Virus genome (UHGV): UHGV-0373465 | Reading direction: 5' to 3' (one strand) | DNA from: a virus | Length of the DNA stretch: 33,338 nt | Shown here: positions 1 to 33,338 of the stretch, in pieces | Position numbering within the stretch: the stretch's first letter is position 1 | Layout of the letters: each line of letters opens with the position of its first letter | Notes under the pieces: generated by a model | What the model saw: only the letters and a program-made list of their open reading frames with translations | The model's database searches: none | What the model was told of the DNA's origin: nothing | Translations under genes and position numbers: made by a program

Positions 1-40
1 TAAACCCTGTTTTCCTTGCCATAGACACCATCCCTGTCTT

Positions 41-67
41 CCCCCACATGATGTGGGGGTTTTTTTT
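41..67 (+). terminator. Rho-independent terminator-like hairpin (cccccacat-g-atgtggggg followed by T8)
   Basis: Perfect 9-bp inverted repeat at 41-59 followed by a T-run at 60-67, read directly from the sequence; lies outside and downstream of the int 3' end, possibly host-side or attL-associated. Confidence 0.45.
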
Positions 68-152
68 ATCAATCACTTACATCGGTTTCCGTAAGAAAAC
101 AGTAACTTAAGAAAACCTATAAGGGACTGGAAGGGCTACAAAGTTCTGAGAG

Positions 153-173
153 TGTGGACACTATGTGGACACT
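153..173. repeat. Direct repeat TGTGGACACT x2, 1 nt apart, immediately 3' of int stop
   Basis: tgtggacact at 153-162 and again at 164-173; position fits integrase arm-type or att-associated binding sites, function inferred. Confidence 0.4.
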
Positions 174-185
174 CAGAAGGGAAAT

Positions 186-1166
186 TTATAACGTCACTCC
201 GCCTTTTAGAGGATTCAGCGCGACGGCATTTTGCAGGTAGTCAGGCGCAAGGTGCGCATAGGCCATCGTCTGCTGAATGCTCGCATGTCCCAGAATCTGT
301 TGCAGTGCGATTATATTGCCCCCATTCATCATGAAATGGCTTGCGAATGTATGCCGCAGGATGTGGGTTGCCTGATTGGGTGGTATATCTGGCTTCACTC
401 TGCGTAAAATCCCGCAAAACTTCTCATAATCAACTTTGAATAATTTAGCGCTGGCCTCCTCTTTAACTTTTTTCTCCAGTTCCTCAGAAATCGGCACGGT
501 TCGCTTTTTACCGTTTTTGGTTTTCAGGAAGGTAACCCTGCAATTTGTAATCTGTGCTGGTTTTAGCGTGGCAACTTCCGTCCATCTTCCTCCAGTGCTC
601 AGACATAAAAGTGCGACAAGTAAGTCATCACCATCCAAAACATTTAACAGTTTTTCGATTTCTGCTTTTTCCAGGAACGTCATTTCAGGGTTGGCCTCCG
701 CCAGTGGCGGCAGTCCGTGAATTGGGTGTTGCCCGGAAAATTCATCCAATTGAATTAATTTTGTGAACATGCCGGATAATCGGTACATGTCACGGTTTAT
801 CGTTGCGGCACTGATACCATCACGTAGTCGCATGGAACGATAATCCATCAAAGCTCTTTTGCTCATCCGGCTCACTGGTATATCACCTATGCCGCTGATG
901 GTTTTGAGCAGATGATTAAACTCTTTTGTTCCATGCTCGTGGTTTTGCCCGTGATATTTCCACCAGATGTTCAGCAACTCACTCAAAGTTCTGCGATCTG
1001 CTCGCTGACCTGCCCATTCTTTCTGGCTGGCGTAGGCGATTGTGTATCGCTCAAATGCTACAGCCTCAGCTTTTCTTTCAAATTTCCTGCGGATGCGTTT
1101 TCCGTCGCGACCGCGAGGTCTAATGTCCACTTCATAGCGTCCATCATCGAGCTTCTTAATTGACAT
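186..1166 (-). CDS. int: Phage tyrosine integrase (P2 Int-like)
   Basis: ORF 186-1196; translation has a P2 Int-like N-terminus (SIKKLDDGRYEVDIRP) and a C-terminal tyrosine-recombinase region (HILRHTFASHF ... GH ... MAYAH). Start set at the internal ATG 1166, which has a GAGGG Shine-Dalgarno; 1196 is the alternative. Confidence 0.9.
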   Translation of the reverse strand: MSIKKLDDGRYEVDIRPRGRDGKRIRRKFERKAEAVAFERYTIAYASQKEWAGQRADRRTLSELLNIWWKYHGQNHEHGTKEFNHLLKTISGIGDIPVSRMSKRALMDYRSMRLRDGISAATINRDMYRLSGMFTKLIQLDEFSGQHPIHGLPPLAEANPEMTFLEKAEIEKLLNVLDGDDLLVALLCLSTGGRWTEVATLKPAQITNCRVTFLKTKNGKKRTVPISEELEKKVKEEASAKLFKVDYEKFCGILRRVKPDIPPNQATHILRHTFASHFMMNGGNIIALQQILGHASIQQTMAYAHLAPDYLQNAVALNPLKGGVTL

Positions 1167-1235
1167 AAGAAAGCCCTCTGACGCTGTATTCACCATCTTG
1201 GTAACAAATGGTGAAAATGTAATGTTTATAGAGTG

Positions 1236-1529
1236 TTAACCAGTCTGTTTTTCGGAGTGGTCTGATTCTGTTGGTTTTTGCCCAATGTGTGCGAGAGCCG
1301 GCGCGATCTGACCAGCTTGTGGTGACGTATCACCAGTCATTAACCAGAGTGTATATTTTTTAAATAAAGGCGTATTTGTGACTCGCATAACGATGCTGAG
1401 ACCAGGGTCTTTATGCCCACTTTCGTAATTTTTGACTGTTCCTAGAGCTATCCCGCTAATTTCGCTGAATTTCGCCTGTGTTAAGCCTTCTGCTTTCCTA
1501 ATCGCTTTCAGTTTTTCGAATGTCTGCAT
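1236..1529 (-). CDS. C: Immunity repressor C (HTH, P2 C-like)
   Basis: 97 aa; the N-terminal motif LTQAKFSEISGIALGTVKNYESG is a helix-turn-helix; sits between int and cox as in P2. Confidence 0.8.
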   Translation of the reverse strand: MQTFEKLKAIRKAEGLTQAKFSEISGIALGTVKNYESGHKDPGLSIVMRVTNTPLFKKYTLWLMTGDTSPQAGQIAPALAHIGQKPTESDHSEKQTG

Positions 1530-1561
1530 TTGACAGTAACCTATTGGTGACTTATATTCCC

Positions 1562-1650
1562 GTCAAAAGGTTGTGTATTGGTGACCTTTTGAGTGTGTTA
1601 GCCAGTCCCTAGAAAGGACAGGTGCGACCTAGAAGGGACTGGATCTAATA
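1562..1650. promoter_or_regulatory. C/cox developmental switch region: inverted repeat plus direct operator-like repeats (putative Pe/Pc and operators)
   Basis: Inverted repeat tcaaaagg (1563-1570) / ccttttga (1586-1593); direct repeats cctagaaaggac (1608-1619) and cctagaagggac (1628-1639) spaced 20 bp; ccagtccct (1603-1611) is the reverse complement of agggactgg (1635-1643). Lies between divergent C and cox. Confidence 0.5.
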
Positions 1651-1681
1651 AGGGTAACACGAAAGCAAAAAGGGCTAATCA

Positions 1682-1954
1682 ATGGAAGTCAATGACTATG
1701 TGATTCAGTACCCGATTGATGCGGTACATACGGTTAAGTTTGCAGAGTTACTTGGTAAGCCAGAAACGGCTGTAGTCAAGATGGTAAAAGAGAATAAGTT
1801 GCCAGTTATTGAGCTTCGTGATCCAAGTAAGCCGAACGCTCGTGTCGGTGAGAAGTGGGTTTTCATTCCAGAGTTTAATCGCGCTGTACGAGAGGCGTTT
1901 TATAACCGACCAGTTGAACAGCGTGATGCATGGCTTTTGTGGATGGGGTTGTGA
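1682..1954 (+). CDS. cox: Cox-like excisionase / transcriptional regulator
   Basis: 90 aa, first gene of the early rightward operon opposite C; size and position match P2 Cox (91 aa as recalled). Confidence 0.7.
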   Translation: MEVNDYVIQYPIDAVHTVKFAELLGKPETAVVKMVKENKLPVIELRDPSKPNARVGEKWVFIPEFNRAVREAFYNRPVEQRDAWLLWMGL

Positions 1955-1956
1955 TT

Positions 1957-2127
1957 ATGAGTGAACCGCGTTGTATTGCTCAGTTACTGCGTAACGAAAG
2001 CCCCAGGGCGATTGACTTCACCATCACCCACGGTAAGGGGCGTAAGGGAATCATTATCCGCACCAAAAAACAGAGTCCGTTAAAAAAGGCTCTGACCTTT
2101 CTGAAAAGCCGGAGGGGCTGGAAATGA
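1957..2127 (+). CDS. Hypothetical small early protein (P2 orf78 position)
   Basis: ATG at 1957 follows the cox stop by 2 nt; basic 56-aa product; ORF-track ORF 1930-2127. Confidence 0.4.
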   Translation: MSEPRCIAQLLRNESPRAIDFTITHGKGRKGIIIRTKKQSPLKKALTFLKSRRGWK

Positions 2128-2624
2128 CAGTGATGACGCTTAATCTCGTTGAAAAACAGCCAGCAGCTATGCGCCGGATAATTGGCAAGCATCTTGCCGT
2201 CCCTCGCTGGCAGGATACATGTGATTATTATAATCAGATGATGGAGCGCGAACGGCTAACGGTTTGCTTTCATGCACAGTTAAAACAGCGTCACGCAACG
2301 ATGCGTTTTGAAGAAATGAACGACGTCGAACGTGAACGACTGGTTTGTGCAATTGATGAATTGCGTGGCGCATTCTCAAAACGCCGTCAGGTTGGCGCAA
2401 GTGAGTATGCATATATTAGTTTTTTAACAGTCAGTCAGCGTCGCACTTTATTTATGCACGCACGACTGACTGAAAAAGAATTCAACCAGCCATACTGGCG
2501 AATTAATGAAGAATCATGTTACTGGCGTGATGCTTTATTCCGTGCATTACGTGAATTATTCAGTCTGTTTGAGTATGCACCGACAATTCTGACGTCGGTA
2601 AAACCAGAGCAATATCTGCATTAA
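2124..2624 (+). CDS. B: Replication protein B-like (helicase-loader-type)
   Basis: 166 aa, equal to recalled P2 gpB length; ATGA overlap with the upstream ORF; position between cox and A. Confidence 0.65.
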   Translation: MTVMTLNLVEKQPAAMRRIIGKHLAVPRWQDTCDYYNQMMERERLTVCFHAQLKQRHATMRFEEMNDVERERLVCAIDELRGAFSKRRQVGASEYAYISFLTVSQRRTLFMHARLTEKEFNQPYWRINEESCYWRDALFRALRELFSLFEYAPTILTSVKPEQYLH

Positions 2625-2687
2625 ATAATTAACCAGAGTTTTTAACGCACTTAATCGTGCGGGGCTTCTTTTTGCCTGGAGAAAGTC

Positions 2688-2912
2688 ATGCATACAGTTT
2701 CTGAAAATCAGTGCGGTAAATACGCATTACTGCTGCAACAGGCCAGAACCGAAGCACAGGCCGACGCTGCGACGCGCTTTTCTTCTCATCTTGACGCCAT
2801 GATTCGCCATATCACAAAGGCGGAGTTATCCCGCGTGGAGATAGTCGAGCTGCTCAGTCAGGAGTCGGAAAAATTTCACAATATCGGATTGTCTCGCGGG
2901 GAGGTGCTTTGA
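2688..2912 (+). CDS. Hypothetical early protein (P2 orf80 position)
   Basis: 74-aa ORF in the early operon, with a 4-nt overlap onto the next ORF suggesting translational coupling. Confidence 0.5.
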
Positions 2913-3214
2913 TGTCCTGTTCTCATTCAGTTGTATTACTGAATAACGCCTTAAAAATCGCCGTTATGAAAAATGGCGATTTGTCTCTTATTCAACTTTG
3001 TCTTGATAAAGAAAAACGCGACATAACTGAATCTGTTATCGCGATTTATCAGAATGAATTAAACCTCCTGTCTGATGTGGTCAATTTACTTGTTAAACGC
3101 GCTGTATTCCACAAGCAAATTTCCTCCGTGGATGAACTGACAAAATTAACGACAGAAATCGTCAGCTATTGCGCTGATGAATTTAAGAAACTGAACGACA
3201 AAAGGAACTGGTAA
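2909..3214 (+). CDS. Hypothetical early protein (P2 orf81 position)
   Basis: 101-aa ORF, overlaps both neighbours by 1-4 nt. Confidence 0.5.
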
Positions 3215-3438
3215 TGCCGGACAACGTAGATTTCATTCAGGAACAACAGGCTGAATTACTGGAGCGCCAGATTAACGCGGCAAGGGTAAAACATTGCGGT
3301 GTTTCTGCGCTGGTTTGCGAAGAGTGTGACGTGCCAATACCTGCTGCCCGTCGTGCGGCTTATCCGTCAGCCACGCGTTGTGTTTCCTGTCAGTCAGTCT
3401 TTGAAGCAAAAAACAAACATTACCGGAGAACGGCATGA
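3214..3438 (+). CDS. TraR/DksA-family C4 zinc-finger protein (P2 orf82 position)
   Basis: 74 aa with CxxC ... CxxC (CEECDVPIPAARRAAYPSATRCVSCQ), typical of phage TraR/DksA-like zinc-finger proteins. Confidence 0.65.
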   Translation: MPDNVDFIQEQQAELLERQINAARVKHCGVSALVCEECDVPIPAARRAAYPSATRCVSCQSVFEAKNKHYRRTA

Positions 3439-3710
3439 GTATTCGTATTGAAATTGGCGAACGTTATGTCGTTACCAGTGACAGCTTTCAGTTTATTCTC
3501 CACGAGAAAAAGAGAGCGGAAAGCGGTAAAAACGCCGGTCAGGAATGGCTGTCGGTGGTTGGTTATTACCCGAAATTAAGCCAGCTCGTTTCCGGCATGA
3601 TGCATCACGATATTCTGACCGGAAGCGCAAAGTCTTTTGCTGATTTAAACGCGCAGGTTGAGCAACTCAGCAAGCGTTGTTCAGAGGCTTTTGGCTCATA
3701 TGGCCGTTAA
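3435..3710 (+). CDS. Hypothetical early protein (P2 orf83 position)
   Basis: 91-aa ORF directly upstream of A and overlapping it. Confidence 0.5.
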   Translation: MSIRIEIGERYVVTSDSFQFILHEKKRAESGKNAGQEWLSVVGYYPKLSQLVSGMMHHDILTGSAKSFADLNAQVEQLSKRCSEAFGSYGR

Positions 3711-5985
3711 AGCCTCCGGGCGTTTTGTCCCTCCATCAGCATTTGCCGCAGGCACCGGTAAGGCGTTTACCGGTGCTTATGCATGGAACGCGCCACGCGA
3801 GGCTGTCGGGCGCGAAAGACCCCTTACACGTGACGAGATGCGTCAGGTGCAAGGTGTTTTATCCACGATTAACCGCCTGCCTTACTTTTTGCGCTCGCTG
3901 TTTACTTCACGCTATGACTACATCCGGCGCAATAAAAGCCCGGTGCACGGGTTTTATTTCCTCACATCCACTTTTCAGCGTCGTTTATGGCCGCGCATTG
4001 AGCGCGTGAATCAGCGCCATGAAATGAACACCGACGCGTCGTTGCTGTTTCTGGCAGAGCGTGACCATTATGCGCGTCTGCCGGGGATGAATGACAAGGA
4101 ACTGAAAAAGTTTGCCGCCCGTATCTCATCGCAGCTTTTCATGATGTATGAGGAACTCTGCGATGCATGGGTTGATGCACATGGCGAGAAAGAATCGCTG
4201 TTTACGGATGAGGCTCAGGCGCATCTGTATGGTCATGTTGCTGGCGCTGCACGAGCTTTCAATATTTCCCCTCTCTACTGGAAAAAATACCGTAAAGGAC
4301 AGATGACCACGAGGCAGGCATATTCTGCCATTGCCCGTCTGTTTAACGATGAGTGGTGGACTCATCAGCTTAAAGGTCAGCGTATGCGCTGGCATGAGGC
4401 GTTACTGATTGCTGTCGGGGAGGTGAATAAAGACCGTTCTCCTTATGCCAGTAAACATGCCATTCGTGATGTGCGTGCGCGCCGCCAGGCAAATCTGGAA
4501 TTTCTTAAATCGTGTGACCTTGAAAACAGGGAAACCGGCGAGCGCATCGACCTTATCAGTAAGGTGATGGGAAGTATTTCTAATCCTGAAATTCGCCGGA
4601 TGGAGCTGATGAACACCATTGCCGGTATTGAGCGTTACGCCGCTGCAGAGGGTGATGTGGGGATGTTTATCACGCTGACCGCGCCGTCAAAGTATCACCC
4701 GACACGTCAGGTCGGAAAAGGCGAAAGTAAAACCGTTCAGCTTAATCACGGCTGGAACGATGAGGCATTTAATCCAAAGGATGCGCAGCGTTATCTCTGC
4801 CGTATCTGGAGCCTGATGCGCACGGCATTCAAGGATAATGATTTACAGGCCTACGGTTTGCGTGTCGTCGAGCCACACCACGACGGAACGCCGCACTGGC
4901 ATATGATGCTTTTTTGTAATCCACGCCAGCGTAACCAGATTATCGAAATCATGCGTCGCTATGCGCTCAAAGAGGATGGTGACGAAAGAGGAGCCGCGCG
5001 AAACCGTTTTCAGGCAAAGCACCTTAACCGGGGCGGTGCTGCGGGATATATCGCGAAATACATTTCAAAAAATATCGACGGCTATGCACTGGATGGTCAG
5101 CTCGATAACGATACCGGTAAGCCGCTTAAAGATACTGCCGCGGCTGTTACCGCATGGGCGTCAACGTGGCGCATCCCGCAATTTAAAACGGTTGGACTGC
5201 CGACAATGGGGGCTTACCGTGAACTACGCAAATTGCCTCGCGGCGTCAGTATTGCTGATGAGTTTGACGAACGCGTCGAGGCTGCTCGCGCTGCCGCAGA
5301 CAGTGGTGATTTTGCGTTGTATATCAGCGCGCAGGGTGGGGCAAATGTCCCGCGCGATTGTCAGACTGTCAGGGTTGCCCGTAGCCCGTCGAGTGACGTT
5401 AACGAGTACGAGGAAGAAGTCGAGAGAGTGGTCGGTATTTACGCGCCGCATCTCGGCGCGCGTCATATTCATATCACCAGAACGACGGACTGGCGCATTG
5501 TGCCGAAAGTTCCGGTCGTTGAGCCTTTGACTTTAAAAAGCGGCATCGCCGCGCCTCGGAGTCCTGTCAATAACTGTGGAAAGCTCACCGGCAGTGATAC
5601 TTCGTTACCGGCTCCCACACCTTATGAACATGCCGCAGCCGTGCTTAATCTGGTTGATGACGGTGTTATCGAATGGAATGAGCCAGAGGTCGTGAGGGCG
5701 CTCAGAGGTGCATTAAAACACGAACTGAGAACACCAAATCGTCAGCAGAGAAACGGAAGCCCGTTAAAACCACATGAAATAGCGCCATCGGCCAGACTGA
5801 CCCGGTCGGAACGAACGCAAATTACCCGTATCCGCGTTGACCTTGCTCAGAACGGTATCAGGCCGCAGCGATGGGAGCTTGAGGCGCTGGCGCGTGGCGC
5901 GACCGTAAATTATGACGGGAAAAAATTCACGTATCCGGTCGCTGATGAGTGGCCGGGATTCTCAACAGTAATGGAGTGGACATAA
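3700..5985 (+). CDS. A: Rolling-circle replication initiator endonuclease gpA
   Basis: ORF 3658-5985; the internal ATG at 3700 gives 761 aa, the recalled P2 gpA length; contains a rolling-circle Rep-like motif (GAAGYIAKYISK). Confidence 0.85.
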   Translation: MAVKASGRFVPPSAFAAGTGKAFTGAYAWNAPREAVGRERPLTRDEMRQVQGVLSTINRLPYFLRSLFTSRYDYIRRNKSPVHGFYFLTSTFQRRLWPRIERVNQRHEMNTDASLLFLAERDHYARLPGMNDKELKKFAARISSQLFMMYEELCDAWVDAHGEKESLFTDEAQAHLYGHVAGAARAFNISPLYWKKYRKGQMTTRQAYSAIARLFNDEWWTHQLKGQRMRWHEALLIAVGEVNKDRSPYASKHAIRDVRARRQANLEFLKSCDLENRETGERIDLISKVMGSISNPEIRRMELMNTIAGIERYAAAEGDVGMFITLTAPSKYHPTRQVGKGESKTVQLNHGWNDEAFNPKDAQRYLCRIWSLMRTAFKDNDLQAYGLRVVEPHHDGTPHWHMMLFCNPRQRNQIIEIMRRYALKEDGDERGAARNRFQAKHLNRGGAAGYIAKYISKNIDGYALDGQLDNDTGKPLKDTAAAVTAWASTWRIPQFKTVGLPTMGAYRELRKLPRGVSIADEFDERVEAARAAADSGDFALYISAQGGANVPRDCQTVRVARSPSSDVNEYEEEVERVVGIYAPHLGARHIHITRTTDWRIVPKVPVVEPLTLKSGIAAPRSPVNNCGKLTGSDTSLPAPTPYEHAAAVLNLVDDGVIEWNEPEVVRALRGALKHELRTPNRQQRNGSPLKPHEIAPSARLTRSERTQITRIRVDLAQNGIRPQRWELEALARGATVNYDGKKFTYPVADEWPGFSTVMEWT

Positions 5986-6437
5986 TGGCAAAAATTCACG
6001 AGGTAAAGCTGCACGCAAAATATTTCGACCTTGTGCTGGAAGGAAAGAAACGTGCAGAGTTCCGGAAAAATGACCGTAATTATGAGCGCGGGGACACGTT
6101 GATTTTGTATGAATGGGTGCAGGGTGTGTATACGGGGCGAAATGTTGAAGCCCGGATAACAGATGTTACTGACCTGTCAGACTGGCTGGAAGATTATGTC
6201 TTGCTAAGTATTGAGCTGCTTAATACAGGCGCATATGAGATTGTGAACTGGAAAGAACTTAGTGAGCGTGGCCTGGTATTCAGAATTAATCATGAAATTA
6301 TGCATCAGCTCGGCCTTGCTGTTATGTATGAACCAGAGACGGGGATGTCTGGCGGGGCAATGGTTGCCACGGATGGAGCATGGAACTATTCAGATGAACA
6401 GATGGAGCGTGCACAGCAAAACGGGTGGCTTGGATAA
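5985..6437 (+). CDS. ASCH/DUF3850-like (PUA-fold) domain protein with C-terminal extension
   Basis: ATG at 5985 overlaps the A stop (TAATG) and has a GGAG Shine-Dalgarno; N-terminus KIHEVKLHAKYFDLVLEGKKRAEFRKNDRNYERGDTLIL resembles DUF3850/ASCH proteins; first gene of the accessory island. Confidence 0.55.
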   Translation: MAKIHEVKLHAKYFDLVLEGKKRAEFRKNDRNYERGDTLILYEWVQGVYTGRNVEARITDVTDLSDWLEDYVLLSIELLNTGAYEIVNWKELSERGLVFRINHEIMHQLGLAVMYEPETGMSGGAMVATDGAWNYSDEQMERAQQNGWLG

Positions 6438-6643
6438 TGCACAGAATACCAGGCGAGATACCGCACCATAAAACTAAAAATATCAAGCTGATGGCTATTG
6501 TTCAGCGTTTACAGCGGATTATGGTCAACGAAAATCTGACGCCCGATGAGCTGGTCGGGTGTGCCGAAATAGTCCGGGATAATTACGGGCGGTTTAACCA
6601 TATCGGTCAGTCCAGAGTTGCGCCACCACAACGCAGACGATAG
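6425..6643 (+). CDS. Hypothetical small protein (start uncertain)
   Basis: 72-aa ORF overlapping the 3' end of the ASCH-like gene; no recognisable motif; alternative ATGs at 6437 and 6491. Confidence 0.25.
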   Translation: MAWIMHRIPGEIPHHKTKNIKLMAIVQRLQRIMVNENLTPDELVGCAEIVRDNYGRFNHIGQSRVAPPQRRR

Positions 6644-6830
6644 AGAACGCCGCCAGTCGTGAAACTTGTTTTCAGGGCTGGCGGGGTTGAATAACGAGTG
6701 TCGCGAGGCGTTAGTTTGAGCTTACAATTAAACCTATTGAAAATTAATGAGAAGTCAATTTTATCTTTTTCTCGTTAAAGATGGCCACAACTACTAAAAC
6801 GTGAGAATATCAAGACTTGGCAAAATCTAG

Positions 6831-6885
6831 CTTTTCCCAACGGGGTGTTTCGCTATAATACGCGGTCGGTTTTTAGGAGGGGTCA
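6831..6885 (+). promoter_or_regulatory. Putative sigma70 promoter and RBS for the methyltransferase gene
   Basis: Perfect TATAAT at 6854-6859 in an AT-rich spacer (6650-6885); weak -35 near 6831-6837; AGGAGG at 6875-6880 ahead of ATG 6886. Confidence 0.4.
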
Positions 6886-7824
6886 ATGCCAACTGTAGTT
6901 TCACTTTTTTCTGGATGTGGTGGTTCTGATGCGGGAGTTTTGAACGCAGGTTTCAATGTGCTTATGGCAAATGATATTTTGCCTTACGCAAGGGACGTTT
7001 ACTTAGAAAACCATCCTGAAACTGACTACATTTTGGGCGATATCTCAGGGCTCCAGTCGTTCCCTTCTGCTGAGTTGCTCATCGGATGCTATCCTTGCCA
7101 AGGATTTAGTCAAGGTGGGGCAAGGAAGGCAGATAGAAAGATTAATACACTATATTTAGAGTTTGCCCGTGCTTTGAGTAAAATTAAGCCAAAAGCATTC
7201 ATTGTAGAGAATGTCTCTGGTATGGTAAGGCGTAACTTTGAGCATTTATTAAAGGATCAATTCAAAGTTTTCGAAGAAGCAGGTTATACAGTAAGCTCGC
7301 AAATTCTGAATGCGTCCCATTATGGGGTATCCCAAGATAGGAAGCGAATCTTTATCGTAGGAATACGAAAGGACTACGGTATTACATACAAATTTCCAAA
7401 ACCAACACATGGTGATGGTTTGACACCATATTCCACAATTCGTGATGCTATTGGGCATATGCCTGTTTGGCCTGTTGGCGAGTTTTATGACGCCGATTTT
7501 CATTGGTATTATCTATCGCGAAACCGTAGGCAAGATTGGGATCAGATATCTAAAACAATTGTTGCAAATCCTAGACATATGCCTCTACATCCAATAAGTC
7601 CAACATTAGAAAAATTGGGACCTGATAAGTGGCAATTTACTTCGGATGCACCAGCTCGTAGGTTTAGCTATCGAGAGGCTGCTATTTTACAAGGTTTTGG
7701 GGATTTAATTTTCCCAGAAACTGAACGGGCTTCTATTAATATGAAATATACTGTGGTAGGTAATGCAGTACCGCCTCCATTGTTTGAGGCGGTTGCTAGA
7801 AACCTTCCAGATTTATGGGATTAA
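6886..7824 (+). CDS. DNA (cytosine-5)-methyltransferase, compact (312 aa)
   Basis: C5-MTase motifs in canonical order: FSGCGG (motif I, AdoMet binding), GCYPCQGFSQGG (motif IV, catalytic PCQ), FIVENVSGM (motif VI, ENV), QDRKRIFIVG (motif VIII), VVGNAVPPPL (motif X). AT-rich codon usage unlike the phage backbone. Confidence 0.85.
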   Translation: MPTVVSLFSGCGGSDAGVLNAGFNVLMANDILPYARDVYLENHPETDYILGDISGLQSFPSAELLIGCYPCQGFSQGGARKADRKINTLYLEFARALSKIKPKAFIVENVSGMVRRNFEHLLKDQFKVFEEAGYTVSSQILNASHYGVSQDRKRIFIVGIRKDYGITYKFPKPTHGDGLTPYSTIRDAIGHMPVWPVGEFYDADFHWYYLSRNRRQDWDQISKTIVANPRHMPLHPISPTLEKLGPDKWQFTSDAPARRFSYREAAILQGFGDLIFPETERASINMKYTVVGNAVPPPLFEAVARNLPDLWD

Positions 7825-8858
7825 GCAGCGATCGCGCTGGAAGGATCAAGGATGATATCTAGATAGCTAATATTTTGACTGTGATCAATATTATCAGATG
7901 CTCTGGTTAAATTGATTAATCTTAGGCGATCAACAAAAATAGCATCGCCTAACTTATTTTTATGCGCCCACTCACCATCTATCCATCGTAGATCTTGAGG
8001 TAAGAAATAATAAGTTGCCCATCGGTGAGCTACGGGGAATTTACTGTAGAGCATCGCAGGTGAGGCCTCAAGCTGCTTCGCTTCCCACTCTTCTTGAGAA
8101 CAGCCACACTGAACAAAAGAAATAGGGATGGCATCTCGTTGATCTCCCATTGGATGCCAGGCAATTATGTCAAGGCCTCCGTCACCACTATTTCCTCGAC
8201 TGAAATCTCGTTCTTTGAAGTTCGCTGTGCAACGGATATCGGAAGCAATACTCTTAAATTTATTATATAGAGTTCCAGTGTAAGGGGCCGCTTGACCACC
8301 AGAAGCCCAGCATGCTTTTATTATGCTACCGCTAGGCATTAGGCTTTCAAAAATAGGTAAACTAATTAGTTCAAAACTGCGCGTTATCTCTCTTCTGCTC
8401 ATTATGTTGACATATTTTATGTTAGCACAGATTAGTAAAGCTAAATATAGTCTTTCTAAATGTTCCAGTGGCTTTTCTGATATATCACGTAACTCTACAG
8501 TATCGTTGTCTTCTGATAAAGTAAAAGGGTAACTATCCCCAAATAAATCAATGCGTTGTCGTATGAAGCCTATCGCATAGCTCCACTTTCTGTCAGTATA
8601 TGCTCGACTAACACTTCGTTTTGTTCTCTTGCGTACAGGCGTATCATTTTCATCATCAACATCATAAACGCCCTCTTCTTCTGCTTCATCTGTTTCAGCT
8701 AGTACTGCTTCGGGTTGAGCTTGCAGTGTGCTATATAGGTCTCCTCGACTGAATGACCTGTCGATATTAGTTAAGGCCAATATCTCAATATAATCAGCCC
8801 ATAAATAAGGCTCATTAGAAGGCATTGAATCAAGATTTGTAATCATAATCTCAATCAT
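7821..8858 (-). CDS. Hypothetical protein, distal gene of minus-strand operon; candidate effector/nuclease (unproven)
   Basis: ORF 7821-8930; start likely at ATG 8858 or 8846, just after a GGGAGG and 3-8 nt from the upstream gene's stop. Its stop codon overlaps the MTase stop by 2 nt (convergent). Acidic stretch AETDEAEEEGVYDVDDENDT; no confidently recognised domain. Confidence 0.6.
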   Translation of the reverse strand: MIEIMITNLDSMPSNEPYLWADYIEILALTNIDRSFSRGDLYSTLQAQPEAVLAETDEAEEEGVYDVDDENDTPVRKRTKRSVSRAYTDRKWSYAIGFIRQRIDLFGDSYPFTLSEDNDTVELRDISEKPLEHLERLYLALLICANIKYVNIMSRREITRSFELISLPIFESLMPSGSIIKACWASGGQAAPYTGTLYNKFKSIASDIRCTANFKERDFSRGNSGDGGLDIIAWHPMGDQRDAIPISFVQCGCSQEEWEAKQLEASPAMLYSKFPVAHRWATYYFLPQDLRWIDGEWAHKNKLGDAIFVDRLRLINLTRASDNIDHSQNISYLDIILDPSSAIAA

Positions 8859-9924
8859 CCTCCCTTTTGCTTCTGATCTGATTTCTAATATTTTTTGACA
8901 TCTCAAAAATTTCAGATGCAGCCTCTTCATGCTCTAATGTTAATTCTTTAGCTTTAAGTAGCATATCCCAAACTACTCTTAATTTAACACTAGCTGCGTT
9001 TAGTGCTTTATCTAATGCTTCTCTTTCTCCGCTGGTATATAGATATGCTTCATCCAAGTTTGAACTTTTCATGAGAATTTCAATTGCTTCGGGTTTCTCA
9101 ACCACTGCTGCAATATCTTTTATTCTTCGAGACTCACCGATGATGGTTCTACCTTGTTGGTCAGGCACAAAAAACCAAGAGAATAAACGCTTAAGGTTTT
9201 CTTCATTTAAATTTGGGTCTAAAAAATCCTTTTTATCCTGTAGACCTAACCAGTTTGTGATTTTTGAATATCCCAAAGCTGTGGTTATATATGAAAATTC
9301 CACGTCAGAAGCCTTCATGGGTAAATTAAAAAACTCATGGTCATGCGCGACTTCATATAAGTTCAGTGCAGTGAGAAGTGTTGCAACATAATGTGGTTTA
9401 CTCCCAATCTCACGAGCCAGATTTTTTAATACTATCTCTTTAGGCTCATGTGAATAAAAAGTATCACATAACTCTTTAAGGTATTTGGCTTTAGATAATG
9501 AGTCCCATTCTTTGACCCCAGTTATATGACGATAACCGATATATCTCAGTACATCCTCTCGGTTTTCATAAATGATGCAGGGAAGCTTCTTAGGTTTATT
9601 GGTAGTATCATCAATGATTTCTTGCACACCTTTAAGTTTTCTTTTTGGAGGAAGCAGATCTCCATTGAGCAACTTTACAGCAGCTAAGCGTCTGTTTCCC
9701 TCAACCACGATGTAGTTTCCATTGCTTTTTACTGCCAATAAAGGTTCTCCAGGAAAGTAACCTTGCTGACCGATTGATAGCATTAGATCGTGGACACTTT
9801 CGTCATCTAACATTTCCTCAATGACTGTTGCAGCGTTACTGGCATCATTGAGACGAAAGAAACGTGGGTTTTTAGGGTCAAAATCAAGCTTATTTGTCTC
9901 AATTTCTACGATTTTGTTATCCAT
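8851..9924 (-). CDS. ParB/Srx-like N-terminal domain protein (DUF262/DndB-like superfamily candidate)
   Basis: ORF 8851-10056; start preferred at ATG 9924 (GAGG Shine-Dalgarno 5 nt upstream; alternatives 9981 and 10056). N-terminal region has the ParB-type signature YIVVEGNRRLAAVKLL about 75 residues in; the C-terminal two-thirds are helical and unassigned. Confidence 0.6.
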   Translation of the reverse strand: MDNKIVEIETNKLDFDPKNPRFFRLNDASNAATVIEEMLDDESVHDLMLSIGQQGYFPGEPLLAVKSNGNYIVVEGNRRLAAVKLLNGDLLPPKRKLKGVQEIIDDTTNKPKKLPCIIYENREDVLRYIGYRHITGVKEWDSLSKAKYLKELCDTFYSHEPKEIVLKNLAREIGSKPHYVATLLTALNLYEVAHDHEFFNLPMKASDVEFSYITTALGYSKITNWLGLQDKKDFLDPNLNEENLKRLFSWFFVPDQQGRTIIGESRRIKDIAAVVEKPEAIEILMKSSNLDEAYLYTSGEREALDKALNAASVKLRVVWDMLLKAKELTLEHEEAASEIFEMSKNIRNQIRSKREDD

Positions 9925-10151
9925 CTTAACCTCATGGGATGATGTAAATATCTTTTGGGGGATGCTTGATAAAACATCCATATTTGATCGTTTGCAGCGC
10001 ATTTGATACATCGAAGTGTACAAAAATGCTGGGCATAACTCTGCATTAAAATGCATTCACATTCAAAGAACTATTTTCTCGTTGGACATTTAGCCTAAGA
10101 GAGTTTGGACGGCTTTTGGAATTGCATCAAAACCGACCCATGAAGCGGGCG

Positions 10152-10170
10152 GGCGAGGCGGGGAAAGCAC
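10152..10170. other. cos: cos cohesive-end site (P2-type 19-nt GGCGAGGCGGGGAAAGCAC)
   Basis: Exact 19-mer that I recall as the P2 cohesive end, about 170 bp beyond the 3' end of portal gene Q, the expected position. Confidence 0.6.
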
Positions 10171-10308
10171 TGCGCGCTGGCGGTGGTGCTGATTTTATTT
10201 TTTCAGCGTCTGAGCGCGTCGTGATGGCGTTTAGTCGGCCTGCCGGGGCGTTGGTGTGTCTGCGGGGTGTTTTGTACAGTGGCGAACGTGTGAGGGCGTG
10301 ATGACGGG

Positions 10309-10334
10309 GTGTAAAAAAGCCGCCCGCAGGCGGC
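10309..10334 (-). terminator. Rho-independent terminator downstream of Q (minus strand)
   Basis: GC-rich hairpin gccgcc-cgca-ggcggc preceded on the plus strand by an A6 run (a T-run on the minus strand), directly after the Q stop at 10340. Confidence 0.55.
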
Positions 10335-10339
10335 GATGT

Positions 10340-11374
10340 TCAGCCGTTGTCAGTGTCCAGTGAGTAGTTTTTAAATCGGATGACCTCCTGACCGAGCCAG
10401 CCGTTTATCTCGCGGATCCTGTCCTGTAACGGGATAAGCTCATTGCGGACAAAGACCTTTGCTACTTTCTCAATATCACCCAGCGACCCGACGTTCTCCG
10501 GCTTGCCGCCCATCAACTGAAAGGGGATGCGGTGCGCGTCCAGCAGGTCAGCGGCGCTGGCTTTTTTGATATTAAAAAAATCGTCCTTCGTTGCCACTTC
10601 ACTGAGCGGGATAATTTTAATGCCGTCAGCTTTCCCCTGCGGGGCATAGAGAAACAGGTTTTTAAAGTTGTTGCGGCCTTTCGACTTCACCATGTTTTCG
10701 CGAAGCATTTCGATATCGTTGCGATCCTGCACGGCATCAGTGACGTACATGATATATCCGGCATGAGCGCCGTTTTCGTAATACTTGCGGCGGAACAGCG
10801 TGGCCGACTCATTCAGCCAGGCAGAGTTAAGGGCGCTGAGATATTCCGGCAGACCGTACAGCTCCTGATTAATATCCGGCTCCAGCAGGTGAAACACGGA
10901 GCCGGGCGCGAAAGGTGTCGGCTCGTTGAAGGACGGCACCCACCAGTAAACATCCTCCTCCACGCCACGGCGGGTATATTTTGCCGGTGAGGTTTCCAGT
11001 CTGATGACCTTACCGGTGGTGCTGTAACGCTTTTCCAGAAACGCATTACCGAATACCAGAAAATCCAGCACAAAGCGGCTGAAATCCTGCTGAGAAAGCC
11101 ACGGGTGTGGGATAAACGTTGAGGCCAGAATGTTACGTTTGACGTAAATCGGTGAGCTGTGATGCACGGCAGCACGCAGGCTTTTTGCCAGACCGGTAAA
11201 GCTGACCGGTGGCTCATACCATCTGCCGTTACTGATGCACTCGACGTAATCCAGAATGTCACGGCGGTCGAGTACCGGCACCGGCTCACCAAAGGTGAAT
11301 GCCTCCATTTTCGGGGCGCTGGCGGTCATTTTTTTTGCCGCAGGTTGCGGTGTTTTCCCTTTTTTCTTGCTCAT
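10340..11374 (-). CDS. Q: Portal protein gpQ
   Basis: 344 aa, identical to recalled P2 gpQ length; adjacent to and co-oriented with the terminase large subunit. Confidence 0.85.
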   Translation of the reverse strand: MSKKKGKTPQPAAKKMTASAPKMEAFTFGEPVPVLDRRDILDYVECISNGRWYEPPVSFTGLAKSLRAAVHHSSPIYVKRNILASTFIPHPWLSQQDFSRFVLDFLVFGNAFLEKRYSTTGKVIRLETSPAKYTRRGVEEDVYWWVPSFNEPTPFAPGSVFHLLEPDINQELYGLPEYLSALNSAWLNESATLFRRKYYENGAHAGYIMYVTDAVQDRNDIEMLRENMVKSKGRNNFKNLFLYAPQGKADGIKIIPLSEVATKDDFFNIKKASAADLLDAHRIPFQLMGGKPENVGSLGDIEKVAKVFVRNELIPLQDRIREINGWLGQEVIRFKNYSLDTDNG

Positions 11375-13146
11375 CAGTAAAACTCCAGAATGGTGGATGT
11401 CAGCGGGGTGCTGATACCGGCGGTGAGTGGCTCATTTAACAGGGCGTGCATGGTCGCCCAGGCGAGGTCGGCGTGGCTGGCTTCCTCGCTACGGCTGGCC
11501 TCATAGGTGGCGCTGCGTCCGCTGCTGGTCATGGTCTTGCGGATAGCCATAAACGAGCTGGTGATGTCGGTGGCGCTGACGTCATATTCCAGACAGCCAC
11601 GGCGGATGACGTCTTTTGCCTTGAGCACCATTGCGGTTTTCATTTCCGGCGTGTAGCGGATATCGCGCGCGGCGGGATAGAACGAGCGCACGAGCTGGAA
11701 CACGCCGACACCGAGGCCGGTGGCATCAATTCCGATGTATTCGACGTTGTATTTTTCGGTGAGTTTGCGGATGGATTCCGCCTGAGTGGCAAAGTCCATG
11801 CCTTTCCACTGGTGACGCTCAAGTATTCTGAATTTACCTCCGGCCACCACCGGCGGTGCCAGCACCACGCATCCGGCGCTGTCGCCACGGTGTGACGGGT
11901 CGTAACCAATCCATACCGGGCGGGAGCCGAACGGATTGGCGGCAAACGGCGCATAGTCTTCCCATTCTTCCAGCGTGTCGACCATGCAGCGTTGCAGCTC
12001 CTCGAACGGGAACACCGACGCCTTGTCGTCAACAAATTCACACATGAACAGGTTTTTAAAATCGTCGGCGCTGTTTTCACGTTTGAGCTGCTCAATGTCG
12101 AACAGCGTGCAGCCGCCTTTCAGGGCGTCCTCAATGGTGACAATCTGCCGCCACTGGCCGTCCGCACAGAGAAGACCTCCGGCAAGGGCGTTATGACTGA
12201 CGTCGATTTCCACGCGTTCGGCGGCGCTGGCGCGTCCCCGGTTGAACAGTTCACCCGACCAGAACGGGTAGGCGTCGTGCGCCAGCGTGGACGGGGTGGA
12301 GAAATAGGTCGAGCGCAGGTGACTCTGTGAGGCCATACCTGATGCCACCTTACGCAGTACCTGAAAATTCGGGATCCAGAAAATCTCATCGACGTACAGG
12401 TCGCCGTTATGACTCTGCGCGGTGTTGGAGTTGGTGCCGAGAAAAATCAGTTTTGCGCCGTTATTGCCCAGGACAATCGGGTCACCGGTCAGGTCAACGT
12501 CAACCAGACGGGCAAAGGCGATGATGTATTCGCGGAACACATACGCCTGCGTTTTACTGGCCGACAGAAAAATCTGGTTATGACCGGTTTTCAGGGCACG
12601 CAGCAGCGCCTCGCGGGAAAAATAAAACGTCGCGCCAATCTGGCGGGATTTCAGGATATCGCGGATGCGGTGCTCAAGCCCGGCACGATACCAGTGCAGC
12701 TGATAGTCGAAAGACTGCTCAAAGAAAATCTGCTCCAGCTTTTCGATGGCTTCGTCACTGAAAAAATTCTTTTTCGGTTTGCGCCGTCCGCCTTTGTTAC
12801 GGTTAGCGACGTTCGGATTAAGGTCTGCCTCGTTGCCGGTCTGGCTGTAGCGGTTGACCCGTGCCAGTCGTTCAATCTGGCGTCCCAGCAGGTCAATTTC
12901 CTTGAAGTCACCGCCGGTTTTCTGTGGTTTGATGATGAGCTGGGTCAGCCGCGCTTCCAGACTCATTTCGACACGGCTGATGGGGGCAACGCTGTCCCAG
13001 CCGTCGCGCTGTTTCCAGCTCTGCACCGTCGGGCGTTTCATCTGCAACATGGCGGCAATCTGCGGCACGGAAAACCCCTGCCAGTACAGCAGCGCCGCCT
13101 GACGACGCGGGTCGTGTAAAAGAGTGGTGTCTGTGGTGATGGTCAT
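11374..13146 (-). CDS. P: Terminase large (ATPase) subunit gpP
   Basis: ORF 11374-13176; ATG at 13146 with a GAGG Shine-Dalgarno gives 590 aa, the recalled P2 gpP length. Confidence 0.85.
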   Translation of the reverse strand: MTITTDTTLLHDPRRQAALLYWQGFSVPQIAAMLQMKRPTVQSWKQRDGWDSVAPISRVEMSLEARLTQLIIKPQKTGGDFKEIDLLGRQIERLARVNRYSQTGNEADLNPNVANRNKGGRRKPKKNFFSDEAIEKLEQIFFEQSFDYQLHWYRAGLEHRIRDILKSRQIGATFYFSREALLRALKTGHNQIFLSASKTQAYVFREYIIAFARLVDVDLTGDPIVLGNNGAKLIFLGTNSNTAQSHNGDLYVDEIFWIPNFQVLRKVASGMASQSHLRSTYFSTPSTLAHDAYPFWSGELFNRGRASAAERVEIDVSHNALAGGLLCADGQWRQIVTIEDALKGGCTLFDIEQLKRENSADDFKNLFMCEFVDDKASVFPFEELQRCMVDTLEEWEDYAPFAANPFGSRPVWIGYDPSHRGDSAGCVVLAPPVVAGGKFRILERHQWKGMDFATQAESIRKLTEKYNVEYIGIDATGLGVGVFQLVRSFYPAARDIRYTPEMKTAMVLKAKDVIRRGCLEYDVSATDITSSFMAIRKTMTSSGRSATYEASRSEEASHADLAWATMHALLNEPLTAGISTPLTSTILEFY

Positions 13147-13319
13147 GAATACCTCGCCGTGATGAATACACGGCAAGGCTACTGAGTCGCGCCCCGCGAT
13201 TCGCTAAGGTGCTGTTGTGTCAGTGATAAGCCATCCGGGACTGATGGCGGAGGATGCGCATCGTCGGGAAACTGATGCCGACATGTGACTCCTCTAATCA
13301 CTATTCAGGACTCCTGACA

Positions 13320-14174
13320 ATGGCAAAAAAAGTCTCAAAATTCTTTCGTATCGGCGTTGAGGGTGACACCTGTGACGGGCGTGTCATCAGTGCGCAGGAT
13401 ATTCAGGAAATGGCCGAAACCTTTGACCCGCGAGTCTATGGTTGCCGCATTAACCTGGAACATCTGCGCGGCGTCCTGCCTGACGGTATTTTTAAGCGTT
13501 ATGGCGATGTGGTCGAACTGAAGGCCGAAAAGATTGACGATGATTCGGCGCTGAAAGGCAAATGGGCGCTGTTTGCGAAAATCACCCCGACCGATGACCT
13601 TATCGCGATGAACAAGGCCGCGCAGAAGGTCTATACCTCAATGGAAATTCAGCCGAACTTTGCCAATACCGGCAAATGTTATCTGGTGGGTCTGGCCGTC
13701 ACCGATGACCCGGCAAGCCTCGGCACGGAATACCTGGAATTCTGCCGCACGGCAAAACACAACCCCCTGAACCGCTTCAAATTAAGCCCTGAAAACCTGA
13801 TTTCAGTGGCAACGCCCGTTGAGCTGGAATTTGAAGACCTGCCTGAAACCGTGTTCACCGCCCTGACCGAAAAGGTGAAGTCCATTTTTGGCCGCAAACA
13901 GGCCAGCGATGACGCCCGTCTGAATGACGTGCATGAAGCGGTGACCGCTGTTGCTGAACATGTGCAGGAAAAACTGAGCGCCACTGAGCAGCGCCTCGCT
14001 GAGATGGAAACCGCTTTTTCCGCACTTAAGCAGGATGTGACTGACAGGGCGGATGAAACCAGCCAGGCATTCACCCGCCTGAAAAACAGTCTCGACCACA
14101 CCGAAAGTCTGACCCAGCAGCGCCGCAGCAAGGCCACCGGTGGTGGCGGTGACGCCCTGATGACGAACTGCTGA
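13320..14174 (+). CDS. O: Capsid scaffolding protein gpO
   Basis: ORF 13254-14174; ATG at 13320 (MAKKVSKFF) gives 284 aa, the recalled P2 gpO length; divergent from P as in P2. Confidence 0.8.
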   Translation: MAKKVSKFFRIGVEGDTCDGRVISAQDIQEMAETFDPRVYGCRINLEHLRGVLPDGIFKRYGDVVELKAEKIDDDSALKGKWALFAKITPTDDLIAMNKAAQKVYTSMEIQPNFANTGKCYLVGLAVTDDPASLGTEYLEFCRTAKHNPLNRFKLSPENLISVATPVELEFEDLPETVFTALTEKVKSIFGRKQASDDARLNDVHEAVTAVAEHVQEKLSATEQRLAEMETAFSALKQDVTDRADETSQAFTRLKNSLDHTESLTQQRRSKATGGGGDALMTNC

Positions 14175-14232
14175 CCGGCGTCAGTCAGTCCGGGAAAACC
14201 TTCACGATTAACCCTTAATTTCAGGAAAAACT

Positions 14233-15306
14233 ATGCGCCAGGAAACCCGCTTTAAATTTAATGCCTACCTGTCCCGTGTTGCCGAACTGAACGGCATCGA
14301 CGCCGGTGATGTGTCGAAAAAATTCACCGTTGAACCGTCGGTCACCCAGACCCTGATGAACACCATGCAGGAGTCCTCTGACTTTCTGACCCGCATCAAC
14401 ATTGTGCCGGTCAGCGAAATGAAAGGGGAAAAAATTGGCATCGGTGTCACCGGCTCCATCGCCAGCACCACCGACACCGCCGGTGGCACCGAGCGTCAGC
14501 CGAAGGACTTCTCGAAGCTGGCGTCAAACAAGTACGAATGCGACCAGATTAACTTCGATTTTTATATCCGCTACAAAACGCTGGACCTGTGGGCGCGTTA
14601 TCAGGATTTCCAGCTCCGTATCCGTAACGCCATTATCAAACGCCAGTCCCTTGATTTCATCATGGCCGGTTTTAACGGCGTGAAGCGTGCCGAAACCTCT
14701 GACCGCAGCAGCAATCCGATGCTGCAGGATGTGGCGGTCGGCTGGTTGCAGAAATACCGCAATGAAGCCCCGGCGCGCGTGATGAGCAAGGTCACTGACG
14801 AGGAAGGCCGCACCACCTCTGAGGTCATCCGCGTGGGTAAGGGCGGTGATTATGTAAGCCTCGATGCACTGGTGATGGATGCGACCAACAACCTGATTGA
14901 ACCTTGGTATCAGGAAGACCCTGACCTTGTGGTGATTGTGGGGCGTCAGCTACTGGCGGACAAGTATTTCCCCATCGTCAACAAAGAGCAGGACAACAGC
15001 GAAATGCTGGCCGCTGACGTCATCATCAGTCAGAAACGCATCGGTAACCTGCCGGCGGTACGCGTCCCGTACTTCCCGGCGGATGCGATGCTCATCACGA
15101 AGCTGGAAAACCTGTCCATCTACTACATGGATGACAGCCATCGCCGCGTGATTGTGGAAAACCCGAAACTCGACCGCGTGGAGAACTACGAGTCAATGAA
15201 CATTGATTACGTGGTGGAAGACTACGCCGCCGGTTGTCTGGTGGAAAAAATTAAGGTCGGTGATTTCTCCACACTGGCTAAAGCGACCGCAGAGCCGGGA
15301 GCGTAA
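14233..15306 (+). CDS. N: Major capsid protein gpN
   Basis: 357 aa, equal to recalled P2 gpN length; follows the scaffold gene. Confidence 0.85.
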   Translation: MRQETRFKFNAYLSRVAELNGIDAGDVSKKFTVEPSVTQTLMNTMQESSDFLTRINIVPVSEMKGEKIGIGVTGSIASTTDTAGGTERQPKDFSKLASNKYECDQINFDFYIRYKTLDLWARYQDFQLRIRNAIIKRQSLDFIMAGFNGVKRAETSDRSSNPMLQDVAVGWLQKYRNEAPARVMSKVTDEEGRTTSEVIRVGKGGDYVSLDALVMDATNNLIEPWYQEDPDLVVIVGRQLLADKYFPIVNKEQDNSEMLAADVIISQKRIGNLPAVRVPYFPADAMLITKLENLSIYYMDDSHRRVIVENPKLDRVENYESMNIDYVVEDYAAGCLVEKIKVGDFSTLAKATAEPGA

Positions 15307-15309
15307 CCG

Positions 15310-15939
15310 ATGACGAGTCCCGCACAGCGCCACATGATGCGGGTCTCGGCAGCGATGACCGCGCAGCGGGAAGCCGCCCCGCTGCGACATGCAACTGTCT
15401 ATGAGCAGATGCTGGAGCAGGGCAAAGGTGCACAGGATGACATTCTGATGACGGTCATGCTGTGGCGTCTGGATACCGGCGATATTGCCGGTGCGCTGGA
15501 GATTGCCCGTTATGCCCTGAAGTACGGTCTGACCATGCCGGGTAAACACCGCCGTACCCCGCCGTACATGTTCACCGAGGAGGTGGCGCTTGCGGCCATG
15601 CGCGCTCACGCTGCCGGTGAGTCTGTGGATACCCGCCTGCTGACGGAGACCCTTGAACTGACCGCCACGGCTGACATGCCTGATGAAGTGCGCGCAAAGC
15701 TGCACAAAATCACCGGTCTGTTTCTGCGTGACGGTGGTGATGCCGCCGGTGCGCTGGCTCACCTGCAACGTGCGACACAGCTCGACTGTCAGGCAGGCGT
15801 CAAAAAAGAGATTGAACGACTGGAGCGGGAGCTGAAACCGAAGCCGGAGCCGCAGCCCAAAGCGGCCACCCGCGCCCCGCGTAAGATCCGGAGCGTGACA
15901 CCGGCAAAACGTGGACGCCCGAAAAAGAAAGCCAGTTAA
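15310..15939 (+). CDS. M: Terminase small (endonuclease) subunit gpM
   Basis: 209 aa, starts 3 nt after the N stop; N-terminus MTSPAQRHMMRVSAAMTAQ matches my recollection of P2 gpM; C-terminal basic tail (KRGRPKKK). Confidence 0.75.
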   Translation: MTSPAQRHMMRVSAAMTAQREAAPLRHATVYEQMLEQGKGAQDDILMTVMLWRLDTGDIAGALEIARYALKYGLTMPGKHRRTPPYMFTEEVALAAMRAHAAGESVDTRLLTETLELTATADMPDEVRAKLHKITGLFLRDGGDAAGALAHLQRATQLDCQAGVKKEIERLERELKPKPEPQPKAATRAPRKIRSVTPAKRGRPKKKAS

Positions 15940-16038
15940 CAACCGAATGCGCCCCGCGCCAGGGCGGCACGCCGGTCAGTGTGGGTGAATCACCTGACAC
16001 TGCACCGGCGTCCACCGCCCGACTTTTCAGAGGTAGTC

Positions 16039-16548
16039 ATGATGACGCTGATTATTCCGCGAAAGGAGGCTCCCGTGTCCGGTGAGGGTACGGTGGTCAT
16101 CCCGCAACCGGCAGGCGACGAGCCGGTGATTAAAAACACGTTCTTTTTTCCCGATATCGACCCGAAGCGCGTCCGGGAACGTATGCGCCTTGAGCAGACC
16201 GTCGCCCCCGCCCGTCTGCGTGAGGCCATCAAGTCAGGCATGGCGGAGACGAATGCGGAGCTGTACGAGTACCGCGAACAGAAAATTGCCGCCGGTTTTA
16301 CGCGTCTGGCGGACGTCCCGGCGGACGACATCGACGGTGAAAGCATCAAAGTTTTTTACTATGAGCGCGCCGTGTGTGCGATGGCGACCGCGTCGCTTTA
16401 TGAGCGTTATCGCGGCGTGGATGCCAGTGCGAAAGGTGACAAGAAGGCTGACAGCATTGACAGCACCATTGATGAACTGTGGCGGGATATGCGCTGGGCG
16501 GTGGCGCGTATCCAGGACAAGCCGCGCTGCATCGTGAGTCAAATCTGA
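16039..16548 (+). CDS. L: Head completion/stabilisation protein gpL
   Basis: ORF 15979-16548; ATG at 16039 with a GAGG Shine-Dalgarno 6 nt upstream gives 169 aa (recalled P2 gpL length). Confidence 0.8.
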   Translation: MMTLIIPRKEAPVSGEGTVVIPQPAGDEPVIKNTFFFPDIDPKRVRERMRLEQTVAPARLREAIKSGMAETNAELYEYREQKIAAGFTRLADVPADDIDGESIKVFYYERAVCAMATASLYERYRGVDASAKGDKKADSIDSTIDELWRDMRWAVARIQDKPRCIVSQI

Positions 16549-16751
16549 TGAAGACCTTTGCGCTACAGGGCGACACGCTCGACGCCATTTGTGTCCGGTA
16601 TTACGGGCGCACTGAAGGCGTGGTTGAGACCGTGCTCGCCGCAAATCCGGGACTGGCTGAACTGGGTGCGGTGCTGCCACACGGCACCGCCGTCGAACTG
16701 CCCGACGTTCAGACCGCGCCCGTGGCTGAAACTGTCAATCTGTGGGAGTAA
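16548..16751 (+). CDS. X: Tail protein gpX (LysM-like small protein)
   Basis: ATG at 16548 overlapping the L stop gives 67 aa, equal to recalled P2 gpX. Confidence 0.75.
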   Translation: MKTFALQGDTLDAICVRYYGRTEGVVETVLAANPGLAELGAVLPHGTAVELPDVQTAPVAETVNLWE

Positions 16752-16754
16752 CGC

Positions 16755-17036
16755 ATGACAGCAGAAGAAAAAAGCGTCCTGTCGCTTTTCATGATTGGGG
16801 TGCTGATTGTTGTCGGCAAGGTGCTTGCCGGTGGTGAACCCATCACCCCGCGTCTGTTTATCGGGCGCATGTTGCTCGGTGGTTTTGTCTCGATGGTTGC
16901 CGGTGTTGTTCTGGTGCAGTTTCCTGACCTGTCACTGCCTGCGGTGTGCGGCATCGGCTCCATGCTGGGTATCGCCGGTTATCAGGTGATTGAGATTGCC
17001 ATTCAGCGCCGCTTTAAGGGCAGGGGGAAACCGTAA
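16755..17036 (+). CDS. Y: Holin gpY
   Basis: 93 aa with hydrophobic transmembrane segments (LSLFMIGVLIVVGKVLAGG, GGFVSMVAGVVLV); immediately precedes the endolysin gene. Confidence 0.8.
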   Translation: MTAEEKSVLSLFMIGVLIVVGKVLAGGEPITPRLFIGRMLLGGFVSMVAGVVLVQFPDLSLPAVCGIGSMLGIAGYQVIEIAIQRRFKGRGKP

Positions 17037-17533
17037 TGCCGGTAATTAACACGCATCAGAATATCGCCGCCTTTCTCGACATGCTGGCCGTGTCCGAAGG
17101 GACGGCGAATCATCCGCTGACGAAAAACCGGGGCTATGACGTGATAGTCACCGGACTGGACGGAAAGCCGGAAATTTTCACCGACTACAGTGACCACCCG
17201 TTCGCACATGGCCGACCGGCGAAGGTGTTTAACCGTCGCGGTGAAAAATCCACGGCCTCCGGTCGCTATCAGCAGCTTTACCTGTTCTGGCCGCACTACC
17301 GCAAACAGCTTGCCCTGCCGGATTTCAGTCCGTTGTCACAGGACAGACTTGCCATTCAGTTGATCCGCGAACGCGGTGCACTGGATGACATCCGGGCGGG
17401 ACGTATTGAGCGCGCCATTTCACGCTGTCGCAATATCTGGGCGTCCCTGCCGGGTGCCGGTTACGGTCAGCGTGAGCATTCACTGGAAAAACTGGTCACC
17501 GTCTGGCGTACCGCCGGCGGCGTACCGGCTTAA
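17036..17533 (+). CDS. K: Endolysin gpK
   Basis: 165 aa, equal to recalled P2 gpK; follows the holin; ATGA-type overlap with Y. Confidence 0.8.
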   Translation: MPVINTHQNIAAFLDMLAVSEGTANHPLTKNRGYDVIVTGLDGKPEIFTDYSDHPFAHGRPAKVFNRRGEKSTASGRYQQLYLFWPHYRKQLALPDFSPLSQDRLAIQLIRERGALDDIRAGRIERAISRCRNIWASLPGAGYGQREHSLEKLVTVWRTAGGVPA

Positions 17534-17547
17534 ACGGAGTAAACACC

Positions 17548-17973
17548 ATGAAGAAATTATCCCTTTCACTGATGCTGAACGTGTCGCTGGCGCTGATGCC
17601 GGCACTGTCCCTGATTTACCCGCAGAGCGTGGCCGTCAGTTTTGTCGCCGCCTGGGCGATTCTGGCGACGGTTATCTGTGTGGTTGCCGGTGGTGTCGGC
17701 GTGTATGCCACTGAGTATGTGCTGGAACGCTACGGGCGGGAGCTGCCGCCGGAATCGCTGGTCGTGAAGATTGTCACGTCGCTGTTTTTGCAGCCGGTGC
17801 CGTGGTGCAGACGGGCAGTGGCTCTGGTGGTGATGGTGGCGACATTTATCTCGCTGGTCGCCGCCGGATGGATTTTTACCGCGCTGATTTATCTCGTGGC
17901 GTCACTGTTTTTCCGGCTGATACGCACGGCCTGCCATCAGCGTTTTGAGGGGCGGGAACTATGTCAAAGCTGA
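17548..17973 (+). CDS. lysA: Lysis regulatory membrane protein LysA
   Basis: 141 aa with multiple transmembrane helices; position after K as in P2. Confidence 0.75.
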   Translation: MKKLSLSLMLNVSLALMPALSLIYPQSVAVSFVAAWAILATVICVVAGGVGVYATEYVLERYGRELPPESLVVKIVTSLFLQPVPWCRRAVALVVMVATFISLVAAGWIFTALIYLVASLFFRLIRTACHQRFEGRELCQS

Positions 17974-18386
17974 TGATTGTGCTGGTTGTGTTGTTATCAC
18001 TGGCGGTAGCGGCGCTGTTTCTGGTGAAGCATGAAAATGCCAGCCTGCGCACCTCACTGGGCAGGGCGAACAGCGTCGCCAGCGGGCAGCAGACGACCAT
18101 CACCATGCTGAAAAATCAGCTTCATGTTGCCCTCACCAGGGCAGACAAAAACGAGCTGGCGCAGGTGGCACTGCGTCAGGAACTGGAGAACGCCGCGAAG
18201 CGTGAAGCACTGCGCGAGAAAACCATCACGAGGTTACTTAATGAAAACGAAGATTTCCGCCGCTGGTACGGTGCTGACCTGCCTGATGCTGTGCGCCGGT
18301 TGCACCAGCGTCCGGCCTGCGCCGACGCCAGTGATTGTCCACAACGCCTGCCCGAAAGTGAGTCTTTGCCCGATGCCGGGCAGTGA
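17961..18386 (+). CDS. lysB: Rz-like spanin (i-spanin) LysB
   Basis: 141 aa; N-terminal signal-anchor MSKLMIVLVVLLSLAVAALFL followed by a coiled-coil-like region. Confidence 0.75.
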   Translation: MSKLMIVLVVLLSLAVAALFLVKHENASLRTSLGRANSVASGQQTTITMLKNQLHVALTRADKNELAQVALRQELENAAKREALREKTITRLLNENEDFRRWYGADLPDAVRRLHQRPACADASDCPQRLPESESLPDAGQ

Positions 18387-18531
18387 CCCGCAGAAGAACG
18401 GCGATTTAAGTGCCGATATCCGGCAGCTTGAGAACGCGCTGGCACGCTGTGCCAGCCAGGTAAAAATGATTAAACACTGTCAGGACGAAAACGATGCTCA
18501 AACCCGACAGCCTGCGCAGGGCGCTGACTGA
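18241..18531 (+). CDS. lysC: Rz1-like outer-membrane lipoprotein spanin LysC (nested in lysB, alternate frame)
   Basis: ATG 18241 inside lysB in another frame; lipoprotein signal MKTKISAAGTVLTCLMLCAGC with lipobox; 96 aa, as recalled for P2 LysC; GAGG Shine-Dalgarno upstream. Confidence 0.7.
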   Translation: MKTKISAAGTVLTCLMLCAGCTSVRPAPTPVIVHNACPKVSLCPMPGSDPQKNGDLSADIRQLENALARCASQVKMIKHCQDENDAQTRQPAQGAD

Positions 18532-18961
18532 TGCCGTCACGGTGCTGAAAACCAGTCCAGAGATGCTGCGGATATTCGTGGATAACGGGAGTATTGCCTC
18601 CACACTGGCGACGTCGTTGTCATTCGAAAAGCGTTACACGCTCAATGTGATTGTGACCGACTTTACCGGTGATTTTGACCTGCTCATCGTGCCGGTGCTG
18701 GCATGGCTGCGGGAAAATCAGCCCGACATCATGACCACCGACGAAGGCCAGAAAAAGGGCTTCACGTTTTATGCAGACATCAACAATGACAGCAGCTTTG
18801 ATATCAGTATCAGCCTGATGCTGACCGAGCGCACGCTGGTCAGTGAGGTGGACGGCGCACTGCATGTGAAGAATATCCCGGAACCCCCGCCGCCGGAGCC
18901 GGTCACCCGCCCGATGGAGCTTTATATCAATGGCGAACTGGTGAGCAAGTGGGATGAATGA
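18494..18961 (+). CDS. R: Tail completion protein gpR
   Basis: 155 aa, equal to recalled P2 gpR; gene order. Confidence 0.8.
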   Translation: MLKPDSLRRALTDAVTVLKTSPEMLRIFVDNGSIASTLATSLSFEKRYTLNVIVTDFTGDFDLLIVPVLAWLRENQPDIMTTDEGQKKGFTFYADINNDSSFDISISLMLTERTLVSEVDGALHVKNIPEPPPPEPVTRPMELYINGELVSKWDE

Positions 18962-19406
18962 GTTTAAGCGTTTTGAAGACCGGCTGACCGGACTGATTGA
19001 GTCGCTGTCACCGTCAGGGCGTCGGCGGCTGAGTGCAGAGCTGGCGAAGCGTCTGCGGCAGAGTCAGCAGCGTCGGGTGATGGCACAGAAAGCCCCGGAC
19101 GGCACACCCTACGCGCCACGCCAGCAGCAGAGCGCCAGAAAAAAGACCGGTCGTGTTAAGCGAAAAATGTTTGCGAAACTTATCACCAGTCGTTTTTTGC
19201 ATATCCGCGCCAGCCCGGAACAGGCATCAATGGAATTTTACGGCGGGAAGTCGCCGAAAATCGCCAGTGTGCATCAGTTCGGTCTGTCGGAAGAAACCCG
19301 GAAAGACGGTAAGAAAATTGATTATCCGGCGCGTCCTCTGCTCGGCTTTACCGGTGAGGATGTGCAGATGATTGAAGAGATTATCCTGACTCACCTTGAG
19401 CGTTAG
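18954..19406 (+). CDS. S: Tail completion protein gpS
   Basis: 150 aa, equal to recalled P2 gpS; overlaps R by 8 nt. Confidence 0.8.
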   Translation: MNEFKRFEDRLTGLIESLSPSGRRRLSAELAKRLRQSQQRRVMAQKAPDGTPYAPRQQQSARKKTGRVKRKMFAKLITSRFLHIRASPEQASMEFYGGKSPKIASVHQFGLSEETRKDGKKIDYPARPLLGFTGEDVQMIEEIILTHLER

Positions 19407-19436
19407 TTTTATCCAGGCAGAGGCTGATGCGCAATT

Positions 19437-19471
19437 AAACATTGAGCGGCCATGCTGGTCGCTCAATGTTT
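19437..19471. terminator. Stem-loop between convergent S and the antisense moron gene (possible bidirectional terminator)
   Basis: Inverted repeat aaacattgagcg (19437-19448) / cgctcaatgttt (19460-19471) with an 11-nt loop; no strong T-run, so terminator function is tentative. Confidence 0.35.
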
Positions 19472-19477
19472 AGAGGT

Positions 19478-20263
19478 TTATGAGTGATTTTTATTTGATG
19501 CTTTGTATTCTAAAACCTTCTTATTGGCGTAAAAGAATTTTGTATATGACAGGAATATAACCAGACCTGAAGTGAAATAGACGAGGGATAGTATTAATAA
19601 TGCTTTTTTGTGACTGTTATTATCTTTAATCTCCTGGCTTAACCATTCGGAGTCCTCCTCGTTTAGCTGTAAGAGCTTATTGCAGGCGATCTCAGGAAGT
19701 GTGTCTTTTATAAATACGTTTTGCAGTCTCTTGCAATCGGCAAGGCTATAAGTTTTATTAAATTCAACTGCTTTATTTTTGAAGGATAAAAGAACTTTGT
19801 CACTATAAACATAGTACATCATGTTTTTATATGGTATGCCTATGGCATCCCTTACTATAACGGATTGTTCGTTGTGTATATAACATGCGAAGAGAATATA
19901 AATAATGCTGGACAGAATTACAATTATTGTTTTAATTATGTGTGGTGGTTTTGTTATGTCACCCCAGAAGCGAGTAAGAAAAAAATACGATGTTTTTAGT
20001 TTTCCATCAATCAGCCCCTGCTGTATCATTCTCACATCTTCGATGCCTGATACATTGATTCCGTTAATTATTTTAAATAGTTGAATGTCGCGCCATTTTT
20101 TGTCGAGCATTTTTAACTTTCTGTCTGAATACTCAAAATTGAAATAATGTGCAATAAACCTCATAAGATTACTTTTACCAAAGGTAATAAATGTTAATGC
20201 TATTAATAAAAATAGATACAAAGAGATAAACCACCACGCATTAGTCACATTATCACTGAACAT
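19478..20263 (-). CDS. Hypothetical three-TM membrane protein (moron at the P2 orf30 position)
   Basis: 261 aa, very AT-rich, antisense to the flanking late genes; predicted transmembrane helices at the N-terminus (WWFISLYLFLLIALTFITF), middle (IIKTIIVILSSIIYILFACYI) and C-terminus (ALLILSLVYFTSGLVIFL). Confidence 0.65.
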   Translation of the reverse strand: MFSDNVTNAWWFISLYLFLLIALTFITFGKSNLMRFIAHYFNFEYSDRKLKMLDKKWRDIQLFKIINGINVSGIEDVRMIQQGLIDGKLKTSYFFLTRFWGDITKPPHIIKTIIVILSSIIYILFACYIHNEQSVIVRDAIGIPYKNMMYYVYSDKVLLSFKNKAVEFNKTYSLADCKRLQNVFIKDTLPEIACNKLLQLNEEDSEWLSQEIKDNNSHKKALLILSLVYFTSGLVIFLSYTKFFYANKKVLEYKASNKNHS

Positions 20264-20346
20264 TACGCTCTCCTCGAATGTTGTATGGTCGTTCTACAAA
20301 TGAATCCAGATAGCATAACTTTTATATATTGTGCAATCTCACACGC

Positions 20347-20982
20347 ATGAACACTCTCGCAAATATTCAGGAACTCGCGCGCGCACTGCGCAACATGATT
20401 CGTACCGGCCTTGTCGTCGAAACCAACCTTAAAGCCGGTCGCTGCCGTGTGCAGACCGGTGGCATGTGCACTGACTGGCTTCAGTGGCTGACCCATCGTG
20501 CCGGACGTTCGCGCACATGGTGGGCACCTTCCGTGGGGGAACAGGTGCTGATTCTGGCTGTGGGCGGTGAACTCGACACGGCGTTCGTTCTGCCGGGGAT
20601 TTATTCCGGCGATAACCCCGCGCCGTCTGCGTCGGCGGATGCCCTGCATATCCGTTTCCCTGACGGGGCGGTGATTGAGTATGAACCCGAAACCAGTGCA
20701 CTCACGGCAAGCGGAATTAAAACGGCCAGCGTGACGGCTTCTGATTCTGTTACTGCCACGGTGCCGGTGGTCATGGTGAAAGCATCAACCCGCGTCACCC
20801 TGGACACCCCGGAGGTGGTCTGCACCAACAGGCTGATTACCGGCACGCTGGAAGTGCAGAAGGGCGGGACGATGCGCGGCAACATTGAACACACCGGCGG
20901 TGAACTCTCATCAAACGGTAAGGTACTGCATACCCATAAACACCCCGGCGACAGCGGCGGCACAACCGGGAGCCCTCTATGA
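20347..20982 (+). CDS. V: Baseplate spike/assembly protein gpV
   Basis: ORF 20329-20982; ATG 20347 gives 211 aa, equal to recalled P2 gpV. Confidence 0.8.
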   Translation: MNTLANIQELARALRNMIRTGLVVETNLKAGRCRVQTGGMCTDWLQWLTHRAGRSRTWWAPSVGEQVLILAVGGELDTAFVLPGIYSGDNPAPSASADALHIRFPDGAVIEYEPETSALTASGIKTASVTASDSVTATVPVVMVKASTRVTLDTPEVVCTNRLITGTLEVQKGGTMRGNIEHTGGELSSNGKVLHTHKHPGDSGGTTGSPL

Positions 20983-21326
20983 CAGCGCGTTATCTCGGAA
21001 TGAATCGCAGTGATGGCCTGACTGTCACTGACCTTGAGCATATCAGCCAGAGTATCGGCGATATCCTGCGCACACCGGTCGGCTCACGGGTGATGCGTCG
21101 TGATTACGGCTCGTTGCTGGCGTCAATGATTGACCAGCCGCAGACCCCGGCGCTTGAGTTGCAGATTAAGGTCGCCTGTTACATGGCAGTGCTGAAATGG
21201 GAACCCCGCGTCACCCTGTCATCCGTCACCACTGAGCGCAGTTTTGACGGGCGAATGACGGTCACGTTAACCGGCCAGCACAACGACACCGGCCAGCCAC
21301 TTTCGTTAACCATCCCTGTGAGTTGA
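20979..21326 (+). CDS. W: Baseplate protein gpW (GPW/gp25 family)
   Basis: 115 aa, equal to recalled P2 gpW; ATGA overlap with V. Confidence 0.8.
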   Translation: MTARYLGMNRSDGLTVTDLEHISQSIGDILRTPVGSRVMRRDYGSLLASMIDQPQTPALELQIKVACYMAVLKWEPRVTLSSVTTERSFDGRMTVTLTGQHNDTGQPLSLTIPVS

Positions 21327-21330
21327 AACC

Positions 21331-22239
21331 ATGCCGATTATCGACCTGAACCAGCTACCCGCACCGGATGTGGTCGAGGAGCTGGACTTTGAAACCATTC
21401 TCGCCGAACGCAAGGCGACACTGATTTCCCTTTACCCGGAAGACCAGCAGGAGGCGGTCGCCCGTACCCTGACGCTGGAATCTGAGCCTCTCGTCAAACT
21501 GCTGGAGGAAAATGCTTATCGTGAGCTTATCTGGCGTCAGCGTGTGAATGAGGCCGCACGGGCGGTAATGCTGGCCTGTGCCGCCGGTAATGACCTTGAT
21601 GTGATTGGTGCCAATTACAACACCACGCGTCTGACTATCACCCCGGCAGATGATTCGACCATCCCGCCGACACCGGCAGTGATGGAGTCTGACACCGATT
21701 ATCGTCTGCGTATTCAGCAGGCGTTTGAGGGTTTAAGCGTCGCCGGGTCGGTGGGTGCCTATCAGTATCATGGTCGCAGTGCCGACGGGCGCGTCGCGGA
21801 TATCTCTGTCACCAGTCCGTCTCCGGCCTGCGTCACCATCTCCGTGCTGTCACGTGAAAATAACGGCGTCGCATCCGAAGACCTGCTGGCCGTGGTGCGT
21901 AACGCCCTTAATGGCGAGGACGTCAGACCGGTGGCCGACCGCGTGACCGTGCAGTCTGCCGCCATTGTTGAATACCAGATAAACGCCACGCTTTACCTTT
22001 ACCCTGGTCCCGAAAGCGAACCCATCCGCGCTGCCGCTGTGAAAAAGCTGGAAGCGTATATCACGGCACAGCACCGGCTGGGGCGCGACATCCGTCTGTC
22101 TGCCATTTATGCCGCTTTGCATGTGGAAGGTGTGCAGCGTGTCGAACTGGCTGCACCACTGGCCGACATCGTGCTCAACAGTACGCAGGCGTCTTTCTGT
22201 ACCGAATACCGCGTCGTGACCGGAGGCTCGGATGAGTGA
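21331..22239 (+). CDS. J: Baseplate protein gpJ
   Basis: 302 aa, equal to recalled P2 gpJ. Confidence 0.8.
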   Translation: MPIIDLNQLPAPDVVEELDFETILAERKATLISLYPEDQQEAVARTLTLESEPLVKLLEENAYRELIWRQRVNEAARAVMLACAAGNDLDVIGANYNTTRLTITPADDSTIPPTPAVMESDTDYRLRIQQAFEGLSVAGSVGAYQYHGRSADGRVADISVTSPSPACVTISVLSRENNGVASEDLLAVVRNALNGEDVRPVADRVTVQSAAIVEYQINATLYLYPGPESEPIRAAAVKKLEAYITAQHRLGRDIRLSAIYAALHVEGVQRVELAAPLADIVLNSTQASFCTEYRVVTGGSDE

Positions 22240-22762
22240 TTCGCGACTGCTGCCGACCGGCTCATCACCGCTTGAGGTCGCCGCCGCAAAAGCCTGTGCG
22301 GAAATTGAAAAAACGCCGGTCAGTATTCGTGAGCTGTGGAACCCGGACACCTGTCCGGCAAATCTGCTGCCGTGGCTGGCGTGGGCGTTTTCGGTCGACA
22401 GGTGGGATGAAAAGTGGCCGGAAGCGACAAAACGCGCCGTTATCCGCGATGCGTATTTCATCCACTGTCATAAAGGCACAATAGGTGCAATCCGGCGTGT
22501 GGTGGAGCCGCTCGGCTATCTCATCAACGTGACGGAGTGGTGGGAAAACAGTGACCCGCCCGGCACCTTCCGGCTTGATATTGGTGTACTGGAAAGCGGC
22601 ATCACAGAGGCAATGTATCAGGAAATGGAACGGCTGATTGCTGATGCCAAACCTGCAAGCCGCCACCTTATTGGCCTGAACATTACCCGGGACATTCCCG
22701 GCTACCTGTTCGCCGGTGGTGTGGCTTACGACGGCGATGTAATTACGGTTTACCCCGGATAA
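22232..22762 (+). CDS. I: Baseplate/tail protein gpI
   Basis: 176 aa, equal to recalled P2 gpI; overlaps J by 8 nt. Confidence 0.8.
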   Translation: MSDSRLLPTGSSPLEVAAAKACAEIEKTPVSIRELWNPDTCPANLLPWLAWAFSVDRWDEKWPEATKRAVIRDAYFIHCHKGTIGAIRRVVEPLGYLINVTEWWENSDPPGTFRLDIGVLESGITEAMYQEMERLIADAKPASRHLIGLNITRDIPGYLFAGGVAYDGDVITVYPG

Positions 22763-22772
22763 GTGAGGAATA

Positions 22773-24770
22773 ATGAGCACAAAATTCAGAACCGTTATCA
22801 CCACTGCCGGTGCAGCAAAGCTGGCAGCGGCAACCGCACCGGGAGGGCGGAAGGTCAACATTACCACGATGGCCGTCGGGGATGGCGGTGGTAAATTGCC
22901 TGTCCCGGATGCCGGACAGACCGGGCTTATCCACGAAGTCTGGCGACATGCGCTGAACAAAATCAGCCAGGACAAACGAAACAGTAATTATATTATCGCA
23001 GAGCTGGTTATTCCGCCGGAGGTGGGCGGTTTCTGGATGCGTGAGCTTGGCCTGTACGATGATGCGGGAACGTTAATTGCTGTGGCGAACATGGCCGAAA
23101 GTTATAAGCCAGCTCTTGCCGAAGGCTCAGGGCGTTCGCAGACCTGCCGTATGGTCATCATCGTCAGCAGTGTGACCTCAGTGGCGCTGACCATTGACAC
23201 CACAACGGTGATGGCGACGCAGGATTACGTTGATGACAAAATTGCAGAACATGAACAGTCACGACGTCACCCGGACGCCTCGCTGACCGCAAAAGGTTTT
23301 ACTCAGTTAAGCAGTGCGACCAACAGCACGTCTGAAACACTGGCTGCAACGCCAAAGGCGGTAAAGGCCGCCTATGACCTTGCTAACGGGAAATATACCG
23401 CACAGGACGCCACCACAGCACGAAAAGGCCTTGTCCAGCTCAGTAGTGCCACCAACAGCACGTCTGAAACGCTCGCTGCAACACCAAAAGCGGTAAAAGC
23501 AGCATATGACCTTGCTAACGGGAAATATACCGCACAGGACGCCACCACAGCGCGAAAAGGCCTTGTTCAGCTCAGTAGCGCCACCAACAGCGATTCTGAA
23601 ACGCTGGCCGCAACGCCAAAGGCGGTAAAGGTCGCGTATGACCTTGCTAACGGGAAATACACTGCACAGGATGCCACCACAGCGCGAAAAGGGCTTGTTC
23701 AGCTCAGTAGCGCCACCAACAGTGATTCTGAAACACTGGCCGCAACACCAAAAGCGGTGAAGTCTGCCTATGACAATGCTGAAAAACGTCTTCAGAAAGA
23801 TCAGAACGGTGCGGATATTCCTGATAAAAGATTATTCCTGCGCAATATTGGAGCAACAAATTCAACAACCATGTCTTTTAGTGGTGGTACAGGATGGTTC
23901 AGGCTGGCAACTGTAACCATGCCCCAGGCCAGTTCCGTGGTTTACATAAGCCTGATTGGTGGTGCCGGATATAATGTTAACTCCCCTATGCAGGCTGGTA
24001 TATCTGAACTTGTTCTTCGTGCGGGAAATGGAAATCCAAAAGGTCTTACTGGTGCGTTATGGCGACGGACATCGGTTGGATTTACTAATTTTGCATGGGT
24101 GAATACATCCGGTGATACCTATGATGTTTATGTTGAAATAGGTAATTACGCCACAGGTGTTAATATTCAGTGGGATTATACCAGTAATGCCAGCGTAACG
24201 ATTCATACATCACCAACTTATACAGCGAATAAACCAACAGGCCTGACAGATGGAACTGTATATGTAATTTACAGTTCGCACATTAAACCGACTGCTGCTG
24301 ATGTTGGGGCGTTATCATTATCTGGAGGTCAATTGAATGGTGCACTGGGCATCGGTACATCCAGTGCTCTTGGCGGTAACTCGATTGTTTTGGGTGATAA
24401 TGACACAGGCTTTAAACAAAATGGCGACGGTAATCTGGATGTTTATGCTAATAACGTTCATGTTATGCGCTTTGTCTCCGGTAGCATTCAAAGTAATAAA
24501 ACCATAAATATTACGGGGCGTGTTAATCCCACAGATTACGGTAACTTTGACTCCCGCTATGTCCAGGATATCCGGCTTGGTGGTGCCGCCACATACAAAC
24601 CTGCGAACAATGGCATGACATGGACACATCAGGTACCGTCAGGGTGTGTATATACCGGCATTATTGTTCAGGATACCGGCTCAAACTCTGCCGATAACAT
24701 TGGTGGCGTATATTACAGACCGGTGCAGAAATACATTAACGGGACATGGTATAACGTGGCGCAGGTATAA
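22773..24770 (+). CDS. H: Tail fibre protein gpH
   Basis: 665 aa; conserved N-terminus, four tandem 44-aa tail-fibre repeats, then an AT-rich C-terminal receptor-binding region. Confidence 0.85.
   Translation: MSTKFRTVITTAGAAKLAAATAPGGRKVNITTMAVGDGGGKLPVPDAGQTGLIHEVWRHALNKISQDKRNSNYIIAELVIPPEVGGFWMRELGLYDDAGTLIAVANMAESYKPALAEGSGRSQTCRMVIIVSSVTSVALTIDTTTVMATQDYVDDKIAEHEQSRRHPDASLTAKGFTQLSSATNSTSETLAATPKAVKAAYDLANGKYTAQDATTARKGLVQLSSATNSTSETLAATPKAVKAAYDLANGKYTAQDATTARKGLVQLSSATNSDSETLAATPKAVKVAYDLANGKYTAQDATTARKGLVQLSSATNSDSETLAATPKAVKSAYDNAEKRLQKDQNGADIPDKRLFLRNIGATNSTTMSFSGGTGWFRLATVTMPQASSVVYISLIGGAGYNVNSPMQAGISELVLRAGNGNPKGLTGALWRRTSVGFTNFAWVNTSGDTYDVYVEIGNYATGVNIQWDYTSNASVTIHTSPTYTANKPTGLTDGTVYVIYSSHIKPTAADVGALSLSGGQLNGALGIGTSSALGGNSIVLGDNDTGFKQNGDGNLDVYANNVHVMRFVSGSIQSNKTINITGRVNPTDYGNFDSRYVQDIRLGGAATYKPANNGMTWTHQVPSGCVYTGIIVQDTGSNSADNIGGVYYRPVQKYINGTWYNVAQV
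23293..23784 (+). repeat. Tandem repeat, about 4 x 132 bp, inside tail-fibre gene H (phage tail-fibre repeat)
   Basis: Near-identical 132-bp units starting near 23427, 23559 and 23691, with a diverged first unit from about 23293; each encodes GLVQLSSATNS(T/D)SETLAATPKAVK(A/V/S)AYDLANGKYTAQDATTARK. Confidence 0.8.
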
Positions 24771-24773
24771 TTT

Positions 24774-25301
24774 ATGCAGCATTTGATAAATATAACGGCA
24801 GGTAATCCAAAAACGGTTGAACAATATCAATTGACAAAGGACTTTGATGTTGTCTGGTTTTTTACAGAAGATGGTAAGAACTGGTACGAAGAACAAAAGT
24901 ATTTTGCTGATGACACGATAAAAATAGCGTACGACAAAGATAATATTATCCGCTATGTAGAAAAGGATGTGACAGCTATCAGACCGGATGGATTAAGTGT
25001 TGTTGAAGTGCCGGATATTACTGCTAACCGACGGGCGGACATTTCAGGGAACTGGATGTTTAAGGACGGCAAAGTGATTAAACGCATTTATACGGCAGAG
25101 GAATTACAACAGCAGGCAGAAATTCGGAAAGCCAGACTTCTTGCAGATGCTGAATCCGTGATTTTGCCGCTGGAGCGCGCTGTCAGGCTGAATATGGCAA
25201 CAGATGAGGAGCGCAGCCGACTGGAAGCATGGGAACGCTACAGCGTTCTGGTCAGTCGTGTGGATCCTGCAAATCCTGAATGGCCGGAAATGCCGCAATA
25301 A
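24774..25301 (+). CDS. G: Tail fibre assembly chaperone gpG
   Basis: 175 aa, equal to recalled P2 gpG; directly downstream of H; AT-rich like the H C-terminus. Confidence 0.8.
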
Positions 25302-25516
25302 GTTGTATGAGCTCTAGTGTGGGCTTACATATCTATGGCACAGAGTAAAGCCTAATCTGACAGTCCACTCTGTGCCAGAGGTGGGCATTGCTGATGTCAT
25401 AAAATATTATGCCAGCAGCCGTCTTAGGGGAGTGTTTACATTTCAATGATCGGGTATGATCTCGGCATGTTAATGGTTTATTACTAAATGCTTGCGCCTA
25501 TCTTTATGGAGGAGTA

Positions 25517-26416
25517 ATGAGTGGTATTCGTATAACTCAGGCTATTGATAACAATCAGATTTTAGTAAATGTAAATACTTTTAATTATAGTGTTAATCCC
25601 TATCCACTCAAATGTCCTGACCCAAATTGCTCTGCTCATTTGGTGTATGTCAAAAGCCATATTCGTCGGAGTTTTAATAAAACCTTGCATATCCCCGCCT
25701 TCTTTAGACTGGAAAAAAATTTCACGCATGACAAATTATGCCAGTATGGAACTTCAGGATTGAATACAATTTATGCAAGTGATTCCAGTCATGATATCAG
25801 CCGTGCGCTTGCCACAGGTAATAATATATTCCGTATACATATACTCGATGAAGATGATATCTCTAAATTAAGCAGAAAAGCTGCAGCTATGCAGGCAAAT
25901 CCACCTTCTGATACTACAGACCGCGTTTATGTCAAGAGAGGTCGGAAAGCCCCTTATGTGAAGAACATGGATAGCTTACGGGAGATCTATGAATATGGAA
26001 AAGCTCACCCCAACAAGAGAAACAGCATAAAAATTGTTACTGGAACAAGTACTGTAACGTGGTCTGATTTTTTCTATGAAACAACGCAGTTAGAACGATT
26101 GTCAACTTACCTCCAGAAAGTAAAAATAGCTCAGGTTGCTGTAATTATGAAAGTGCATGTGGCGAGAATCCCTATGGCGAAATTTAATTATCGACACTTC
26201 ATTGAAGGTTCGCCAATGAGGATAAAAGGGGGCTTTAATATATATCCTACGATTCAATTAGGAAATGTTACTCCAAAATTATTTCCGTTGAGTAGCATTG
26301 TCATGGTACTCGGTAAATTTACTATTCCAACAAATAGAAAAATGATAATGGATCCAATATTTGAGCGTGAAGTCAGAACCATAGTTTCTAGTGAAGAGCA
26401 AGTGCTAATTCTTTGA
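25517..26416 (+). CDS. Hypothetical protein at the P2 Z/fun slot (possible Z/fun-like superinfection-exclusion gene)
   Basis: 299 aa, strongly AT-rich, own RBS (GGAGGAG before ATG 25517), flanked by about 215 bp and 320 bp non-coding spacers between G and FI; no recognisable catalytic motif. Confidence 0.6.
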   Translation: MSGIRITQAIDNNQILVNVNTFNYSVNPYPLKCPDPNCSAHLVYVKSHIRRSFNKTLHIPAFFRLEKNFTHDKLCQYGTSGLNTIYASDSSHDISRALATGNNIFRIHILDEDDISKLSRKAAAMQANPPSDTTDRVYVKRGRKAPYVKNMDSLREIYEYGKAHPNKRNSIKIVTGTSTVTWSDFFYETTQLERLSTYLQKVKIAQVAVIMKVHVARIPMAKFNYRHFIEGSPMRIKGGFNIYPTIQLGNVTPKLFPLSSIVMVLGKFTIPTNRKMIMDPIFEREVRTIVSSEEQVLIL

Positions 26417-26735
26417 AATCAAGAGGATTTGGCTCGGATGATTATGTGCGGCTTATAACCATAACGTAATGAGCGGATTTTTCTACTGCTTTTTATCATT
26501 TTGGTTAACTAAAACTAACCTCTGCTCCTCGCTCAAAGCAGACTGTCAGATTTGATAGCGTTTTGGCTATGTAAATTGTCAGTCGGAAAATGAGTGAGTA
26601 CAAATCAGGACAGGCGGGCGAATTGCCTGCCTTTTCTTTATCTGTTGTTTCATCCACTGACCAGCCAGGTCAAATAGCGTCTCATGCACTGCCCAACAGA
26701 AAATAGTTGCACCCATTAACCACGGAGTTAAACGG

Positions 26736-27926
26736 ATGAGTGACTATCATCACGGCGTGCAGGTGCTGGAGATTAACGACGGCACCCGCGTCATTTCCAC
26801 CGTATCCACCGCCATTGTTGGCATGGTCTGCACGGCCAGCGATGCGGATGCGGAAATCTTCCCCCTCAATAAACCAGTGCTGATTACCAATGTGCAGAGC
26901 GCAATTGCAAAGGCCGGTAAAAAAGGCACGCTGGCGGCATCGTTGCAGGCCATCGCCGACCAGTCAAAACCGGTCACCGTTGTCGTGCGTGTGGAAGACG
27001 GCACCGGCGACGACGAGGAAACGAAACTTGCGCAGACCGTTTCCAATATCATCGGCACCACCGACGAAAACGGTCAGTACACCGGACTGAAAGCCCTGCT
27101 GGCGGCGGAGTCGGTAACCGGTGTTAAACCGCGTATTCTCGGCGTGCCGGGGCTGGATACCAAAGAGGTGGCTGTTGCACTGGCATCAGTCTGTCAGAAG
27201 CTGCGCGCTTTCGGATATATCAGCGCATGGGGCTGTAAAACCATTTCCGAGGTGAAAGCCTATCGCCAGAATTTCAGCCAGCGTGAGCTGATGGTCATCT
27301 GGCCGGATTTCCTCGCATGGGATACGGTCACCAGCACCACCGCCACCGCGTATGCCACCGCCCGTGCGCTGGGTCTGCGTGCCAGAATCGACCAGGAGCA
27401 GGGCTGGCATAAAACGCTGTCCAATGTCGGGGTGAACGGTGTTACCGGCATCAGCGCATCTGTATTCTGGGATTTGCAGGAGTCCGGCACCGATGCTGAC
27501 CTGCTTAACGAGTCAGGCGTCACTACGCTGATTCGCCGCGACGGTTTCCGATTCTGGGGTAACCGTACCTGCTCTGATGACCCGCTGTTCCTCTTTGAAA
27601 ACTACACCCGCACCGCGCAGGTGCTGGCCGACACGATGGCTGAGGCGCACATGTGGGCGGTGGACAAGCCCATCACCGCAACGCTGATTCGCGACATCGT
27701 TGACGGCATCAATGCCAAATTCCGTGAGCTGAAAACAAACGGCTATATCGTGGATGCGACCTGCTGGTTCAGCGAAGAATCCAACGATGCGGAAACCCTT
27801 AAGGCCGGAAAACTGTATATCGACTACGACTATACCCCGGTGCCTCCTCTTGAAAACCTGACCCTGCGCCAGCGTATTACCGATAAATACCTGGCAAATC
27901 TGGTCACCTCGGTTAACAGCAATTAA
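26736..27926 (+). CDS. FI: Contractile tail sheath protein gpFI
   Basis: 396 aa, equal to recalled P2 gpFI; followed by the tube gene. Confidence 0.85.
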   Translation: MSDYHHGVQVLEINDGTRVISTVSTAIVGMVCTASDADAEIFPLNKPVLITNVQSAIAKAGKKGTLAASLQAIADQSKPVTVVVRVEDGTGDDEETKLAQTVSNIIGTTDENGQYTGLKALLAAESVTGVKPRILGVPGLDTKEVAVALASVCQKLRAFGYISAWGCKTISEVKAYRQNFSQRELMVIWPDFLAWDTVTSTTATAYATARALGLRARIDQEQGWHKTLSNVGVNGVTGISASVFWDLQESGTDADLLNESGVTTLIRRDGFRFWGNRTCSDDPLFLFENYTRTAQVLADTMAEAHMWAVDKPITATLIRDIVDGINAKFRELKTNGYIVDATCWFSEESNDAETLKAGKLYIDYDYTPVPPLENLTLRQRITDKYLANLVTSVNSN

Positions 27927-27938
27927 GGAGCCTGACCG

Positions 27939-28457
27939 ATGGCAATGCCGCGCAAACTCAAGTTAATGAACGTCTTTCTGAACGGCTACAGCTATCAGGG
28001 CGTTGCAAAGTCCGTCACGCTGCCAAAACTGACCCGTAAGCTCGAAAACTATCGCGGTGCGGGGATGAACGGCAGCGCACCGGTAGACCTCGGCCTTGAT
28101 GACGATGCGCTGTCAATGGAGTGGTCACTCGGTGGCTTCCCGGATTCGGTTATCTGGGAGCTTTACGCCGCAACCGGTGTGGATGCTGTGCCGATTCGTT
28201 TTGCAGGCTCTTACCAGCGTGACGATACCGGCGAAACGGTGGCCGTCGAAGTGGTCATGCGTGGACGTCAGAAAGAAATCGACACCGGCGAGGGTAAACA
28301 GGGAGAAGACACTGAGTCGAAAATCTCCGTGGTCTGCACCTATTTCCGGCTGACGATGGACGGTAAGGAGCTGGTCGAAATCGACACCATCAACATGATT
28401 GAGAAGGTGAACGGCGTCGACCGGCTGGAGCAACACCGCCGCAATATCGGCCTGTGA
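27939..28457 (+). CDS. FII: Tail tube protein gpFII
   Basis: 172 aa, equal to recalled P2 gpFII. Confidence 0.85.
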   Translation: MAMPRKLKLMNVFLNGYSYQGVAKSVTLPKLTRKLENYRGAGMNGSAPVDLGLDDDALSMEWSLGGFPDSVIWELYAATGVDAVPIRFAGSYQRDDTGETVAVEVVMRGRQKEIDTGEGKQGEDTESKISVVCTYFRLTMDGKELVEIDTINMIEKVNGVDRLEQHRRNIGL

Positions 28458-28513
28458 TTTTCATCCGGTCAGCCAGGCTGACCGGTTAACCCTGATTCAG
28501 AAGTGAGAAAACC

Positions 28514-28789
28514 ATGAACAAAGAAAATGTGATTACCCTGGACAATCCGGTCAAGCGTGGTGAGCAGGTTATCGAACAGGTCACGCTGATGAAACCCAAT
28601 GCCGGGACGCTGCGCGGTGTCAGTCTGGCTGCGGTCGCGAACTCCGAAGTCGATGCACTGATTAAAGTGCTGCCGCGCATGACGGCACCGATGCTGACCG
28701 AACAGGAGGTCGCCGCGCTGGAACTGCCTGACCTTGTGGCGCTGGCCGGTAAGGTGGTCGGTTTTTTGTCGCCGAACTCGGTGCAGTGA
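28514..28789 (+). CDS. E: Tail assembly chaperone gpE
   Basis: 91 aa, ends KVVGFLSPNSVQ; contains the TTTTTTG slippery site near its 3' end. Confidence 0.8.
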   Translation: MNKENVITLDNPVKRGEQVIEQVTLMKPNAGTLRGVSLAAVANSEVDALIKVLPRMTAPMLTEQEVAALELPDLVALAGKVVGFLSPNSVQ

Positions 28790-28941
28790 CGTTTCCGAAA
28801 AATCTCTCGGTCGATGACCTGATGGCGGATGTGGCAGTGATATTTCACTGGCCGCCATCAGAACTGTATCCCATGAGCCTGACCGAACTCATCACATGGC
28901 GCGAAAAGGCGCTCCGGCGAAGCGGAAACACGAATGAGTAA
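28514..28941 (+). CDS. E': Tail assembly chaperone gpE+E' (programmed -1 frameshift product)
   Basis: A -1 slip on G GTT TTT TG (28760-28768) continues in the -1 frame to TAA at 28939-28941, adding 57 aa (VAELGAVTFPKNLSVDDLMADVAVIFHWPPSELYPMSLTELITWREKALRRSGNTNE); the extension ends by overlapping the T start, as in P2-type E/E'. Confidence 0.7.
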
Positions 28942-31381
28942 CAATGTAAAATTACAGGTATTGCTCAGGGCTGTTGACCAGGCATCCCGCCCGTTTAAAT
29001 CCATCCGCACAGCGAGCAAATCGCTGTCGGGGGATATCCGGGAAACACAAAAATCACTGCGTGAGCTGAACGGTCAGGCATCCCGTATTGAGGGATTTCG
29101 CAAGACCAGTGCACAGCTCGCCGTGACTGGTCATGCACTTGAAAAGGCACGGCAGGAGGCCGAAGCCCTTGCCACACAGTTTAAAAACACCGAACGTCCG
29201 ACACGTGCTCAGGCGAAAGTGCTGGAATCCGCGAAGCGTGCGGCGGAGGACTTACAGGCGAAATATAACCGCCTGACGGATTCCGTTAAACGCCAGCAGC
29301 GGGAACTGGCCGTTGTGGGAATTAATACCCGCAATCTTGCACATGATGAGCAGGGACTGAAAAACCGTATCAGTGAAACCACCGCACAGCTTAACCGGCA
29401 GCGTGACGCGCTGGCGCGTGTCAGTGCGCAACAGGCAAAACTTAACGCAGTAAAACAGCGTTATCAGGCAGGAAAGGAGCTGGCCGGAAATATGGCCTCA
29501 GTGAGCGCTGCCGGTGTGGGGATTGCTGCTGCGGGAACGATGGCCGGTGTTAAGCTGCTGATGCCCGGTTATGAGTTTGCGCAGAAAAACTCAGAATTGC
29601 AGGCTGTGCTCGGTGTGGCAAAAGACTCCGCCGAAATGGCCGCATTACGCAAACAGGCGCGCCAGCTCGGCGACAACACCGCCGCCTCGGCGGATGATGC
29701 AGCCGGTGCGCAGATTATCATTGCAAAAGCCGGTGGGGATGTTGATGCCATTCAGGCGGCAACGCCGGTCACGCTGAATATGGCGCTGGCGAACCGTCGC
29801 ACGATGGAAGAAAACGCCGCCCTGCTGATGGGGATGAAATCCGCCTTTCAGCTTTCAAACGATAAGGTCGCTCATATCGGGGATGTTCTCTCCATGACGA
29901 TGAACAAAACCGCCGCCGATTTTGACGGCATGAGCGATGCGCTGACCTATGCCGCACCTGTGGCAAAAAATGCCGGTGTCAGCATTGAAGAAACCGCCGC
30001 AATGGTCGGGGCGCTGCATGATGCAAAAATCACAGGCTCAATGGCGGGGACGGGAAGCCGTGCCGTGTTAAGCCGCCTGCAGGCACCGACGGGAAAAGCG
30101 TGGGATGCACTGAAAGAGCTTGGTGTGAAAACCTCAGACAGCAAGGGAAACACCCGACCAGTATTTACCATTCTGAAAGAAATGCAGGCCAGTTTTGAGA
30201 AAAACCGGCTCGGTACTGCCCAGCAGGCGGAATACATGAAAACTATTTTCGGGGAAGAGGCCAGCTCAGCCGCCGCCGTGCTGATGACTGCCGCCTCAAC
30301 CGGAAAGCTGGACAAACTGACCGCTGCGTTTAAAGCCTCAGACGGGAAGACCGCCGGGCTGGTAAATATCATGCAGGACAACCTCGGCGGTGACTTTAAG
30401 GAGTTTCAGTCCGCTTATGAGGCGGTGGGGACAGACCTGTTTGACCAGCAGGAAGGCGCGCTGCGTAAGCTCACGCAGACGGCCACAAAGTATGTGTTAA
30501 AACTCGACGGCTGGATCCAGAAAAACAAATCACTGGCGTCAACCATCGGCATCATTGCCGGTGGCGCGCTGGCGCTGACTGGCATCATCGGTGCCATTGG
30601 CCTCGTAGCCTGGCCGGTTATCACCGGCATCAATGCCATCATCGCGGCAGCAGGCGCAATGGGGGCAGTCTTCACGACGGTTGGCAGTGCTGTTATGACC
30701 GCCATCGGGGTTATTAGCTGGCCGGTTGTGGCCGTGGTGGCTGCCATTGTCGCCGGGGCGTTGCTTATCCGTAAATACTGGGAGCCTGTCAGCGCATTCT
30801 TTGGCGGTGTGGTTGAAGGGCTGAAAGTGGCATTTGCGCCGGTGGGGGAACTGTTCACGCCACTTAAGCCGGTGTTTGACTGGCTGGGTGAAAAGTTACA
30901 GGCCGCGTGGCAGTGGTTTAAAAACCTGATTGCCCCGGTCAAAGCCACTCAGGACTCCCTGAACAGTTGCCGTGACACGGGGGTCATGTTCGGGCAGGCA
31001 CTGGCTGACGCGCTGATGCTGCCGCTTAATGCGTTCAACAAACTGCGCAGCGGTATTGACTGGGTACTGGAAAAACTCGGTGTTATCAACAAAGAGTCAG
31101 ACACACTTGACCAGACCGCCGCCAGAACTCAAGCCGCCACGTATGGCAGCGGTGGTTATATTCCGGCGACCAGCTCTTATGCAGGCTATCAGGCTTATCA
31201 GCCGGTCACGGCACCGGCTGGCCGCTCTTATGTGGACCAGAGTAAAAACGAATATCACATCAGCCTGACGGGTGGTACTGCGCCGGGGACACAGCTCGAC
31301 CGCCAGTTACAGGATGCGCTCGAAAAATACGAGCGGGATAAACGTGTGCGCGCCCGTGCCAGCATGATGCATGACGGTTAA
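28934..31381 (+). CDS. T: Tail tape-measure protein gpT
   Basis: 815 aa, equal to recalled P2 gpT; long helical, Ala/Gly-rich, with hydrophobic glycine-zipper-like segments (IGIIAGGALALTGIIGAIGLVAWPVITG). Confidence 0.85.
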   Translation: MSNNVKLQVLLRAVDQASRPFKSIRTASKSLSGDIRETQKSLRELNGQASRIEGFRKTSAQLAVTGHALEKARQEAEALATQFKNTERPTRAQAKVLESAKRAAEDLQAKYNRLTDSVKRQQRELAVVGINTRNLAHDEQGLKNRISETTAQLNRQRDALARVSAQQAKLNAVKQRYQAGKELAGNMASVSAAGVGIAAAGTMAGVKLLMPGYEFAQKNSELQAVLGVAKDSAEMAALRKQARQLGDNTAASADDAAGAQIIIAKAGGDVDAIQAATPVTLNMALANRRTMEENAALLMGMKSAFQLSNDKVAHIGDVLSMTMNKTAADFDGMSDALTYAAPVAKNAGVSIEETAAMVGALHDAKITGSMAGTGSRAVLSRLQAPTGKAWDALKELGVKTSDSKGNTRPVFTILKEMQASFEKNRLGTAQQAEYMKTIFGEEASSAAAVLMTAASTGKLDKLTAAFKASDGKTAGLVNIMQDNLGGDFKEFQSAYEAVGTDLFDQQEGALRKLTQTATKYVLKLDGWIQKNKSLASTIGIIAGGALALTGIIGAIGLVAWPVITGINAIIAAAGAMGAVFTTVGSAVMTAIGVISWPVVAVVAAIVAGALLIRKYWEPVSAFFGGVVEGLKVAFAPVGELFTPLKPVFDWLGEKLQAAWQWFKNLIAPVKATQDSLNSCRDTGVMFGQALADALMLPLNAFNKLRSGIDWVLEKLGVINKESDTLDQTAARTQAATYGSGGYIPATSSYAGYQAYQPVTAPAGRSYVDQSKNEYHISLTGGTAPGTQLDRQLQDALEKYERDKRVRARASMMHDG

Positions 31382-31395
31382 GGAGGTGACTAAAA

Positions 31396-31875
31396 ATGAT
31401 GCTCGCGTTAGGTATGTTTGTTTTTATGCGCCAGACGCTGCCACACCAGACCATGCAGCGCGAATCAGATTATCGCTGGCCGTCAAATTCCCGTATCGGT
31501 AAACGGGATGCCTTTCAGTTTCTCGGTGTGGGTGAGGAAAACATTACGCTTGCCGGCGTGCTTTATCCCGAACTGACCGGCGGCAAGCTGACGATGACCA
31601 CGCTCAGGCTGATGGCAGAGGAAGGCCGGGCGTGGCCGTTGCTGGATGGCACAGGCATGATTTACGGCATGTATGTCATCAGCAAGGTGAGTGAAACAGG
31701 GAGTATTTTCTTTGCAGACGGCACACCCCGAAAAATTGATTTTACGCTGTCGCTCACCCGCGTTGATGAATCACTGGCCGCGCTTTATGGCGATATCGGT
31801 AAACAGGCGGAGTCGCTCATCGGTAAGGCCGGTAGTCTGGCGACCAGATTCACGGGGATGACGGGGGCGGAATAA
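31396..31875 (+). CDS. U: Tail protein gpU
   Basis: 159 aa, equal to recalled P2 gpU. Confidence 0.8.
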   Translation: MMLALGMFVFMRQTLPHQTMQRESDYRWPSNSRIGKRDAFQFLGVGEENITLAGVLYPELTGGKLTMTTLRLMAEEGRAWPLLDGTGMIYGMYVISKVSETGSIFFADGTPRKIDFTLSLTRVDESLAALYGDIGKQAESLIGKAGSLATRFTGMTGAE

Positions 31876-33038
31876 TGCTGGATGCGCTGACATTTGATGC
31901 AGGCAGTACGCTGACGCCGGATTACATGCTGATGCTCGACAGCAGGGATATTACCGGCAATATCAGCGACCGTCTGATGAGCATGACCCTGACGGATAAC
32001 CGGGGCTTTGAGGCTGATCAGCTTGATATTGAACTGAACGATGCCGACGGGCAGGTCGAACTGCCGGTTCGTGGCGCTGTTCTGACGGTGTATATCGGCT
32101 GGAAAGGTTTTGCCCTGGTATGCAAAGGGAAATTCACCGTTGATGAGGTAGAACACCGGGGCACGCCGGATGTGGTCGCCATCCGGGCCCGGAGTGCAGA
32201 TTTTCGTGGCACGCTCAATTCCCGCCGTGAAGGCTCCTGGCATGACACCACGCTCGGTGCGATTGTTGAGGCGATAGCCTCCCGTAACAGGCTGGAAGCC
32301 AGTGTCGCTCCGTCACTGGCCGGAATTAAAATCCCGCACATCGACCAGTCGCAGGAGTCTGATGCAAAATTCCTGACCCGCCTTGCTGAACGCAACGGCG
32401 GTGAGGTGTCGGTAAAAATGGGAAAACTGTTGTTTCTCAAAGCGGGGCAGGGGGTGACGGCCAGCGGTAAAAAAATCCCGCAGATTACCATCACCCGCAG
32501 CGACGGCGACCGTCATCATTTTGCGATTGCTGACCGTGGAGCCTATACCGGCGTAACGGCAAAGTGGCTTCACACCAAAGACCCGAAGCCGCAAAAGCAG
32601 AAGGTAAAACTGAAACGCAAAAAGAAAGAAAAACACCTGCGCGCACTGGAGCACCCGAAAGCGAAACCAGTCACGCAGAAGAAAGCGCCAAAAGTACCGG
32701 AAGCGCGCGAAGGTGAATACATGGCCGGTGAGGCTGACAACGTTTTTGCCCTGACCACGGTATATGCCACGAAAGCACAGGCCATGCGTGCTGCTCAGGC
32801 GAAGTGGGATAAACTGCAACGGGGCGTTGCGGAGTTCTCCATCATCCTGGCTACCGGTCGTGCAGATATTTACACGGAAACACCGGTCAGAGTGTCAGGC
32901 TTTAAGCGCGTCATAGACGAGCAGGACTGGACAATCACTAAGGTGACACATTTTCTGAATAATAGCGGCTTCACGACGTCCTTAGAGCTTGAGGTCAGGC
33001 TTTCTGATGTGGAGTACGAAACAGAAGATTATGAGTGA
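31875..33038 (+). CDS. D: Tail protein gpD (late gene D)
   Basis: 387 aa, equal to recalled P2 gpD; ATGA-type overlap with U. Confidence 0.8.
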   Translation: MLDALTFDAGSTLTPDYMLMLDSRDITGNISDRLMSMTLTDNRGFEADQLDIELNDADGQVELPVRGAVLTVYIGWKGFALVCKGKFTVDEVEHRGTPDVVAIRARSADFRGTLNSRREGSWHDTTLGAIVEAIASRNRLEASVAPSLAGIKIPHIDQSQESDAKFLTRLAERNGGEVSVKMGKLLFLKAGQGVTASGKKIPQITITRSDGDRHHFAIADRGAYTGVTAKWLHTKDPKPQKQKVKLKRKKKEKHLRALEHPKAKPVTQKKAPKVPEAREGEYMAGEADNVFALTTVYATKAQAMRAAQAKWDKLQRGVAEFSIILATGRADIYTETPVRVSGFKRVIDEQDWTITKVTHFLNNSGFTTSLELEVRLSDVEYETEDYE

Positions 33039-33119
33039 TGTCTTTTGTTTATCTTTTTGTTTTATAATGATAATTTAACTAAAATGGCACTATCAACAAA
33101 ACCGGAAGAGGTGCTCGCG
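33039..33119 (+). promoter_or_regulatory. Putative ogr promoter region
   Basis: AT-rich spacer with TATAAT at 33063-33068 and a GAAGAGG Shine-Dalgarno before ATG 33120; -35 weak. Confidence 0.35.
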
Positions 33120-33338
33120 ATGTTTCATTGTCCTTTATGCCAGCATGCCGCACATGCGCGTACAAGCCGCTATATCACTGACACGACAAAAGAGCGTTAT
33201 CACCAGTGCCAGAACGTGAATTGCAGCGCCACGTTCATCACTTATGAGTCGGTACAGAGATACATCGTGAAGCCGGGAGAAGTCCACGCCGTGAGGCCGC
33301 ACCCGTTGCCGTCAGGGCAGCAAATTATGTGGATGTGA
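33120..33338 (+). CDS. ogr: Late-gene transcriptional activator Ogr (zinc finger)
   Basis: ORF 33045-33338; ATG 33120 gives 72 aa beginning MFHCPLCQHAAHARTSRYITDTTKERYHQCQNVNCS (CxxC ... CxxxxC zinc-binding pattern), matching my recollection of P2 Ogr. Confidence 0.85.
   Translation: MFHCPLCQHAAHARTSRYITDTTKERYHQCQNVNCSATFITYESVQRYIVKPGEVHAVRPHPLPSGQQIMWM

What the first reader, a model, noticed from the sequence alone, without database searches (positions are those of the whole stretch)
5985..10170. Accessory island at the P2 tin/old defence hotspot (between gpA and cos)
Seen in sequence: about 4 kb of AT-rich DNA with five ORFs inserted exactly between the replication gene A stop (5985) and the cos-like 19-mer (10152-10170). 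Established knowledge: in P2 this slot holds tin and old, both phage-exclusion genes, and in P2-like prophages it is a known hotspot that swaps diverse anti-phage systems. Inference: the contents here (ASCH-like protein, small ORF, MTase, ParB-like protein, unknown protein) are a lineage-specific cargo replacing tin/old and are likely to act in inter-phage competition.
Basis: partly seen in the sequence, partly recalled or inferred. Interest (0 to 1): 0.7.

Follow-up and report, generated by a model that had tools for sequence, protein, structure and literature searches.

The report
ParB-nuclease-methylase cassette in P2 hotspot
This AT-rich stretch is the well-known swap-in "defence slot" of a P2-like prophage (here the phage Wphi version), and its cargo is an untested but widespread three-gene unit that looks like a restriction-modification system: a cytosine methylase, a ParB-type DNA-binding protein and a restriction-type nuclease.

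Summary
gpA ends at 5985, the exact P2 cos 19-mer lies at 10152-10170, and the DNA between them is AT-rich (GC 0.40 against 0.53) with five real genes. Alignment to P2 puts the variable segment at 6206-10122. The first about 73 codons of the ASCH gene (P2 orf91) are conserved P2 sequence, not cargo.

The island is about 99% identical to phage Wphi (orf91, orf92, mth, orf96, orf98). It occurs in 104 of 5426 complete E. coli genomes and is listed, untested, in Rousset 2022 Table S5A.

The real cargo is three genes:
- a HaeIII-like m5C methylase (6886-7824, +);
- a ParB-fold protein with an HTH domain (orf98, 9924-8851, -);
- a PD-(D/E)xK nuclease (orf96, 8846-7821, -).

This trio was linked in all 30 loci examined from other bacteria and phages, and in E. 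coli the methylase never occurs without such a pair. PADLOC and Pfam do not recognise orf96.

Best reading: a restriction-modification-like anti-phage system whose restriction half is a ParB-type NTP switch plus a nuclease. It resembles PD-lambda-5 in design but is not a member. The hotspot is already known. The cargo is a new variant of a known kind, and no function has been tested.

The parts
3658..5985 (+). Replication gene A (left conserved anchor)
   Evidence: Pfam Phage_GPA E 1.2e-123. 96% nucleotide identity to P2 over 3666-6205.
5985..6437 (+). orf91 homologue: ASCH/DUF3850 domain (aa 4-76) plus DUF7415 (aa 86-128). The ATG overlaps the A stop codon. The N-terminal domain is conserved P2 sequence; the C-terminal part is variable.
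   Evidence: Pfam DUF3850 9e-18, DUF7415 1.7e-14, ASCH 1.4e-10. phrog_1812 2e-81. P2 homology ends at 6205. P2 Orf91 is annotated as DUF3850.
6437..6643 (+). Small orf92 (68 aa), function unknown. It travels with orf91 and the methylase in Wphi and 12474III.
   Evidence: phrog_11386 2.3e-38. Annotated as gp92 or hypothetical protein in Wphi, 12474III and RefSeq E. coli. 82% aa identity to 12474III.
6206..10122 (.). Variable segment relative to P2 (the actual hotspot insert), GC 0.404
   Evidence: blastn against P2 NC_001895: homology covers 3666-6205 and 10123-10170 only. GC values.
6886..7824 (+). C5 cytosine DNA methyltransferase (Wphi mth), HaeIII-like
   Evidence: Pfam DNA_methylase 9.9e-62. 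TIGR00675 dcm 1.8e-54. Full-length match to M.HaeIII, 1dct, E 1.6e-48, including the target-recognition region SRNR...R..LHP. Motifs FSGCGG, PCQ, ENV, QDRKR and GNAVP are visible in the translation.
7821..8846 (-). orf96: 341-aa predicted nuclease. The C-terminal part has a PD-(D/E)xK restriction-endonuclease fold. Its stop codon overlaps the methylase stop.
8851..9924 (-). orf98: 357-aa ParB/Srx-fold protein with a ParB/KorB-type HTH DNA-binding domain and a helical C-terminus. Its stop lies 4 nt before the orf96 ATG.
9925..10122 (-). AT-rich leader upstream of orf98, the presumed promoter region of the orf98-orf96 operon (inferred)
   Evidence: GC 0.374. No consensus sigma-70 site was found there. 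In P2 the old-tin transcript starts in the equivalent cos-proximal position.
10152..10170 (+). cos 19-mer (right boundary marker)
   Evidence: Identical to the P2 cosR feature and unique in the window.
10340..11374 (-). Portal gene Q (right conserved anchor)
   Evidence: Pfam Phage_portal 5.9e-14. 99.7% aa identity to 12474III Q.

Best explanation
The slot between gpA and cos is the P2 tin/old hotspot. Here it carries the phage Wphi cargo. The functional core of that cargo is a three-gene restriction-modification-like cassette.

Proposed mechanism:
- The HaeIII-like m5C methylase, probably acting on GGCC or a GGCC-like site, marks the DNA of the lysogen and the prophage as self.
- The orf98-orf96 operon supplies the restriction activity. 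orf98 is a ParB-type nucleotide-binding DNA-binding protein that engages unmethylated incoming DNA. It recruits or licenses orf96, a PD-(D/E)xK nuclease of the D...QxK type, to cut that DNA.
- The net effect is exclusion of superinfecting phages and other foreign DNA. A side effect may be stabilisation of the prophage by post-segregational killing.

Shown here:
- the position and boundaries of the island;
- the gene identities at family or fold level;
- the strict three-way gene linkage across distant bacteria and phages;
- exchange of modules between relatives.

Inferred, not shown: cleavage activity, methylation sensitivity, the recognition sequence, nucleotide binding or clamping by orf98, contact between orf98 and orf96, and anti-phage activity.
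For: Position:
- Flanks are conserved with P2 and the middle is replaced.
- Relatives carry many different cargoes in this slot.
- The hotspot is published.

Methylase: a complete C5 methyltransferase.

Nuclease, orf96:
- The AF2 model is confident, pLDDT 90.8.
- Foldseek finds MspJI at E 6.6e-4.
- Catalytic-type residues are conserved in distant homologues.

ParB-like protein, orf98: ParB/Srx fold plus ParB/KorB HTH domain, with an intact arginine-rich box II, GNRR.

Linkage of the three genes:
- In all 27 loci from beta-, gamma- and alpha-proteobacteria, the orf98 homologue lies directly upstream of the orf96 homologue and a C5 methylase is present.
- In 22 of those the methylase is adjacent and convergent. 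Where checked, in Methylomonas and Oryzomicrobium, it has the same 4-nt stop overlap as in the window.
- Two more distant orf96 relatives have the same three genes, all in one direction.
- A Pseudomonas Citexvirus carries the trio at a different place in its genome.
- Vsr, the repair partner typical of m5C methylases, is present or leaves a remnant in 11 of the 27 loci.
- In 5426 E. coli genomes the methylase occurs 140 times. That equals 104 copies with this pair plus 36 with the 12474III-type pair, so it is not seen without a pair.

Other support:
- Rates of divergence fit a restriction-modification system: methylase 84%, ParB-like 64%, nuclease 48% identity in Serratia and Intestinirhabdus P2-like prophages.
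- At least two of the three IS insertions seen among the 104 E. coli copies interrupt orf96. The third was not inspected.
- A validated P2-prophage system, PD-lambda-5, combines a related ParB N-domain, a nuclease-type effector and a methylase. Its authors describe it as a compacted RM+Abi system.
Against: - There are no experimental data for this cassette. I found no paper that names these proteins.
- PADLOC calls no complete system.
- Box II of orf98 reads GNRR, not GERR. From my own knowledge, that glutamate is needed for CTP hydrolysis in ParB, so orf98 may bind nucleotide without hydrolysing it, or may not use it at all.
- The same methylase (97.8% aa) is paired in phage 12474III with a pair only 25% and 32% identical. 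Conversely, similar pairs sit beside methylases only 41-43% identical. This is compatible with a shared GGCC-type target-recognition region, but it also shows that the partners are not tightly co-adapted.
- The closest structural match, MspJI, is a methylation-dependent enzyme.
Confidence: 0.6

Rival explanations
1. An ordinary Type II restriction-modification system. orf96 alone is the sequence-specific endonuclease. orf98 is only a KorB/ParB-like transcriptional controller, playing the part of a C protein by timing or repressing nuclease expression.
For: - The best structural match of orf98 is the repressor KorB, and it has an HTH domain.
- orf98 lies directly upstream of orf96 in one operon.
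- From my own knowledge, restriction-modification systems have been reported on P2-type prophages before (EcoT38I). EcoT38I also appears among the fold hits.
Against: - orf98 is 357 aa and is the better conserved of the two: 52-64% identity against 38-49% for orf96 across orders. That is unlike the small, fast-evolving C proteins.
- Its ParB N-domain motifs are invariant.
- In the validated relative PD-lambda-5 the same kind of ParB N-domain is fused to the effector part of the protein.
- The pair is exchanged as one unit.
Confidence: 0.2
2. Two independent functions that merely sit together. The methylase is a phage self-protection or anti-restriction enzyme (or an epigenetic regulator). orf98-orf96 is a separate two-gene, GmrSD-like or Type IV-like nuclease, or an abortive-infection module, that does not read the methylation mark.
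For: - Defence systems with a ParB-superfamily sensor and a nuclease exist without their own methylase: GmrSD/BrxU, SspE, Menshen.
- The only significant Foldseek match of orf96 is MspJI, which is modification-dependent.
- The methylase and the pair can be recombined independently.
Against: - The three genes co-occur in all 30 non-E. coli loci examined, and the methylase count in E. coli equals the pair count, 140 = 104 + 36.
- The 4-nt stop-codon overlap is kept in the Methylomonas and Oryzomicrobium loci.
- The trio moves as a block to another site in a Pseudomonas phage.
- orf98 has GNRR rather than the DGQQR motif and gave no DUF262 hit.
- The nuclease is PD-(D/E)xK, not HNH/DUF1524.
Confidence: 0.12
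3. Not a defence system. The ParB-like protein serves prophage or chromosome biology, such as partition, silencing, or recruiting the methylase to DNA. orf96 is an inactive nuclease-fold DNA-binding partner.
For: - The canonical catalytic lysine is missing in most orf96 homologues.
- ParB-fold proteins can act as partners of DNA-modifying enzymes: a ParB-dependent phage T-dioxygenase is described in PMC13229309 (abstract seen).
- The ParB-CTPase fold is often fused to methyltransferases in phages (PMC12704722).
Against: - No parA gene lies in the island.
- An integrated P2 prophage has no need for partition.
- Acidic residues, glutamine and a lysine are conserved in orf96 over 1481 sequence clusters.
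- IS elements interrupt orf96 in at least two genomes.
- The location is a slot dedicated to exclusion genes.
- The chromosomal copies sit among NERD/UvrD, SNase, NYN and transposase genes.
Confidence: 0.08

Closest known systems
Phage Wphi right-end genes orf91-orf92-mth-orf96-orf98 (NC_005056 / AY135739); also listed in Rousset et al. 2022 Table S5A (WP_000368931 + WP_001600138 + WP_000554771 + WP_001143634 + WP_001350076)
   Same: The same DNA. The window is collinear with Wphi over 4500-10151 at 98.6%, orf98 is 100% identical, and RefSeq protein ids in E. coli copies match the Rousset table entry.
   Different: Nothing of substance. Wphi annotates orf91 as shorter and orf96 and orf98 with longer starts. 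No function is given beyond 'DNA cytosine methylase'.
P2 tin/old locus, the P2 defence hotspot #1 (Rousset 2022; Vassallo 2022)
   Same: The same slot between gpA/orf91 and cos/Q. It is AT-rich, and the cos-proximal genes are read leftward away from cos, as old and tin are.
   Different: The cargo is unrelated to Tin or Old. It is three genes rather than two single-gene systems, and it includes a DNA methylase.
PD-lambda-5 (Vassallo et al. 2022): a validated two-gene system from a P2-like prophage, 'ParB/HEPN + methyltransferase'
   Same: - A ParB N-terminal domain of the same subfamily: the PADLOC PD-Lambda-5_A models match orf98 residues about 45-195 at E 3e-24.
- The design is the same: ParB-type protein plus nuclease-type effector plus DNA methylase.
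- It is carried by a prophage.
- Its methylation conflicts with a host Type IV enzyme: it was cloned in a host lacking mrr.
   Different: - PD-lambda-5B is a D12-class N6-adenine methylase, whereas this one is a C5 cytosine methylase.
- PD-lambda-5A continues into a region with weak HEPN/DUF4145 similarity, whereas orf98 continues into an HTH and a helical domain.
- Here the effector is a separate PD-(D/E)xK protein that PADLOC does not know.
Type II restriction-modification systems with HaeIII-type methylases (M.HaeIII, GGCC), and restriction-modification systems carried by P2/P4-type elements (EcoT38I, EcoO109I)
   Same: - The methylase aligns with M.HaeIII over its full length, including the target-recognition region.
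- The nuclease and methylase genes converge.
- Vsr is a frequent neighbour.
- EcoT38I is among the fold hits.
- EcoO109I restriction-modification genes are listed in P4 hotspots.
   Different: The restriction side is two conserved genes, one of them a ParB-fold protein. I know of no characterised Type II enzyme with such a subunit (own knowledge, not a database check; REBASE could not be searched).
GmrSD / BrxU / SspE / Menshen NsnA: defence proteins with a ParB-superfamily (DUF262) NTPase sensor joined to a nuclease
   Different: - The ParB branch differs: GNRR box II and a classical HTH, not the DGQQR motif of DUF262.
- The nuclease differs: PD-(D/E)xK, not HNH/DUF1524.
- Those systems attack modified DNA or sense phosphorothioate. 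This one is tied to its own m5C methylase.
ParB / KorB / Noc CTP-dependent DNA clamps
   Same: The fold of the N-domain and of the HTH DNA-binding domain, the box I-like (D/N)PR and box II RR motifs, and a helical C-terminus that could dimerise.
   Different: There is no ParA partner. Box II has Asn in place of the glutamate. The genetic partners are a nuclease and a methylase. Clamping and CTP binding are untested.

Membership tests
P2 tin/old defence hotspot (hotspot #1) | Located between replication gene A (with orf91) and cos / portal gene Q of a P2-like phage | tested here: met
   gpA at 3658-5985, cos at 10152-10170, Q at 10340-11374.
P2 tin/old defence hotspot (hotspot #1) | Conserved flanks with a middle that differs between related phages | tested here: met
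   P2 homology covers only 3666-6205 and 10123-10170. Relatives carry tin/old, Fic, CDT, retron, DUF4238, ParaMORC and other cargo.
P2 tin/old defence hotspot (hotspot #1) | The cargo confers phage exclusion | not testable with these tools
   No experiment on this cargo was found.
Restriction-modification system (Type II-like) | A DNA methyltransferase with complete catalytic motifs | tested here: met
   Pfam DNA_methylase 9.9e-62 over profile positions 2-322 of 324. Motifs I, IV (PCQ), VI (ENV), VIII and X are present.
Restriction-modification system (Type II-like) | A linked endonuclease | tested here: met
Restriction-modification system (Type II-like) | Methylase and nuclease are inherited together | tested here: met
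   27 of 27 loci, two distant loci, the Pseudomonas phage, and in E. coli 140 methylase copies = 104 + 36 pair copies.
Restriction-modification system (Type II-like) | Cleavage at or near a defined sequence, blocked by the cognate methylation | not testable with these tools
   Needs biochemistry. GGCC is only inferred, from similarity of the target-recognition region to M.HaeIII.
PD-lambda-5 | Protein A has an N-terminal ParB domain | tested here: met
   24 PD-Lambda-5_A models match, best E 3.2e-24, but only over profile positions 1 to about 160.
PD-lambda-5 | Protein A has a C-terminal HEPN-like effector region (about 450-500 aa in all) | tested here: not met
   The HMM matches stop at about residue 195. 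The rest of orf98 is an HTH plus helices. The effector is a separate PD-(D/E)xK gene with no PADLOC hit.
PD-lambda-5 | Protein B is a D12-class (Dam-like) N6-adenine methyltransferase | tested here: not met
   PD-lambda-5B matches PF02086 at 99.9% HHpred probability. The window enzyme is PF00145, a C5 methylase.
GmrSD-type (Type IV) restriction | A DUF262 domain with the DGQQR motif | tested here: not met
   No Pfam DUF262 hit. The motif is EGNRR.
GmrSD-type (Type IV) restriction | A DUF1524 / HNH nuclease | tested here: not met
   orf96 has a PD-(D/E)xK fold.
Canonical ParABS ParB | ParB N-domain with GERR box II, an HTH domain, and a parA partner gene | tested here: not met
   The fold and the HTH are present. 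However, TIGR00180 scores 29.9 against a cut-off of 58.45, box II is GNRR, and the neighbours are a nuclease and a methylase, with no parA.
Druantia type II (the best PADLOC hit of the methylase is DruM2) | DruM together with DruE, DruF and DruG | tested here: not met
   Only the methylase matches, at 1e-110. No other island protein hits a Druantia model.

The most novel reading that the evidence does not exclude
The orf98-orf96-methylase trio is an unrecognised, widespread class of restriction-modification system. In it a ParB-type nucleotide-gated DNA clamp, rather than a helicase or a McrB-type motor, finds unmethylated target sites. It then delivers or activates a separate PD-(D/E)xK nuclease, possibly after sliding along the DNA. 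In P2-like phages the restriction pair is swapped wholesale while the methylase is kept, which would let prophages renew the attacking half of the system without changing the self mark.
Probability: 0.3. Interest if true: 0.7.

Novelty: new variant of a known kind. Interest (0 to 1): 0.5.

Why it matters
The hotspot itself is textbook for P2 and adds nothing new. The cargo is more useful.

- It is carried by about 2.6% of complete E. coli genomes (140 of 5426, counting both pair types) and by P2-like prophages of Serratia, Intestinirhabdus and Pseudomonas.
- It also sits in the chromosomes of many beta- and gamma-proteobacteria.
- Its nuclease has no Pfam, NCBIfam or PADLOC model, so current defence-system finders see only an apparently solitary methylase.
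- If it works as proposed, it would link the ParB nucleotide-switch fold to classical restriction based on self-marking by methylation. It would also give PD-lambda-5 a mechanistic sibling.
- It would explain why some prophage methylases make lysogens incompatible with Type IV restriction such as McrBC and Mrr.
- It is a cheap experiment: a 3.3-kb cassette from a phage that has been in culture for decades.

Tried and rejected
- Pfam, NCBIfam and PADLOC on orf96 gave no hits, even at E up to 10 in PADLOC.
- A sequence-profile search of PDB chains with the orf96 alignment found nothing. The orf98 alignment found only marginal ParB/Noc hits, E 0.09-0.3.
- The sigma-70 promoter and terminator scan of the island found no more sites than in shuffled sequence, and none in the orf98 leader.
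- GGCC is under-represented in the whole window (observed/expected 0.65) but not in the island (8 against 8.6). I judged this uninformative, because from memory E. coli DNA is itself low in GGCC, and the window's strongest avoidance is GATC at 0.23.
- I looked for a protein that fuses orf98 and orf96. PADLOC PDC-M38A has 715 profile positions, close to the sum of the two, but orf96 does not match it. The best 150 orf96 relatives are all stand-alone proteins of about 170-380 aa.
- Membership in Druantia type II, PD-lambda-5, GmrSD and canonical ParABS was rejected (see the membership tests).
- Literature searches for the RefSeq protein ids, and for ParB-like + cytosine methyltransferase + restriction endonuclease + prophage, found no description of this system.
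- Odegrip 2006 (PMC1367236) is not held in the library.
- The afdb50 fold library was unavailable.

Full report
WHAT IS THERE

The window is a complete P2-like prophage in its integrated order (int ... A, island, cos, Q ... tail genes).
- Gene A is at 3658-5985 (+), Pfam Phage_GPA E 1.2e-123, with its stop codon at 5983-5985.
- The 19-mer GGCGAGGCGGGGAAAGCAC at 10152-10170 is identical to the annotated cosR of P2. It occurs once in the window and never in shuffles.
- Portal gene Q follows at 10340-11374 (-).
- GC falls from 0.53 in A and Q to 0.404 over 6206-10122: methylase 0.41, orf96 0.40, orf98 0.37.

The sequence-level observation is therefore confirmed.

BOUNDARIES AND IDENTITY

blastn against the P2 reference shows 96% identity over 3666-6205 and 94% over 10123-10170, with nothing in between. 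P2 has orf91, tin and old in that space. The replaced segment is therefore 6206-10122.

Its left edge lies inside the first island gene. The ASCH/DUF3850 domain is P2 orf91 and overlaps the A stop codon (ATAATG). Only the DUF7415 tail of that protein is new.

The whole island is collinear with phage Wphi at 98.6%, covering orf91, orf92, mth, orf96 and orf98. It is present at 99% identity or more in 104 of 5426 complete E. coli genomes, E. coli W among them. The same five RefSeq proteins appear as one locus in Table S5A of Rousset et al. 2022. A word search of that paper's supplements found 'methylase' only in the locus tables, not in the table of systems that were cloned and tested.

Other P2-like phages carry quite different genes in this slot. 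The slot is the published P2 defence hotspot.

THE CARGO

Two of the five genes, orf91 and orf92, extend the early operon and are shared with phages that have other cargo. The other three form a compact unit.

1. Methylase, 6886-7824 (+). It is a complete C5 cytosine methyltransferase (Pfam 9.9e-62). It aligns with M.HaeIII from end to end, E 1.6e-48. The alignment includes the target-recognition stretch SRNR..W..T.VAN.RH..LHP.

2. orf96, 8846-7821 (-), 341 aa.
- It has no Pfam, NCBIfam or PADLOC match.
- Its family is large: 1481 clusters at 50% identity with E up to 0.001.
- The AlphaFold model is confident, pLDDT 90.8.
- The only significant Foldseek match is MspJI.
- E159, D222, D226, Q246, C247 and K257 are conserved even in distant homologues. 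One lineage has the canonical Q-C-K where the others have Q-C-G plus K257 on the next helix. This looks like a relocated catalytic lysine (inference).

3. orf98, 9924-8851 (-), 357 aa.
- It ends 4 nt before the orf96 start codon.
- Its model, pLDDT 85.8, matches KorB, PadC, sulfiredoxin, SerK and Spo0J in the N-domain. It matches the KorB, ParB and SopB DNA-binding domains further along.
- The motifs FDPxNPRF and VEGNRRLAA are invariant. The second corresponds to ParB box II, GERR, with Asn in place of Glu.

The stop codons of the methylase and orf96 overlap.

EVIDENCE THAT THE THREE GENES ARE ONE SYSTEM

- I examined three loci found through distant orf96 homologues and 24 loci found by scanning one genome per species. 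In all 27 the orf98 homologue lies directly upstream of the orf96 homologue and a C5 methylase is present.
- In 22 of them the methylase is adjacent and convergent, at 60-84% identity. The Methylomonas and Oryzomicrobium loci show the same 4-nt overlap as the window.
- In 5 loci (Comamonadaceae and a Rhizobium MAG) a methylase of 41-43% identity lies about 3 kb away, beyond a gap that in the one gene-called locus (L004, Ramlibacter) holds a gene of about 1044 aa.
- Vsr is present or leaves a remnant in 11 of the 27 loci.
- Two more remote orf96 relatives have the same three genes, all reading in one direction.
- A Pseudomonas Citexvirus carries the trio between its regulatory genes and tail gene D, so the unit moves as a block.
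- In Serratia and Intestinirhabdus the trio sits between Q and A of P2-like prophages, the same slot as here.
- In E. coli the methylase is found 140 times. That is 104 copies with this pair and 36 with the 12474III-type pair, so it is never seen without a partner pair.
- Of the three IS-bearing copies among the 104, the two inspected have IS5 and ISKpn26 inserted at different points of orf96.
- Yersinia phage L-413C keeps only a truncated 12474III-type orf98, a deletion remnant.

MODULE EXCHANGE

Phage 12474III has the same orf91, orf92 and methylase (97.8% aa), but its orf96 and orf98 counterparts are only 24.6% and 32.2% identical. The breakpoints fall exactly at the methylase stop and just before cos. 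Conversely, similar pairs are found with methylases only about 42% identical. All of these methylases share the HaeIII-type target-recognition motif, so a common GGCC-type mark is plausible. It is not shown.

MECHANISM, STATED WITH ITS LIMITS

The most likely reading (about 0.6) is a restriction-modification-like exclusion system. The methylase marks self DNA. orf98, a ParB-type nucleotide-binding and DNA-binding protein, engages unmarked DNA and recruits or licenses the orf96 nuclease.

This rests on four things: fold assignments, conserved motifs, strict gene linkage, and analogy with PD-lambda-5. PD-lambda-5 is a validated P2-prophage system made of a ParB/HEPN protein and a methylase. Its authors called it a compacted RM+Abi system and had to clone it in a host lacking mrr.

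None of the following is tested: nucleotide binding, clamping or sliding, the recognition site, contact between the two proteins, cleavage, and anti-phage activity.

Rivals:
- an ordinary Type II system in which orf98 is only a KorB-like regulator (0.2);
- an independent methylase beside a Type IV-like pair (0.12);
- a role outside defence (0.08).

COMPARISON WITH KNOWN SYSTEMS

- As DNA, this is the Wphi island, so the sequence is already known.
- As a locus, it is the P2 tin/old hotspot, which is also known.
- As a system, it shares a ParB N-domain subfamily and the overall design with PD-lambda-5. It fails two defining features of that system. The methylase is C5 rather than D12-class N6-adenine. 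The effector is a separate PD-(D/E)xK protein rather than a HEPN-like C-terminus.
- It is not GmrSD-like in family terms: no DUF262 and no HNH domain.
- It is not Druantia II: only the methylase matches.
- It is not a partition ParB: below the TIGR00180 cut-off and with no parA.
- I found no paper that describes it.

VERDICT

The finding is real and correctly placed. The hotspot is ordinary, published biology. The cargo is an unstudied, widespread variant of a restriction-modification system that current defence catalogues miss. Interest 0.5; novelty: new variant of a known kind.

Noticed in passing
window 25517-26416 (+): A 299-aa ORF in AT-rich DNA (GC about 0.37) between tail-fibre assembly gene G (24774-25301) and sheath gene FI (26736-27926). 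This is the P2 Z/fun slot, called the second P2 defence hotspot by Vassallo 2022. It has no Pfam or PADLOC hit and matches only phrog_7195, of unknown function.
   Followed up: partly
window 19478-20263 (-): A 261-aa ORF in a sharp AT-rich dip (GC 0.33-0.41), at what I recall as the P2 orf30 position among the late genes. It has no significant Pfam hit and no PADLOC hit, and matches only phrog_2407, of unknown function.
   Followed up: partly
L002 (phage vB_EcoM-12474III) 3362-5459, compared with window 7824-10113: The same methylase (97.8% aa) is paired with a ParB-like/nuclease pair only 32% and 25% identical, with breakpoints at the methylase stop and just before cos. This second pair type is in 36 E. 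coli genomes, mostly O145:H28.
   Followed up: yes
L034 and L035 (E. coli JXZ9A32M and 98206): IS5 and ISKpn26 insertions at two different points of orf96, with the methylase and orf98 left intact. A third IS5-bearing copy (H50) was not inspected.
   Followed up: partly
L032 (Yersinia phage L-413C) 207-1199: A lone ParB-like gene next to orf91. It is a C-terminally truncated copy of the 12474III-type orf98, with no methylase or nuclease, so it appears to be a deletion remnant of the cassette.
   Followed up: yes
L004, L026-L029 (Ramlibacter, Variovorax, Hydrogenophaga, Pelomonas, a Rhizobium MAG): In these loci about 3 kb separate the orf98-orf96 pair from a more distant (41-43% identical) C5 methylase. 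In L004 that gap holds an uncharacterised gene of about 1044 aa with no Pfam hit, which may be a fourth component of a larger variant.
   Followed up: no
window, whole: GATC is strongly avoided across the prophage: 30 observed against 129 expected, ratio 0.23. This is far more than any other 4-base palindrome. GGCC has a ratio of 0.65.
   Followed up: no
window 5985-6437 (+): The orf91 homologue carries a DUF7415 C-terminal extension that P2 Orf91 lacks. [quoted passage not shown] Its presence next to a ParB-fold gene here may or may not be a coincidence.
   Followed up: no

What the first reader, a model, noticed from the sequence alone, without database searches (positions are those of the whole stretch)
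6886..9924. Compact C5-methyltransferase converging on a ParB-like/unknown two-gene operon: candidate undescribed R-M-like or anti-phage module
Seen in sequence: a 312-aa protein with the full ordered C5-MTase motif set (FSGCGG, PCQ, ENV, QxRxR, GNAV) on the plus strand. Two co-oriented minus-strand genes, 3-8 nt apart, run into its 3' end so that the stop codons overlap (7821-7824). The upstream gene has a ParB/Srx-type N-terminal motif (VVEGNRRLAAVKLL); the downstream gene has no domain I can name. All three are AT-rich against a roughly 50+ percent GC backbone. Established knowledge: convergent M/R pairs are a common type II R-M layout, and ParB/DUF262/DndB-like domains recur in modification-dependent defence systems. 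Inference: this MTase + ParB-like + unknown-effector architecture is a self/non-self discriminating module, either an R-M variant or a new defence system, carried as prophage cargo.
Basis: partly seen in the sequence, partly recalled or inferred. Interest (0 to 1): 0.85.

Follow-up and report, generated by a model that had tools for sequence, protein, structure and literature searches.

The report
ParB-linked restriction-modification-like prophage defence cassette
A P2-like prophage carries a three-gene cassette (a cytosine DNA methylase, a ParB-like DNA-binding protein and a probable nuclease) that always travels as a unit across many bacteria and most likely acts as an uncharacterised restriction-modification-type anti-phage system.

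Summary
The window is a Wphi-type P2-like prophage. Positions 6886-9924 fill its cos-proximal hotspot between replication gene A and portal gene Q, which is known for defence cargo. The three genes are:
- a complete HaeIII-like C5-methyltransferase;
- a ParB/KorB-fold protein (gp98) with conserved nucleotide-pocket boxes;
- gp96, with no Pfam, NCBIfam or PADLOC match, modelled as a winged helix plus a restriction-endonuclease-like domain with an MspJI-like D...QxG motif.

The trio is strictly co-inherited. All 24 species-level loci recovered with gp96 also carry the ParB-like gene and the same methylase family. So do remote members with other gene orders, often with Vsr. About 4% of complete E. 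coli genomes (226 of 5426) carry the methylase family, and every representative inspected carried the full trio.

In some genomes IS elements or frameshifts hit gp96 or the operon's upstream region. The methylase was intact in every case seen.

The closest validated relative is PD-lambda-5 (ParB-HEPN fusion plus Dam-like methylase). Only the ParB domain is shared with it. I read the cassette as a new variant of ParB-associated restriction-modification-like defence. It was catalogued but not named or reported as tested in Rousset 2022. The mechanism is inferred. No experiment exists.

The parts
6646..6688 (+). Hairpin (19-nt arms, 84% complementary) just after the stop of the P2 orf92-like gene. 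It marks the left boundary between the conserved P2 early operon and the AT-rich cassette.
   Evidence: GC drops from here. Nucleotide similarity to the 12474III-type cassette starts at window ~6660.
6854..6880 (+). Putative methylase expression signals: a perfect TATAAT at 6854-6859 and AGGAGG at 6875-6880.
   Evidence: Read directly. The consensus scan did not call a full promoter here, so this is only a lead.
6886..7824 (+). C5 cytosine DNA methyltransferase (Wphi 'mth', WP_001143634), HaeIII-like, probably GGCC-specific.
   Evidence: Pfam DNA_methylase 1e-61. TIGR00675 dcm 2e-54. Aligns full-length, including the target-recognition region, to M.HaeIII 1dct at E=1.6e-48. Orthologues in distant loci are 67-84% identical.
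7821..7824 (.). TTAA in which the convergent stop codons of the methylase and gp96 overlap.
   Evidence: The same 4-nt overlap is seen in betaproteobacterial loci.
7821..8846 (-). gp96 (341 aa; alternative upstream starts at 8858 and 8930). Predicted N-terminal winged helix plus a C-terminal PD-(D/E)xK-like nuclease domain. Invariant residues are D226, D230, Q250, G252 and K261, numbered from the 345-aa form (start 8858) used for the alignments and the model.
8851..9924 (-). gp98 (357 aa; longest ORF runs to 10056). ParB/KorB-like protein with an N-terminal ParB/Srx fold carrying conserved box I (FDPxNPRF), box II (EGNRRLAA) and a box III-like GYRHITG. This is followed by an HTH-like region and a helical C-terminal domain.
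9925..10151 (-). AT-rich upstream region of the gp98-gp96 operon, running to the cos end of the linear phage genome (the Wphi record ends at window ~10151). This is the right boundary of the cassette.
   Evidence: An IS2 insertion lies in this region in E. coli E2. Similarity to other P2-like phages resumes at ~10120.

Best explanation
This is a three-component, restriction-modification-like anti-phage cassette carried in the cos-proximal hotspot of a P2-like prophage.

**Proposed mechanism**
1. The HaeIII-like C5-methyltransferase methylates a short site, probably GGCC, on host and prophage DNA.
2. The convergent two-gene operon encodes the restriction arm: gp98, a ParB/KorB-fold, HTH-bearing protein with an intact nucleotide-binding pocket, and gp96, a winged-helix plus PD-(D/E)xK-like nuclease.
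3. gp98 acts as the nucleotide-gated DNA sensor or clamp. It engages unmethylated incoming DNA and recruits or licenses gp96 to cut it. Methylation prevents this on self DNA.

The cassette is the sibling of PD-lambda-5 (ParB-HEPN fusion plus Dam-like methylase), with a C5 methylase and a restriction-endonuclease-like effector in place of those parts.

**Shown here**
- Gene identities, predicted folds and conserved motifs.
- Strict three-way linkage.
- Hotspot location.
- Homology of the ParB domain to PD-lambda-5.

**Inferred**
- Nuclease activity of gp96.
- Physical coupling of gp98 and gp96.
- Nucleotide dependence.
- Protection by methylation.
- GGCC specificity.
- The anti-phage phenotype.
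For: **(1) Linkage**
- All 24 GTDB species loci found with gp96 patterns have gp98 directly upstream and the same C5-methylase family.
- The same holds for contigs looked up individually, a Pseudomonas phage carrying the trio at a different genome position, and remote members with other gene orders.
- Vsr is adjacent in about 7 distinct loci.

**(2) Co-divergence**
- In most lineages the methylase is the most conserved of the three genes (67-98% identity), against 29-61% for gp98 and 27-59% for gp96. Ramlibacter is the exception (49/51/53%).
- Phage 12474III has a 98% identical methylase but only 34% and 27% identical partners (global alignment; BLAST gives 32% and 25%). The junction lies exactly at the methylase stop.

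**(3) Decay pattern**
- IS5 sits inside gp96 in two genomes. These may reflect a single insertion event.
- IS2 sits upstream of gp98.
- gp96 is frameshifted in L049.
- The methylase is intact in all of these.

**(4) Folds**

**(5) PD-lambda-5 relationship**
- The gp98 N-domain matches PD-Lambda-5_A profiles and aligns to a PD-Lambda-5_A-type protein from Marinobacter phage AS1 (hhalign probability 98.5).
- PD-lambda-5, recorded as 'ParB/HEPN, methyltransferase', is a validated broad-range defence.
- PD-Lambda-5_A occurs both fused and split into ParB and HEPN halves. This argues that the ParB domain works together with an effector.

**(6) Location and prevalence**
- The cassette sits in the P2 A-Q hotspot.
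- 226 of 5426 complete E. coli genomes carry the methylase family. One representative of each of four identity classes was inspected, and all four had the trio.
Against: - There are no experimental data for this cassette.
- The canonical catalytic lysine of the (D/E/Q)xK motif is an invariant glycine in this family.
- gp98 scores below the Pfam and NCBIfam ParB cutoffs. Its box III differs from the hydrolysis motif of canonical ParB proteins (my reading).
- The linkage data are equally compatible with gp98 being a transcriptional controller.
- GGCC specificity rests on similarity to M.HaeIII and on my recollection of its base-contacting arginines.
Confidence: 0.62

Rival explanations
1. This is a conventional Type II restriction-modification system. 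gp96 alone is the sequence-specific endonuclease matched to the methylase. gp98 is a KorB-like transcriptional controller, functionally like a C protein, that times or represses endonuclease expression and takes no part in cleavage.
For: - gp98 is the first gene of the operon, which is the usual position of a controller gene.
- The convergent methylase/endonuclease layout with overlapping stops is typical of Type II systems.
- Type II systems are known cargo of P2 and P4 hotspots.
Against: - gp98 is 357 aa and is more conserved than gp96. Its nucleotide-pocket boxes are invariant, which a simple repressor would not need.
- In PD-lambda-5 the same ParB clade is fused to the effector domain.
- gp98 is never missing from any locus.
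- No palindromic operator stood out in the upstream region.
Confidence: 0.17
2. The methylase and the gp98-gp96 pair are functionally separate. The methylase would be an anti-restriction or epigenetic enzyme. gp98-gp96 would be a methylation-independent abortive-infection or exclusion system, or a modification-dependent (Type IV-like) nuclease.
For: - The closest structural and motif neighbours of the gp96 catalytic domain include the modification-dependent enzymes MspJI and AspBHI.
- Phages often carry orphan methylases.
- The same methylase pairs with very different gp98/gp96 versions.
Against: - Three-way linkage is perfect across deep divergence and across several gene orders.
- Disruptions hit gp96 or its promoter and never the methylase.
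- gp96 has no SRA-like domain for reading 5mC. Its N-terminus is a winged helix.
- A nuclease that targets 5mC sitting next to a 5mC methylase would attack the cell's own DNA.
Confidence: 0.1
3. The cassette is not primarily a defence system. It would be a prophage maintenance or post-segregational-killing (addiction) module, with the ParB-like protein acting in partition or in silencing of the cos-proximal region.
For: - About a quarter of P2 hotspots encode plasmid-partition genes.
- The ParB fold is best known from DNA segregation.
- Restriction-modification systems are known from established knowledge to act as addiction modules.
Against: - No ParA partner was found in any neighbourhood.
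- The trio also sits in non-phage chromosomal islands next to other defence genes.
- Addiction and defence are not mutually exclusive for restriction-modification systems.
Confidence: 0.06

Closest known systems
PD-lambda-5 (Vassallo et al. 2022, PMC9519451)
   Same: - It is prophage-borne.
- It pairs a DNA methylase with a protein whose N-terminal ParB domain belongs to the same clade, sharing the DPxNPR, VVEGNRR and RH motifs.
- Its authors interpreted it as a compacted restriction-modification-plus-Abi system.
   Different: - PD-lambda-5 has two co-directional genes. The effector is a HEPN domain fused to ParB, and the methylase is a D12-class N6-adenine enzyme.
- Here the effector is a separate winged-helix plus restriction-endonuclease-like protein, the methylase is C5, and the layout is convergent.
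- gp96 hits no PD-lambda-5 model. The methylase showed no PD-Lambda-5_B hit among the 25 best of its 63 PADLOC matches.
Classical Type II restriction-modification systems with C5 methylases (HaeIII/BsuRI/NgoPII type), and P2-hotspot systems such as EcoT38I
   Same: - A compact C5 methylase with an M.HaeIII-like target-recognition region.
- A convergent gene with a restriction-endonuclease-like fold.
- Vsr accessory genes in some loci.
- Residence in a mobile hotspot.
   Different: - A third, invariably present ParB-fold gene.
- The catalytic motif of the putative endonuclease lacks the canonical lysine.
- gp96 has no detectable sequence family membership.
Nucleotide-dependent three-component restriction-modification systems CglI/NgoAVII (M + R + N). 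Recalled from memory, not checked here.
   Same: The logic is the same: a C5 methylase plus a nuclease subunit plus a separate nucleotide-hydrolysing DNA-tracking subunit that is needed for cleavage.
   Different: In those systems R is a PLD-family nuclease with a B3-like domain and N is a helicase-like ATPase. Here the folds are PD-(D/E)xK-like and ParB. This is an analogy only.
ParB/KorB/Noc CTP-gated DNA clamps
   Same: - An N-terminal ParB/Srx fold with box I and box II arginines.
- A following HTH-like region.
   Different: - There is no ParA partner.
- Box III diverges from the canonical motif.
- The C-terminal domain is different.
- The protein is encoded with a nuclease and a methylase.
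- Nucleotide preference is unknown. The fold can bind CTP, ATP or GTP.

Membership tests
Type II restriction-modification system (classical two-component) | Methyltransferase with the complete set of catalytic motifs | tested here: met
   Motifs I, IV, VI, VIII and X are present. Pfam DNA_methylase 1e-61. Aligns full-length to M.HaeIII.
Type II restriction-modification system (classical two-component) | Endonuclease with a recognised catalytic fold and motif | tested here: inconclusive
Type II restriction-modification system (classical two-component) | Endonuclease and methylase suffice, with at most a small C protein and no other obligatory subunit | tested here: not met
   A 357-aa ParB-fold gene is present in 24 of 24 GTDB loci and in all other complete cassettes inspected.
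Type II restriction-modification system (classical two-component) | Endonuclease and methylase recognise the same DNA sequence, and methylation blocks cleavage | not testable with these tools
   This needs methylome and cleavage assays.
PD-lambda-5 | Component A: full-length ParB-HEPN fusion | tested here: not met
   Only residues 1-150 of gp98 match profile positions 1-158 of 440. hhalign aligns only 144 columns. A true member, phage AS1 gp27, matches over most of the profile (positions 4-381 of 473).
PD-lambda-5 | Component B: D12-class N6-adenine methylase (PD-Lambda-5_B) | tested here: not met
   The window methylase is a C5 enzyme. PD-Lambda-5_B does not appear among the 25 best of its 63 PADLOC matches. 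The AS1 methylase matches PD-Lambda-5_B at 4e-103 and Pfam MethyltransfD12.
PD-lambda-5 | ParB domain of the same clade, linked to a methylase on a prophage | tested here: met
ParB/KorB CTPase clamp family | ParB/Srx N-terminal fold with the box II arginine motif | tested here: met
ParB/KorB CTPase clamp family | Scores above the curated family thresholds (Pfam ParB_N, TIGR00180) | tested here: not met
   15.0 bits against a 26.3 cutoff, and 29.9 bits against a 58.45 cutoff.
ParB/KorB CTPase clamp family | Cognate ParA or parS partition context | tested here: not met
   No ParA-type gene was found in any inspected neighbourhood.
ParB/KorB CTPase clamp family | CTP (or other nucleotide) binding, hydrolysis and clamp closure | not testable with these tools
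   This needs a nucleotide-binding assay (for example DRaCALA) and a hydrolysis assay.
Type IV modification-dependent endonucleases (MspJI/AspBHI) | SRA-like domain that reads 5mC, plus a D...QxK catalytic domain | tested here: not met
   The N-terminal domain is a winged helix, not SRA-like. The lysine is replaced by an invariant glycine.
Druantia type II (the best PADLOC model for the methylase is DruM2) | DruM together with DruE, DruF and DruG | tested here: not met
   Only the methylase hits DruM2, at 1e-110. gp96 has no PADLOC hit and gp98 hits only PD-Lambda-5_A and PDC-M38A.
PADLOC candidate PDC-M38 | Full-length match to PDC-M38A (715 positions) | tested here: inconclusive
   gp98 residues 85-371 of the 401-aa ORF form match profile positions 58-342 only. 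gp96 does not match. No literature was found on PDC-M38.

The most novel reading that the evidence does not exclude
gp98 is a nucleotide-gated ParB-type sliding clamp. It loads at unmethylated target sites, diffuses along foreign DNA and licenses the gp96 nuclease. That would define a new mechanistic class of nucleotide-dependent restriction-modification system. In that class the motor or tracking subunit is a ParB-CTPase fold rather than a helicase or an AAA+ protein. Effector swapping (restriction-endonuclease-like here, HEPN in PD-lambda-5) would occur around a common ParB sensor.
Probability: 0.3. Interest if true: 0.8.

Novelty: new variant of a known kind. Interest (0 to 1): 0.6.

Why it matters
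**If confirmed**
- The ParB-CTPase fold, known from chromosome segregation and from KorB and Noc, would gain a role in self/non-self DNA discrimination coupled to a restriction nuclease.
- A function would be assigned to a large unannotated protein family. gp96 has about 1,500 clusters at 50% identity and no Pfam family.
- A cargo present in about 4% of complete E. coli genomes would be explained.

**Practical consequences**
- Lysogens would carry HaeIII-like 5mC methylation.
- From established knowledge of McrBC, that methylation should conflict with McrBC-positive hosts and affect cloning and phage host range.

Tried and rejected
- **Druantia type II.** The methylase's best PADLOC model is DruM2, but no other Druantia gene is present.
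- **Full membership of PD-lambda-5.** Rejected: only the ParB N-domain is shared and the methylase class differs.
- **MspJI-type Type IV enzyme.** There is no SRA-like domain and the catalytic lysine is absent.
- **Fusion proteins.** I looked for ParB-gp96 fusions in 1.8 billion representative proteins. None appeared in the top 150, which are all stand-alone proteins of about 300-370 aa.
- **Operator or parS-like sites.** A search upstream of gp98 and of the methylase found only a weak palindrome and a terminator-like hairpin. The sigma-70 scan gave no more hits than shuffled sequence.
- **GGCC depletion.** The window has 0.65 of the expected GGCC count. I do not use this as evidence because I did not compare it with the E. 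coli background.
- **Structure searches.** Foldseek of the gp96 model against the PDB gave nothing significant. The afdb50 library was unavailable.
- **Literature.** Searches found no paper that names or tests this trio. Odegrip 2006 on the variable P2 locus was not held.
- **REBASE.** It could not be consulted.
Full report
**Context**

The window is a complete P2-like (Peduovirus) prophage.
- Region 6600-10151 is 99.9-100% identical to the right end of coliphage Wphi (NC_005056). There the three genes are annotated mth, gp96 and gp98.
- On the left lie replication gene A (3658-5985) and the DUF3850 orf91-like gene (5949-6437). On the right lie the cos end (about 10151) and the portal gene Q (10340-11374, minus strand).
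- This is the A-Q ('tin/old') hotspot of P2-like phages. Two studies describe it as a reservoir of anti-phage systems.
- GC falls to 0.37-0.43 here, against 0.53-0.58 in the flanks.

**Observation check**

- The methylase has the ordered motifs FSGCGG, PCQ, ENV, QDRKR and GNAV.
- The convergent stops share the TTAA at 7821-7824.
- gp98 contains VVEGNRRLAAVKLL.
- One refinement applies to gp96. It most likely starts at ATG 8846 (341 aa), four bases after the gp98 TGA. Homologues begin at that methionine, and the GGGAGG sequence abuts the 8858 ATG directly.

**The methylase**

- It is a bona fide C5 enzyme: Pfam 1e-61 and TIGR00675 2e-54.
- It aligns end to end with M.HaeIII (1dct, E=1.6e-48). 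The alignment includes the variable target-recognition region, where the SRNR and PR/GR arginines line up.
- From memory, those arginines contact the GGCC bases in 1DCT. GGCC is therefore a lead, not a result.
- Its best PADLOC model is DruM2, but no other Druantia gene is present.

**gp98**

- Sequence profiles place it only weakly in ParB. Pfam gives E=0.026 and TIGR00180 gives 4e-7, both below their cutoffs.
- A 40-sequence alignment gave an AlphaFold2 model with pLDDT 87.6.
- The most conserved columns in the family are box I (FDPxNPRF), box II (EGNRRLAA) and a box III-like GYRHITG..W. A segment resembling the ParB HTH follows. Box II aligns with the GERRxRA motif of ParB structures.
- The helical C-terminal third has no clear relative.
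- A 2025 survey shows that this fold can bind CTP, ATP or GTP, and that in phages it is often fused to methylases and to DUF3850.

**gp96**

- It has no Pfam, NCBIfam or PADLOC hit. It belongs to phrog_3984, function unknown.
- The family is large. A profile search found 1,499 representatives (clusters at 50% identity) at E<=1e-3 and 437 at E<=1e-30. The top 150 are all stand-alone proteins of about 300-370 aa.
- The AlphaFold2 model is confident (pLDDT 90.3, pTM 0.90).
- The invariant segment GDGGxD...QCGCS...W..K.LEA aligns with the GDGGVD...QAK segment of MspJI. From memory that segment holds the catalytic residues D334, Q355 and K357. In gp96 the lysine position is an invariant glycine, with an invariant K261 eleven residues later.
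- Foldseek against the PDB was not significant.
- I therefore treat 'nuclease' as a moderately supported inference.

**Linkage**

- Look-ups of distant gp96 homologues returned the same trio every time. The contexts were Enterobacter P2-like prophages, Oryzomicrobium, Methylotenera, Ramlibacter and several metagenomic Beta- and Gammaproteobacteria.
- A pattern scan of one genome per GTDB species gave 24 loci. My HMM scan found gp98 immediately upstream and the same methylase family in all 24.
- In four of the 24, and in Ramlibacter, the methylase lies about 3 kb further away. In Ramlibacter the intervening gene is a Type IIG restriction-modification enzyme.
- Remote members (profile E about 1e-44 to 1e-50) keep ParB, gp96 and the C5 methylase in other orders, often with Vsr.
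- A Pseudomonas Peduoviridae phage carries the trio at a different genome position.

**Prevalence in E. coli**

- The methylase family occurs in 226 of 5,426 complete genomes.
- It falls into four nucleotide-identity classes.
- One representative of each class was inspected. Each sits in the P2 hotspot with the ParB-like and gp96-like genes, once as an inverted cassette.

**Evolutionary pattern**

- In most lineages the methylase is the slowest-evolving gene. It is 67-98% identical to the window copy, against 29-61% for gp98 and 27-59% for gp96. Ramlibacter is the exception at 49/51/53%.
- Phage vB_EcoM-12474III has a 98% identical methylase. Its gp98 and gp96 counterparts are 32-34% and 25-27% identical, depending on the alignment method.
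- Nucleotide similarity to that phage stops exactly at the methylase stop codon and resumes near cos.
- One methylase specificity is therefore served by interchangeable, deeply diverged restriction-type operons.

**Decay pattern**

- IS5 lies inside gp96 in two genomes. These share the same truncated gp96 product, so they may reflect a single insertion event.
- IS2 lies just upstream of gp98 in one genome.
- gp96 is frameshifted in a Dechloromonas MAG.
- The methylase is intact in each of these.
- Yersinia phage L-413C keeps only a truncated ParB remnant.
- This asymmetry is what established knowledge of restriction-modification systems predicts when the restriction arm is toxic without methylation. 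The number of events is small.

**Relation to known systems**

- PADLOC matches gp98 to PD-Lambda-5_A over its first 150 residues only (3e-24), and to candidate PDC-M38A.
- Vassallo et al. validated PD-lambda-5 as a broad-range defence. They recorded it as 'ParB/HEPN, methyltransferase', cloned it in a strain with the mrr region deleted, and called it a compacted prophage restriction-modification-plus-Abi system.
- I located a PD-lambda-5-type pair in Marinobacter phage AS1. Its A protein matches PD-Lambda-5_A over most of the profile, and its B protein matches PD-Lambda-5_B at 4e-103 and is a D12-class N6-adenine methylase.
- hhalign of the gp98 family against the AS1 A protein aligns only the N-terminal 144 columns (probability 98.5).
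- A Vibrio phage has PD-Lambda-5_A split into a ParB half and a HEPN half, followed by a Dam-type methylase.
- The common theme is a ParB sensor plus an effector plus a methylase. The window cassette is a distinct realisation of it: C5 methylase, separate winged-helix plus restriction-endonuclease-like effector, convergent layout.
- Rousset et al. list the exact window proteins (WP_001143634, WP_000570053, WP_000368931) among P2-hotspot arrangements. The main text does not report testing them.
- No paper naming or testing the trio was found.

**Mechanism and rivals**

My best reading (confidence about 0.6) is a three-component restriction-modification-like defence.
- The methylase marks self DNA.
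- gp98 is a nucleotide-gated DNA sensor or clamp.
- gp96 is the nuclease it recruits or licenses on unmethylated DNA.

The main rival (about 0.17) keeps the restriction-modification logic but makes gp98 a KorB-like controller of gp96 expression. Against it stand the invariant nucleotide-pocket boxes, the fusion of this ParB clade to effectors in PD-lambda-5, and the fact that gp98 is never lost.

Functional independence of the methylase, or a Type IV reading, fits poorly with the perfect linkage and the decay asymmetry. A partition or addiction role is not excluded, but there is no ParA partner and the trio also sits in chromosomal defence islands.

**Verdict**

- Novelty: a new variant of a known kind, namely ParB-associated restriction-modification-like defence.
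- It has been catalogued but remains uncharacterised, and it is worth an experiment.

Noticed in passing
window 19478-20649 (minus strand): A second AT-rich island (GC about 0.37) holds two co-oriented ORFs of 261 and 128 aa, between the tail-completion genes and the baseplate genes. This is the position of orf30 in P2, as I recall it. The first ORF is phrog_2407, function unknown. Neither has a PADLOC hit, and the only Pfam match is a weak sub-cutoff one (DUF6535, E=0.002) for the 261-aa ORF. They could be further accessory or defence cargo.
   Followed up: partly
window 25517-26416 (plus strand): A third AT-rich island (GC about 0.37-0.43) encodes a 299-aa protein between the tail-fibre assembly gene and the sheath gene. 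This matches the Z/fun position that Vassallo et al. call the second P2 defence hotspot. The protein is phrog_7195, function unknown, with no Pfam or PADLOC hit.
   Followed up: partly
whole window: GATC is strongly under-represented in this prophage: 30 observed against about 129 expected from a Markov model (ratio 0.23). It is the most depleted 4-bp palindrome. GGCC comes second at 0.65.
   Followed up: no
L002 (phage vB_EcoM-12474III) 3237-6273, against window 6886-9924: The methylase is 98% identical, but the ParB-like and gp96-like partners are only 32-34% and 25-27% identical. The break lies exactly at the methylase stop codon. The restriction-type operon has therefore been swapped as a cassette around a fixed methylase.
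   Followed up: yes
L050 and L052 (E. coli JXZ9A32M and FXCREC123); L051 (E. coli E2): IS5 is inserted within gp96 in L050 and L052, possibly from one shared event. IS2 is inserted between the gp98 start and cos in L051. The methylase is intact in all three. In these genomes the adjacent portal gene is annotated as truncated, so the prophage there is a remnant.
   Followed up: partly
L018 (Yersinia phage L-413C) 207-1199: The classic Yersinia pestis typing phage keeps only a truncated ParB-like ORF in the hotspot, overlapping orf91. It has no methylase and no gp96, so this is an apparently decayed cassette.
   Followed up: partly
L020 (Yersinia phage HQ103) 2335-3279: An intact 314-aa C5 methylase of this family is unannotated in the GenBank/RefSeq record, next to annotated 'hypothetical' ParB-like and gp96-like genes.
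   Followed up: yes
window 8595-8690 (gp96 residues ~55-85): An acidic, low-confidence insertion (AETDEAEEEGVYDVDDENDT...) lies in the winged-helix region. It is present in the enterobacterial Wphi-type proteins and in a few other lineages, and absent from most homologues. Its function is unknown.
   Followed up: no
window 5949-6437: The P2 orf91-like protein contains DUF3850/ASCH plus DUF7415. A 2025 survey reports that ParB-CTPase folds in phages are frequently fused to DUF3850. Here DUF3850 is a conserved backbone gene next to the hotspot, so any functional link to gp98 is unproven.
   Followed up: no
L003 (Ramlibacter) 6915-11589; L044-L047: In a Comamonadaceae-type subgroup, about 3 kb separates gp96 from a more divergent C5 methylase (49% identity in Ramlibacter). 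In Ramlibacter, Vsr follows gp96 directly and the intervening gene is a ~1044-aa Type IIG restriction-modification enzyme. In L044 and L045, Vsr instead lies beyond the methylase. This suggests composite islands.
   Followed up: partly

What the first reader, a model, noticed from the sequence alone, without database searches (positions are those of the whole stretch)
7821..8858. Unknown partner protein whose 3' end overlaps the methyltransferase stop codon
Seen in sequence: about 345 aa (start choice dependent), with a strongly acidic patch (EAEEEGVYDVDDENDT) followed by a basic patch (RKRTKRS) and a C-terminal region containing GDGGLDIIAW ... FVQCGCSQEEWEAK. This could be a divergent nuclease-type core but does not match a canonical PD-(D/E)xK motif. 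It is tightly coupled to the ParB-like gene and ends antisense to the MTase stop. Inference: a candidate effector or restriction component; convergent overlap with the MTase suggests mutual transcriptional interference.
Basis: inference. Interest (0 to 1): 0.5.

Follow-up and report, generated by a model that had tools for sequence, protein, structure and literature searches.

The report
Nuclease subunit of ParB-linked restriction module
The unknown gene most likely encodes the DNA-cutting subunit of a three-gene restriction-modification-like cassette (cytosine methylase, ParB-like partner, nuclease) carried in the defence hotspot of a P2-like prophage; the cassette is catalogued as "RM-like", but its mechanism is unknown and its one reported defence test showed no activity.

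Summary
A real gene lies on the minus strand at 7821-8846 (341 aa; 8858 if the RefSeq start is used). Its stop codon overlaps the C5-methyltransferase stop in TTAA (7821-7824), and its start lies 4 nt after the ParB-like gene's stop.

It has no Pfam, NCBIfam, PADLOC or PDB sequence match, and PHROGs lists it as "unknown function". It belongs to a large family: 1517 clusters at 50% identity.

In 72 loci from many phyla the gene always follows the ParB-like gene, and their pairwise identities correlate at r = 0.94. A DNA-modification module is nearly always adjacent: a C5-methylase in 59 loci and dnd phosphorothioation genes in 7.

Best reading: it is the nuclease arm of a two-protein restriction effector that works with a ParB-fold NTPase. 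The window matches phage Wphi. Rousset et al. 2022 cloned this cassette as "RM-like" (pFR107) and reported no defence, but the host was mcrBC+ mrr+ MG1655.

The acidic/basic patch is a clade-specific linker. Transcriptional interference is untested.

The parts
7821..8846 (-). Target gene T (Wphi gp96/orf96): 341 aa from M29. Alternative starts are 8858 (RefSeq, 345 aa) and 8930 (longest ORF, 369 aa).
   Evidence: ORF list. Homologue alignment fixes the N-terminus at MITNL. RefSeq start. Identical protein in Rousset Table S2B. phrog_3984, unknown function.
8412..8846 (-). N-terminal helical, winged-helix-like half of T (residues 1-145). Family-invariant P9, D18, E21, R98 and Y134.
8598..8723 (-). 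Variable acidic-then-basic insert (residues 42-83; 13 D/E and 7 K/R in residues 45-86). It is a linker whose full-length form is confined to the closest enterobacterial relatives.
   Evidence: In alignment A1 the full-length insert is seen only in the closest enterobacterial relatives; a few others have shorter inserts and most of the family almost none. pLDDT 63-74 here. Coordinates.
7893..8411 (-). PD-(D/E)xK-fold nuclease domain of T (residues 146-318). Candidate active site: E159 (8370-8372), D226 (8169-8171), Q246 (8109-8111), K257 (8076-8078). Conserved C247/C249 and D306-R307-x-R309.
7821..7824 (.). TTAA shared by the two convergent stop codons (methyltransferase TAA 7822-7824; T TAA 7823-7821 on the minus strand).
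   Evidence: Sequence. The same 4-bp overlap occurs in 18 of 40 convergent adjacent loci from other taxa.
8851..9924 (-). Partner gene P (Wphi gp98): ParB-fold protein, 357 aa from M45. Box I-like FDPKNPRF, box II EGNRRLAA, ParB-type HTH-like segment, helical C-terminal domain.
6886..7824 (+). C5 cytosine DNA methyltransferase (Wphi mth), 312 aa. HaeIII-like along its full length, including the target-recognition region.
   Evidence: Pfam DNA_methylase 1e-61. PADLOC DruM2/MTase_II. M.HaeIII 1dct E 1.6e-48 over residues 4-307.
9925..10150 (-). Non-coding leader upstream of P, between the cos site and the operon. It presumably holds the P-T promoter. An IS2 insertion lies in the equivalent region (between the ParB-like gene and the portal gene) in one E. 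coli genome.
   Evidence: Sequence. No promoter match above chance. IS2 position in NZ_CP048915.

Best explanation
The gene encodes the nuclease subunit (T) of a two-protein restriction effector. T has a winged-helix-like N-terminal half and a C-terminal Mrr/MspJI-like PD-(D/E)xK domain. Its active site is a variant: E159, D226 and Q246 sit in the usual places, the usual lysine is replaced by Gly/Ala, and the near-invariant K257 on the following helix probably takes its role.

T is translationally coupled to, and works with, a ParB-fold protein (P). P keeps the NTP-binding box II (EGNRR) and a ParB-type helix-turn-helix-like segment. The adjacent HaeIII-like C5-methyltransferase marks the host and prophage DNA, probably at GGCC, as self. 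Unmarked incoming DNA would be bound by P-T and cut by T.

The P-T pair behaves as a portable restriction module. In other genomes the same pair sits beside a different methylase or beside the dnd phosphorothioation genes.

Shown: the gene, its conservation, the fold, the motif, the gene linkage, and co-evolution with P. Inferred: nuclease activity, complex formation, NTP dependence, the methylase target, and that modification protects.
For: Fold and motif:
- AF2 model pLDDT 83.7, pTM 0.86.
- The only PDB sequence hit of the family profile is MspJI, aligning GDGGvD...GQAKC with GDGGlD...aQCaC.
- D226 is invariant, and E159, Q246 and K257 are >= 90% conserved, over 99 sequences down to about 24% identity.

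Linkage to P:
- P precedes T in every one of 72 loci that has upstream sequence.
- Pairwise identities of P and T correlate at r = 0.94, against 0.44 for methylase and T.

Linkage to modification:
- 59 of 72 loci carry a C5-methylase.
- 7 of the 13 loci without one carry dndB/C/D genes in the same convergent position, 4 are cut by contig ends, and 2 are true orphans.
- In E. coli the P-T DNA occurs in 104 complete genomes, and the cassette query that includes the methylase gene also covers >= 80% in 104 genomes.
- Three E. coli genomes carry IS elements in the P-T arm (IS5 within T in two, at what looks like the same site; IS2 upstream of P in one); the methylase is intact in all three.

Other:
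- The cassette is a low-GC (0.37-0.41) insert between gpA and gpQ, the P2 defence hotspot (PMC9122126, PMC9519451).
- Rousset et al. independently labelled it 'RM-like'.
Against: - No biochemical or genetic evidence exists for cutting.
- The canonical catalytic lysine is missing.
- Foldseek against the PDB gave nothing significant (best E 0.21).
- hhalign against a two-sequence Mrr_cat profile gave only 6.5% probability.
- Pfam, NCBIfam and PADLOC are silent.
- Rousset et al. cloned this exact cassette (pFR107) and list it among the tested systems without validated defence against 8 phages. The host was MG1655, which, from my own knowledge, carries McrBC and Mrr that attack C5-methylated DNA, so that negative result is weak.
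- Two loci (L045, L063) have the pair with no modification gene within 6 kb.
- The same methylase (98% identical) is paired with a P-T version only 27%/32% identical. This is hard to fit with a simple sequence-matched type II enzyme.
Confidence: 0.68

Rival explanations
1. T is a catalytically dead PD-(D/E)xK-like DNA-binding or adaptor protein. The active effector is the ParB-fold partner, acting as an NTPase, nucleotide-degrading enzyme or 'ParB-like nuclease'. T would only target or regulate it.
For: The canonical lysine of the D...QxK motif is replaced by Gly/Ala across the family. Foldseek and the profile methods give no significant nuclease-family hit. P is more conserved than T: 54-58% against 41-44% identity to Methylomonas. 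Inactive REase domains are known in defence proteins (Pfam NA-iREase1; PMC10853773).
Against: D226 is invariant and E159, Q246 and K257 are >= 90% conserved over 99 sequences at a mean 27% column identity. That is the pattern of a maintained active site. A lysine that has moved to a neighbouring helix is known in other PD-(D/E)xK families (own knowledge). IS elements hit T itself.
Confidence: 0.12
2. The pair is not the cognate restriction arm of the methylase. It would be an independent abortive-infection or modification-dependent (type IV-like) module that merely shares the hotspot with a phage methylase used for self-protection. This follows the 'RM+Abi' reading of PD-lambda-5.
For: The closest structural and sequence relatives are the modification-dependent MspJI, AspBHI and Mrr-type domains. 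P's N-domain matches PADLOC PD-Lambda-5_A, a system described as compacted RM+Abi (PMC9519451). Two loci lack any modification gene. L072 and L078 lie in islands with GmrSD, Mrr and HEPN genes. No defence was reported for pFR107.
Against: A modification module abuts the pair in 66 of the 68 loci with enough flank, often with a 4-bp stop overlap. The module changes chemistry (5mC, N6-methylase fusion, phosphorothioate) while the pair stays. A 5mC-dependent nuclease next to a 5mC methylase would kill its own host. T has no SRA-like reader domain: its N-terminal half is helical with only short strands. T has no PD-Lambda-5_B match.
Confidence: 0.13
3. The cassette acts mainly as a selfish addiction or stabilisation module for the prophage (post-segregational killing), or as a ParB-type DNA-handling function of the phage. 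It would give no real protection against other phages.
For: No anti-phage phenotype was reported in the one published test. In the E. coli genomes inspected the cassette is kept in prophage remnants with a truncated portal gene. It has a ParB fold.
Against: There is no ParA partner or partition context. The pair occurs in chromosomal, non-phage contexts in many phyla next to methylase or dnd genes. Addiction and defence are not exclusive for restriction-modification systems. The published test used a host that restricts C5-methylated DNA (own knowledge).
Confidence: 0.07

Closest known systems
MspJI / Mrr-type PD-(D/E)xK nuclease domains (Pfam Mrr_cat; PDB 4f0p, 4oc8, 1y88; nuclease domain of LlaBIII 4xqk)
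   Different: No significant sequence-profile match to Mrr_cat. The lysine of QxK is Gly/Ala, and a conserved QCxC plus K257 follows instead. The N-terminal half is winged-helix-like, not SRA-like. T is genetically tied to a methylase rather than hostile to methylation.
SspE / DndI / GmrSD / BrxU (DUF262 ParB-fold NTPase fused to DUF1524 HNH nuclease)
   Same: A ParB/Srx-fold NTPase is combined with a nuclease as the restriction arm of a modification-based defence. DndI and SspE work with phosphorothioate modification (PMC11662687, PMC9646914). Distant members of the P-T family sit beside dndBCDE.
   Different: Here there are two separate proteins. The nuclease is PD-(D/E)xK, not HNH. P has a ParB-like EGNRR box and HTH-like segment rather than the DGQQR motif of DUF262. 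Most P-T pairs partner with a C5-methylase, not phosphorothioation.
PD-lambda-5 (Vassallo et al. 2022), a validated defence system from the E. coli pangenome described as 'compacted RM+Abi'
   Same: It includes a methyltransferase domain and needed an mrr-deleted host (PMC9519451). The N-terminal ParB-like domain of P matches the PD-Lambda-5_A models (3e-24).
   Different: Only residues ~45-195 of P match PD-Lambda-5_A. T matches no PD-Lambda-5 model. I infer from Rousset's Pfam labels that the comparable P2-hotspot cassette is DUF262 + methylase + HEPN, but I did not confirm that this cassette is PD-lambda-5.
'RM-like system' (system #2 of the P2 hotspot, Rousset et al. 2022; plasmid pFR107 from E. 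coli ATCC 9637)
   Same: It is this cassette. The three protein sequences in Table S2B are those of the window. 1136 occurrences are lumped under system #2.
   Different: The paper gives only the label and the Pfam tags 'DNA_methylase + hypothetical + ParBc'. The middle protein is unannotated, no defence was reported, and no mechanism is proposed.
Classical type II restriction-modification systems with a HaeIII-like methylase (HaeIII, BspRI: GGCC)
   Same: A C5-methylase similar to M.HaeIII along its full length. Convergent, overlapping R and M genes. The R arm is lost by IS insertion while M is kept.
   Different: The putative endonuclease needs a second, larger ParB-fold subunit with an NTP-binding motif. 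The P-T pair exchanges modification partners. No controller (C) protein is recognisable.

Membership tests
PD-(D/E)xK (restriction-endonuclease-like) superfamily | Alpha-beta-beta-beta-alpha-beta core fold | tested here: met
PD-(D/E)xK (restriction-endonuclease-like) superfamily | Catalytic motif: acidic residue at the start of strand 2, then (D/E/Q)-x-K on strand 3 | tested here: inconclusive
   D226 is invariant and Q246 is >= 90% conserved, both in register with MspJI. The K position is Gly/Ala. K257 on the next helix is >= 90% conserved and may substitute.
PD-(D/E)xK (restriction-endonuclease-like) superfamily | Metal-dependent phosphodiester cleavage | not testable with these tools
   Needs biochemistry.
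Pfam Mrr_cat (PF04471) | Significant match to the family HMM | tested here: not met
   No Pfam hit at E <= 0.1. hhalign of the 99-sequence profile against two Mrr_cat proteins gave probability 6.5%, although the motifs were in register.
Restriction-modification system (restriction arm) | Cognate DNA-modification gene adjacent and co-inherited | tested here: met
   59 of 72 loci have a C5-methylase and 7 have dnd genes. Only 2 informative loci have neither. P-T DNA occurs in 104 E. coli complete genomes and the whole cassette, methylase included, is >= 80% covered in 104.
Restriction-modification system (restriction arm) | Cuts unmodified DNA and is blocked by the cognate modification; toxic without the methylase | not testable with these tools
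   Indirect only: IS insertions hit T or the P-T leader and never the methylase in the 3 cases seen. The published defence test was negative, in an mcr+ mrr+ host.
Type IV / MspJI-like modification-dependent enzymes | Modified-base reader domain (SRA-like or similar) and no cognate methylase | tested here: not met
   The N-terminal half is helical and winged-helix-like. A methylase or dnd module is adjacent in 66 of 68 informative loci.
PD-lambda-5 (PADLOC/DefenseFinder) | Both PD-Lambda-5_A and PD-Lambda-5_B proteins present | tested here: not met
   P matches A models only over its ParB N-domain. T matches no model.
SspE/DndI/GmrSD (DUF262-DUF1524) | DGQQR NTPase motif and C-terminal HNH (DUF1524) nuclease in one chain | tested here: not met
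   P has EGNRR. No GmrSD_N/GmrSD_C Pfam hit for P or T. The nuclease is a separate PD-(D/E)xK protein.
ParB/Srx NTPase fold (partner protein P) | ParB N-domain fold with the GxxRxxA (box II) nucleotide-binding motif | tested here: met
Canonical ParABS partition ParB (partner protein P) | ParA partner gene, ParA-binding N-terminal motif, parS sites | tested here: not met
   No ParA-type gene in the cassette or in the related loci examined. parS was not searched.

The most novel reading that the evidence does not exclude
P-T is a modification-agnostic restriction engine that runs on a ParB-type nucleotide switch. The ParB-fold subunit would load on DNA and slide or spread as an NTP-dependent clamp. 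It would be unloaded or switched off on meeting the resident mark, whichever one the neighbouring module writes: 5-methylcytosine, an N6-methyladenine fusion enzyme, or phosphorothioate. On unmarked DNA it would license the Mrr-like nuclease. This would be a new class of NTP-dependent restriction-modification system and a defence role for the ParB-CTPase fold. It would also explain why one methylase can serve two P-T pairs that are only 27-32% identical.
Probability: 0.25. Interest if true: 0.8.

Novelty: new variant of a known kind. Interest (0 to 1): 0.55.

Why it matters
The cassette falls under the second most frequent entry at the P2 prophage defence hotspot in E. coli (1136 occurrences under 'RM-like system', PMC9122126 Table S5B). 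Its middle protein is annotated only as 'hypothetical' or 'unknown function' in RefSeq, GenBank and PHROGs and matches nothing in Pfam, NCBIfam or PADLOC.

Assigning it a nuclease fold gives a testable architecture. So does showing that it forms a co-evolving pair with a ParB-fold protein that docks onto methylase or phosphorothioation modules across many phyla. That architecture is a restriction system built on the ParB nucleotide-switch fold. It connects recent work on non-partition ParB-CTPase proteins (PMC12704722) with the SspE/DndI type of modification-sensing nucleases.

It also suggests why the one published test found no defence, and how to repeat it properly.

Tried and rejected
Searches that found nothing for T:
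- Pfam, NCBIfam and PADLOC scans.
- PHROGs gives only 'unknown function'.
- Foldseek against the PDB had no significant hit.
- The afdb50 library was not available.
- hhalign against a two-member Mrr_cat alignment gave probability 6.5%, too weak to claim membership.

Analyses that were not informative:
- Promoter and terminator scan of 6300-10350. Counts were at shuffle level (8 against 9.7 promoters) and no terminator lies between the convergent genes, so nothing can be said about transcription.
- GGCC counts in the window (112 against ~141 expected) and in the cassette (5 against 4.6).
- The small ORF upstream of the methylase (6437-6643) was checked as a possible controller protein. It has no HTH or other Pfam match.

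Readings considered and rejected:
- PD-lambda-5 membership. Only the ParB N-domain matches.
- A partition function. There is no ParA.
- A type IV enzyme. It is linked to a modification module and has no reader domain.
- The acidic/basic patch as a functional motif. It is clade-specific.
Full report
WHAT IS THERE. The window is a P2-like prophage that matches phage Wphi. The stretch 6400-10300 is 99.8-100% identical to Wphi (genes gp92, mth, gp96, gp98) and to 104 complete E. coli genomes. The cassette lies between the replication gene gpA (3658-5985) and the portal gene gpQ (10340-11374), next to the cos site. This position is the known P2 defence hotspot (PMC9122126, PMC9519451). Its GC content is 0.37-0.41 against about 0.55 for the phage backbone.

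The cassette holds three genes:
- a C5 DNA methyltransferase, M (6886-7824, + strand);
- the target gene, T (7821-8846, minus strand);
- a ParB-like gene, P (8851-9924, minus strand).

THE OBSERVATION. It is confirmed. The two stop codons share TTAA at 7821-7824. The stop of P (TGA 8853-8851) lies 4 nt before the ATG at 8846. The longest ORF starts at 8930. Homologues from other taxa align from M29 = 8846, which gives 341 aa. All the quoted peptides are present. The gene is real and conserved, with 144 close homologues and 1517 representatives of 50%-identity clusters at E <= 1e-3, almost all 300-380 aa and matched end to end.

The acidic-then-basic patch (residues 54-78) lies in a variable insert. 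In the 30-sequence alignment only the closest enterobacterial relatives carry the full-length insert; a few others have shorter inserts and most of the family has almost none. The model is less confident there. I treat it as a linker, not a signature.

- the nuclease domain of LlaBIII, 8.0
- N.BspD6I, 7.8, and the small subunit of R.BspD6I, 7.5
- AspBHI, 7.5; NgoMIV, 7.2; FokI, 7.0; AF1548, 7.0
- then Avs4, Cap4, Can2, NucC, HamA and Shedu nuclease domains.

The motif evidence is independent. The 99-sequence family profile has a single PDB sequence hit, MspJI (E 0.19, not significant alone). It aligns GDGGvDfiG...vvlGQAKC of MspJI with GDGGlDlVAW...ivfaQCaCs of the family. From my own knowledge, that MspJI stretch is the catalytic D...QxK. 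Over 99 sequences down to about 24% identity:
- D226 is invariant;
- E159, Q246, C247, C249, W254 and K257 are at least 90% conserved;
- D306-R307-x-R309 is invariant.

The lysine of QxK is replaced by Gly/Ala. K251, present in most members, is Gln in the window's clade. K257 on the following helix is therefore the best candidate for the catalytic lysine. That assignment is an inference.

CONTEXT. Related loci give the strongest evidence. Close and distant homologues in Methylomonas, Oryzomicrobium and Enterobacter show the same three genes. A scan of one genome per species returned 72 loci. They come from Gamma-, Beta-, Alpha- and Epsilonproteobacteria, Acidobacteria, Armatimonadetes, Chloroflexota, Bacteroidota and Verrucomicrobia. 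P sits directly upstream of T in every locus with room for it.

A C5-methylase lies within 6 kb in 59 loci:
- 40 are convergent and adjacent, and 18 of these have the same 4-bp stop overlap;
- 10 are co-directional downstream;
- 3 are co-directional upstream;
- 6 are further away, and 5 of those have a 1087-aa N6-methylase-domain protein in between, itself overlapping T by 4 bp.

Of the 13 loci without a C5-methylase:
- 7 carry dnd phosphorothioation genes. DndB, DndC and DndD are above NCBIfam cut-offs in L076, L079 and L080, and DndC in L070. They occupy the same convergent position.
- 4 are cut by contig ends.
- 2 (L045, L063) are true orphans.

L070 and L080 show no DndFGH genes within 6 kb. 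L076 has DptH and a phosphorothioate-binding endonuclease upstream.

Pairwise identities of P and T across 62 loci correlate at r = 0.94, whereas M and T correlate at 0.44. The pairs of loci are not independent, so these figures are descriptive only. Phage vB_EcoM-12474III carries a methylase 98% identical to the window's next to a P-T pair only 32% and 27% identical. So P-T is a co-evolving unit that exchanges modification partners.

In E. coli complete genomes this P-T DNA occurs in 104 genomes, and the 3.9-kb cassette query that includes the methylase gene is also covered >= 80% in 104 genomes. The methylase itself occurs in 140 genomes. Many of these genomes are probably clonal. Three genomes carry IS elements in the cassette. 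Two have IS5 inside T, at what looks like the same position and so possibly one event, and one has IS2 in the leader of P. The methylase is intact in all three.

MECHANISM. The best-supported reading is that T is the nuclease arm of a two-protein restriction effector and that M supplies the self mark. M aligns with M.HaeIII over its whole length, including the target-recognition region (E 1.6e-48). Other methylases match only the catalytic half. GGCC is therefore the likely target; this is an inference.

How P contributes is not shown. Its conserved nucleotide-binding box and DNA-binding segment suggest an NTP-controlled DNA-loading or sensing subunit. The nearest functional analogues are SspE and DndI, where a ParB-fold NTPase fused to an HNH nuclease reads phosphorothioate marks (PMC11662687, PMC9646914), and PD-lambda-5 (PMC9519451).

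Partner swapping, and the pairing with chemically different marks, hint that the pair senses 'marked versus unmarked' DNA rather than one fixed sequence. I give that more novel reading about 25%.

WHAT WAS ALREADY KNOWN. Rousset et al. 2022 list 'DNA_methylase + hypothetical + ParBc' many times at the P2 hotspot. They group it under system #2, 'RM-like system', with 1136 occurrences. They cloned exactly these three proteins from E. coli ATCC 9637 as pFR107 'RM-like'. That plasmid appears in Table S2B, 'additional tested systems', and not among the validated ones. All constructs were put into MG1655. From my own knowledge, K-12 McrBC and Mrr attack C5-methylated DNA, including HaeIII-type methylation. 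Vassallo et al. needed an mrr deletion to study PD-lambda-5. The negative result is therefore weak evidence.

I found no paper that assigns a fold or a role to T, or that describes the P-T pair next to dnd genes. The Dnd reappraisal (PMC10853773) mentions several REase families near dnd but not this pair. The ParB-CTPase survey (PMC12704722) does not describe it either.

RIVALS.
- T could be an inactive REase-like adaptor, with P as the effector (about 0.12).
- The pair could be an Abi or type IV-like module unrelated to the methylase (about 0.13). This is contradicted by the near-universal linkage to a modification module and by the lack of a reader domain.
- The cassette could serve mainly as an addiction module (about 0.07). 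This is not exclusive with defence.

TRANSCRIPTION. No terminator-like site lies between the convergent genes, and promoter-like matches are at chance level. The 4-bp overlap is widely conserved, but co-directional arrangements also exist. Transcriptional interference is possible, is not required for function, and cannot be tested here.

VERDICT. The nuclease and restriction interpretation is supported by fold, motif and comparative genomics, though not by experiment. The cassette is already catalogued as 'RM-like', so this is a new variant of a known kind rather than a new category. The ParB-fold partner and the swapping of modification modules make it worth a proper test.

Noticed in passing
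window 5949-6437 (+) and 6437-6643 (+): A DUF3850/ASCH + DUF7415 ORF (P2 orf91 homologue) overlaps the end of gpA, just upstream of the cassette. ParB-DUF3850 fusions are reported as phage-enriched (PMC12704722). The 68-aa ORF between it and the methylase has no Pfam match, so no controller (C) protein is recognisable.
   Followed up: partly
window 19478-20649 (-): A second low-GC island (0.37) in the late-gene (virion) region of the prophage holds two ORFs (261 and 128 aa) with no Pfam or PADLOC match. It may be another moron or accessory cargo.
   Followed up: partly
window 25517-26416 (+): A low-GC ORF of 299 aa with no Pfam or PADLOC match lies directly after the tail-fibre assembly gene (24774-25301). 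To my knowledge this is the Z/fun position of P2, the second P2 defence hotspot noted by Vassallo et al.
   Followed up: partly
L081 (phage vB_EcoM-12474III, NC_049457) 1023-4059: The same methylase (98% identical) sits next to a P-T pair only 32% and 27% identical to the window's. The restriction pair has been swapped as a unit at the methylase 3' end. 36 E. coli genomes carry a 90-95% identical methylase, presumably with this variant.
   Followed up: partly
L027-L030 and L037 (Variovorax, Hydrogenophaga, Pelomonas, Rhizobium and a Burkholderiales MAG), about 6912-10175: A protein of about 1040-1090 aa lies between T and a different C5-methylase; the L027 copy was scanned and has an N6_Mtase domain. 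In L027 it is convergent with T and shares the same 4-bp stop overlap.
   Followed up: partly
L070, L072, L073, L076, L078, L079, L080: Distant P-T pairs have no C5-methylase. Instead dnd phosphorothioation genes are adjacent, with dndBCD convergent and room for dndE. L076 also has DptH and a ScoMcrA-like PT-binding endonuclease upstream. L072 and L078 have a GmrSD-type gene directly upstream of P, and Mrr or HEPN genes downstream of T.
   Followed up: partly
L082 and L084 (E. coli NZ_CP193883, NZ_CP196168); L083 (NZ_CP048915): IS5 is inserted inside T in two genomes and IS2 upstream of P in a third. The methylase is intact in all three. The portal gene next to the cassette is annotated as truncated there, so the cassette persists in prophage remnants.
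   Followed up: yes
window about 10136-10334: The P2-type cos sequence (GTGCTTTCCCCGCCTCGCC on the minus strand, identified from memory of the P2 cohesive end) lies in the region where the Wphi genome record ends, and a strong intrinsic terminator (10319-10334) follows gpQ. Both lie just upstream of the P-T operon.
   Followed up: no
T residues 247 and 249 (window 8100-8108): Two cysteines in the QCxC segment after strand 3 are at least 90% conserved across the family. C206, H231 and H274 are conserved in the closer set. They might form a metal or structural site. This could not be examined without model coordinates.
   Followed up: no

What the first reader, a model, noticed from the sequence alone, without database searches (positions are those of the whole stretch)
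8851..9924. ParB/Srx-fold protein in a phage defence slot
Seen in sequence: the motif IVVEGNRRLAAVKLL preceded by a beta-rich N-terminal segment resembles the ParB/sulfiredoxin/DUF262 NTP-binding signature; the remaining roughly 240 residues are helical with no obvious motif. Established knowledge: ParB-fold domains act as CTP/NTP-dependent clamps or nucleases, and DUF262/DndB-like members occur in GmrSD, Dnd and Ssp type defence systems. Inference: this protein may be the DNA-sensing or NTP-switch component of the module, coupled to the gene at 7821-8858.
Basis: partly seen in the sequence, partly recalled or inferred. Interest (0 to 1): 0.6.

Follow-up and report, generated by a model that had tools for sequence, protein, structure and literature searches.

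The report
ParB-fold restriction module in P2 prophage
The flagged gene does encode a ParB-fold protein, and it is one part of a widespread but untested three-gene module (DNA methyltransferase, ParB-like protein, restriction-type nuclease) that most likely acts as a restriction-modification-like anti-phage system carried by P2-type prophages.

Summary
Window 8851-9924 (-) encodes a 357-aa protein whose N-terminus is a ParB/Srx NTP-binding fold (EGNRR box), followed by a ParB-type HTH domain. Its closest solved structures are the CTP-clamp proteins ParB, Noc and KorB, not DUF262/DndB.

It is not a partition ParB. Its stop overlaps the start of a 341-345-aa partner (7821-8858, -). I show the partner to be a winged-helix + PD-(D/E)xK restriction-endonuclease-fold protein with a conserved active site.

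The pair is adjacent in 77/80 genome loci across many phyla and in 45/46 viral loci. A DNA methyltransferase lies within two genes in about 84% of genome loci and beside the pair in 46/46 viral loci. Here it is the convergent C5-MTase at 6886-7824; distant clades carry a D12 N6A-MTase.

Those D12 MTases are true PD-lambda-5_B homologs. The ParB-like protein shares about 255 aligned columns with PD-lambda-5_A, the ParB-HEPN protein of an experimentally validated E. coli defence system.

The trio is therefore best read as a split, nuclease-armed relative of PD-lambda-5: a methylation-guarded restriction-like system in the P2 gpA/portal hotspot. Rousset 2022 catalogued the locus as "hypothetical"; I found no test of it. 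The mechanism is inferred, not shown.

The parts
8851..9924 (-). ParB-like protein, 357 aa. It has an N-terminal ParB/Srx NTP-binding fold with FDPxNPR (res 15-21), the helix-loop LMLSIGQQGYFPGEP (res 47-61), the EGNRR GxxR P-motif (res 75-79) and GYRHITG (res 130-136). A ParB-type HTH covers about res 140-190, and the C-terminal 150 aa or so are helical with no assignment.
   Evidence: EGNRR is present in 145/149, NPR in 137/149 and [YF]RH in 142/149 family representatives that were not selected by motif.
7821..8858 (-). Partner effector, 345 aa as annotated; the probable true start is ATG 8846 (341 aa). It has an N-terminal winged-helix domain and a C-terminal PD-(D/E)xK nuclease domain. Putative active site: E163, D230, Q250 and K261, plus conserved D226, D239 and D310-R311-x-R313.
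6886..7824 (+). C5 cytosine DNA methyltransferase, 312 aa. It is convergent with the nuclease gene and their 3' ends overlap by 4 bp. This is the presumed self-protecting modification component.
   Evidence: Pfam PF00145 9.9e-62 and TIGR00675 1.8e-54. It aligns over its full length, including the target-recognition region, to M.HaeIII (E 1.6e-48). A homolog lies beside the pair in 47/80 genome loci and 46/46 viral loci.
9925..10339 (-). Intergenic region upstream of the ParB-like gene, between it and the portal gene. It is the presumed promoter/regulatory region of the two-gene operon.
   Evidence: Position only. The sigma-70 scan found no minus-strand site here. In one E. coli genome an IS2 is inserted in this interval. 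Function was not tested.

Best explanation
The gene is the DNA-binding, nucleotide-binding subunit of a three-gene, methylation-guarded restriction-like defence module carried as cargo in the P2 gpA/portal hotspot.

Shown:
- The ParB-like protein (ParB NTP-binding fold + HTH) and a winged-helix/PD-(D/E)xK nuclease form a translationally coupled gene pair.
- The pair is inherited together across phyla, almost always beside a DNA methyltransferase.
- The methyltransferase family is swapped between clades: C5 here, D12 N6A or N4/N6 elsewhere.
- The family is homologous to PD-lambda-5, a validated ParB-HEPN + D12 MTase defence system.

Inferred:
- The methyltransferase marks the lysogen's DNA.
- The ParB-like protein binds unmodified incoming DNA through its HTH.
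- It then uses an NTP-dependent conformational switch, by analogy with ParB/KorB clamp closure, to recruit or license the partner nuclease, which cuts the foreign DNA.
- The identity of the nucleotide is unknown.
- The Glu of the canonical GERR box is an invariant Asn here. From memory, the Gln of the NPxQPR box is also an Asn. The protein may therefore bind NTP but hydrolyse it slowly or differently.
For: Synteny:
- The ParB-like gene and partner are adjacent and co-directional in 77/80 genome loci from Proteobacteria, Bacteroidota, Actinobacteria, Chloroflexi, Firmicutes and others. The 3 exceptions are truncated or degraded.
- Starting from the partner instead, 45/46 viral loci have the ParB-like gene upstream and 46/46 have the Dcm.
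- An MTase lies within two genes in 61/73 scored loci: 43 C5, 17 D12 and 1 N4/N6.
- The ParB stop overlaps the annotated partner start by 8 nt.

The nuclease looks active:
- It has the restriction-endonuclease fold.
- E163, D230 and Q250 are present in at least 95% of 74 orthologs.
- The catalytic lysine occupies one of two mutually exclusive positions.

The NTP pocket is kept: the EGNRR arginines are present in 145/149 representatives not selected by motif. The equivalent R-to-A change abolishes NTP binding in other ParB-fold proteins (PMC12704722).

The putative recognition helix differs by MTase clade: IGS[KR]xxYVxxLL with C5 and IGDxHRTVQRLFR with D12.

Link to a validated system:
- D12 MTases beside the distant-clade pairs hit PD-Lambda-5_B at 7.7e-114 and 2.7e-97.
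- L067 carries PD-Lambda-5_A homolog, MTase, short ParB-like gene and nuclease in a row.
- hhalign gives 97% probability over 255 columns between this family and that PD-lambda-5_A homolog.
- PD-lambda-5 protects broadly against phages and was described as a compacted RM+Abi system (PMC9519451).

Context:
- The module is a low-GC island (0.37-0.40) in the P2 hotspot.
- It lies beside a P2-type portal in 36/46 viral loci.
- The full locus is in 104 of 5426 complete E. coli genomes.
- Three of the listed E. coli genomes carry an IS element in the locus: two in the nuclease gene, one upstream of the operon, none in the MTase.
Against: - No experiment exists on this trio. Defence, DNA cleavage, NTP binding and protein-protein contact are all inferred.
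- About 12 of 73 loci show no MTase within two genes. Some are truncated contigs, but L027, L044, L048, L052, L054, L059 and L061 are not. The coupling to methylation is therefore not absolute.
- The partner has a SdaI-like wHTH + nuclease layout and could be a self-sufficient type II enzyme.
- The association between HTH type and MTase type is confounded by phylogeny.
- The canonical Box III (ENxxR) is not recognisable, and the Glu of the GERR box is replaced, so a ParB-like hydrolysis cycle is uncertain.
- No co-fold of the two proteins could be run.
Confidence: 0.6

Rival explanations
1. Classical type II R-M with an unusual controller. The partner alone is the sequence-specific restriction endonuclease, and the ParB-like protein is a KorB/VirB-like DNA-binding regulator. 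It would be a functional analogue of C proteins, timing nuclease expression after the module enters a new host.
Against: The protein is 357 aa and is more conserved than the nuclease (for example 64% vs 48%, and 55% vs 42%). Its NTP pocket is nearly invariant. In PD-lambda-5 the same ParB module is fused directly to the effector domain, which argues for a role in the effector complex rather than in transcription. No repeated operator-like sites were found in the island.
Confidence: 0.15
2. Toxin/antitoxin-like or abortive-infection pair. The nuclease is a toxin held inactive by the ParB-like protein and released on infection. The methyltransferase would be an independent neighbour, for example a phage anti-restriction or orphan MTase.
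For: The two-gene overlapping operon sits in a prophage hotspot. IS insertions hit the nuclease gene. A minority of loci lack a nearby MTase. PD-lambda-5 was described as RM+Abi.
Against: An MTase is adjacent in about 84% of genome loci and 46/46 viral loci, with three different MTase families across phyla. That is far above chance and hard to explain if the MTase were independent. The MTase diverges in step with the pair within clades.
Confidence: 0.1
3. The ParB-like protein serves the methyltransferase, or phage DNA handling, rather than the nuclease. For example it could load on DNA to make methylation processive, as suggested for phage ParB-MTase fusions, or activate a DNA-modifying enzyme as ParB does for phage 5mYOX dioxygenases.
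For: ParB-fold/MTase fusions are common in prophages (PMC12704722). A ParB homolog is a required activator of a phage T-dioxygenase on dsDNA (PMC13229309).
Against: The invariant tight linkage is ParB-like gene to nuclease: same strand, overlapping or abutting. The position and orientation of the MTase vary (upstream, downstream, convergent or co-directional), and its family is swapped.
Confidence: 0.07
4. Bona fide partition ParB of a plasmid-like or phage replicon.
For: The protein has ParB NTD + HTH architecture and its structural neighbours are partition ParBs.
Against: There is no ParA in the window or in 80 related loci. No parS-like repeats were found. The N-terminus has no (L/F/I)G(K/R)G(L/F/I) ParA-binding motif (read directly from the sequence). 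The TIGR00180 score of 30.5 is below the 58.45 cutoff. The host element is an integrated P2-type prophage. The constant neighbours are a nuclease and an MTase.
Confidence: 0.01

Closest known systems
PD-lambda-5 (Vassallo et al. 2022, E. coli; A = ParB-fold + HEPN/DUF4145-like protein, B = D12 N6-adenine methyltransferase)
   Same: The ParB module is homologous: PADLOC PD-Lambda-5_A hits at 2.5e-24, and hhalign gives 97% probability over 255 columns including the EGNRR and (S/Y)RH boxes. Both are obligately linked to a DNA methyltransferase and are carried on mobile elements in E. coli. In distant clades the MTase beside our pair is a true PD-Lambda-5_B homolog (E 8e-114), and in L067/L078 both kinds of effector flank one MTase.
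   Different: The C-terminal HEPN/DUF4145 effector region is absent here; coverage is only 1-158 of 440 profile positions. A separate winged-helix + PD-(D/E)xK nuclease gene takes its place. In the window the MTase is a C5 cytosine enzyme, not D12. PADLOC has no model for the partner. The mechanism of PD-lambda-5 itself is unknown.
Canonical CTP-dependent ParB-family clamps (ParB/Spo0J, Noc, KorB)
   Same: The N-terminal NTP-binding fold and the following HTH DNA-binding domain are shared. The GxxR arginines are conserved. These are the best structural matches.
   Different: There is no ParA, parS or ParA-binding peptide. GERR is GNRR here, with an invariant Asn in place of the Glu. Box III (ENxxR) is replaced by G(Y/F)RHxxG. 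The C-terminal domain is different. The gene neighbours are a nuclease and an MTase.
[not shown]
   Same: An MTase sits convergent with a nuclease-fold gene of about 340 aa. The nuclease has the restriction-endonuclease fold with conserved acidic, Gln and Lys residues, and a catalytic residue has moved within the fold, as is known for the Cfr10I/NgoMIV group.
   Different: A third, obligatory ParB-fold NTP-binding protein is present, which classical type II systems lack. There is no sequence similarity to any solved restriction enzyme. The recognition site and cleavage are unknown.
DUF262/DndB-type ParB-fold proteins in defence (GmrSD/BrxU, SspE, DndB)
   Same: These share the ParB/Srx superfamily NTP-binding fold and are used in DNA-modification-aware defence.
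ParB-dependent phage thymine dioxygenases (5mYOX176/ParB176; PMC13229309)
   Same: A non-partition ParB homolog, encoded next to a DNA-acting enzyme, works as that enzyme's cognate activator on dsDNA. This is a precedent for ParB as a licensing subunit.
   Different: The partner enzyme there is a dioxygenase, not a nuclease. That ParB lacks an obvious DNA-binding domain, and its NTP-site mutants kept function.

Membership tests
ParB/Srx (ParB-CTPase fold) superfamily | N-terminal ParB/sulfiredoxin fold | tested here: met
   [not shown]
ParB/Srx (ParB-CTPase fold) superfamily | GxxR phosphate-binding motif (Box II) with conserved arginine | tested here: met
   EGNRR aligns to GERR of Spo0J in the profile-PDB alignment. 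It is present in 145/149 representatives not selected by motif.
ParB/Srx (ParB-CTPase fold) superfamily | Binds a nucleoside triphosphate | not testable with these tools
   This needs DRaCALA or ITC. Specificity cannot be predicted from sequence or from AlphaFold3 (PMC12704722).
Partition ParB (ParABS) | Cognate ParA ATPase gene and N-terminal ParA-binding motif (L/F/I)G(K/R)G(L/F/I) | tested here: not met
   No ParA is present in the window or in 80 related loci. The motif is absent from the N-terminus MDNKIVEIETNKLDFDPKNPRFF (read from the sequence).
Partition ParB (ParABS) | parS centromere repeats nearby; TIGR00180 score above cutoff | tested here: not met
   The island has no significant repeat family. 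TIGR00180 scores 30.5 bits against a 58.45 cutoff.
PD-lambda-5 | A protein: ParB-fold N-terminal and middle region | tested here: met
   There are 24 PD-Lambda-5_A model hits, the best at 2.5e-24. hhalign to a full-length A homolog gives 97% probability over 255 columns.
PD-lambda-5 | A protein: C-terminal HEPN/DUF4145-like effector region in the same chain | tested here: not met
   Matches stop at about position 160 of 440-500 profile positions. The protein is 357 aa with a different helical C-terminus, and the effector is a separate gene.
PD-lambda-5 | B protein: D12-class N6-adenine methyltransferase | tested here: not met
   The window MTase is C5 (PF00145). The feature is met only in the distant clade (L063 and L067: PD-Lambda-5_B at 2.7e-97 and 7.7e-114).
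PD-lambda-5 | Anti-phage protection when expressed | not testable with these tools
   I found no test of this locus. Rousset 2022 catalogues it only as 'DNA_methylase + hypothetical + hypothetical'.
Type II restriction-modification system | Adjacent DNA methyltransferase and endonuclease genes inherited together | tested here: met
   The 3' ends are convergent and overlapping in the window. An MTase lies within two genes in 61/73 genome loci and beside the pair in 46/46 viral loci.
Type II restriction-modification system | Endonuclease with an intact catalytic site | tested here: met
   The partner has the PD-(D/E)xK fold. E163, D230 and Q250 are conserved, and a Lys occupies one of two mutually exclusive positions. 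Catalysis itself was not assayed.
Type II restriction-modification system | Sequence-specific cleavage that is blocked by the cognate methylation; no NTP-binding accessory subunit required | not testable with these tools
   This needs biochemistry. The obligatory ParB-fold subunit departs from the classical definition.
DUF262/DndB/GmrSD-type ParB-fold defence proteins | DUF262 domain (DGQ(H/Q)R box), usually with a DUF1524 nuclease | tested here: not met
   [not shown]

The most novel reading that the evidence does not exclude
The trio could define a new mechanistic class of NTP-dependent restriction enzyme. A ParB-type nucleotide-gated DNA clamp would do the surveillance: it loads at unmethylated recognition sites, closes and slides along DNA, and delivers or activates a dedicated PD-(D/E)xK nuclease. 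Functionally this would be analogous to the ATP switch of type III enzymes or the GTP-dependent McrBC, but built on the ParB-CTPase fold. PD-lambda-5 would then be the RNase-armed version of the same sensor.
Probability: 0.25. Interest if true: 0.85.

Novelty: new variant of a known kind. Interest (0 to 1): 0.62.

Why it matters
If the reading is right, three things follow.

1. It gives a concrete, genetically tractable function (restriction-like immunity) to a large orphan branch of the ParB-CTPase fold. The branch has 534 clusters at 50% identity with E<=1e-30 and 1794 with E<=1e-10. The ParB field is currently looking for roles of this fold beyond chromosome segregation.

2. It supplies a mechanistic framework for PD-lambda-5, which is validated but unexplained: a shared ParB sensor + methyltransferase core with exchangeable effectors (HEPN or PD-(D/E)xK).

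3. It adds an unannotated defence system to P2-type prophages. The system is present in about 2% of complete E. coli genomes, and PADLOC has no model for its nuclease partner. The partner also has no Pfam or NCBIfam family.

The lysine that occupies one of two mutually exclusive positions in the nuclease is also a clean natural experiment for mapping the active site.

Tried and rejected
- **Partition ParB:** rejected. There is no ParA, no parS repeats and no ParA-binding motif, and the TIGR00180 score is below cutoff.
- **Sequence searches of the partner:** Pfam, NCBIfam, PADLOC and PDB sequences all returned nothing. Only PHROGs unknown-function families matched. Fold comparison was needed.
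- **Promoter/terminator scan of the island:** counts were at or below shuffle expectation, and no minus-strand promoter was found upstream of the operon.
- **Repeat search for operator or parS-like sites:** only short two-copy chance matches.
- **Literature:** no paper mentions PDC-M38. None describes a ParB + nuclease + MTase trio. The PNAS 2025 ParB-fold survey does not cover it.
- **PDC-M38A:** the PADLOC candidate model matches residues 41-327, but its composition and status could not be traced.
- **DUF3850 gene upstream (5949-6437):** considered as a fourth component and rejected. It does not co-occur with the trio outside P2 backbones, and Rousset's table lists it with unrelated cargo.
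- **MTase specificity:** only a weak hint of a GGCC-type target, from the full-length M.HaeIII alignment. I did not try site-avoidance statistics because they would be uninformative for a self-methylating prophage.
Full report
**Setting.** The window is a P2-type prophage. The replication endonuclease gpA is at 3658-5985 (+), the portal at 10340-11374 (-), the terminase at 11374-13176 (-) and the scaffold at 13254 onward. Between gpA and the portal lies a low-GC island (GC 0.37-0.40, against 0.53-0.58 in the flanks). This is the P2 cargo/defence hotspot described by Rousset 2022 and Vassallo 2022. The island is 100% identical in E. coli SMS-3-5, and the full locus is present in 104 of 5426 complete E. 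coli genomes.

**The observation.** The ORF at 8851-9924 (-) is real. It has an ATG preceded by GAGG, encodes 357 aa, and RefSeq annotates the same coordinates. IVVEGNRRLAAVKLL is residues 72-86.

Evidence for a ParB fold is cumulative:
- Pfam ParB_N is marginal at E 0.021, but TIGR00180 gives 2.8e-7.
- PADLOC PD-Lambda-5_A N-terminal domains reach 2.5e-24.
- A 24-sequence family profile hits Spo0J structures, with GNRR aligned on GERR.
- The AlphaFold2 model (pLDDT 86.7, pTM 0.80) matches CTP/CDP-bound ParB, Noc and KorB by Foldseek over about 250 columns, that is the NTP-binding domain plus the HTH domain (E 4e-6 to 1e-4).

The protein is therefore a ParB/KorB-like NTD + HTH protein with an extra helical C-terminal region of about 150 aa.

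**The family.** An exhaustive HMM search finds 4347 clusters at 50% identity with E<=1e-3, 1794 with E<=1e-10 and 534 with E<=1e-30. In 149 representatives not chosen by motif, EGNRR occurs in 145, NPR in 137 and (Y/F)RH in 142. The GxxR arginines are thus kept, while the Glu of GERR is an invariant Asn. M. xanthus ParB structures carry Q52A and E93A substitutions and were solved with CTPgammaS or CDP bound (titles). That these two residues are the hydrolysis residues, and that N19 of the NPR box corresponds to Q52, rests on my memory of ParB sequences and not on a tool alignment. Only the GERR-to-GNRR correspondence is tool-shown. The 2025 survey of the fold shows that ParB-fold proteins can bind CTP, ATP or GTP, and that specificity cannot be predicted. 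I therefore say only "NTP".

**The partner.** The ParB stop (TGA 8853-8851) overlaps the annotated ATG 8858 of the next gene. The Shine-Dalgarno AAGGGAGG (8866-8859) and the N-termini of homologs favour ATG 8846 (341 aa). Either way the genes are coupled.

Across 74 orthologs, D22, E25, R102, Y110-P111-F112, Y138, E163, D226, D230, D239, Q250 and D310-R311-x-R313 are at least 90% conserved. The distant clade has a canonical D...QCK motif. The window's clade has QC(G/A) with a lysine nine residues downstream (K261). Lysine sits at column 252 in 17 sequences and at column 261 in 56, with both in none and neither in one. This mutually exclusive placement is what one expects of a catalytic lysine that has moved within a maintained active site. 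It argues that the protein is an active nuclease.

**The module.** In 80 genome loci fetched with the ParB-like family, the partner lies immediately downstream on the same strand in 77. The other three are truncated or degraded.

A C5 methyltransferase homologous to the window's gene at 6886-7824 is in the fetched neighbourhood in 47 loci, often with a Vsr gene. A D12 N6-adenine MTase is there in 18, and an N4/N6 MTase in one. Within two genes of the pair the tally is 61 of 73 scored loci.

The remaining loci are truncated contigs or defence-island contexts, with HsdR, ResIII helicases and EAD11.

As an independent check I searched viral contigs with the partner family. The ParB-like gene is upstream in 45 of 46 loci (the exception starts at a contig end), the Dcm is adjacent in 46 of 46, and 36 of 46 lie beside a P2-type portal whose identity to the window's ranges from 59 to 100%. 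The trio therefore moves between P2-like phages, and it also occurs outside them.

Conservation runs MTase > ParB-like > nuclease. Examples are 84/64/48% and 70/55/42%.

**Link to a validated system.** PD-lambda-5 (Vassallo 2022) is a two-gene system: "ParB/HEPN, methyltransferase". Its A protein has a ParB N-terminus and a weak DUF4145/HEPN-like C-terminus, and its B protein is a D12 MTase. It protected against nearly all phages tested, had to be studied in an mrr-deleted host, and was called a compacted RM+Abi system.

The D12 MTases beside the distant clade of our pair hit PD-Lambda-5_B at 7.7e-114 and 2.7e-97. In Dyadobacter (L067, L078) a full-length PD-lambda-5_A homolog (5.9e-42 over 8-412 of 466 positions), the MTase, the short ParB-like gene and the nuclease lie in a row. 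hhalign aligns our family with that A homolog over 255 columns at 97% probability, through the EGNRR and (S/Y)RH boxes and the middle domain.

So the ParB module plus a methyltransferase is the shared core, and the effector is exchangeable: HEPN fused in cis, or a PD-(D/E)xK nuclease in trans.

**Prior knowledge of this locus.** Rousset 2022's supplementary catalogue lists this exact gene set (WP_001143634 + WP_000570053 + WP_000368931) among P2-hotspot loci as "DNA_methylase + hypothetical + hypothetical". It also lists a variant as "DNA_methylase + hypothetical + ParBc". I found no sign that either was tested. Full-text searches found no paper describing the trio.

**How it most likely works.**
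- *Shown:* gene coupling, co-inheritance with swappable MTases, the folds, conserved catalytic and NTP-pocket residues, homology to PD-lambda-5, and location in a defence hotspot.
- *Inferred:* the MTase marks self DNA. Its full-length alignment to M.HaeIII, including the target-recognition region, hints weakly at a GGCC-type site. The ParB-like protein reads DNA through its HTH. The putative recognition helix is IGS(K/R)xxYVxxLL in C5-linked clades and IGDxHRTVQRLFR in D12-linked clades, although this is confounded by phylogeny. An NTP-dependent switch then licenses the nuclease.
- A ParB homolog acting as a cognate activator of a DNA-modifying enzyme on dsDNA has a precedent (PMC13229309).
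- Anecdotally, in the three listed E. coli genomes that carry IS elements in the locus, two insertions are in the nuclease gene, one is upstream of the operon, and none is in the MTase. This fits a costly nuclease and a retained MTase.

**Rivals.** The main alternative is that the partner is a self-sufficient type II enzyme and the ParB-like protein is a KorB-like controller, given the C-gene-like position and the KorB top hit. Against this are the protein's size, its higher conservation than the nuclease, its invariant NTP pocket, and the cis-fusion of the same module to an effector in PD-lambda-5. A toxin-antitoxin reading with an unrelated MTase is hard to square with MTase adjacency in 84-100% of loci. 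A partition role is excluded.

**Verdict.** The closest relatives, the third gene and the nature of the partner needed correcting. The finding is an untested, unnamed, widespread nuclease-armed relative of PD-lambda-5, which makes it a new variant of a known kind. It is moderately to highly interesting, because it gives a testable function to a large orphan branch of the ParB-CTPase fold.

Noticed in passing
window 25517-26416 (+): A 299-aa ORF in a low-GC patch (about 0.37-0.43). It lies between the tail-fibre assembly gene (24774-25301) and the tail sheath (26736-27926), which I take to be the P2 Z/fun cargo slot, the second P2 defence hotspot reported by Vassallo 2022. It matches only phrog_7195 (unknown function), with no Pfam or PADLOC hit. 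It is a candidate for another uncharacterised cargo or defence gene.
   Followed up: partly
window 19478-20263 (-): A 261-aa ORF at GC about 0.37. It is on the opposite strand to its neighbours, between the tail-completion gene (18954-19406) and baseplate V (20329-20982). It matches phrog_2407 (unknown function), with no Pfam or PADLOC hit. It looks like a third cargo insertion.
   Followed up: partly
window 5949-6437 (+): A DUF3850/ASCH + DUF7415 (PUA-like) protein directly after gpA. ParB-CTPase/DUF3850 fusions are reported as common in prophages (PMC12704722), and here the two folds sit as separate genes in the same hotspot. It does not co-occur with the trio outside P2 backbones, so I treated it as backbone or boundary rather than part of the module.
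   Followed up: partly
window 8846-8866: The RefSeq start of the partner gene (ATG 8858) has the Shine-Dalgarno AAGGGAGG directly abutting it. ATG 8846 has more typical spacing and matches the N-termini of most homologs and a 341-aa cluster with 292 member sequences. The annotated start is probably 4 codons too long.
   Followed up: yes
L067 3279-8054 and L078 3499-8048 (Dyadobacter): One PD-Lambda-5_B-type D12 methyltransferase is flanked on one side by a full-length PD-lambda-5_A homolog (ParB-HEPN type) and on the other by the short ParB-like + PD-(D/E)xK pair. Two ParB-based effectors apparently share a single methyltransferase.
   Followed up: partly
L011, L016, L024, L029 (about 7985-11131 in L011): In a Variovorax/Hydrogenophaga/Pelomonas/Rhizobium group, a gene of about 1040 aa for an N6_Mtase-domain protein sits between the nuclease gene and a more divergent (41% identity) C5 MTase. 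This could be a second R-M-like system or an extra modification layer. It was not resolved.
   Followed up: no
L082 and L084 (E. coli JXZ9A32M, FXCREC123); L083 (E. coli E2): IS5 is inserted in the partner nuclease gene in two genomes, and IS2 is inserted between the ParB-like gene and the portal gene in a third. The methyltransferase is intact in all three.
   Followed up: yes

What the first reader, a model, noticed from the sequence alone, without database searches (positions are those of the whole stretch)
19407..20328. Antisense AT-rich membrane-protein moron between S and V (orf30 position)
Seen in sequence: a 261-aa ORF on the opposite strand to all surrounding late genes, very AT-rich, with three predicted transmembrane helices and lysine-rich loops, bracketed by a stem-loop at 19437-19471. 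Established knowledge: P2 carries an antisense orf30 at this junction, and morons at such sites often encode superinfection-exclusion or abortive-infection membrane proteins. Inference: a candidate lysogenic-conversion membrane protein.
Basis: partly seen in the sequence, partly recalled or inferred. Interest (0 to 1): 0.45.

Follow-up and report, generated by a model that had tools for sequence, protein, structure and literature searches.

The report
P2 orf30 membrane-protein cassette
This is the long-known but still unexplained orf30 gene of phage P2: a dispensable, AT-rich, backwards-facing gene for a three-helix inner-membrane protein, sitting in a swap-in/swap-out slot between tail genes, and most likely a prophage accessory protein that acts at the cell envelope against other phages.

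Summary
ORF 19478-20263 (minus strand, 261 aa, 32% GC in ~58% GC flanks) has three hydrophobic helices, 10% lysine and a strong hairpin at its 3' end.

It is the orthologue of P2 orf30 itself (89% aa identity to AAD03281, "nonessential"; PHROG 2407). The hairpin is P2's annotated O-operon terminator. The right end of the island carries P2's annotated pV activator site.

What the analysis adds:
- **Cassette:** the whole S-V intergenic region is exchangeable. Among 89 P2-like loci it is an empty 66-bp spacer in 45, P2-type orf30 in 32, and very divergent orf30 homologues or unrelated antisense AT-rich cargo in the rest. One such cargo is a RelA_SpoT/PDC-S33 defence-candidate protein.
- **Family:** Orf30 belongs to a small family (44 representatives among 1.84 billion proteins) that is remotely related to Pfam DUF6216.
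- **Shared architecture:** acidic N tail, basic loop 1, ~85-aa loop 2 with exactly two conserved cysteines, basic C tail.
- **Selection:** the loops are under purifying selection (dN/dS about 0.25).
- **Expression of a relative:** a preprint reports the DUF6216 gene of BL21's P2-like prophage as H-NS-bound and derepressed in an hns/stpA double mutant. I show this gene sits antisense in the S-V slot.

No homology to any characterised protein was found. Function is inferred only; an envelope-level phage-exclusion factor is my best guess.

The parts
19407..20346 (.). Exchangeable AT-rich cassette: the whole S-V intergenic region (940 bp, 34% GC)
   Evidence: The GC drop is confined to this span. 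In relatives whose S and V are 95-100% identical right up to the stop and start codons, this span is instead 66 bp, or 890-1305 bp of other cargo.
19435..19473 (.). Stem-loop (18-bp stem, 3-nt loop) between the convergent S and orf30 stops; P2's annotated putative rho-independent terminator of the O operon
   Evidence: Fold of 19400-19485: -38.1 kcal/mol, z -6.0 on the plus strand; -22.7 kcal/mol, z -3.7 on the minus strand. It corresponds to P2 9397-9433 'terminator'. The strict terminator scan did not call it because there is no clean T-run.
19478..20263 (-). orf30 orthologue: 261-aa predicted inner-membrane protein with three TM helices (about 9-28, 108-129, 221-240)
   Evidence: ORF list. 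89% aa identity to P2 Orf30. PHROG 2407 at E 3e-145. Hydropathy. AF2 model with pLDDT 84.6 and pTM 0.74. dN/dS 0.44 overall and 0.24-0.27 in the loops.
20270..20275 (-). Shine-Dalgarno GAGGAG, 6 nt upstream of the orf30 ATG
   Evidence: Read directly from the sequence.
20307..20336 (-). Candidate orf30 promoter (TTGCAC, 18 nt, TG-c-TATCTG); weak and inferred only; overlaps the divergent pV promoter
   Evidence: Read by eye. The consensus scan found no sigma-70-like site upstream of the ORF, so this is a hypothesis and not a finding.
20278..20305 (+). Late-activator (Ogr) binding site of the pV promoter, transferred from the P2 annotation
   Evidence: P2 misc_feature 10239-10266 'activator binding site; activation of pV promoter', mapped with the +10039 offset. 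The sequence differs from P2 at only 2 positions within the mapped 28-bp site.

Best explanation
Shown: the feature is the P2 orf30 cassette. It is a 940-bp AT-rich module that fills the whole space between tail-completion gene S and baseplate gene V of a P2-like (Peduovirus) prophage. It contains the hairpin that P2's record annotates as the putative O-operon terminator, one antisense gene, and the activator site P2's record annotates for the V operon. The gene encodes a 261-aa protein of a small family related to Pfam DUF6216. Predicted topology: acidic N-tail outside, TM1, ~80-aa basic helical loop in the cytoplasm, TM2, ~90-aa alpha/beta domain with two conserved cysteines in the periplasm (probably disulfide-bonded), TM3, basic C-tail in the cytoplasm. 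The conserved residues are structural (Gly, Cys, Ile), with no catalytic-looking set. Inferred: it is expressed from its own promoter in the lysogen, when the late operons are silent, and is probably damped by H-NS like other AT-rich prophage cargo. It works non-enzymatically at the inner membrane as a phage-exclusion factor. Most likely it interferes with genome delivery by incoming heterologous phages across the inner membrane or periplasm, the same logic as P22 SieA or e14 Kunado but with no homology to either.
For: Identity: 94% nt and 89% aa to P2 orf30, same position and strand; PHROG 2407. Real gene: dN/dS 0.24-0.27 in both loops across 25 alleles; strong SD; family of 44 representatives, most full-length ones about 250-270 aa. 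Accessory cassette: 45 of 89 loci have an empty 66-bp spacer with S and V 95-100% identical up to their ends. About 27% of E. coli P2-type S loci carry P2-type orf30 (482 vs 1803 places). Same slot, same strand, about 20%-identical homologues: P0042, P0026, P0032, P0021+P0046 in tandem, and BL21 DUF6216. Link to DUF6216: 10 of 28 members hit PF19723 (best E 8.7e-7); hhalign 74% probability, E 2.9e-5. Topology: loop 1 net +5.6/+7.1, C-tail basic, loop 2 neutral with exactly 2 Cys in 23/24 and 13/13 members. Defence-type neighbourhood: other occupants of the slot include a RelA_SpoT / PADLOC PDC-S33 protein. P2 tail-region hotspots are reported to hold defence systems (PMC13586616). H-NS ChIP peak and derepression of the BL21 DUF6216 gene (preprint). 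Precedents for single-gene multi-TM prophage Sie proteins with under 30%-identical types: P22 SieA (PMC10883804) and Kunado/YmfE.
Against: There is no functional datum for Orf30 or any family member. No hit to any PADLOC model. No homology to SieA or YmfE. No informative structural neighbour. No convincing sigma-70 promoter upstream. Some family members lie outside recognisable phage contexts, so the function need not be phage-directed. From memory, not checked here: classical work on P2 'prophage substitution' implies that superinfecting P2 DNA enters P2 lysogens, so self-exclusion is unlikely. The three known P2 exclusion phenotypes are already assigned to old, tin and fun.
Confidence: 0.4

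Rival explanations
1. Abortive-infection or envelope-breach sensor-effector. The protein oligomerises through its long stalk-plus-TM3 helix into a gated pore. It opens (depolarising the cell) when its periplasmic or cytoplasmic domain senses an infecting phage, killing the cell before progeny are made.
Confidence: 0.2
2. A host-fitness or lysogenic-conversion factor unrelated to phages. Examples: an envelope-stress, colonisation or surface-modifying membrane protein that benefits the lysogen.
For: Family members occur in chromosomal, non-phage contexts: L101 between yegQ-like and yegS-like genes, L005-L011 next to GNAT or DsbA-family genes. The gene is present in 8.6% of complete E. coli genomes, many of them clinical isolates. 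About a quarter of the P2 main-hotspot cargo is reported as non-defence (PMC9122126).
Against: There are no catalytic-type conserved residues. Extreme divergence of alleles at one locus and tandem stacking of two alleles are more typical of conflict genes. The chromosomal copy is in a region where E. coli K-12 carries a P2 remnant (from memory).
Confidence: 0.2
3. A lytic-cycle helper of P2 itself, for example in lysis timing, tail or baseplate assembly at the membrane, or protection of the infected cell.
For: It lies inside the late gene cluster next to lysis and tail genes, and it is a membrane protein.
Against: It is antisense to both late operons. It has no late-activator site positioned to drive it: the Ogr site centre is only about 27 bp upstream of the ATG. 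It is annotated nonessential in P2. It is absent from half of near-identical relatives.
Confidence: 0.07
4. A decaying or selfish passenger with no current function.
For: Function unknown for 30 years, nonessential, frequently absent.
Against: The reading frame is intact in 32 of 32 sampled loci (25 distinct alleles), with dN/dS 0.24-0.27 in both loops. Architecture and the Cys pair are conserved down to about 20% identity.
Confidence: 0.03

Closest known systems
Bacteriophage P2 Orf30 (AAD03281.1; PHROG 2407)
   Same: Same gene: 89% aa and 94% nt identity, 261 aa, same antisense position between S and V, same terminator hairpin and pV activator site.
   Different: 28 substitutions, concentrated in the first ~60 residues (TM1 and the start of loop 1). 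The rest of this phage has a Wphi-type early region.
Pfam DUF6216 (PF19723), e.g. BL21(DE3) ECD_RS04470
   Same: Same slot and strand in P2-like prophages. About 265 aa, three TM helices, a periplasmic-type loop with exactly two conserved Cys, basic C-tail. Remote homology signal.
   Different: The window protein itself does not reach the Pfam threshold. Loop 1 is half as long in the DUF6216 clade, and the NGINV motif is absent there. The function of DUF6216 is also unknown.
P22 SieA superinfection-exclusion protein
   Same: Single prophage gene, antisense next to structural/ejection genes, predicted three-TM inner-membrane protein, several types under 30% identical at one locus (PMC10883804).
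   Different: No sequence relationship (hhalign probability 0.3%). SieA is about 100 aa shorter and lacks the large loops. Its FxRYPxEAxxFNK motif is absent here. No exclusion phenotype is known for Orf30.
e14 YmfE (Kunado)
   Same: AT-rich, H-NS-silenced, single-gene prophage membrane protein proposed to block phage DNA entry (preprint 10.64898/2026.09.05.749240).
   Different: No homology (hhalign probability 0.1%). Different prophage and locus.
CorA/Mrs2/ZntB divalent-cation channels
   Different: 6% identity and marginal Z. The domain would be on the opposite side of the membrane. The GIN of the NGINV motif is in loop 1, not at a TM1-TM2 turn. Three TM helices rather than two C-terminal ones.

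Membership tests
P2 Orf30 / PHROG 2407 | Full-length sequence similarity to P2 Orf30 | tested here: met
   BLASTP 89% identity over 261/261 aa, E 5e-176. PHROG 2407 E 3e-145, 1-261 of 261.
P2 Orf30 / PHROG 2407 | Antisense position between tail-completion gene S and baseplate gene V of a P2-like phage | tested here: met
Pfam DUF6216 (PF19723) | Score at or above the gathering threshold (27.3 bits) | tested here: not met
   The window protein has no DUF6216 hit. 10 of 28 family members hit PF19723 at E up to 1 (best E 8.7e-7); of the nine re-scanned individually, none reached the threshold. The BL21 slot protein passes with 44.5 bits.
Pfam DUF6216 (PF19723) | Remote homology at profile level and shared architecture | tested here: inconclusive
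   hhalign A2 vs A3: probability 74%, E 2.9e-5 over 115 columns. The A2 HMM hits 5 of 16 DUF6216 members at 16-27 bits; the reverse search finds nothing. Three TM helices and two loop-2 Cys are shared.
P22 SieA-type superinfection exclusion | Sequence homology or the conserved cytoplasmic motif FxRYPxEAxxFNK | tested here: not met
   hhalign probability 0.3%. The motif is absent from all 44 sequences.
P22 SieA-type superinfection exclusion | [quoted passage not shown] | not testable with these tools
   Only a predicted three-TM topology is available. This needs fractionation, K+ efflux or DNA-entry assays.
Known anti-phage defence systems (PADLOC-DB v2) | Match to any defence protein model | tested here: not met
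   0 families at E up to 1.
CorA/Mrs2/ZntB channels | GMN-type signature at the periplasmic end of the pore helix; two C-terminal TM helices; cytoplasmic alpha/beta domain | tested here: not met
Intrinsic (rho-independent) terminator | GC-rich hairpin followed by a U-run | tested here: inconclusive
   The hairpin is strong, but the downstream tract is only U-rich on the plus strand (GGUUUAUGAGUGAUUUUUAUUU) and absent on the minus strand. The strict scan made no call. P2 annotates it as putative.
Prophage moron / accessory cassette | Dispensable, compositionally foreign, independently exchangeable between otherwise near-identical phages | tested here: met
   32% vs 58% GC. Empty-site and alternative-cargo variants exist with S and V 95-100% identical. 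P2 annotation 'nonessential'.

The most novel reading that the evidence does not exclude
Orf30 and DUF6216 together form a previously unrecognised superfamily of prophage inner-membrane proteins. They are the default occupant of a fourth, largely ignored accessory hotspot (S-V) of P2-like phages. They act as a new class of envelope-level anti-phage factor (superinfection exclusion or breach-sensing abortive infection). Allele hyper-divergence and tandem stacking reflect an arms race with incoming phages' genome-delivery machinery, and H-NS keeps them quiet under laboratory conditions, which would explain why 30 years of P2 genetics saw no phenotype.
Probability: 0.35. Interest if true: 0.6.

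Novelty: already known. Interest (0 to 1): 0.35.

Why it matters
P2 is a founding model temperate phage, and orf30 is one of its few genes still without a function. P2-type orf30 alone is in about 9% of complete E. coli genomes, and related proteins fill the same slot in other P2-like prophages, including the one in BL21. If the family turns out to be an envelope-level exclusion system, it would add a new single-gene defence family and a further hotspot to the P2/P4 defence map. It would also give a concrete case of H-NS masking prophage immunity. If it is not anti-phage, it is still a widespread prophage-borne membrane protein of pathogenic E. coli that deserves a phenotype.

Tried and rejected
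- **Profile libraries:** Pfam, NCBIfam and PADLOC scans of the protein gave nothing usable. The only hits were DUF6535 at 18 bits and a tick-protein model at 15 bits, both below cut-off and confined to TM segments.
- **PDB sequence search** with the family profile returned only a chance NDH subunit hit, E 0.039.
- **BFVD Foldseek:** nothing at E up to 0.001. The afdb50 library was unavailable.
- **Homology to characterised exclusion proteins:** P22 SieA and e14 YmfE/Kunado were both negative.
- **R18C slot ORF** (the different ORF that phage R18C carries at this junction, PMC6823313): it is on the sense strand, is cysteine/histidine-rich, and is not a family member.
- **Tool limits:** The search for related loci with the 28-sequence alignment failed because no conserved 7-10-column stretch exists. 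The word-indexed protein search with the profile recovered only one distant member.
- **Consensus promoter/terminator scan:** no sigma-70 site upstream of the ORF and no strict terminator. The promoter I list is therefore only a by-eye candidate.
- **Literature searches** found no functional study of orf30 or DUF6216.

Full report
**1. What is in the sequence**

The window is a P2-like (Peduovirus) genome in prophage order. Its left 10 kb matches the Wphi-type early region, and its late region matches P2.

At the finding's coordinates there is one long ORF, 19478..20263 on the minus strand, 261 aa.
- It is flanked by plus-strand late genes: S (18954-19406) and V.
- GC falls from 56-61% in the flanks to 32-37% across 19400-20400. 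The ORF is 32.4% GC and the intergenic island 19407-20346 is 34%.
- Hydropathy gives three clear TM-length peaks (about 9-28, 108-129, 221-240), and lysine is 10% of residues.
- A GAGGAG Shine-Dalgarno sits 6 nt upstream of the ATG.
- An 18-bp hairpin at 19435-19473 lies between the convergent S and orf30 stop codons. An 86-nt fragment containing it folds far better than shuffles (z = -6.0 on the plus strand).

The only caveats are that the hairpin is at one end only and that the island runs to 20346.

**2. Identity**

Megablast of 19380-20340 finds 21 phage records, all P2 relatives. P2 itself (AF063097) matches at 94.4%.

The P2 record annotates exactly these elements in this order:
- gpS;
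- 'putative rho-independent terminator for O operon' (9397-9433);
- orf30 on the complementary strand (9439-10224, 'nonessential');
- 'activator binding site; activation of pV promoter' (10239-10266);
- gpV.

With the constant offset of +10039 these map to window 19436-19472, 19478-20263 and 20278-20305.

The protein is 89% identical to P2 Orf30 over all 261 residues. Most substitutions lie in the first ~60 residues. It matches PHROG 2407 ('unknown function') end to end.

The gene is therefore not merely 'at the orf30 position'; it is orf30. The papers that mention it list its function as unknown and note that the orf30 site is one of three P2 regions where foreign genes are commonly found (PMC3091744; PMC6823313). 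Recent hotspot surveys concentrate on the old/tin and Z/fun loci and mention defence cargo 'within the tail genes' only in passing (PMC9122126, PMC13586616, bioRxiv 2024.10.15.618418).

**3. It is a real, selected gene in a swap-in/swap-out cassette**

I fetched 83 loci through a near-identical S protein. The S-V spacer takes the following forms:

| Spacer length | Loci | Content |
|---|---|---|
| 66 bp (one of 61 bp) | 45 (+1) | empty |
| 940 bp (one of 918 bp) | 31 (+1) | P2-type orf30 |
| 890 bp | 3 | orf30-family member, about 20% identical |
| 944 bp | 1 | orf30-family member, about 20% identical |
| 1040 bp | 2 | other cargo |
| 1256 bp | 4 | other cargo |
| 1305 bp | 1 | other cargo |

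S and V stay 95-100% identical right up to their stop and start codons, whatever lies between them. The exchangeable unit is therefore the entire intergenic region.

All non-empty versions in this sample are about 34-36% GC and carry their main ORF antisense. The other cargoes are:
- a 366-aa RelA_SpoT-domain protein that matches the PADLOC candidate PDC-S33;
- a 357-aa protein with two C-terminal TM helices;
- a 268-aa soluble protein.

Phage R18C has an unrelated sense-strand ORF in the slot.

In complete E. coli genomes the P2-type S gene occurs at 1803 places and P2-type orf30 at 482, about 27%. All orf30 copies are chromosomal and all are annotated 'hypothetical protein'.

Across 25 distinct orf30 alleles, dN/dS behaves as follows:
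- 0.44 overall;
- 0.27 in loop 1 and 0.24 in loop 2;
- about 1.2 in the N-terminus/TM1, where both dN and dS are raised.

Nucleotide diversity peaks at 20094-20263, at 0.11-0.125 against 0.02-0.05 elsewhere. This points to recombination of a divergent 5' segment rather than proven positive selection.

**4. The family**

The word-indexed search of 5.8 billion proteins found only five clusters. The exhaustive profile search of 1.84 billion representatives found 44, and the full-length ones are mostly about 250-270 aa.

An alignment of 28 full-length members (17-39% identical to the window protein outside the P2 clade) keeps the three TM helices and several motifs:
- R-x-GG-x-SF after TM1;
- D-x-QLF[RK]-x-x-NG[IV]NV and G-x-L-x-x-S-x-F in loop 1;
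- FFG-x-IG-x-x-K before TM2;
- D-C and A-C-x-Y-L in loop 2;
- N-x-K and K in the tail.

The invariant residues are Gly, Cys and Ile. Nothing looks like a catalytic set.

Genomic look-ups place four distant members in the same slot:
- P0042, P0026 and P0032 lie antisense between S and V of other P2-like prophages.
- P0021 lies next to V in a prophage remnant. It is followed by a second, divergent family member (P0046) in tandem.

Other members lie in non-phage or uninformative contexts:
- P0030 sits between yegQ-like and yegS-like genes of a non-E. coli enterobacterium.
- P0016 is next to a GNAT gene.
- P0017 is next to a DsbA-family gene.
- P0005 is at a contig end.

tblastn of P0026 against phage genomes independently recovers P2 orf30 at 24-25% identity over 91% of its length, E 1e-7.

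**5. Link to DUF6216 and to an expression datum**

Scanning each of the 28 members against Pfam, 10 hit DUF6216 (PF19723), with a best E of 8.7e-7. The window protein itself does not hit it.

BL21(DE3)'s defective P2-like prophage carries a 'DUF6216 family protein' (ECD_RS04470) antisense between its S and V genes. This protein passes the Pfam threshold with 44.5 bits against 27.3.

The evidence for a relationship between the two groups is:
- A 16-sequence alignment of the BL21 clade compared with the Orf30 alignment gives hhalign probability 74%, E 2.9e-5, over the periplasmic domain, TM3 and the tail.
- The Orf30 HMM hits 5 of 16 DUF6216 members at 16-27 bits. The reverse search finds nothing.
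- Both groups have the same charge pattern and exactly two cysteines in loop 2, in 23/24 and 13/13 members.

I regard a superfamily relationship as likely but not proven.

[quoted passage not shown] That is the only expression evidence for any relative. Its transfer to orf30 rests on the shared AT-richness.

**6. Structure and topology**

With 28 sequences AlphaFold gives pLDDT 84.6 and pTM 0.74. The model contains:
- a long TM1 helix;
- a three-helix bundle for loop 1;
- TM2;
- a four-stranded sheet plus two short helices that carry C177 and C194;
- one continuous helix 202-260 running through TM3 into a basic tail.

Charge counts across the family are: N-tail acidic, loop 1 net +5.6, loop 2 neutral, C-tail +2.2. 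These place the N-terminus and loop 2 outside and loop 1 and the C-terminus inside. The conserved Cys pair in the outside loop fits a periplasmic disulfide. This topology is predicted, not shown.

Fold searches were uninformative:
- BFVD gave nothing significant.
- The PDB sequence search gave nothing.

The 'GIN' inside NGINV resembles CorA's GMN only superficially. It lies in loop 1, 40 residues from either TM helix, and is absent from the DUF6216 clade.

**7. Mechanism, with what is shown and what is inferred**

Shown:
- a dispensable, compositionally foreign, independently exchangeable cassette;
- an intact gene with a strong ribosome-binding site, under purifying selection in both loops;
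- a predicted three-TM protein with sizeable domains on both sides of the membrane;
- a locus that also hosts defence-type cargo;
- extreme allele divergence and tandem stacking at one locus.

Inferred:
- The gene is transcribed in the lysogen from a weak promoter that overlaps the divergent pV promoter. The candidate is TTGCAC-18-TGcTATCTG at 20336-20307, which the consensus scan did not detect.
- It is damped by H-NS.
- The protein acts non-enzymatically at the inner membrane against incoming phages.

I favour exclusion of genome entry (SieA- or Kunado-like logic) at about 0.4. An abortive pore or sensor comes next at about 0.2, and a non-phage fitness role at about 0.2.

Against self-exclusion: classical P2 'prophage substitution' experiments imply that P2 DNA enters P2 lysogens. 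This is my recollection and was not checked here.

**8. Comparison with known systems and novelty**

The closest known entity is P2 Orf30 itself, and membership is met. DUF6216 is a probable distant relative, also uncharacterised. P22 SieA and e14 YmfE/Kunado are functional analogies only, with homology tested and rejected. No PADLOC model matches.

As an object the finding is already known: it has been annotated in P2 since the 1990s and sits at a documented variable site.

What the analysis adds:
- the family and its probable DUF6216 link;
- the definition of the cassette boundaries and the empty site;
- the cargo spectrum of the slot;
- the selection profile;
- the conserved topology and Cys pair;
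- the connection to the H-NS data for BL21.

**9. Verdict**

Interest is moderate to low (0.35): a known gene of unknown function in a model phage, now with a sharper and readily testable hypothesis.

Noticed in passing
window 6886-10056: The AT-rich TO-region island (35-43% GC) holds three ORFs. One is a C-5 cytosine DNA methyltransferase at 6886-7824 (+) (PF00145; DruM/MTase_II models). The second is a 369-aa ORF at 7821-8930 (-) with no hits. The third is a 401-aa ORF at 8851-10056 (-) matching PADLOC PD-Lambda-5_A and PDC-M38A. This may be a PD-Lambda-5-like two-gene defence system (I recall PD-Lambda-5 as a two-gene system) beside an orphan methylase.
   Followed up: partly
window 25517-26416: A 299-aa plus-strand ORF lies in a 37-41% GC island at the Z/fun position, between the tail-fibre assembly gene and the sheath gene. 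It has no Pfam or PADLOC match. This is another uncharacterised hotspot cargo.
   Followed up: partly
L031 and 44 other loci (66-bp S-V spacer): The 'empty-site' version of the slot reads TTGTGCCATTCCCGACACCTCATCGTCACATTGCCGCCGGTATGACCCGGCGGCATCCTTCCCGTT. Its left end (TTGTGCCATT...) is retained in the 1040- and 1305-bp cargo types. Its right end (GGCGGCATCCTTCCC...) is retained in the 890- and 944-bp orf30-family types. P2-type orf30 has replaced all of it, including the pV promoter region.
   Followed up: partly
L015 (Escherichia sp. MOD1-EC7003), S-V slot: An antisense 366-aa RelA_SpoT-domain protein (PF04607 E 1.8e-21; PADLOC PDC-S33 E 3e-16) occupies the slot. Its architecture is reminiscent of CapRel-type fused toxin-antitoxin defence proteins.
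   Followed up: partly
L044, L050, L063, L067 and L051, L061, S-V slot: Two further antisense AT-rich cargoes have no Pfam or PADLOC hit: a 357-aa protein with two C-terminal TM helices and a 268-aa soluble protein.
   Followed up: partly
L099 6001-7658: Two divergent Orf30-family genes (P0021 and P0046) lie in tandem, same orientation, next to V in a P2-like prophage remnant.
   Followed up: partly
L101 6001-6765: Family member P0030 is a stand-alone chromosomal gene between yegQ-like (Peptidase_U32) and yegS-like genes of a non-E. coli enterobacterium, seen on many contigs. In E. coli K-12 this interval holds cyaR and a P2 remnant (ogrK/yegZ); that is from memory. It may be a domesticated remnant.
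   Followed up: partly
L009-L011: Family member P0017 (metagenomic contigs) is divergently adjacent to a DsbA/thioredoxin-family gene. This is suggestive given the conserved periplasmic Cys pair, but it may be chance.
   Followed up: no
window ~20930 onward (V/W junction): Among loci that share near-identical S, orf30 and V, pairwise nucleotide distance jumps from about 0.02-0.05 to about 0.19-0.22 from the 3' end of V into W. This marks a mosaic recombination boundary in the baseplate genes.
   Followed up: no
window 19478-19600 (3' end of orf30: TM3 and C-tail): Synonymous divergence here is about five times lower (dS 0.029) than in the rest of the gene (0.14-0.17). This could reflect a recent recombination tract shared with the S side, or a nucleotide-level constraint near the terminator.
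   Followed up: no
L103 (phage R18C) 581-1321: R18C's slot ORF is on the sense strand and is Cys/His-rich (C..C...REHIIPQW...CRVCN), resembling an HNH-type nuclease motif. This was judged by eye only and not tested.
   Followed up: no

What the first reader, a model, noticed from the sequence alone, without database searches (positions are those of the whole stretch)
25302..26735. AT-rich single-gene insert at the P2 Z/fun slot between G and FI
Seen in sequence: a 299-aa ORF (25517-26416) with its own RBS, strongly AT-rich, separated from the flanking late genes by about 215 bp and 320 bp of non-coding DNA containing inverted repeats (for example ggcacagagt at 25337-25346 and actctgtgcc at 25367-25376). 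Established knowledge: the G-FI junction of P2 carries Z/fun, a lysogenic-conversion gene that blocks phage T5, and is a second defence hotspot in P2-like phages. Inference: this ORF is either a Z/fun homologue or a different single-protein defence or exclusion factor.
Basis: partly seen in the sequence, partly recalled or inferred. Interest (0 to 1): 0.6.

Follow-up and report, generated by a model that had tools for sequence, protein, structure and literature searches.

The report
Unknown zinc/OB-fold gene in P2 defence slot
A P2-like phage carries, in the slot where phage P2 keeps its anti-T5 gene fun(Z), an unrelated and uncharacterised gene for a basic zinc-binding, OB-fold protein that travels alone between defence islands of many bacteria, which makes it a good but untested candidate for a new anti-phage gene.

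Summary
A 299-aa ORF (25517-26416, +) lies in an AT-rich insert between the P2 G and FI homologues. It is not a Fun(Z) homologue (BLASTP E=3.6). It is the orthologue of phage Wphi orf44/gp44 (99.7% identical; PHROG 7195; RefSeq WP_000014361.1), named 'hypothetical' by every source that names it. The true insert is 25378-26516. Other cargoes in this slot include Shedu SduA, PD-T7-1 and Fun(Z). The gene is under purifying selection (dN/dS 0.07-0.22). It has no Pfam, NCBIfam, PADLOC or PDB sequence relative, but it belongs to a family of about 150 clusters reaching Bacillus. The only invariant residues are C33, C38, H71 and C75. An AlphaFold model (pLDDT 92) matches only OB-fold nucleic-acid binders, and no acidic residue is conserved. 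Orthologues sit alone beside retrons I-B and I-C, JukA with type I HsdR, PDC-S15 and colicin genes. Best reading: a solitary, non-enzymatic nucleic-acid-binding defence or exclusion factor. The defence role is inferred from context and the mechanism is speculative; neither has been tested.

The parts
24774..25301 (+). Left flanking late gene: tail-fibre assembly protein, the P2 G homologue (context only, not part of the insert).
   Evidence: Pfam Caudo_TAP 3.7e-34; PHROG 136; 78-83% nt identity to P2 G.
25274..25377 (.). Conserved left border of the Z-region slot.
   Evidence: Corresponds to the 'left inverted repeat' annotated in GenBank AJ512683 and AJ512677. Inverted repeats I1 and I3. The left homology break falls at 25374-25399 in all eight other-cargo variants. 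Hairpin -21.6 kcal/mol, z -2.5, with no U-tract.
25378..26516 (+). The exchanged cassette (1139 bp, AT-rich). It replaces the 2079-bp fun(Z) cassette of P2.
   Evidence: blastn breakpoints against P2, EC58, EC31, P24C9, 12474III, D8, YpM46 and YpM22; GC 0.35-0.40.
25382..25410 (+). Candidate sigma-70 promoter for the ORF (TGGGCA-17-TATTAT). It is a weak match and is unverified.
   Evidence: Consensus scan, 9 of 12 matches. The region holds 9 promoter-like sites against 4.8 +/- 2.4 in shuffles, so this is only a lead.
25508..25514 (+). Shine-Dalgarno sequence GGAGGAG ahead of the ATG at 25517.
   Evidence: Read directly from the sequence. About 15-20 bp upstream of the ATG is the only non-coding DNA shared with orthologues in other genera.
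25517..26416 (+). ORF of 299 aa, pI 9.8. It is the orthologue of Wphi orf44/gp44 (PHROG 7195, WP_000014361.1), a CCHC zinc plus OB-fold protein of unknown function.
   Evidence: dN/dS 0.07-0.22. AlphaFold pLDDT 92.1, pTM 0.77. Fold matches to OB-fold proteins.
25613..25741 (+). Segment encoding the predicted zinc site: C33 (25613-25615), C38 (25628-25630), H71 (25727-25729) and C75 (25739-25741), giving the pattern CX4C...HX3C.
   Evidence: These are the only four invariant columns among 118 family members with 20% mean identity. The motif is present in 115 of 117 full-length relatives. Codons were read.
26126..26410 (+). C-terminal beta-rich region (residues about 204-298; strands 204-217, 227-231, 241-248, 261-269, 283-290). 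This is the most likely location of the OB-fold barrel.
26520..26610 (.). Conserved right border of the slot. It contains the inverted copy of the core, GACTGTCAGATT, at 26541-26552.
   Evidence: Corresponds to the 'right inverted repeat' of AJ512683 and AJ512677. I1 arm 26528-26552. The right homology break falls at 26515-26525 in seven of the eight other-cargo variants.
26607..26642 (+). Conserved intrinsic-terminator-like hairpin followed by a T-run. It lies in the shared right flank and could terminate transcripts from + strand cargo or read-through from the upstream late operon.
   Evidence: Terminator scan, 9-bp stem with 6 GC pairs. -17.9 kcal/mol, z -3.9. Conserved in P2 (alignment).
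26641..26670 (+). Region homologous to the P2 activator (Ogr) binding site of the late promoter pF, upstream of FI.
   Evidence: Alignment with the annotated P2 site 17555-17583.
26736..27926 (+). Right flanking late gene: tail sheath protein, the P2 FI homologue (context only).
   Evidence: Pfam Phage_sheath_1, Phage_sheath_1C and Gp18_domIII_N; 90-95% nt identity to P2 FI.

Best explanation
The ORF is a solitary cargo gene sitting in the fixed-boundary 'Z-region' cassette slot of P2-like phages. It encodes a basic cytoplasmic protein of 299 aa with an N-terminal CCHC zinc-binding module and at least one OB-fold. It has no recognisable catalytic site. The most likely function is an anti-phage defence or superinfection-exclusion factor that benefits the lysogen. 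The most likely mode of action is stoichiometric binding of a nucleic acid, such as single-stranded DNA of a replicating or incoming phage or a tRNA-like RNA. That would block the competitor's replication or gene expression rather than cleave anything. SHOWN HERE: the slot, its borders and its turnover; that the gene is real, conserved and mobile on its own; the CCHC signature; the OB-fold similarity; the lack of any conserved acidic residue; the defence-system neighbours. INFERRED: that it defends against phages (from context), that it binds nucleic acid (from fold, charge and conserved Arg and aromatic residues), that it acts without catalysis, and that it is expressed in the lysogen.
For: Slot. 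Homology to P2 breaks at 25377 and 26517, exactly where fun(Z) is replaced. Nine cargo variants share these borders and most keep the inverted 12-nt core. Other cargoes in the slot include Shedu SduA (9e-163), PD-T7-1 (1.5e-156), an SMEK_N protein, a NUDIX/PDC-S07 protein and P2 Fun(Z), annotated as blocking T5. Vassallo 2022 calls the locus a second P2 defence hotspot.

Gene. dN/dS is 0.07-0.22. The gene stays at 33-41% GC in hosts of different composition. Only the ORF and its RBS are shared between contexts.

Neighbours of orthologues and relatives. Retron I-B RT and ATPase-Toprim in Morganella; JukA plus type I HsdR and an integrase in Serratia; retron I-C RT-Toprim; PDC-S15 (FRG) in Leclercia; colicin/pyocin DNase with immunity genes in Proteus; AbiH, GIY-YIG and AAA proteins on a Vibrio plasmid; an OloB fragment.

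Background. Six of eight randomly chosen unknown hotspot loci of P4 satellites gave phage protection when tested (PMC13586616).
Confidence: 0.5

Rival explanations
1. Counter-defence or establishment factor. The protein would bind the element's own single-stranded or newly entered DNA, or a host defence nucleic acid such as retron msDNA. It would protect the phage or mobile element from host immunity and would be made late or early in infection rather than in the lysogen.
For: It is on the same strand as the late operons, with no terminator between G and the ORF. It has an OB-fold and zinc architecture typical of ssDNA binders. Two distant relatives lie immediately downstream of a relaxase on a conjugative element. 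Several orthologues sit beside retrons.
Against: The family is nearly absent from plasmids: 6 of 72,556 records, 5 of them non-mobilizable. This is unlike leading-region anti-defence genes. Orthologues lie in chromosomal integrase-bearing islands next to RM, Juk and retron systems, where defence genes cluster. All identifiable cargo of this P2 slot is defensive.
Confidence: 0.17
2. A sensor or adaptor that needs a partner, or a cryptic enzyme. The OB and zinc part would recognise a phage nucleic acid, and the unmatched central region (residues about 84-200) would either carry an unrecognised catalytic or toxic activity or recruit a host effector, giving abortive infection.
For: Only about a third to a half of the protein is explained by the OB-fold matches. 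Conserved polar residues S90, R106, Y147, T/S150 and Q295 could form an active or ligand-binding site. Many single-gene defences combine a sensor with an effector.
Confidence: 0.15
3. A lysogenic-conversion or regulatory DNA-binding protein unrelated to phage conflict (for example a transcription factor or nucleoid protein), or a selfish passenger that gives the host no benefit.
For: It is a basic zinc-binding protein. Some contexts lack defence genes. The NAR 2026 survey reports a machine-learning antiviral signal in only 15% (32% with genomic context) of unknown P2 proteins.
Against: It is a consistent neighbour of known defence systems across five genera. It occupies a slot whose identifiable cargo is defensive. 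Purifying selection is strong. There is no helix-turn-helix or other transcription-factor signature, and no nuclease motif that would suggest a homing element.
Confidence: 0.12
4. A diverged homologue of P2 Fun(Z).
For: Same slot between G and FI.
Against: BLASTP best E is 3.6 with no alignment longer than 33 residues. The lengths are 299 vs 528 aa and the strands are opposite. The exhaustive profile search found about 150 relatives, nearly all of about 300 aa.
Confidence: 0.01

Closest known systems
Escherichia phage Wphi orf44 / gp44 (NP_878219.1; PHROG 7195; RefSeq WP_000014361.1)
   Same: 99.7% identical protein in the same slot between G and FI, with the same strand and the same spacing. 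The protein is 100% identical in 'Peduovirus P2' NC_070904, and a 99.7% identical copy is in Yersinia phage HQ103.
   Different: Nothing of substance differs; this is the same gene. It is annotated only as gp44 or 'hypothetical protein', and no function has been reported in any held source.
P2 Fun(Z) (NP_046777.1)
   Same: Occupies the same cassette slot with the same borders. It is a single-gene, non-essential lysogenic-conversion cargo.
   Different: No sequence similarity (E = 3.6), 528 vs 299 aa, opposite strand. Its T5-exclusion phenotype cannot be carried over.
Other cargo of the same slot: Shedu SduA (P2-EC31), PD-T7-1 (Yersinia phage vB_YpM_46), SMEK-domain protein (vB_EcoM-12474III)
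   Same: Single genes, AT-rich, swapped at identical breakpoints between the conserved inverted-repeat borders.
   Different: These are unrelated protein families. This ORF matches none of their profiles.
OB-fold plus zinc nucleic-acid binders (MCM10 internal domain, MCM and MCM8/9 N-terminal domains, BRCA2 OB folds, RPA, HIN domains of AIM2 and p204, AspRS and AsnRS anticodon-binding domains)
   Different: No sequence homology. Only 80-143 residues align, TM is about 0.2-0.28, and identity is 5-18%. The order of the zinc ligands (CX4C...HX3C, N-terminal to the barrel) differs. These are replication, repair or innate-sensor proteins, not mobile bacterial cargo.
P2 Tin (blocks T-even phages; from my own knowledge it is reported to act through the T4 ssDNA-binding protein gp32)
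   Same: A non-enzymatic single-protein exclusion factor of a P2-like prophage. It is a possible functional analogue if this protein interferes with phage ssDNA metabolism.
   Different: No sequence similarity (E = 16). It lies in a different hotspot (old/tin). The analogy is conceptual only.

Membership tests
P2 Fun(Z) | Detectable sequence homology to P2 Fun(Z) (NP_046777.1) | tested here: not met
   BLASTP best E = 3.6; the longest aligned stretch is 33 residues.
P2 Fun(Z) | Location in the cassette slot between G and FI | tested here: met
   Breakpoints at P2 15349 and 17429 bracket fun(Z) exactly.
P2 Fun(Z) | Transcribed leftward, opposite to the late genes | tested here: not met
   fun(Z) is on the minus strand in P2; this ORF is on the plus strand.
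P2 Fun(Z) | Blocks growth of phage T5 and confers FUdR sensitivity | not testable with these tools
   This is a phenotype and needs a plating assay.
Any known or candidate defence family in PADLOC-DB v2.0.0 (includes the PD-T4, PD-T7 and PD-Lambda systems and the PDC candidates) | Profile match of the protein or its relatives | tested here: not met
   No family at E up to 10 for the ORF. Among 118 relatives there are only single-member chance hits with E of at least 3e-4. Positive controls from the same slot scored 1e-156 to 1e-163.
P2 Z-region cassette (Stockholm collection; GenBank AJ512677 and AJ512683) | Cargo bounded by the conserved left and right inverted-repeat regions between G and FI | tested here: met
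   The borders map to 25274-25377 and 26520-26610. The inverted 12-nt core is present on both sides.
OB-fold nucleic-acid-binding superfamily | Five-stranded closed beta-barrel fold | tested here: met
OB-fold nucleic-acid-binding superfamily | Binds ssDNA or RNA | not testable with these tools
   Suggested by pI 9.8 and the conserved Arg and aromatic residues. It needs EMSA or a similar assay.
Zinc ribbon / CCHC metal site | Four invariant Cys/His ligands with knuckle-like spacing | tested here: met
   C33, C38, H71 and C75 are the only invariant columns of 118 sequences. The motif is present in 115 of 117 relatives. Metal occupancy cannot be tested here.
Metal-dependent nucleases (PD-(D/E)xK, HNH, GIY-YIG, Toprim) | Conserved catalytic acidic or His residues and the corresponding fold or profile | tested here: not met
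   No Pfam or NCBIfam hit. No acidic column exceeds 76% conservation, and two of the top three are K and N in this protein. No nuclease fold appears among the listed structural matches.
Tandem-OB (HIN-like or BRCA2-like) internal duplication | Detectable similarity between the N- and C-terminal halves | tested here: inconclusive

The most novel reading that the evidence does not exclude
The ORF is the enterobacterial representative of a previously unrecognised family, spanning at least two phyla, of solitary CCHC-zinc/OB-fold proteins. On this reading the family is a new class of anti-phage immunity that works without any enzyme, by directly binding an invader's single-stranded DNA or a tRNA-like RNA. 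It would be spread as a bare ORF between prophage hotspots, integrative islands and conjugative elements.
Probability: 0.25. Interest if true: 0.75.

Novelty: new member of a known kind. Interest (0 to 1): 0.47.

Why it matters
P2-like prophages occur in about a third of complete E. coli genomes (1775 of 5426 match this junction), and their two or three cargo slots hold much of the species' mobile immunity. About 6% of those junctions (115 genomes) carry this gene, and current defence annotation cannot see it. If it is defensive, it adds a family with no enzymatic domain and an eukaryote-like OB-plus-zinc nucleic-acid-sensing architecture. It also comes with roughly 150 diverse relatives for comparative work and a clear set of residues to mutate. 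If it is not defensive, that would be a useful exception to the assumption that everything in these hotspots is a defence gene. Either way, the work here turns a twenty-year-old 'hypothetical protein' into a set of specific experiments.

Tried and rejected
1. Fun(Z) homology: rejected.
2. Tin homology: rejected.
3. Pfam, NCBIfam and PADLOC on the ORF and on 118 relatives: nothing beyond chance.
4. PDB sequence search with the single protein and with the family profile: nothing.
5. The first AlphaFold run, on the shallow 12-sequence alignment, was unusable (pLDDT 51). It was replaced by the run on the 118-sequence alignment.
6. AFDB50 fold search: the library is not installed.
The narrow one gave 12 pattern hits, none confirmed.
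8. The word-index search with the broad alignment returned only 3 new members.
9. Internal duplication of N- and C-terminal parts: not detected.
10. Rfam scan of the non-coding flanks: only a sub-threshold chance hit.
11. A conserved downstream element, suggested because the next gene starts 410-411 bp after the stop in three contexts: rejected, since no DNA similarity exists outside the ORF except between L014 and L015.
12. Literature: searches for Wphi orf44, WP_000014361, NP_878219 and phrog_7195 found nothing. DefensePredictor's text and supplements do not list the accession. Rousset 2022 covers only the gpA-gpQ hotspot. DARNA (PD-T7-3) is an unrelated HEPN protein. Nilsson 2004 and Odegrip 2006 are not held.
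Full report
1. THE OBSERVATION

A GGAGGAG Shine-Dalgarno lies at 25508-25514. There are 215 nt of non-coding DNA after the stop codon of the upstream gene and 319 nt before the next start. The ORF is 37% GC, against 55-60% in the neighbouring late genes. The upstream gene (24774-25301) is a Caudo_TAP tail-fibre assembly protein. The downstream gene (26736-27926) is a tail sheath protein. These are the homologues of P2 G and FI. The quoted decamers at 25337-25346 and 25367-25376 are the centre of a 14-nt inverted repeat, which folds at -21.6 kcal/mol, z = -2.5. The ORF is a real gene: against five orthologues from other genera, dN/dS is 0.07-0.22.

2. THE LOCUS: A FIXED-BOUNDARY CASSETTE SLOT

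blastn against P2 shows that homology stops at window 25377 (P2 15349) and resumes at 26517 (P2 17429). A 1139-bp cassette therefore replaces the 2079-bp P2 segment that holds fun(Z) and its terminator.

A 25-nt inverted repeat brackets the cassette at exactly these points. Its arms are 25354-25378 and 26528-26552, with a perfect 12-nt core AATCTGACAGTC / GACTGTCAGATT. This feature is already known. GenBank records AJ512683 (P2-EC58 'proviral Z-region') and AJ512677 (P2-EC31) annotate a 'left inverted repeat' and a 'right inverted repeat', which map to window 25274-25377 and 26520-26610.

I compared nine cargo variants: this window/Wphi, P2, EC58, EC31, P24C9, vB_EcoM-12474III, D8, vB_YpM_46 and vB_YpM_22. 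The eight with other cargo break homology at 25374-25399 on the left, and seven of the eight break at 15-25 (26515-26525) on the right. Most variants keep the inverted core on both sides. Cargo occurs in either orientation.

The shared right flank also carries a conserved terminator-like hairpin (26612-26632 plus a T-run; -17.9 kcal/mol, z -3.9). After it comes the homologue of the P2 Ogr-binding site of promoter pF.

3. IDENTITY OF THE GENE

The ORF is not related to Fun(Z): BLASTP best E is 3.6, the lengths are 299 vs 528 aa, and the strands are opposite. It is not related to P2 Tin either.

It is the orthologue of Wphi orf44/gp44 at 99.7% identity. The protein is 100% identical in 'Peduovirus P2' NC_070904, and a 99.7% identical copy is in Yersinia phage HQ103. 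It matches PHROG 7195 ('unknown function') over its full length. Its RefSeq accession is WP_000014361.1. Every source that names it calls it 'hypothetical'.

It is present in 117 of 5426 complete E. coli genomes. All copies are chromosomal and at least 99% identical, and 115 of them include both P2 flanks. A total of 1775 genomes match the junction flanks. No held paper mentions the accessions, and the DefensePredictor supplements do not list it.

4. WHAT THE SLOT USUALLY CARRIES

I scanned the cargo of the other variants:
- EC31 carries Shedu SduA (9e-163).
- vB_YpM_46 carries PD-T7-1 (1.5e-156).
- vB_EcoM-12474III carries an SMEK_N protein.
- P24C9 carries a NUDIX protein (PDC-S07, 7e-10) plus a HAD phosphatase.
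- EC58 gives a weak hit to a DRT-associated protein.
- P2 Fun(Z), D8 and YpM22 have no hits. Fun(Z) is annotated as blocking T5.

Vassallo et al. 2022 (PMC9519451) describe this locus as a second defence-enriched P2 hotspot holding three of their systems. The slot is thus a genuine defence hotspot, and the prior for any cargo there is high.

5. THE PROTEIN FAMILY

The word-index search found only 12 clusters, all at least 65% identical and all from Enterobacterales. The exhaustive profile search found 152 representatives at the 50%-identity level with E of 1e-3 or better (47 with E of 1e-10 or better). Nearly all are 295-330 aa. They include Bacillus toyonensis, B. mycoides and B. paranthracis, Vibrio and Pseudoalteromonas.

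In a 118-sequence alignment with 20% mean identity, the only invariant columns are C33, C38, H71 and C75 (CX4C...HX3C). R106, Y147, W182, F185 and Q295 are at least 90% conserved. K/R at positions 50 and 64 is about 90% conserved. No acidic column exceeds 76%, and two of the three best are K and N in this protein. The protein has a pI of 9.76.

None of the 118 members hits a Pfam or PADLOC family beyond single-member chance matches. The family profile finds nothing among PDB sequences.

6. STRUCTURE

AlphaFold on the shallow alignment failed (pLDDT 51). On the 118-sequence alignment it gave pLDDT 92.1 and pTM 0.77.

All three fold searches return only OB-fold nucleic-acid binders:
- Foldseek against PDB and BFVD agrees.

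No enzyme fold appears. The matches cover only 80-143 of 299 residues, with TM of about 0.2-0.28. At least half of the protein therefore has no structural analogue. From the secondary structure, the five long C-terminal strands (residues about 204-298) are the likeliest barrel. A profile-profile test for an N/C duplication was negative.

7. GENOMIC BEHAVIOUR

Orthologues at 65-74% identity are not confined to P2-like phages:
- Serratia fonticola: downstream of type I HsdR and JukA (8e-52), on an island with an integrase.
- Morganella: next to a type I-B retron (RT 3e-91, ATPase-Toprim 2e-225) with an integrase and Exc.
- A metagenomic Enterobacterales contig: near smpB, with phage and satellite remnants and a type I-C RT-Toprim retron (1e-198).
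- Leclercia: in an AlpA island with a PDC-S15/FRG protein.
- Proteus: beside colicin/pyocin DNase and immunity genes.

More distant members:
- Two sit directly after a 1224-aa relaxase on a conjugative element, with different cargo beyond the gene.
- One lies in a Bacillus patch with a split methylase, PDDEXK_2 genes and a transposase.
- One lies among bacteriocin genes.
- One, on a Vibrio megaplasmid, is a split copy next to AbiH, GIY-YIG, AAA and P-loop genes.
- One follows an OloB fragment.

Between these contexts, DNA similarity is limited to the ORF and about 15-20 bp upstream. There is no conserved partner gene. The gene stays at 33-41% GC in every host.

8. INTERPRETATION

The best-supported reading is a solitary defence or exclusion cargo gene. 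Its product would be a non-enzymatic, zinc-stabilised OB-fold nucleic-acid binder.
- The defence role is inferred from two independent lines of context: the slot and the neighbours of the orthologues. I give it about 0.6.
- The nucleic-acid binding is inferred from fold, charge and conserved Arg and aromatic residues.
- The idea that it acts stoichiometrically on phage ssDNA or a tRNA-like RNA is a hypothesis, at about 0.3.

Expression is unresolved. The gene shares the strand of the late operons. No canonical terminator separates it from G. Its own promoter is only a 9/12 consensus match at 25382-25410. A recent preprint (10.64898/2026.09.05.749240) shows that AT-rich cargo of a P2-like prophage remnant is bound and silenced by H-NS, which may apply here too.

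The rivals are an anti-defence or ssDNA-protecting factor, a sensor with a cryptic effector or a host partner, and a function unrelated to phage conflict. The near absence of the family from plasmids (6 of 72,556) argues against a conjugative leading-region role.

9. NOVELTY AND VERDICT

The gene, the slot and the inverted-repeat borders are all already in public records. New here are:
- the exclusion of Fun(Z) homology;
- the precise limits of the insert;
- the recognition of a wide CCHC/OB-fold family that moves on its own;
- its consistent association with defence systems.

It is a new, untested member of a known kind: hotspot-borne single-gene defence candidates. Interest is moderate. Unknown genes in P2 and P4 hotspots are common and often turn out to be defensive (PMC13586616). 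An effector-less OB/zinc architecture would be unusual if it were confirmed.

Noticed in passing
window 6600-10200: The classical P2 hotspot position (where P2 has old and tin) is a second AT-rich island (GC 0.36-0.44). It carries a C-5 cytosine DNA methylase (6886-7824 +; Pfam DNA_methylase 1e-61; PADLOC DruM2/MTase_II 1e-110), a 369-aa ORF with no hits (7821-8930 -), and a 401-aa ORF (8851-10056 -) whose N-terminal part matches PD-Lambda-5_A and PDC-M38A at about 1e-24. This may be an RM-like or PD-Lambda-5-like system.
   Followed up: partly
window 19200-20400: A third AT-rich island (GC 0.34-0.41) inside the late region holds a 261-aa ORF on the minus strand (19478-20263) with no Pfam or PADLOC match. 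It may be another cargo slot; from memory it corresponds to the P2 orf30 position, which I did not verify.
   Followed up: partly
window 22773-24770 (about 23280-23800): The tail-fibre gene H contains four tandem copies of a 44-aa (132-bp) Phage_fiber_2 repeat. These produce repeated spurious 40-aa ORFs in another frame at 23374, 23506 and 23638. The C-terminal half of H and gene G drop to 42-45% GC, which suggests that a receptor-binding module has been exchanged.
   Followed up: no
window 26607-26642, and P2 about 17520-17550: The terminator-like hairpin just upstream of the pF/Ogr site is conserved between this phage and P2. P2's annotation instead places the V-operon terminator inside its own fun(Z) cassette (15639-15666). 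The slot therefore seems to supply a built-in terminator for whatever + strand cargo is inserted.
   Followed up: partly
L014:5509-7292 and L015:5501-7284: The Leclercia island and a metagenomic Enterobacterales contig share a block of about 1.8 kb (77% identity) that includes the ORF with about 500 bp upstream and about 390 bp downstream. All other pairs share only the ORF. Larger versions of the cassette therefore also circulate.
   Followed up: partly
L030:7001-7900 (Vibrio tubiashii plasmid pFP31): The family member here is annotated as two short CDS (126 and 113 aa), and tblastn aligns it in two pieces. It is probably a frameshifted, decaying copy. It lies within an AbiH / GIY-YIG / AAA / P-loop NTPase patch.
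   Followed up: no
L025:3201-7930 and L029:3200-7930: Two 89%-identical distant family members lie 126 bp downstream of a 1224-aa relaxase-like gene on the same strand. The genes beyond them are unrelated in the two elements. The family member thus marks the boundary between backbone and cargo on a conjugative or mobilizable element.
   Followed up: no
L006:3740-5663 (Serratia fonticola): A JukA homologue (8e-52) is followed by a 370-aa ORF with no PADLOC hit. The pair lies between a type I HsdR gene and the orthologue of the ORF. The 370-aa gene may be a divergent JukB.
   Followed up: no
Genome-contig scan (no window coordinates): the search for related loci with the close-family alignment reported 12 pattern matches in GTDB genomes, but none was confirmed by tblastn. 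Yet the same proteins are encoded in NCBI assemblies of Serratia, Morganella, Proteus and Leclercia. The cause is unexplained; it may be masking or the choice of species representatives.
   Followed up: no
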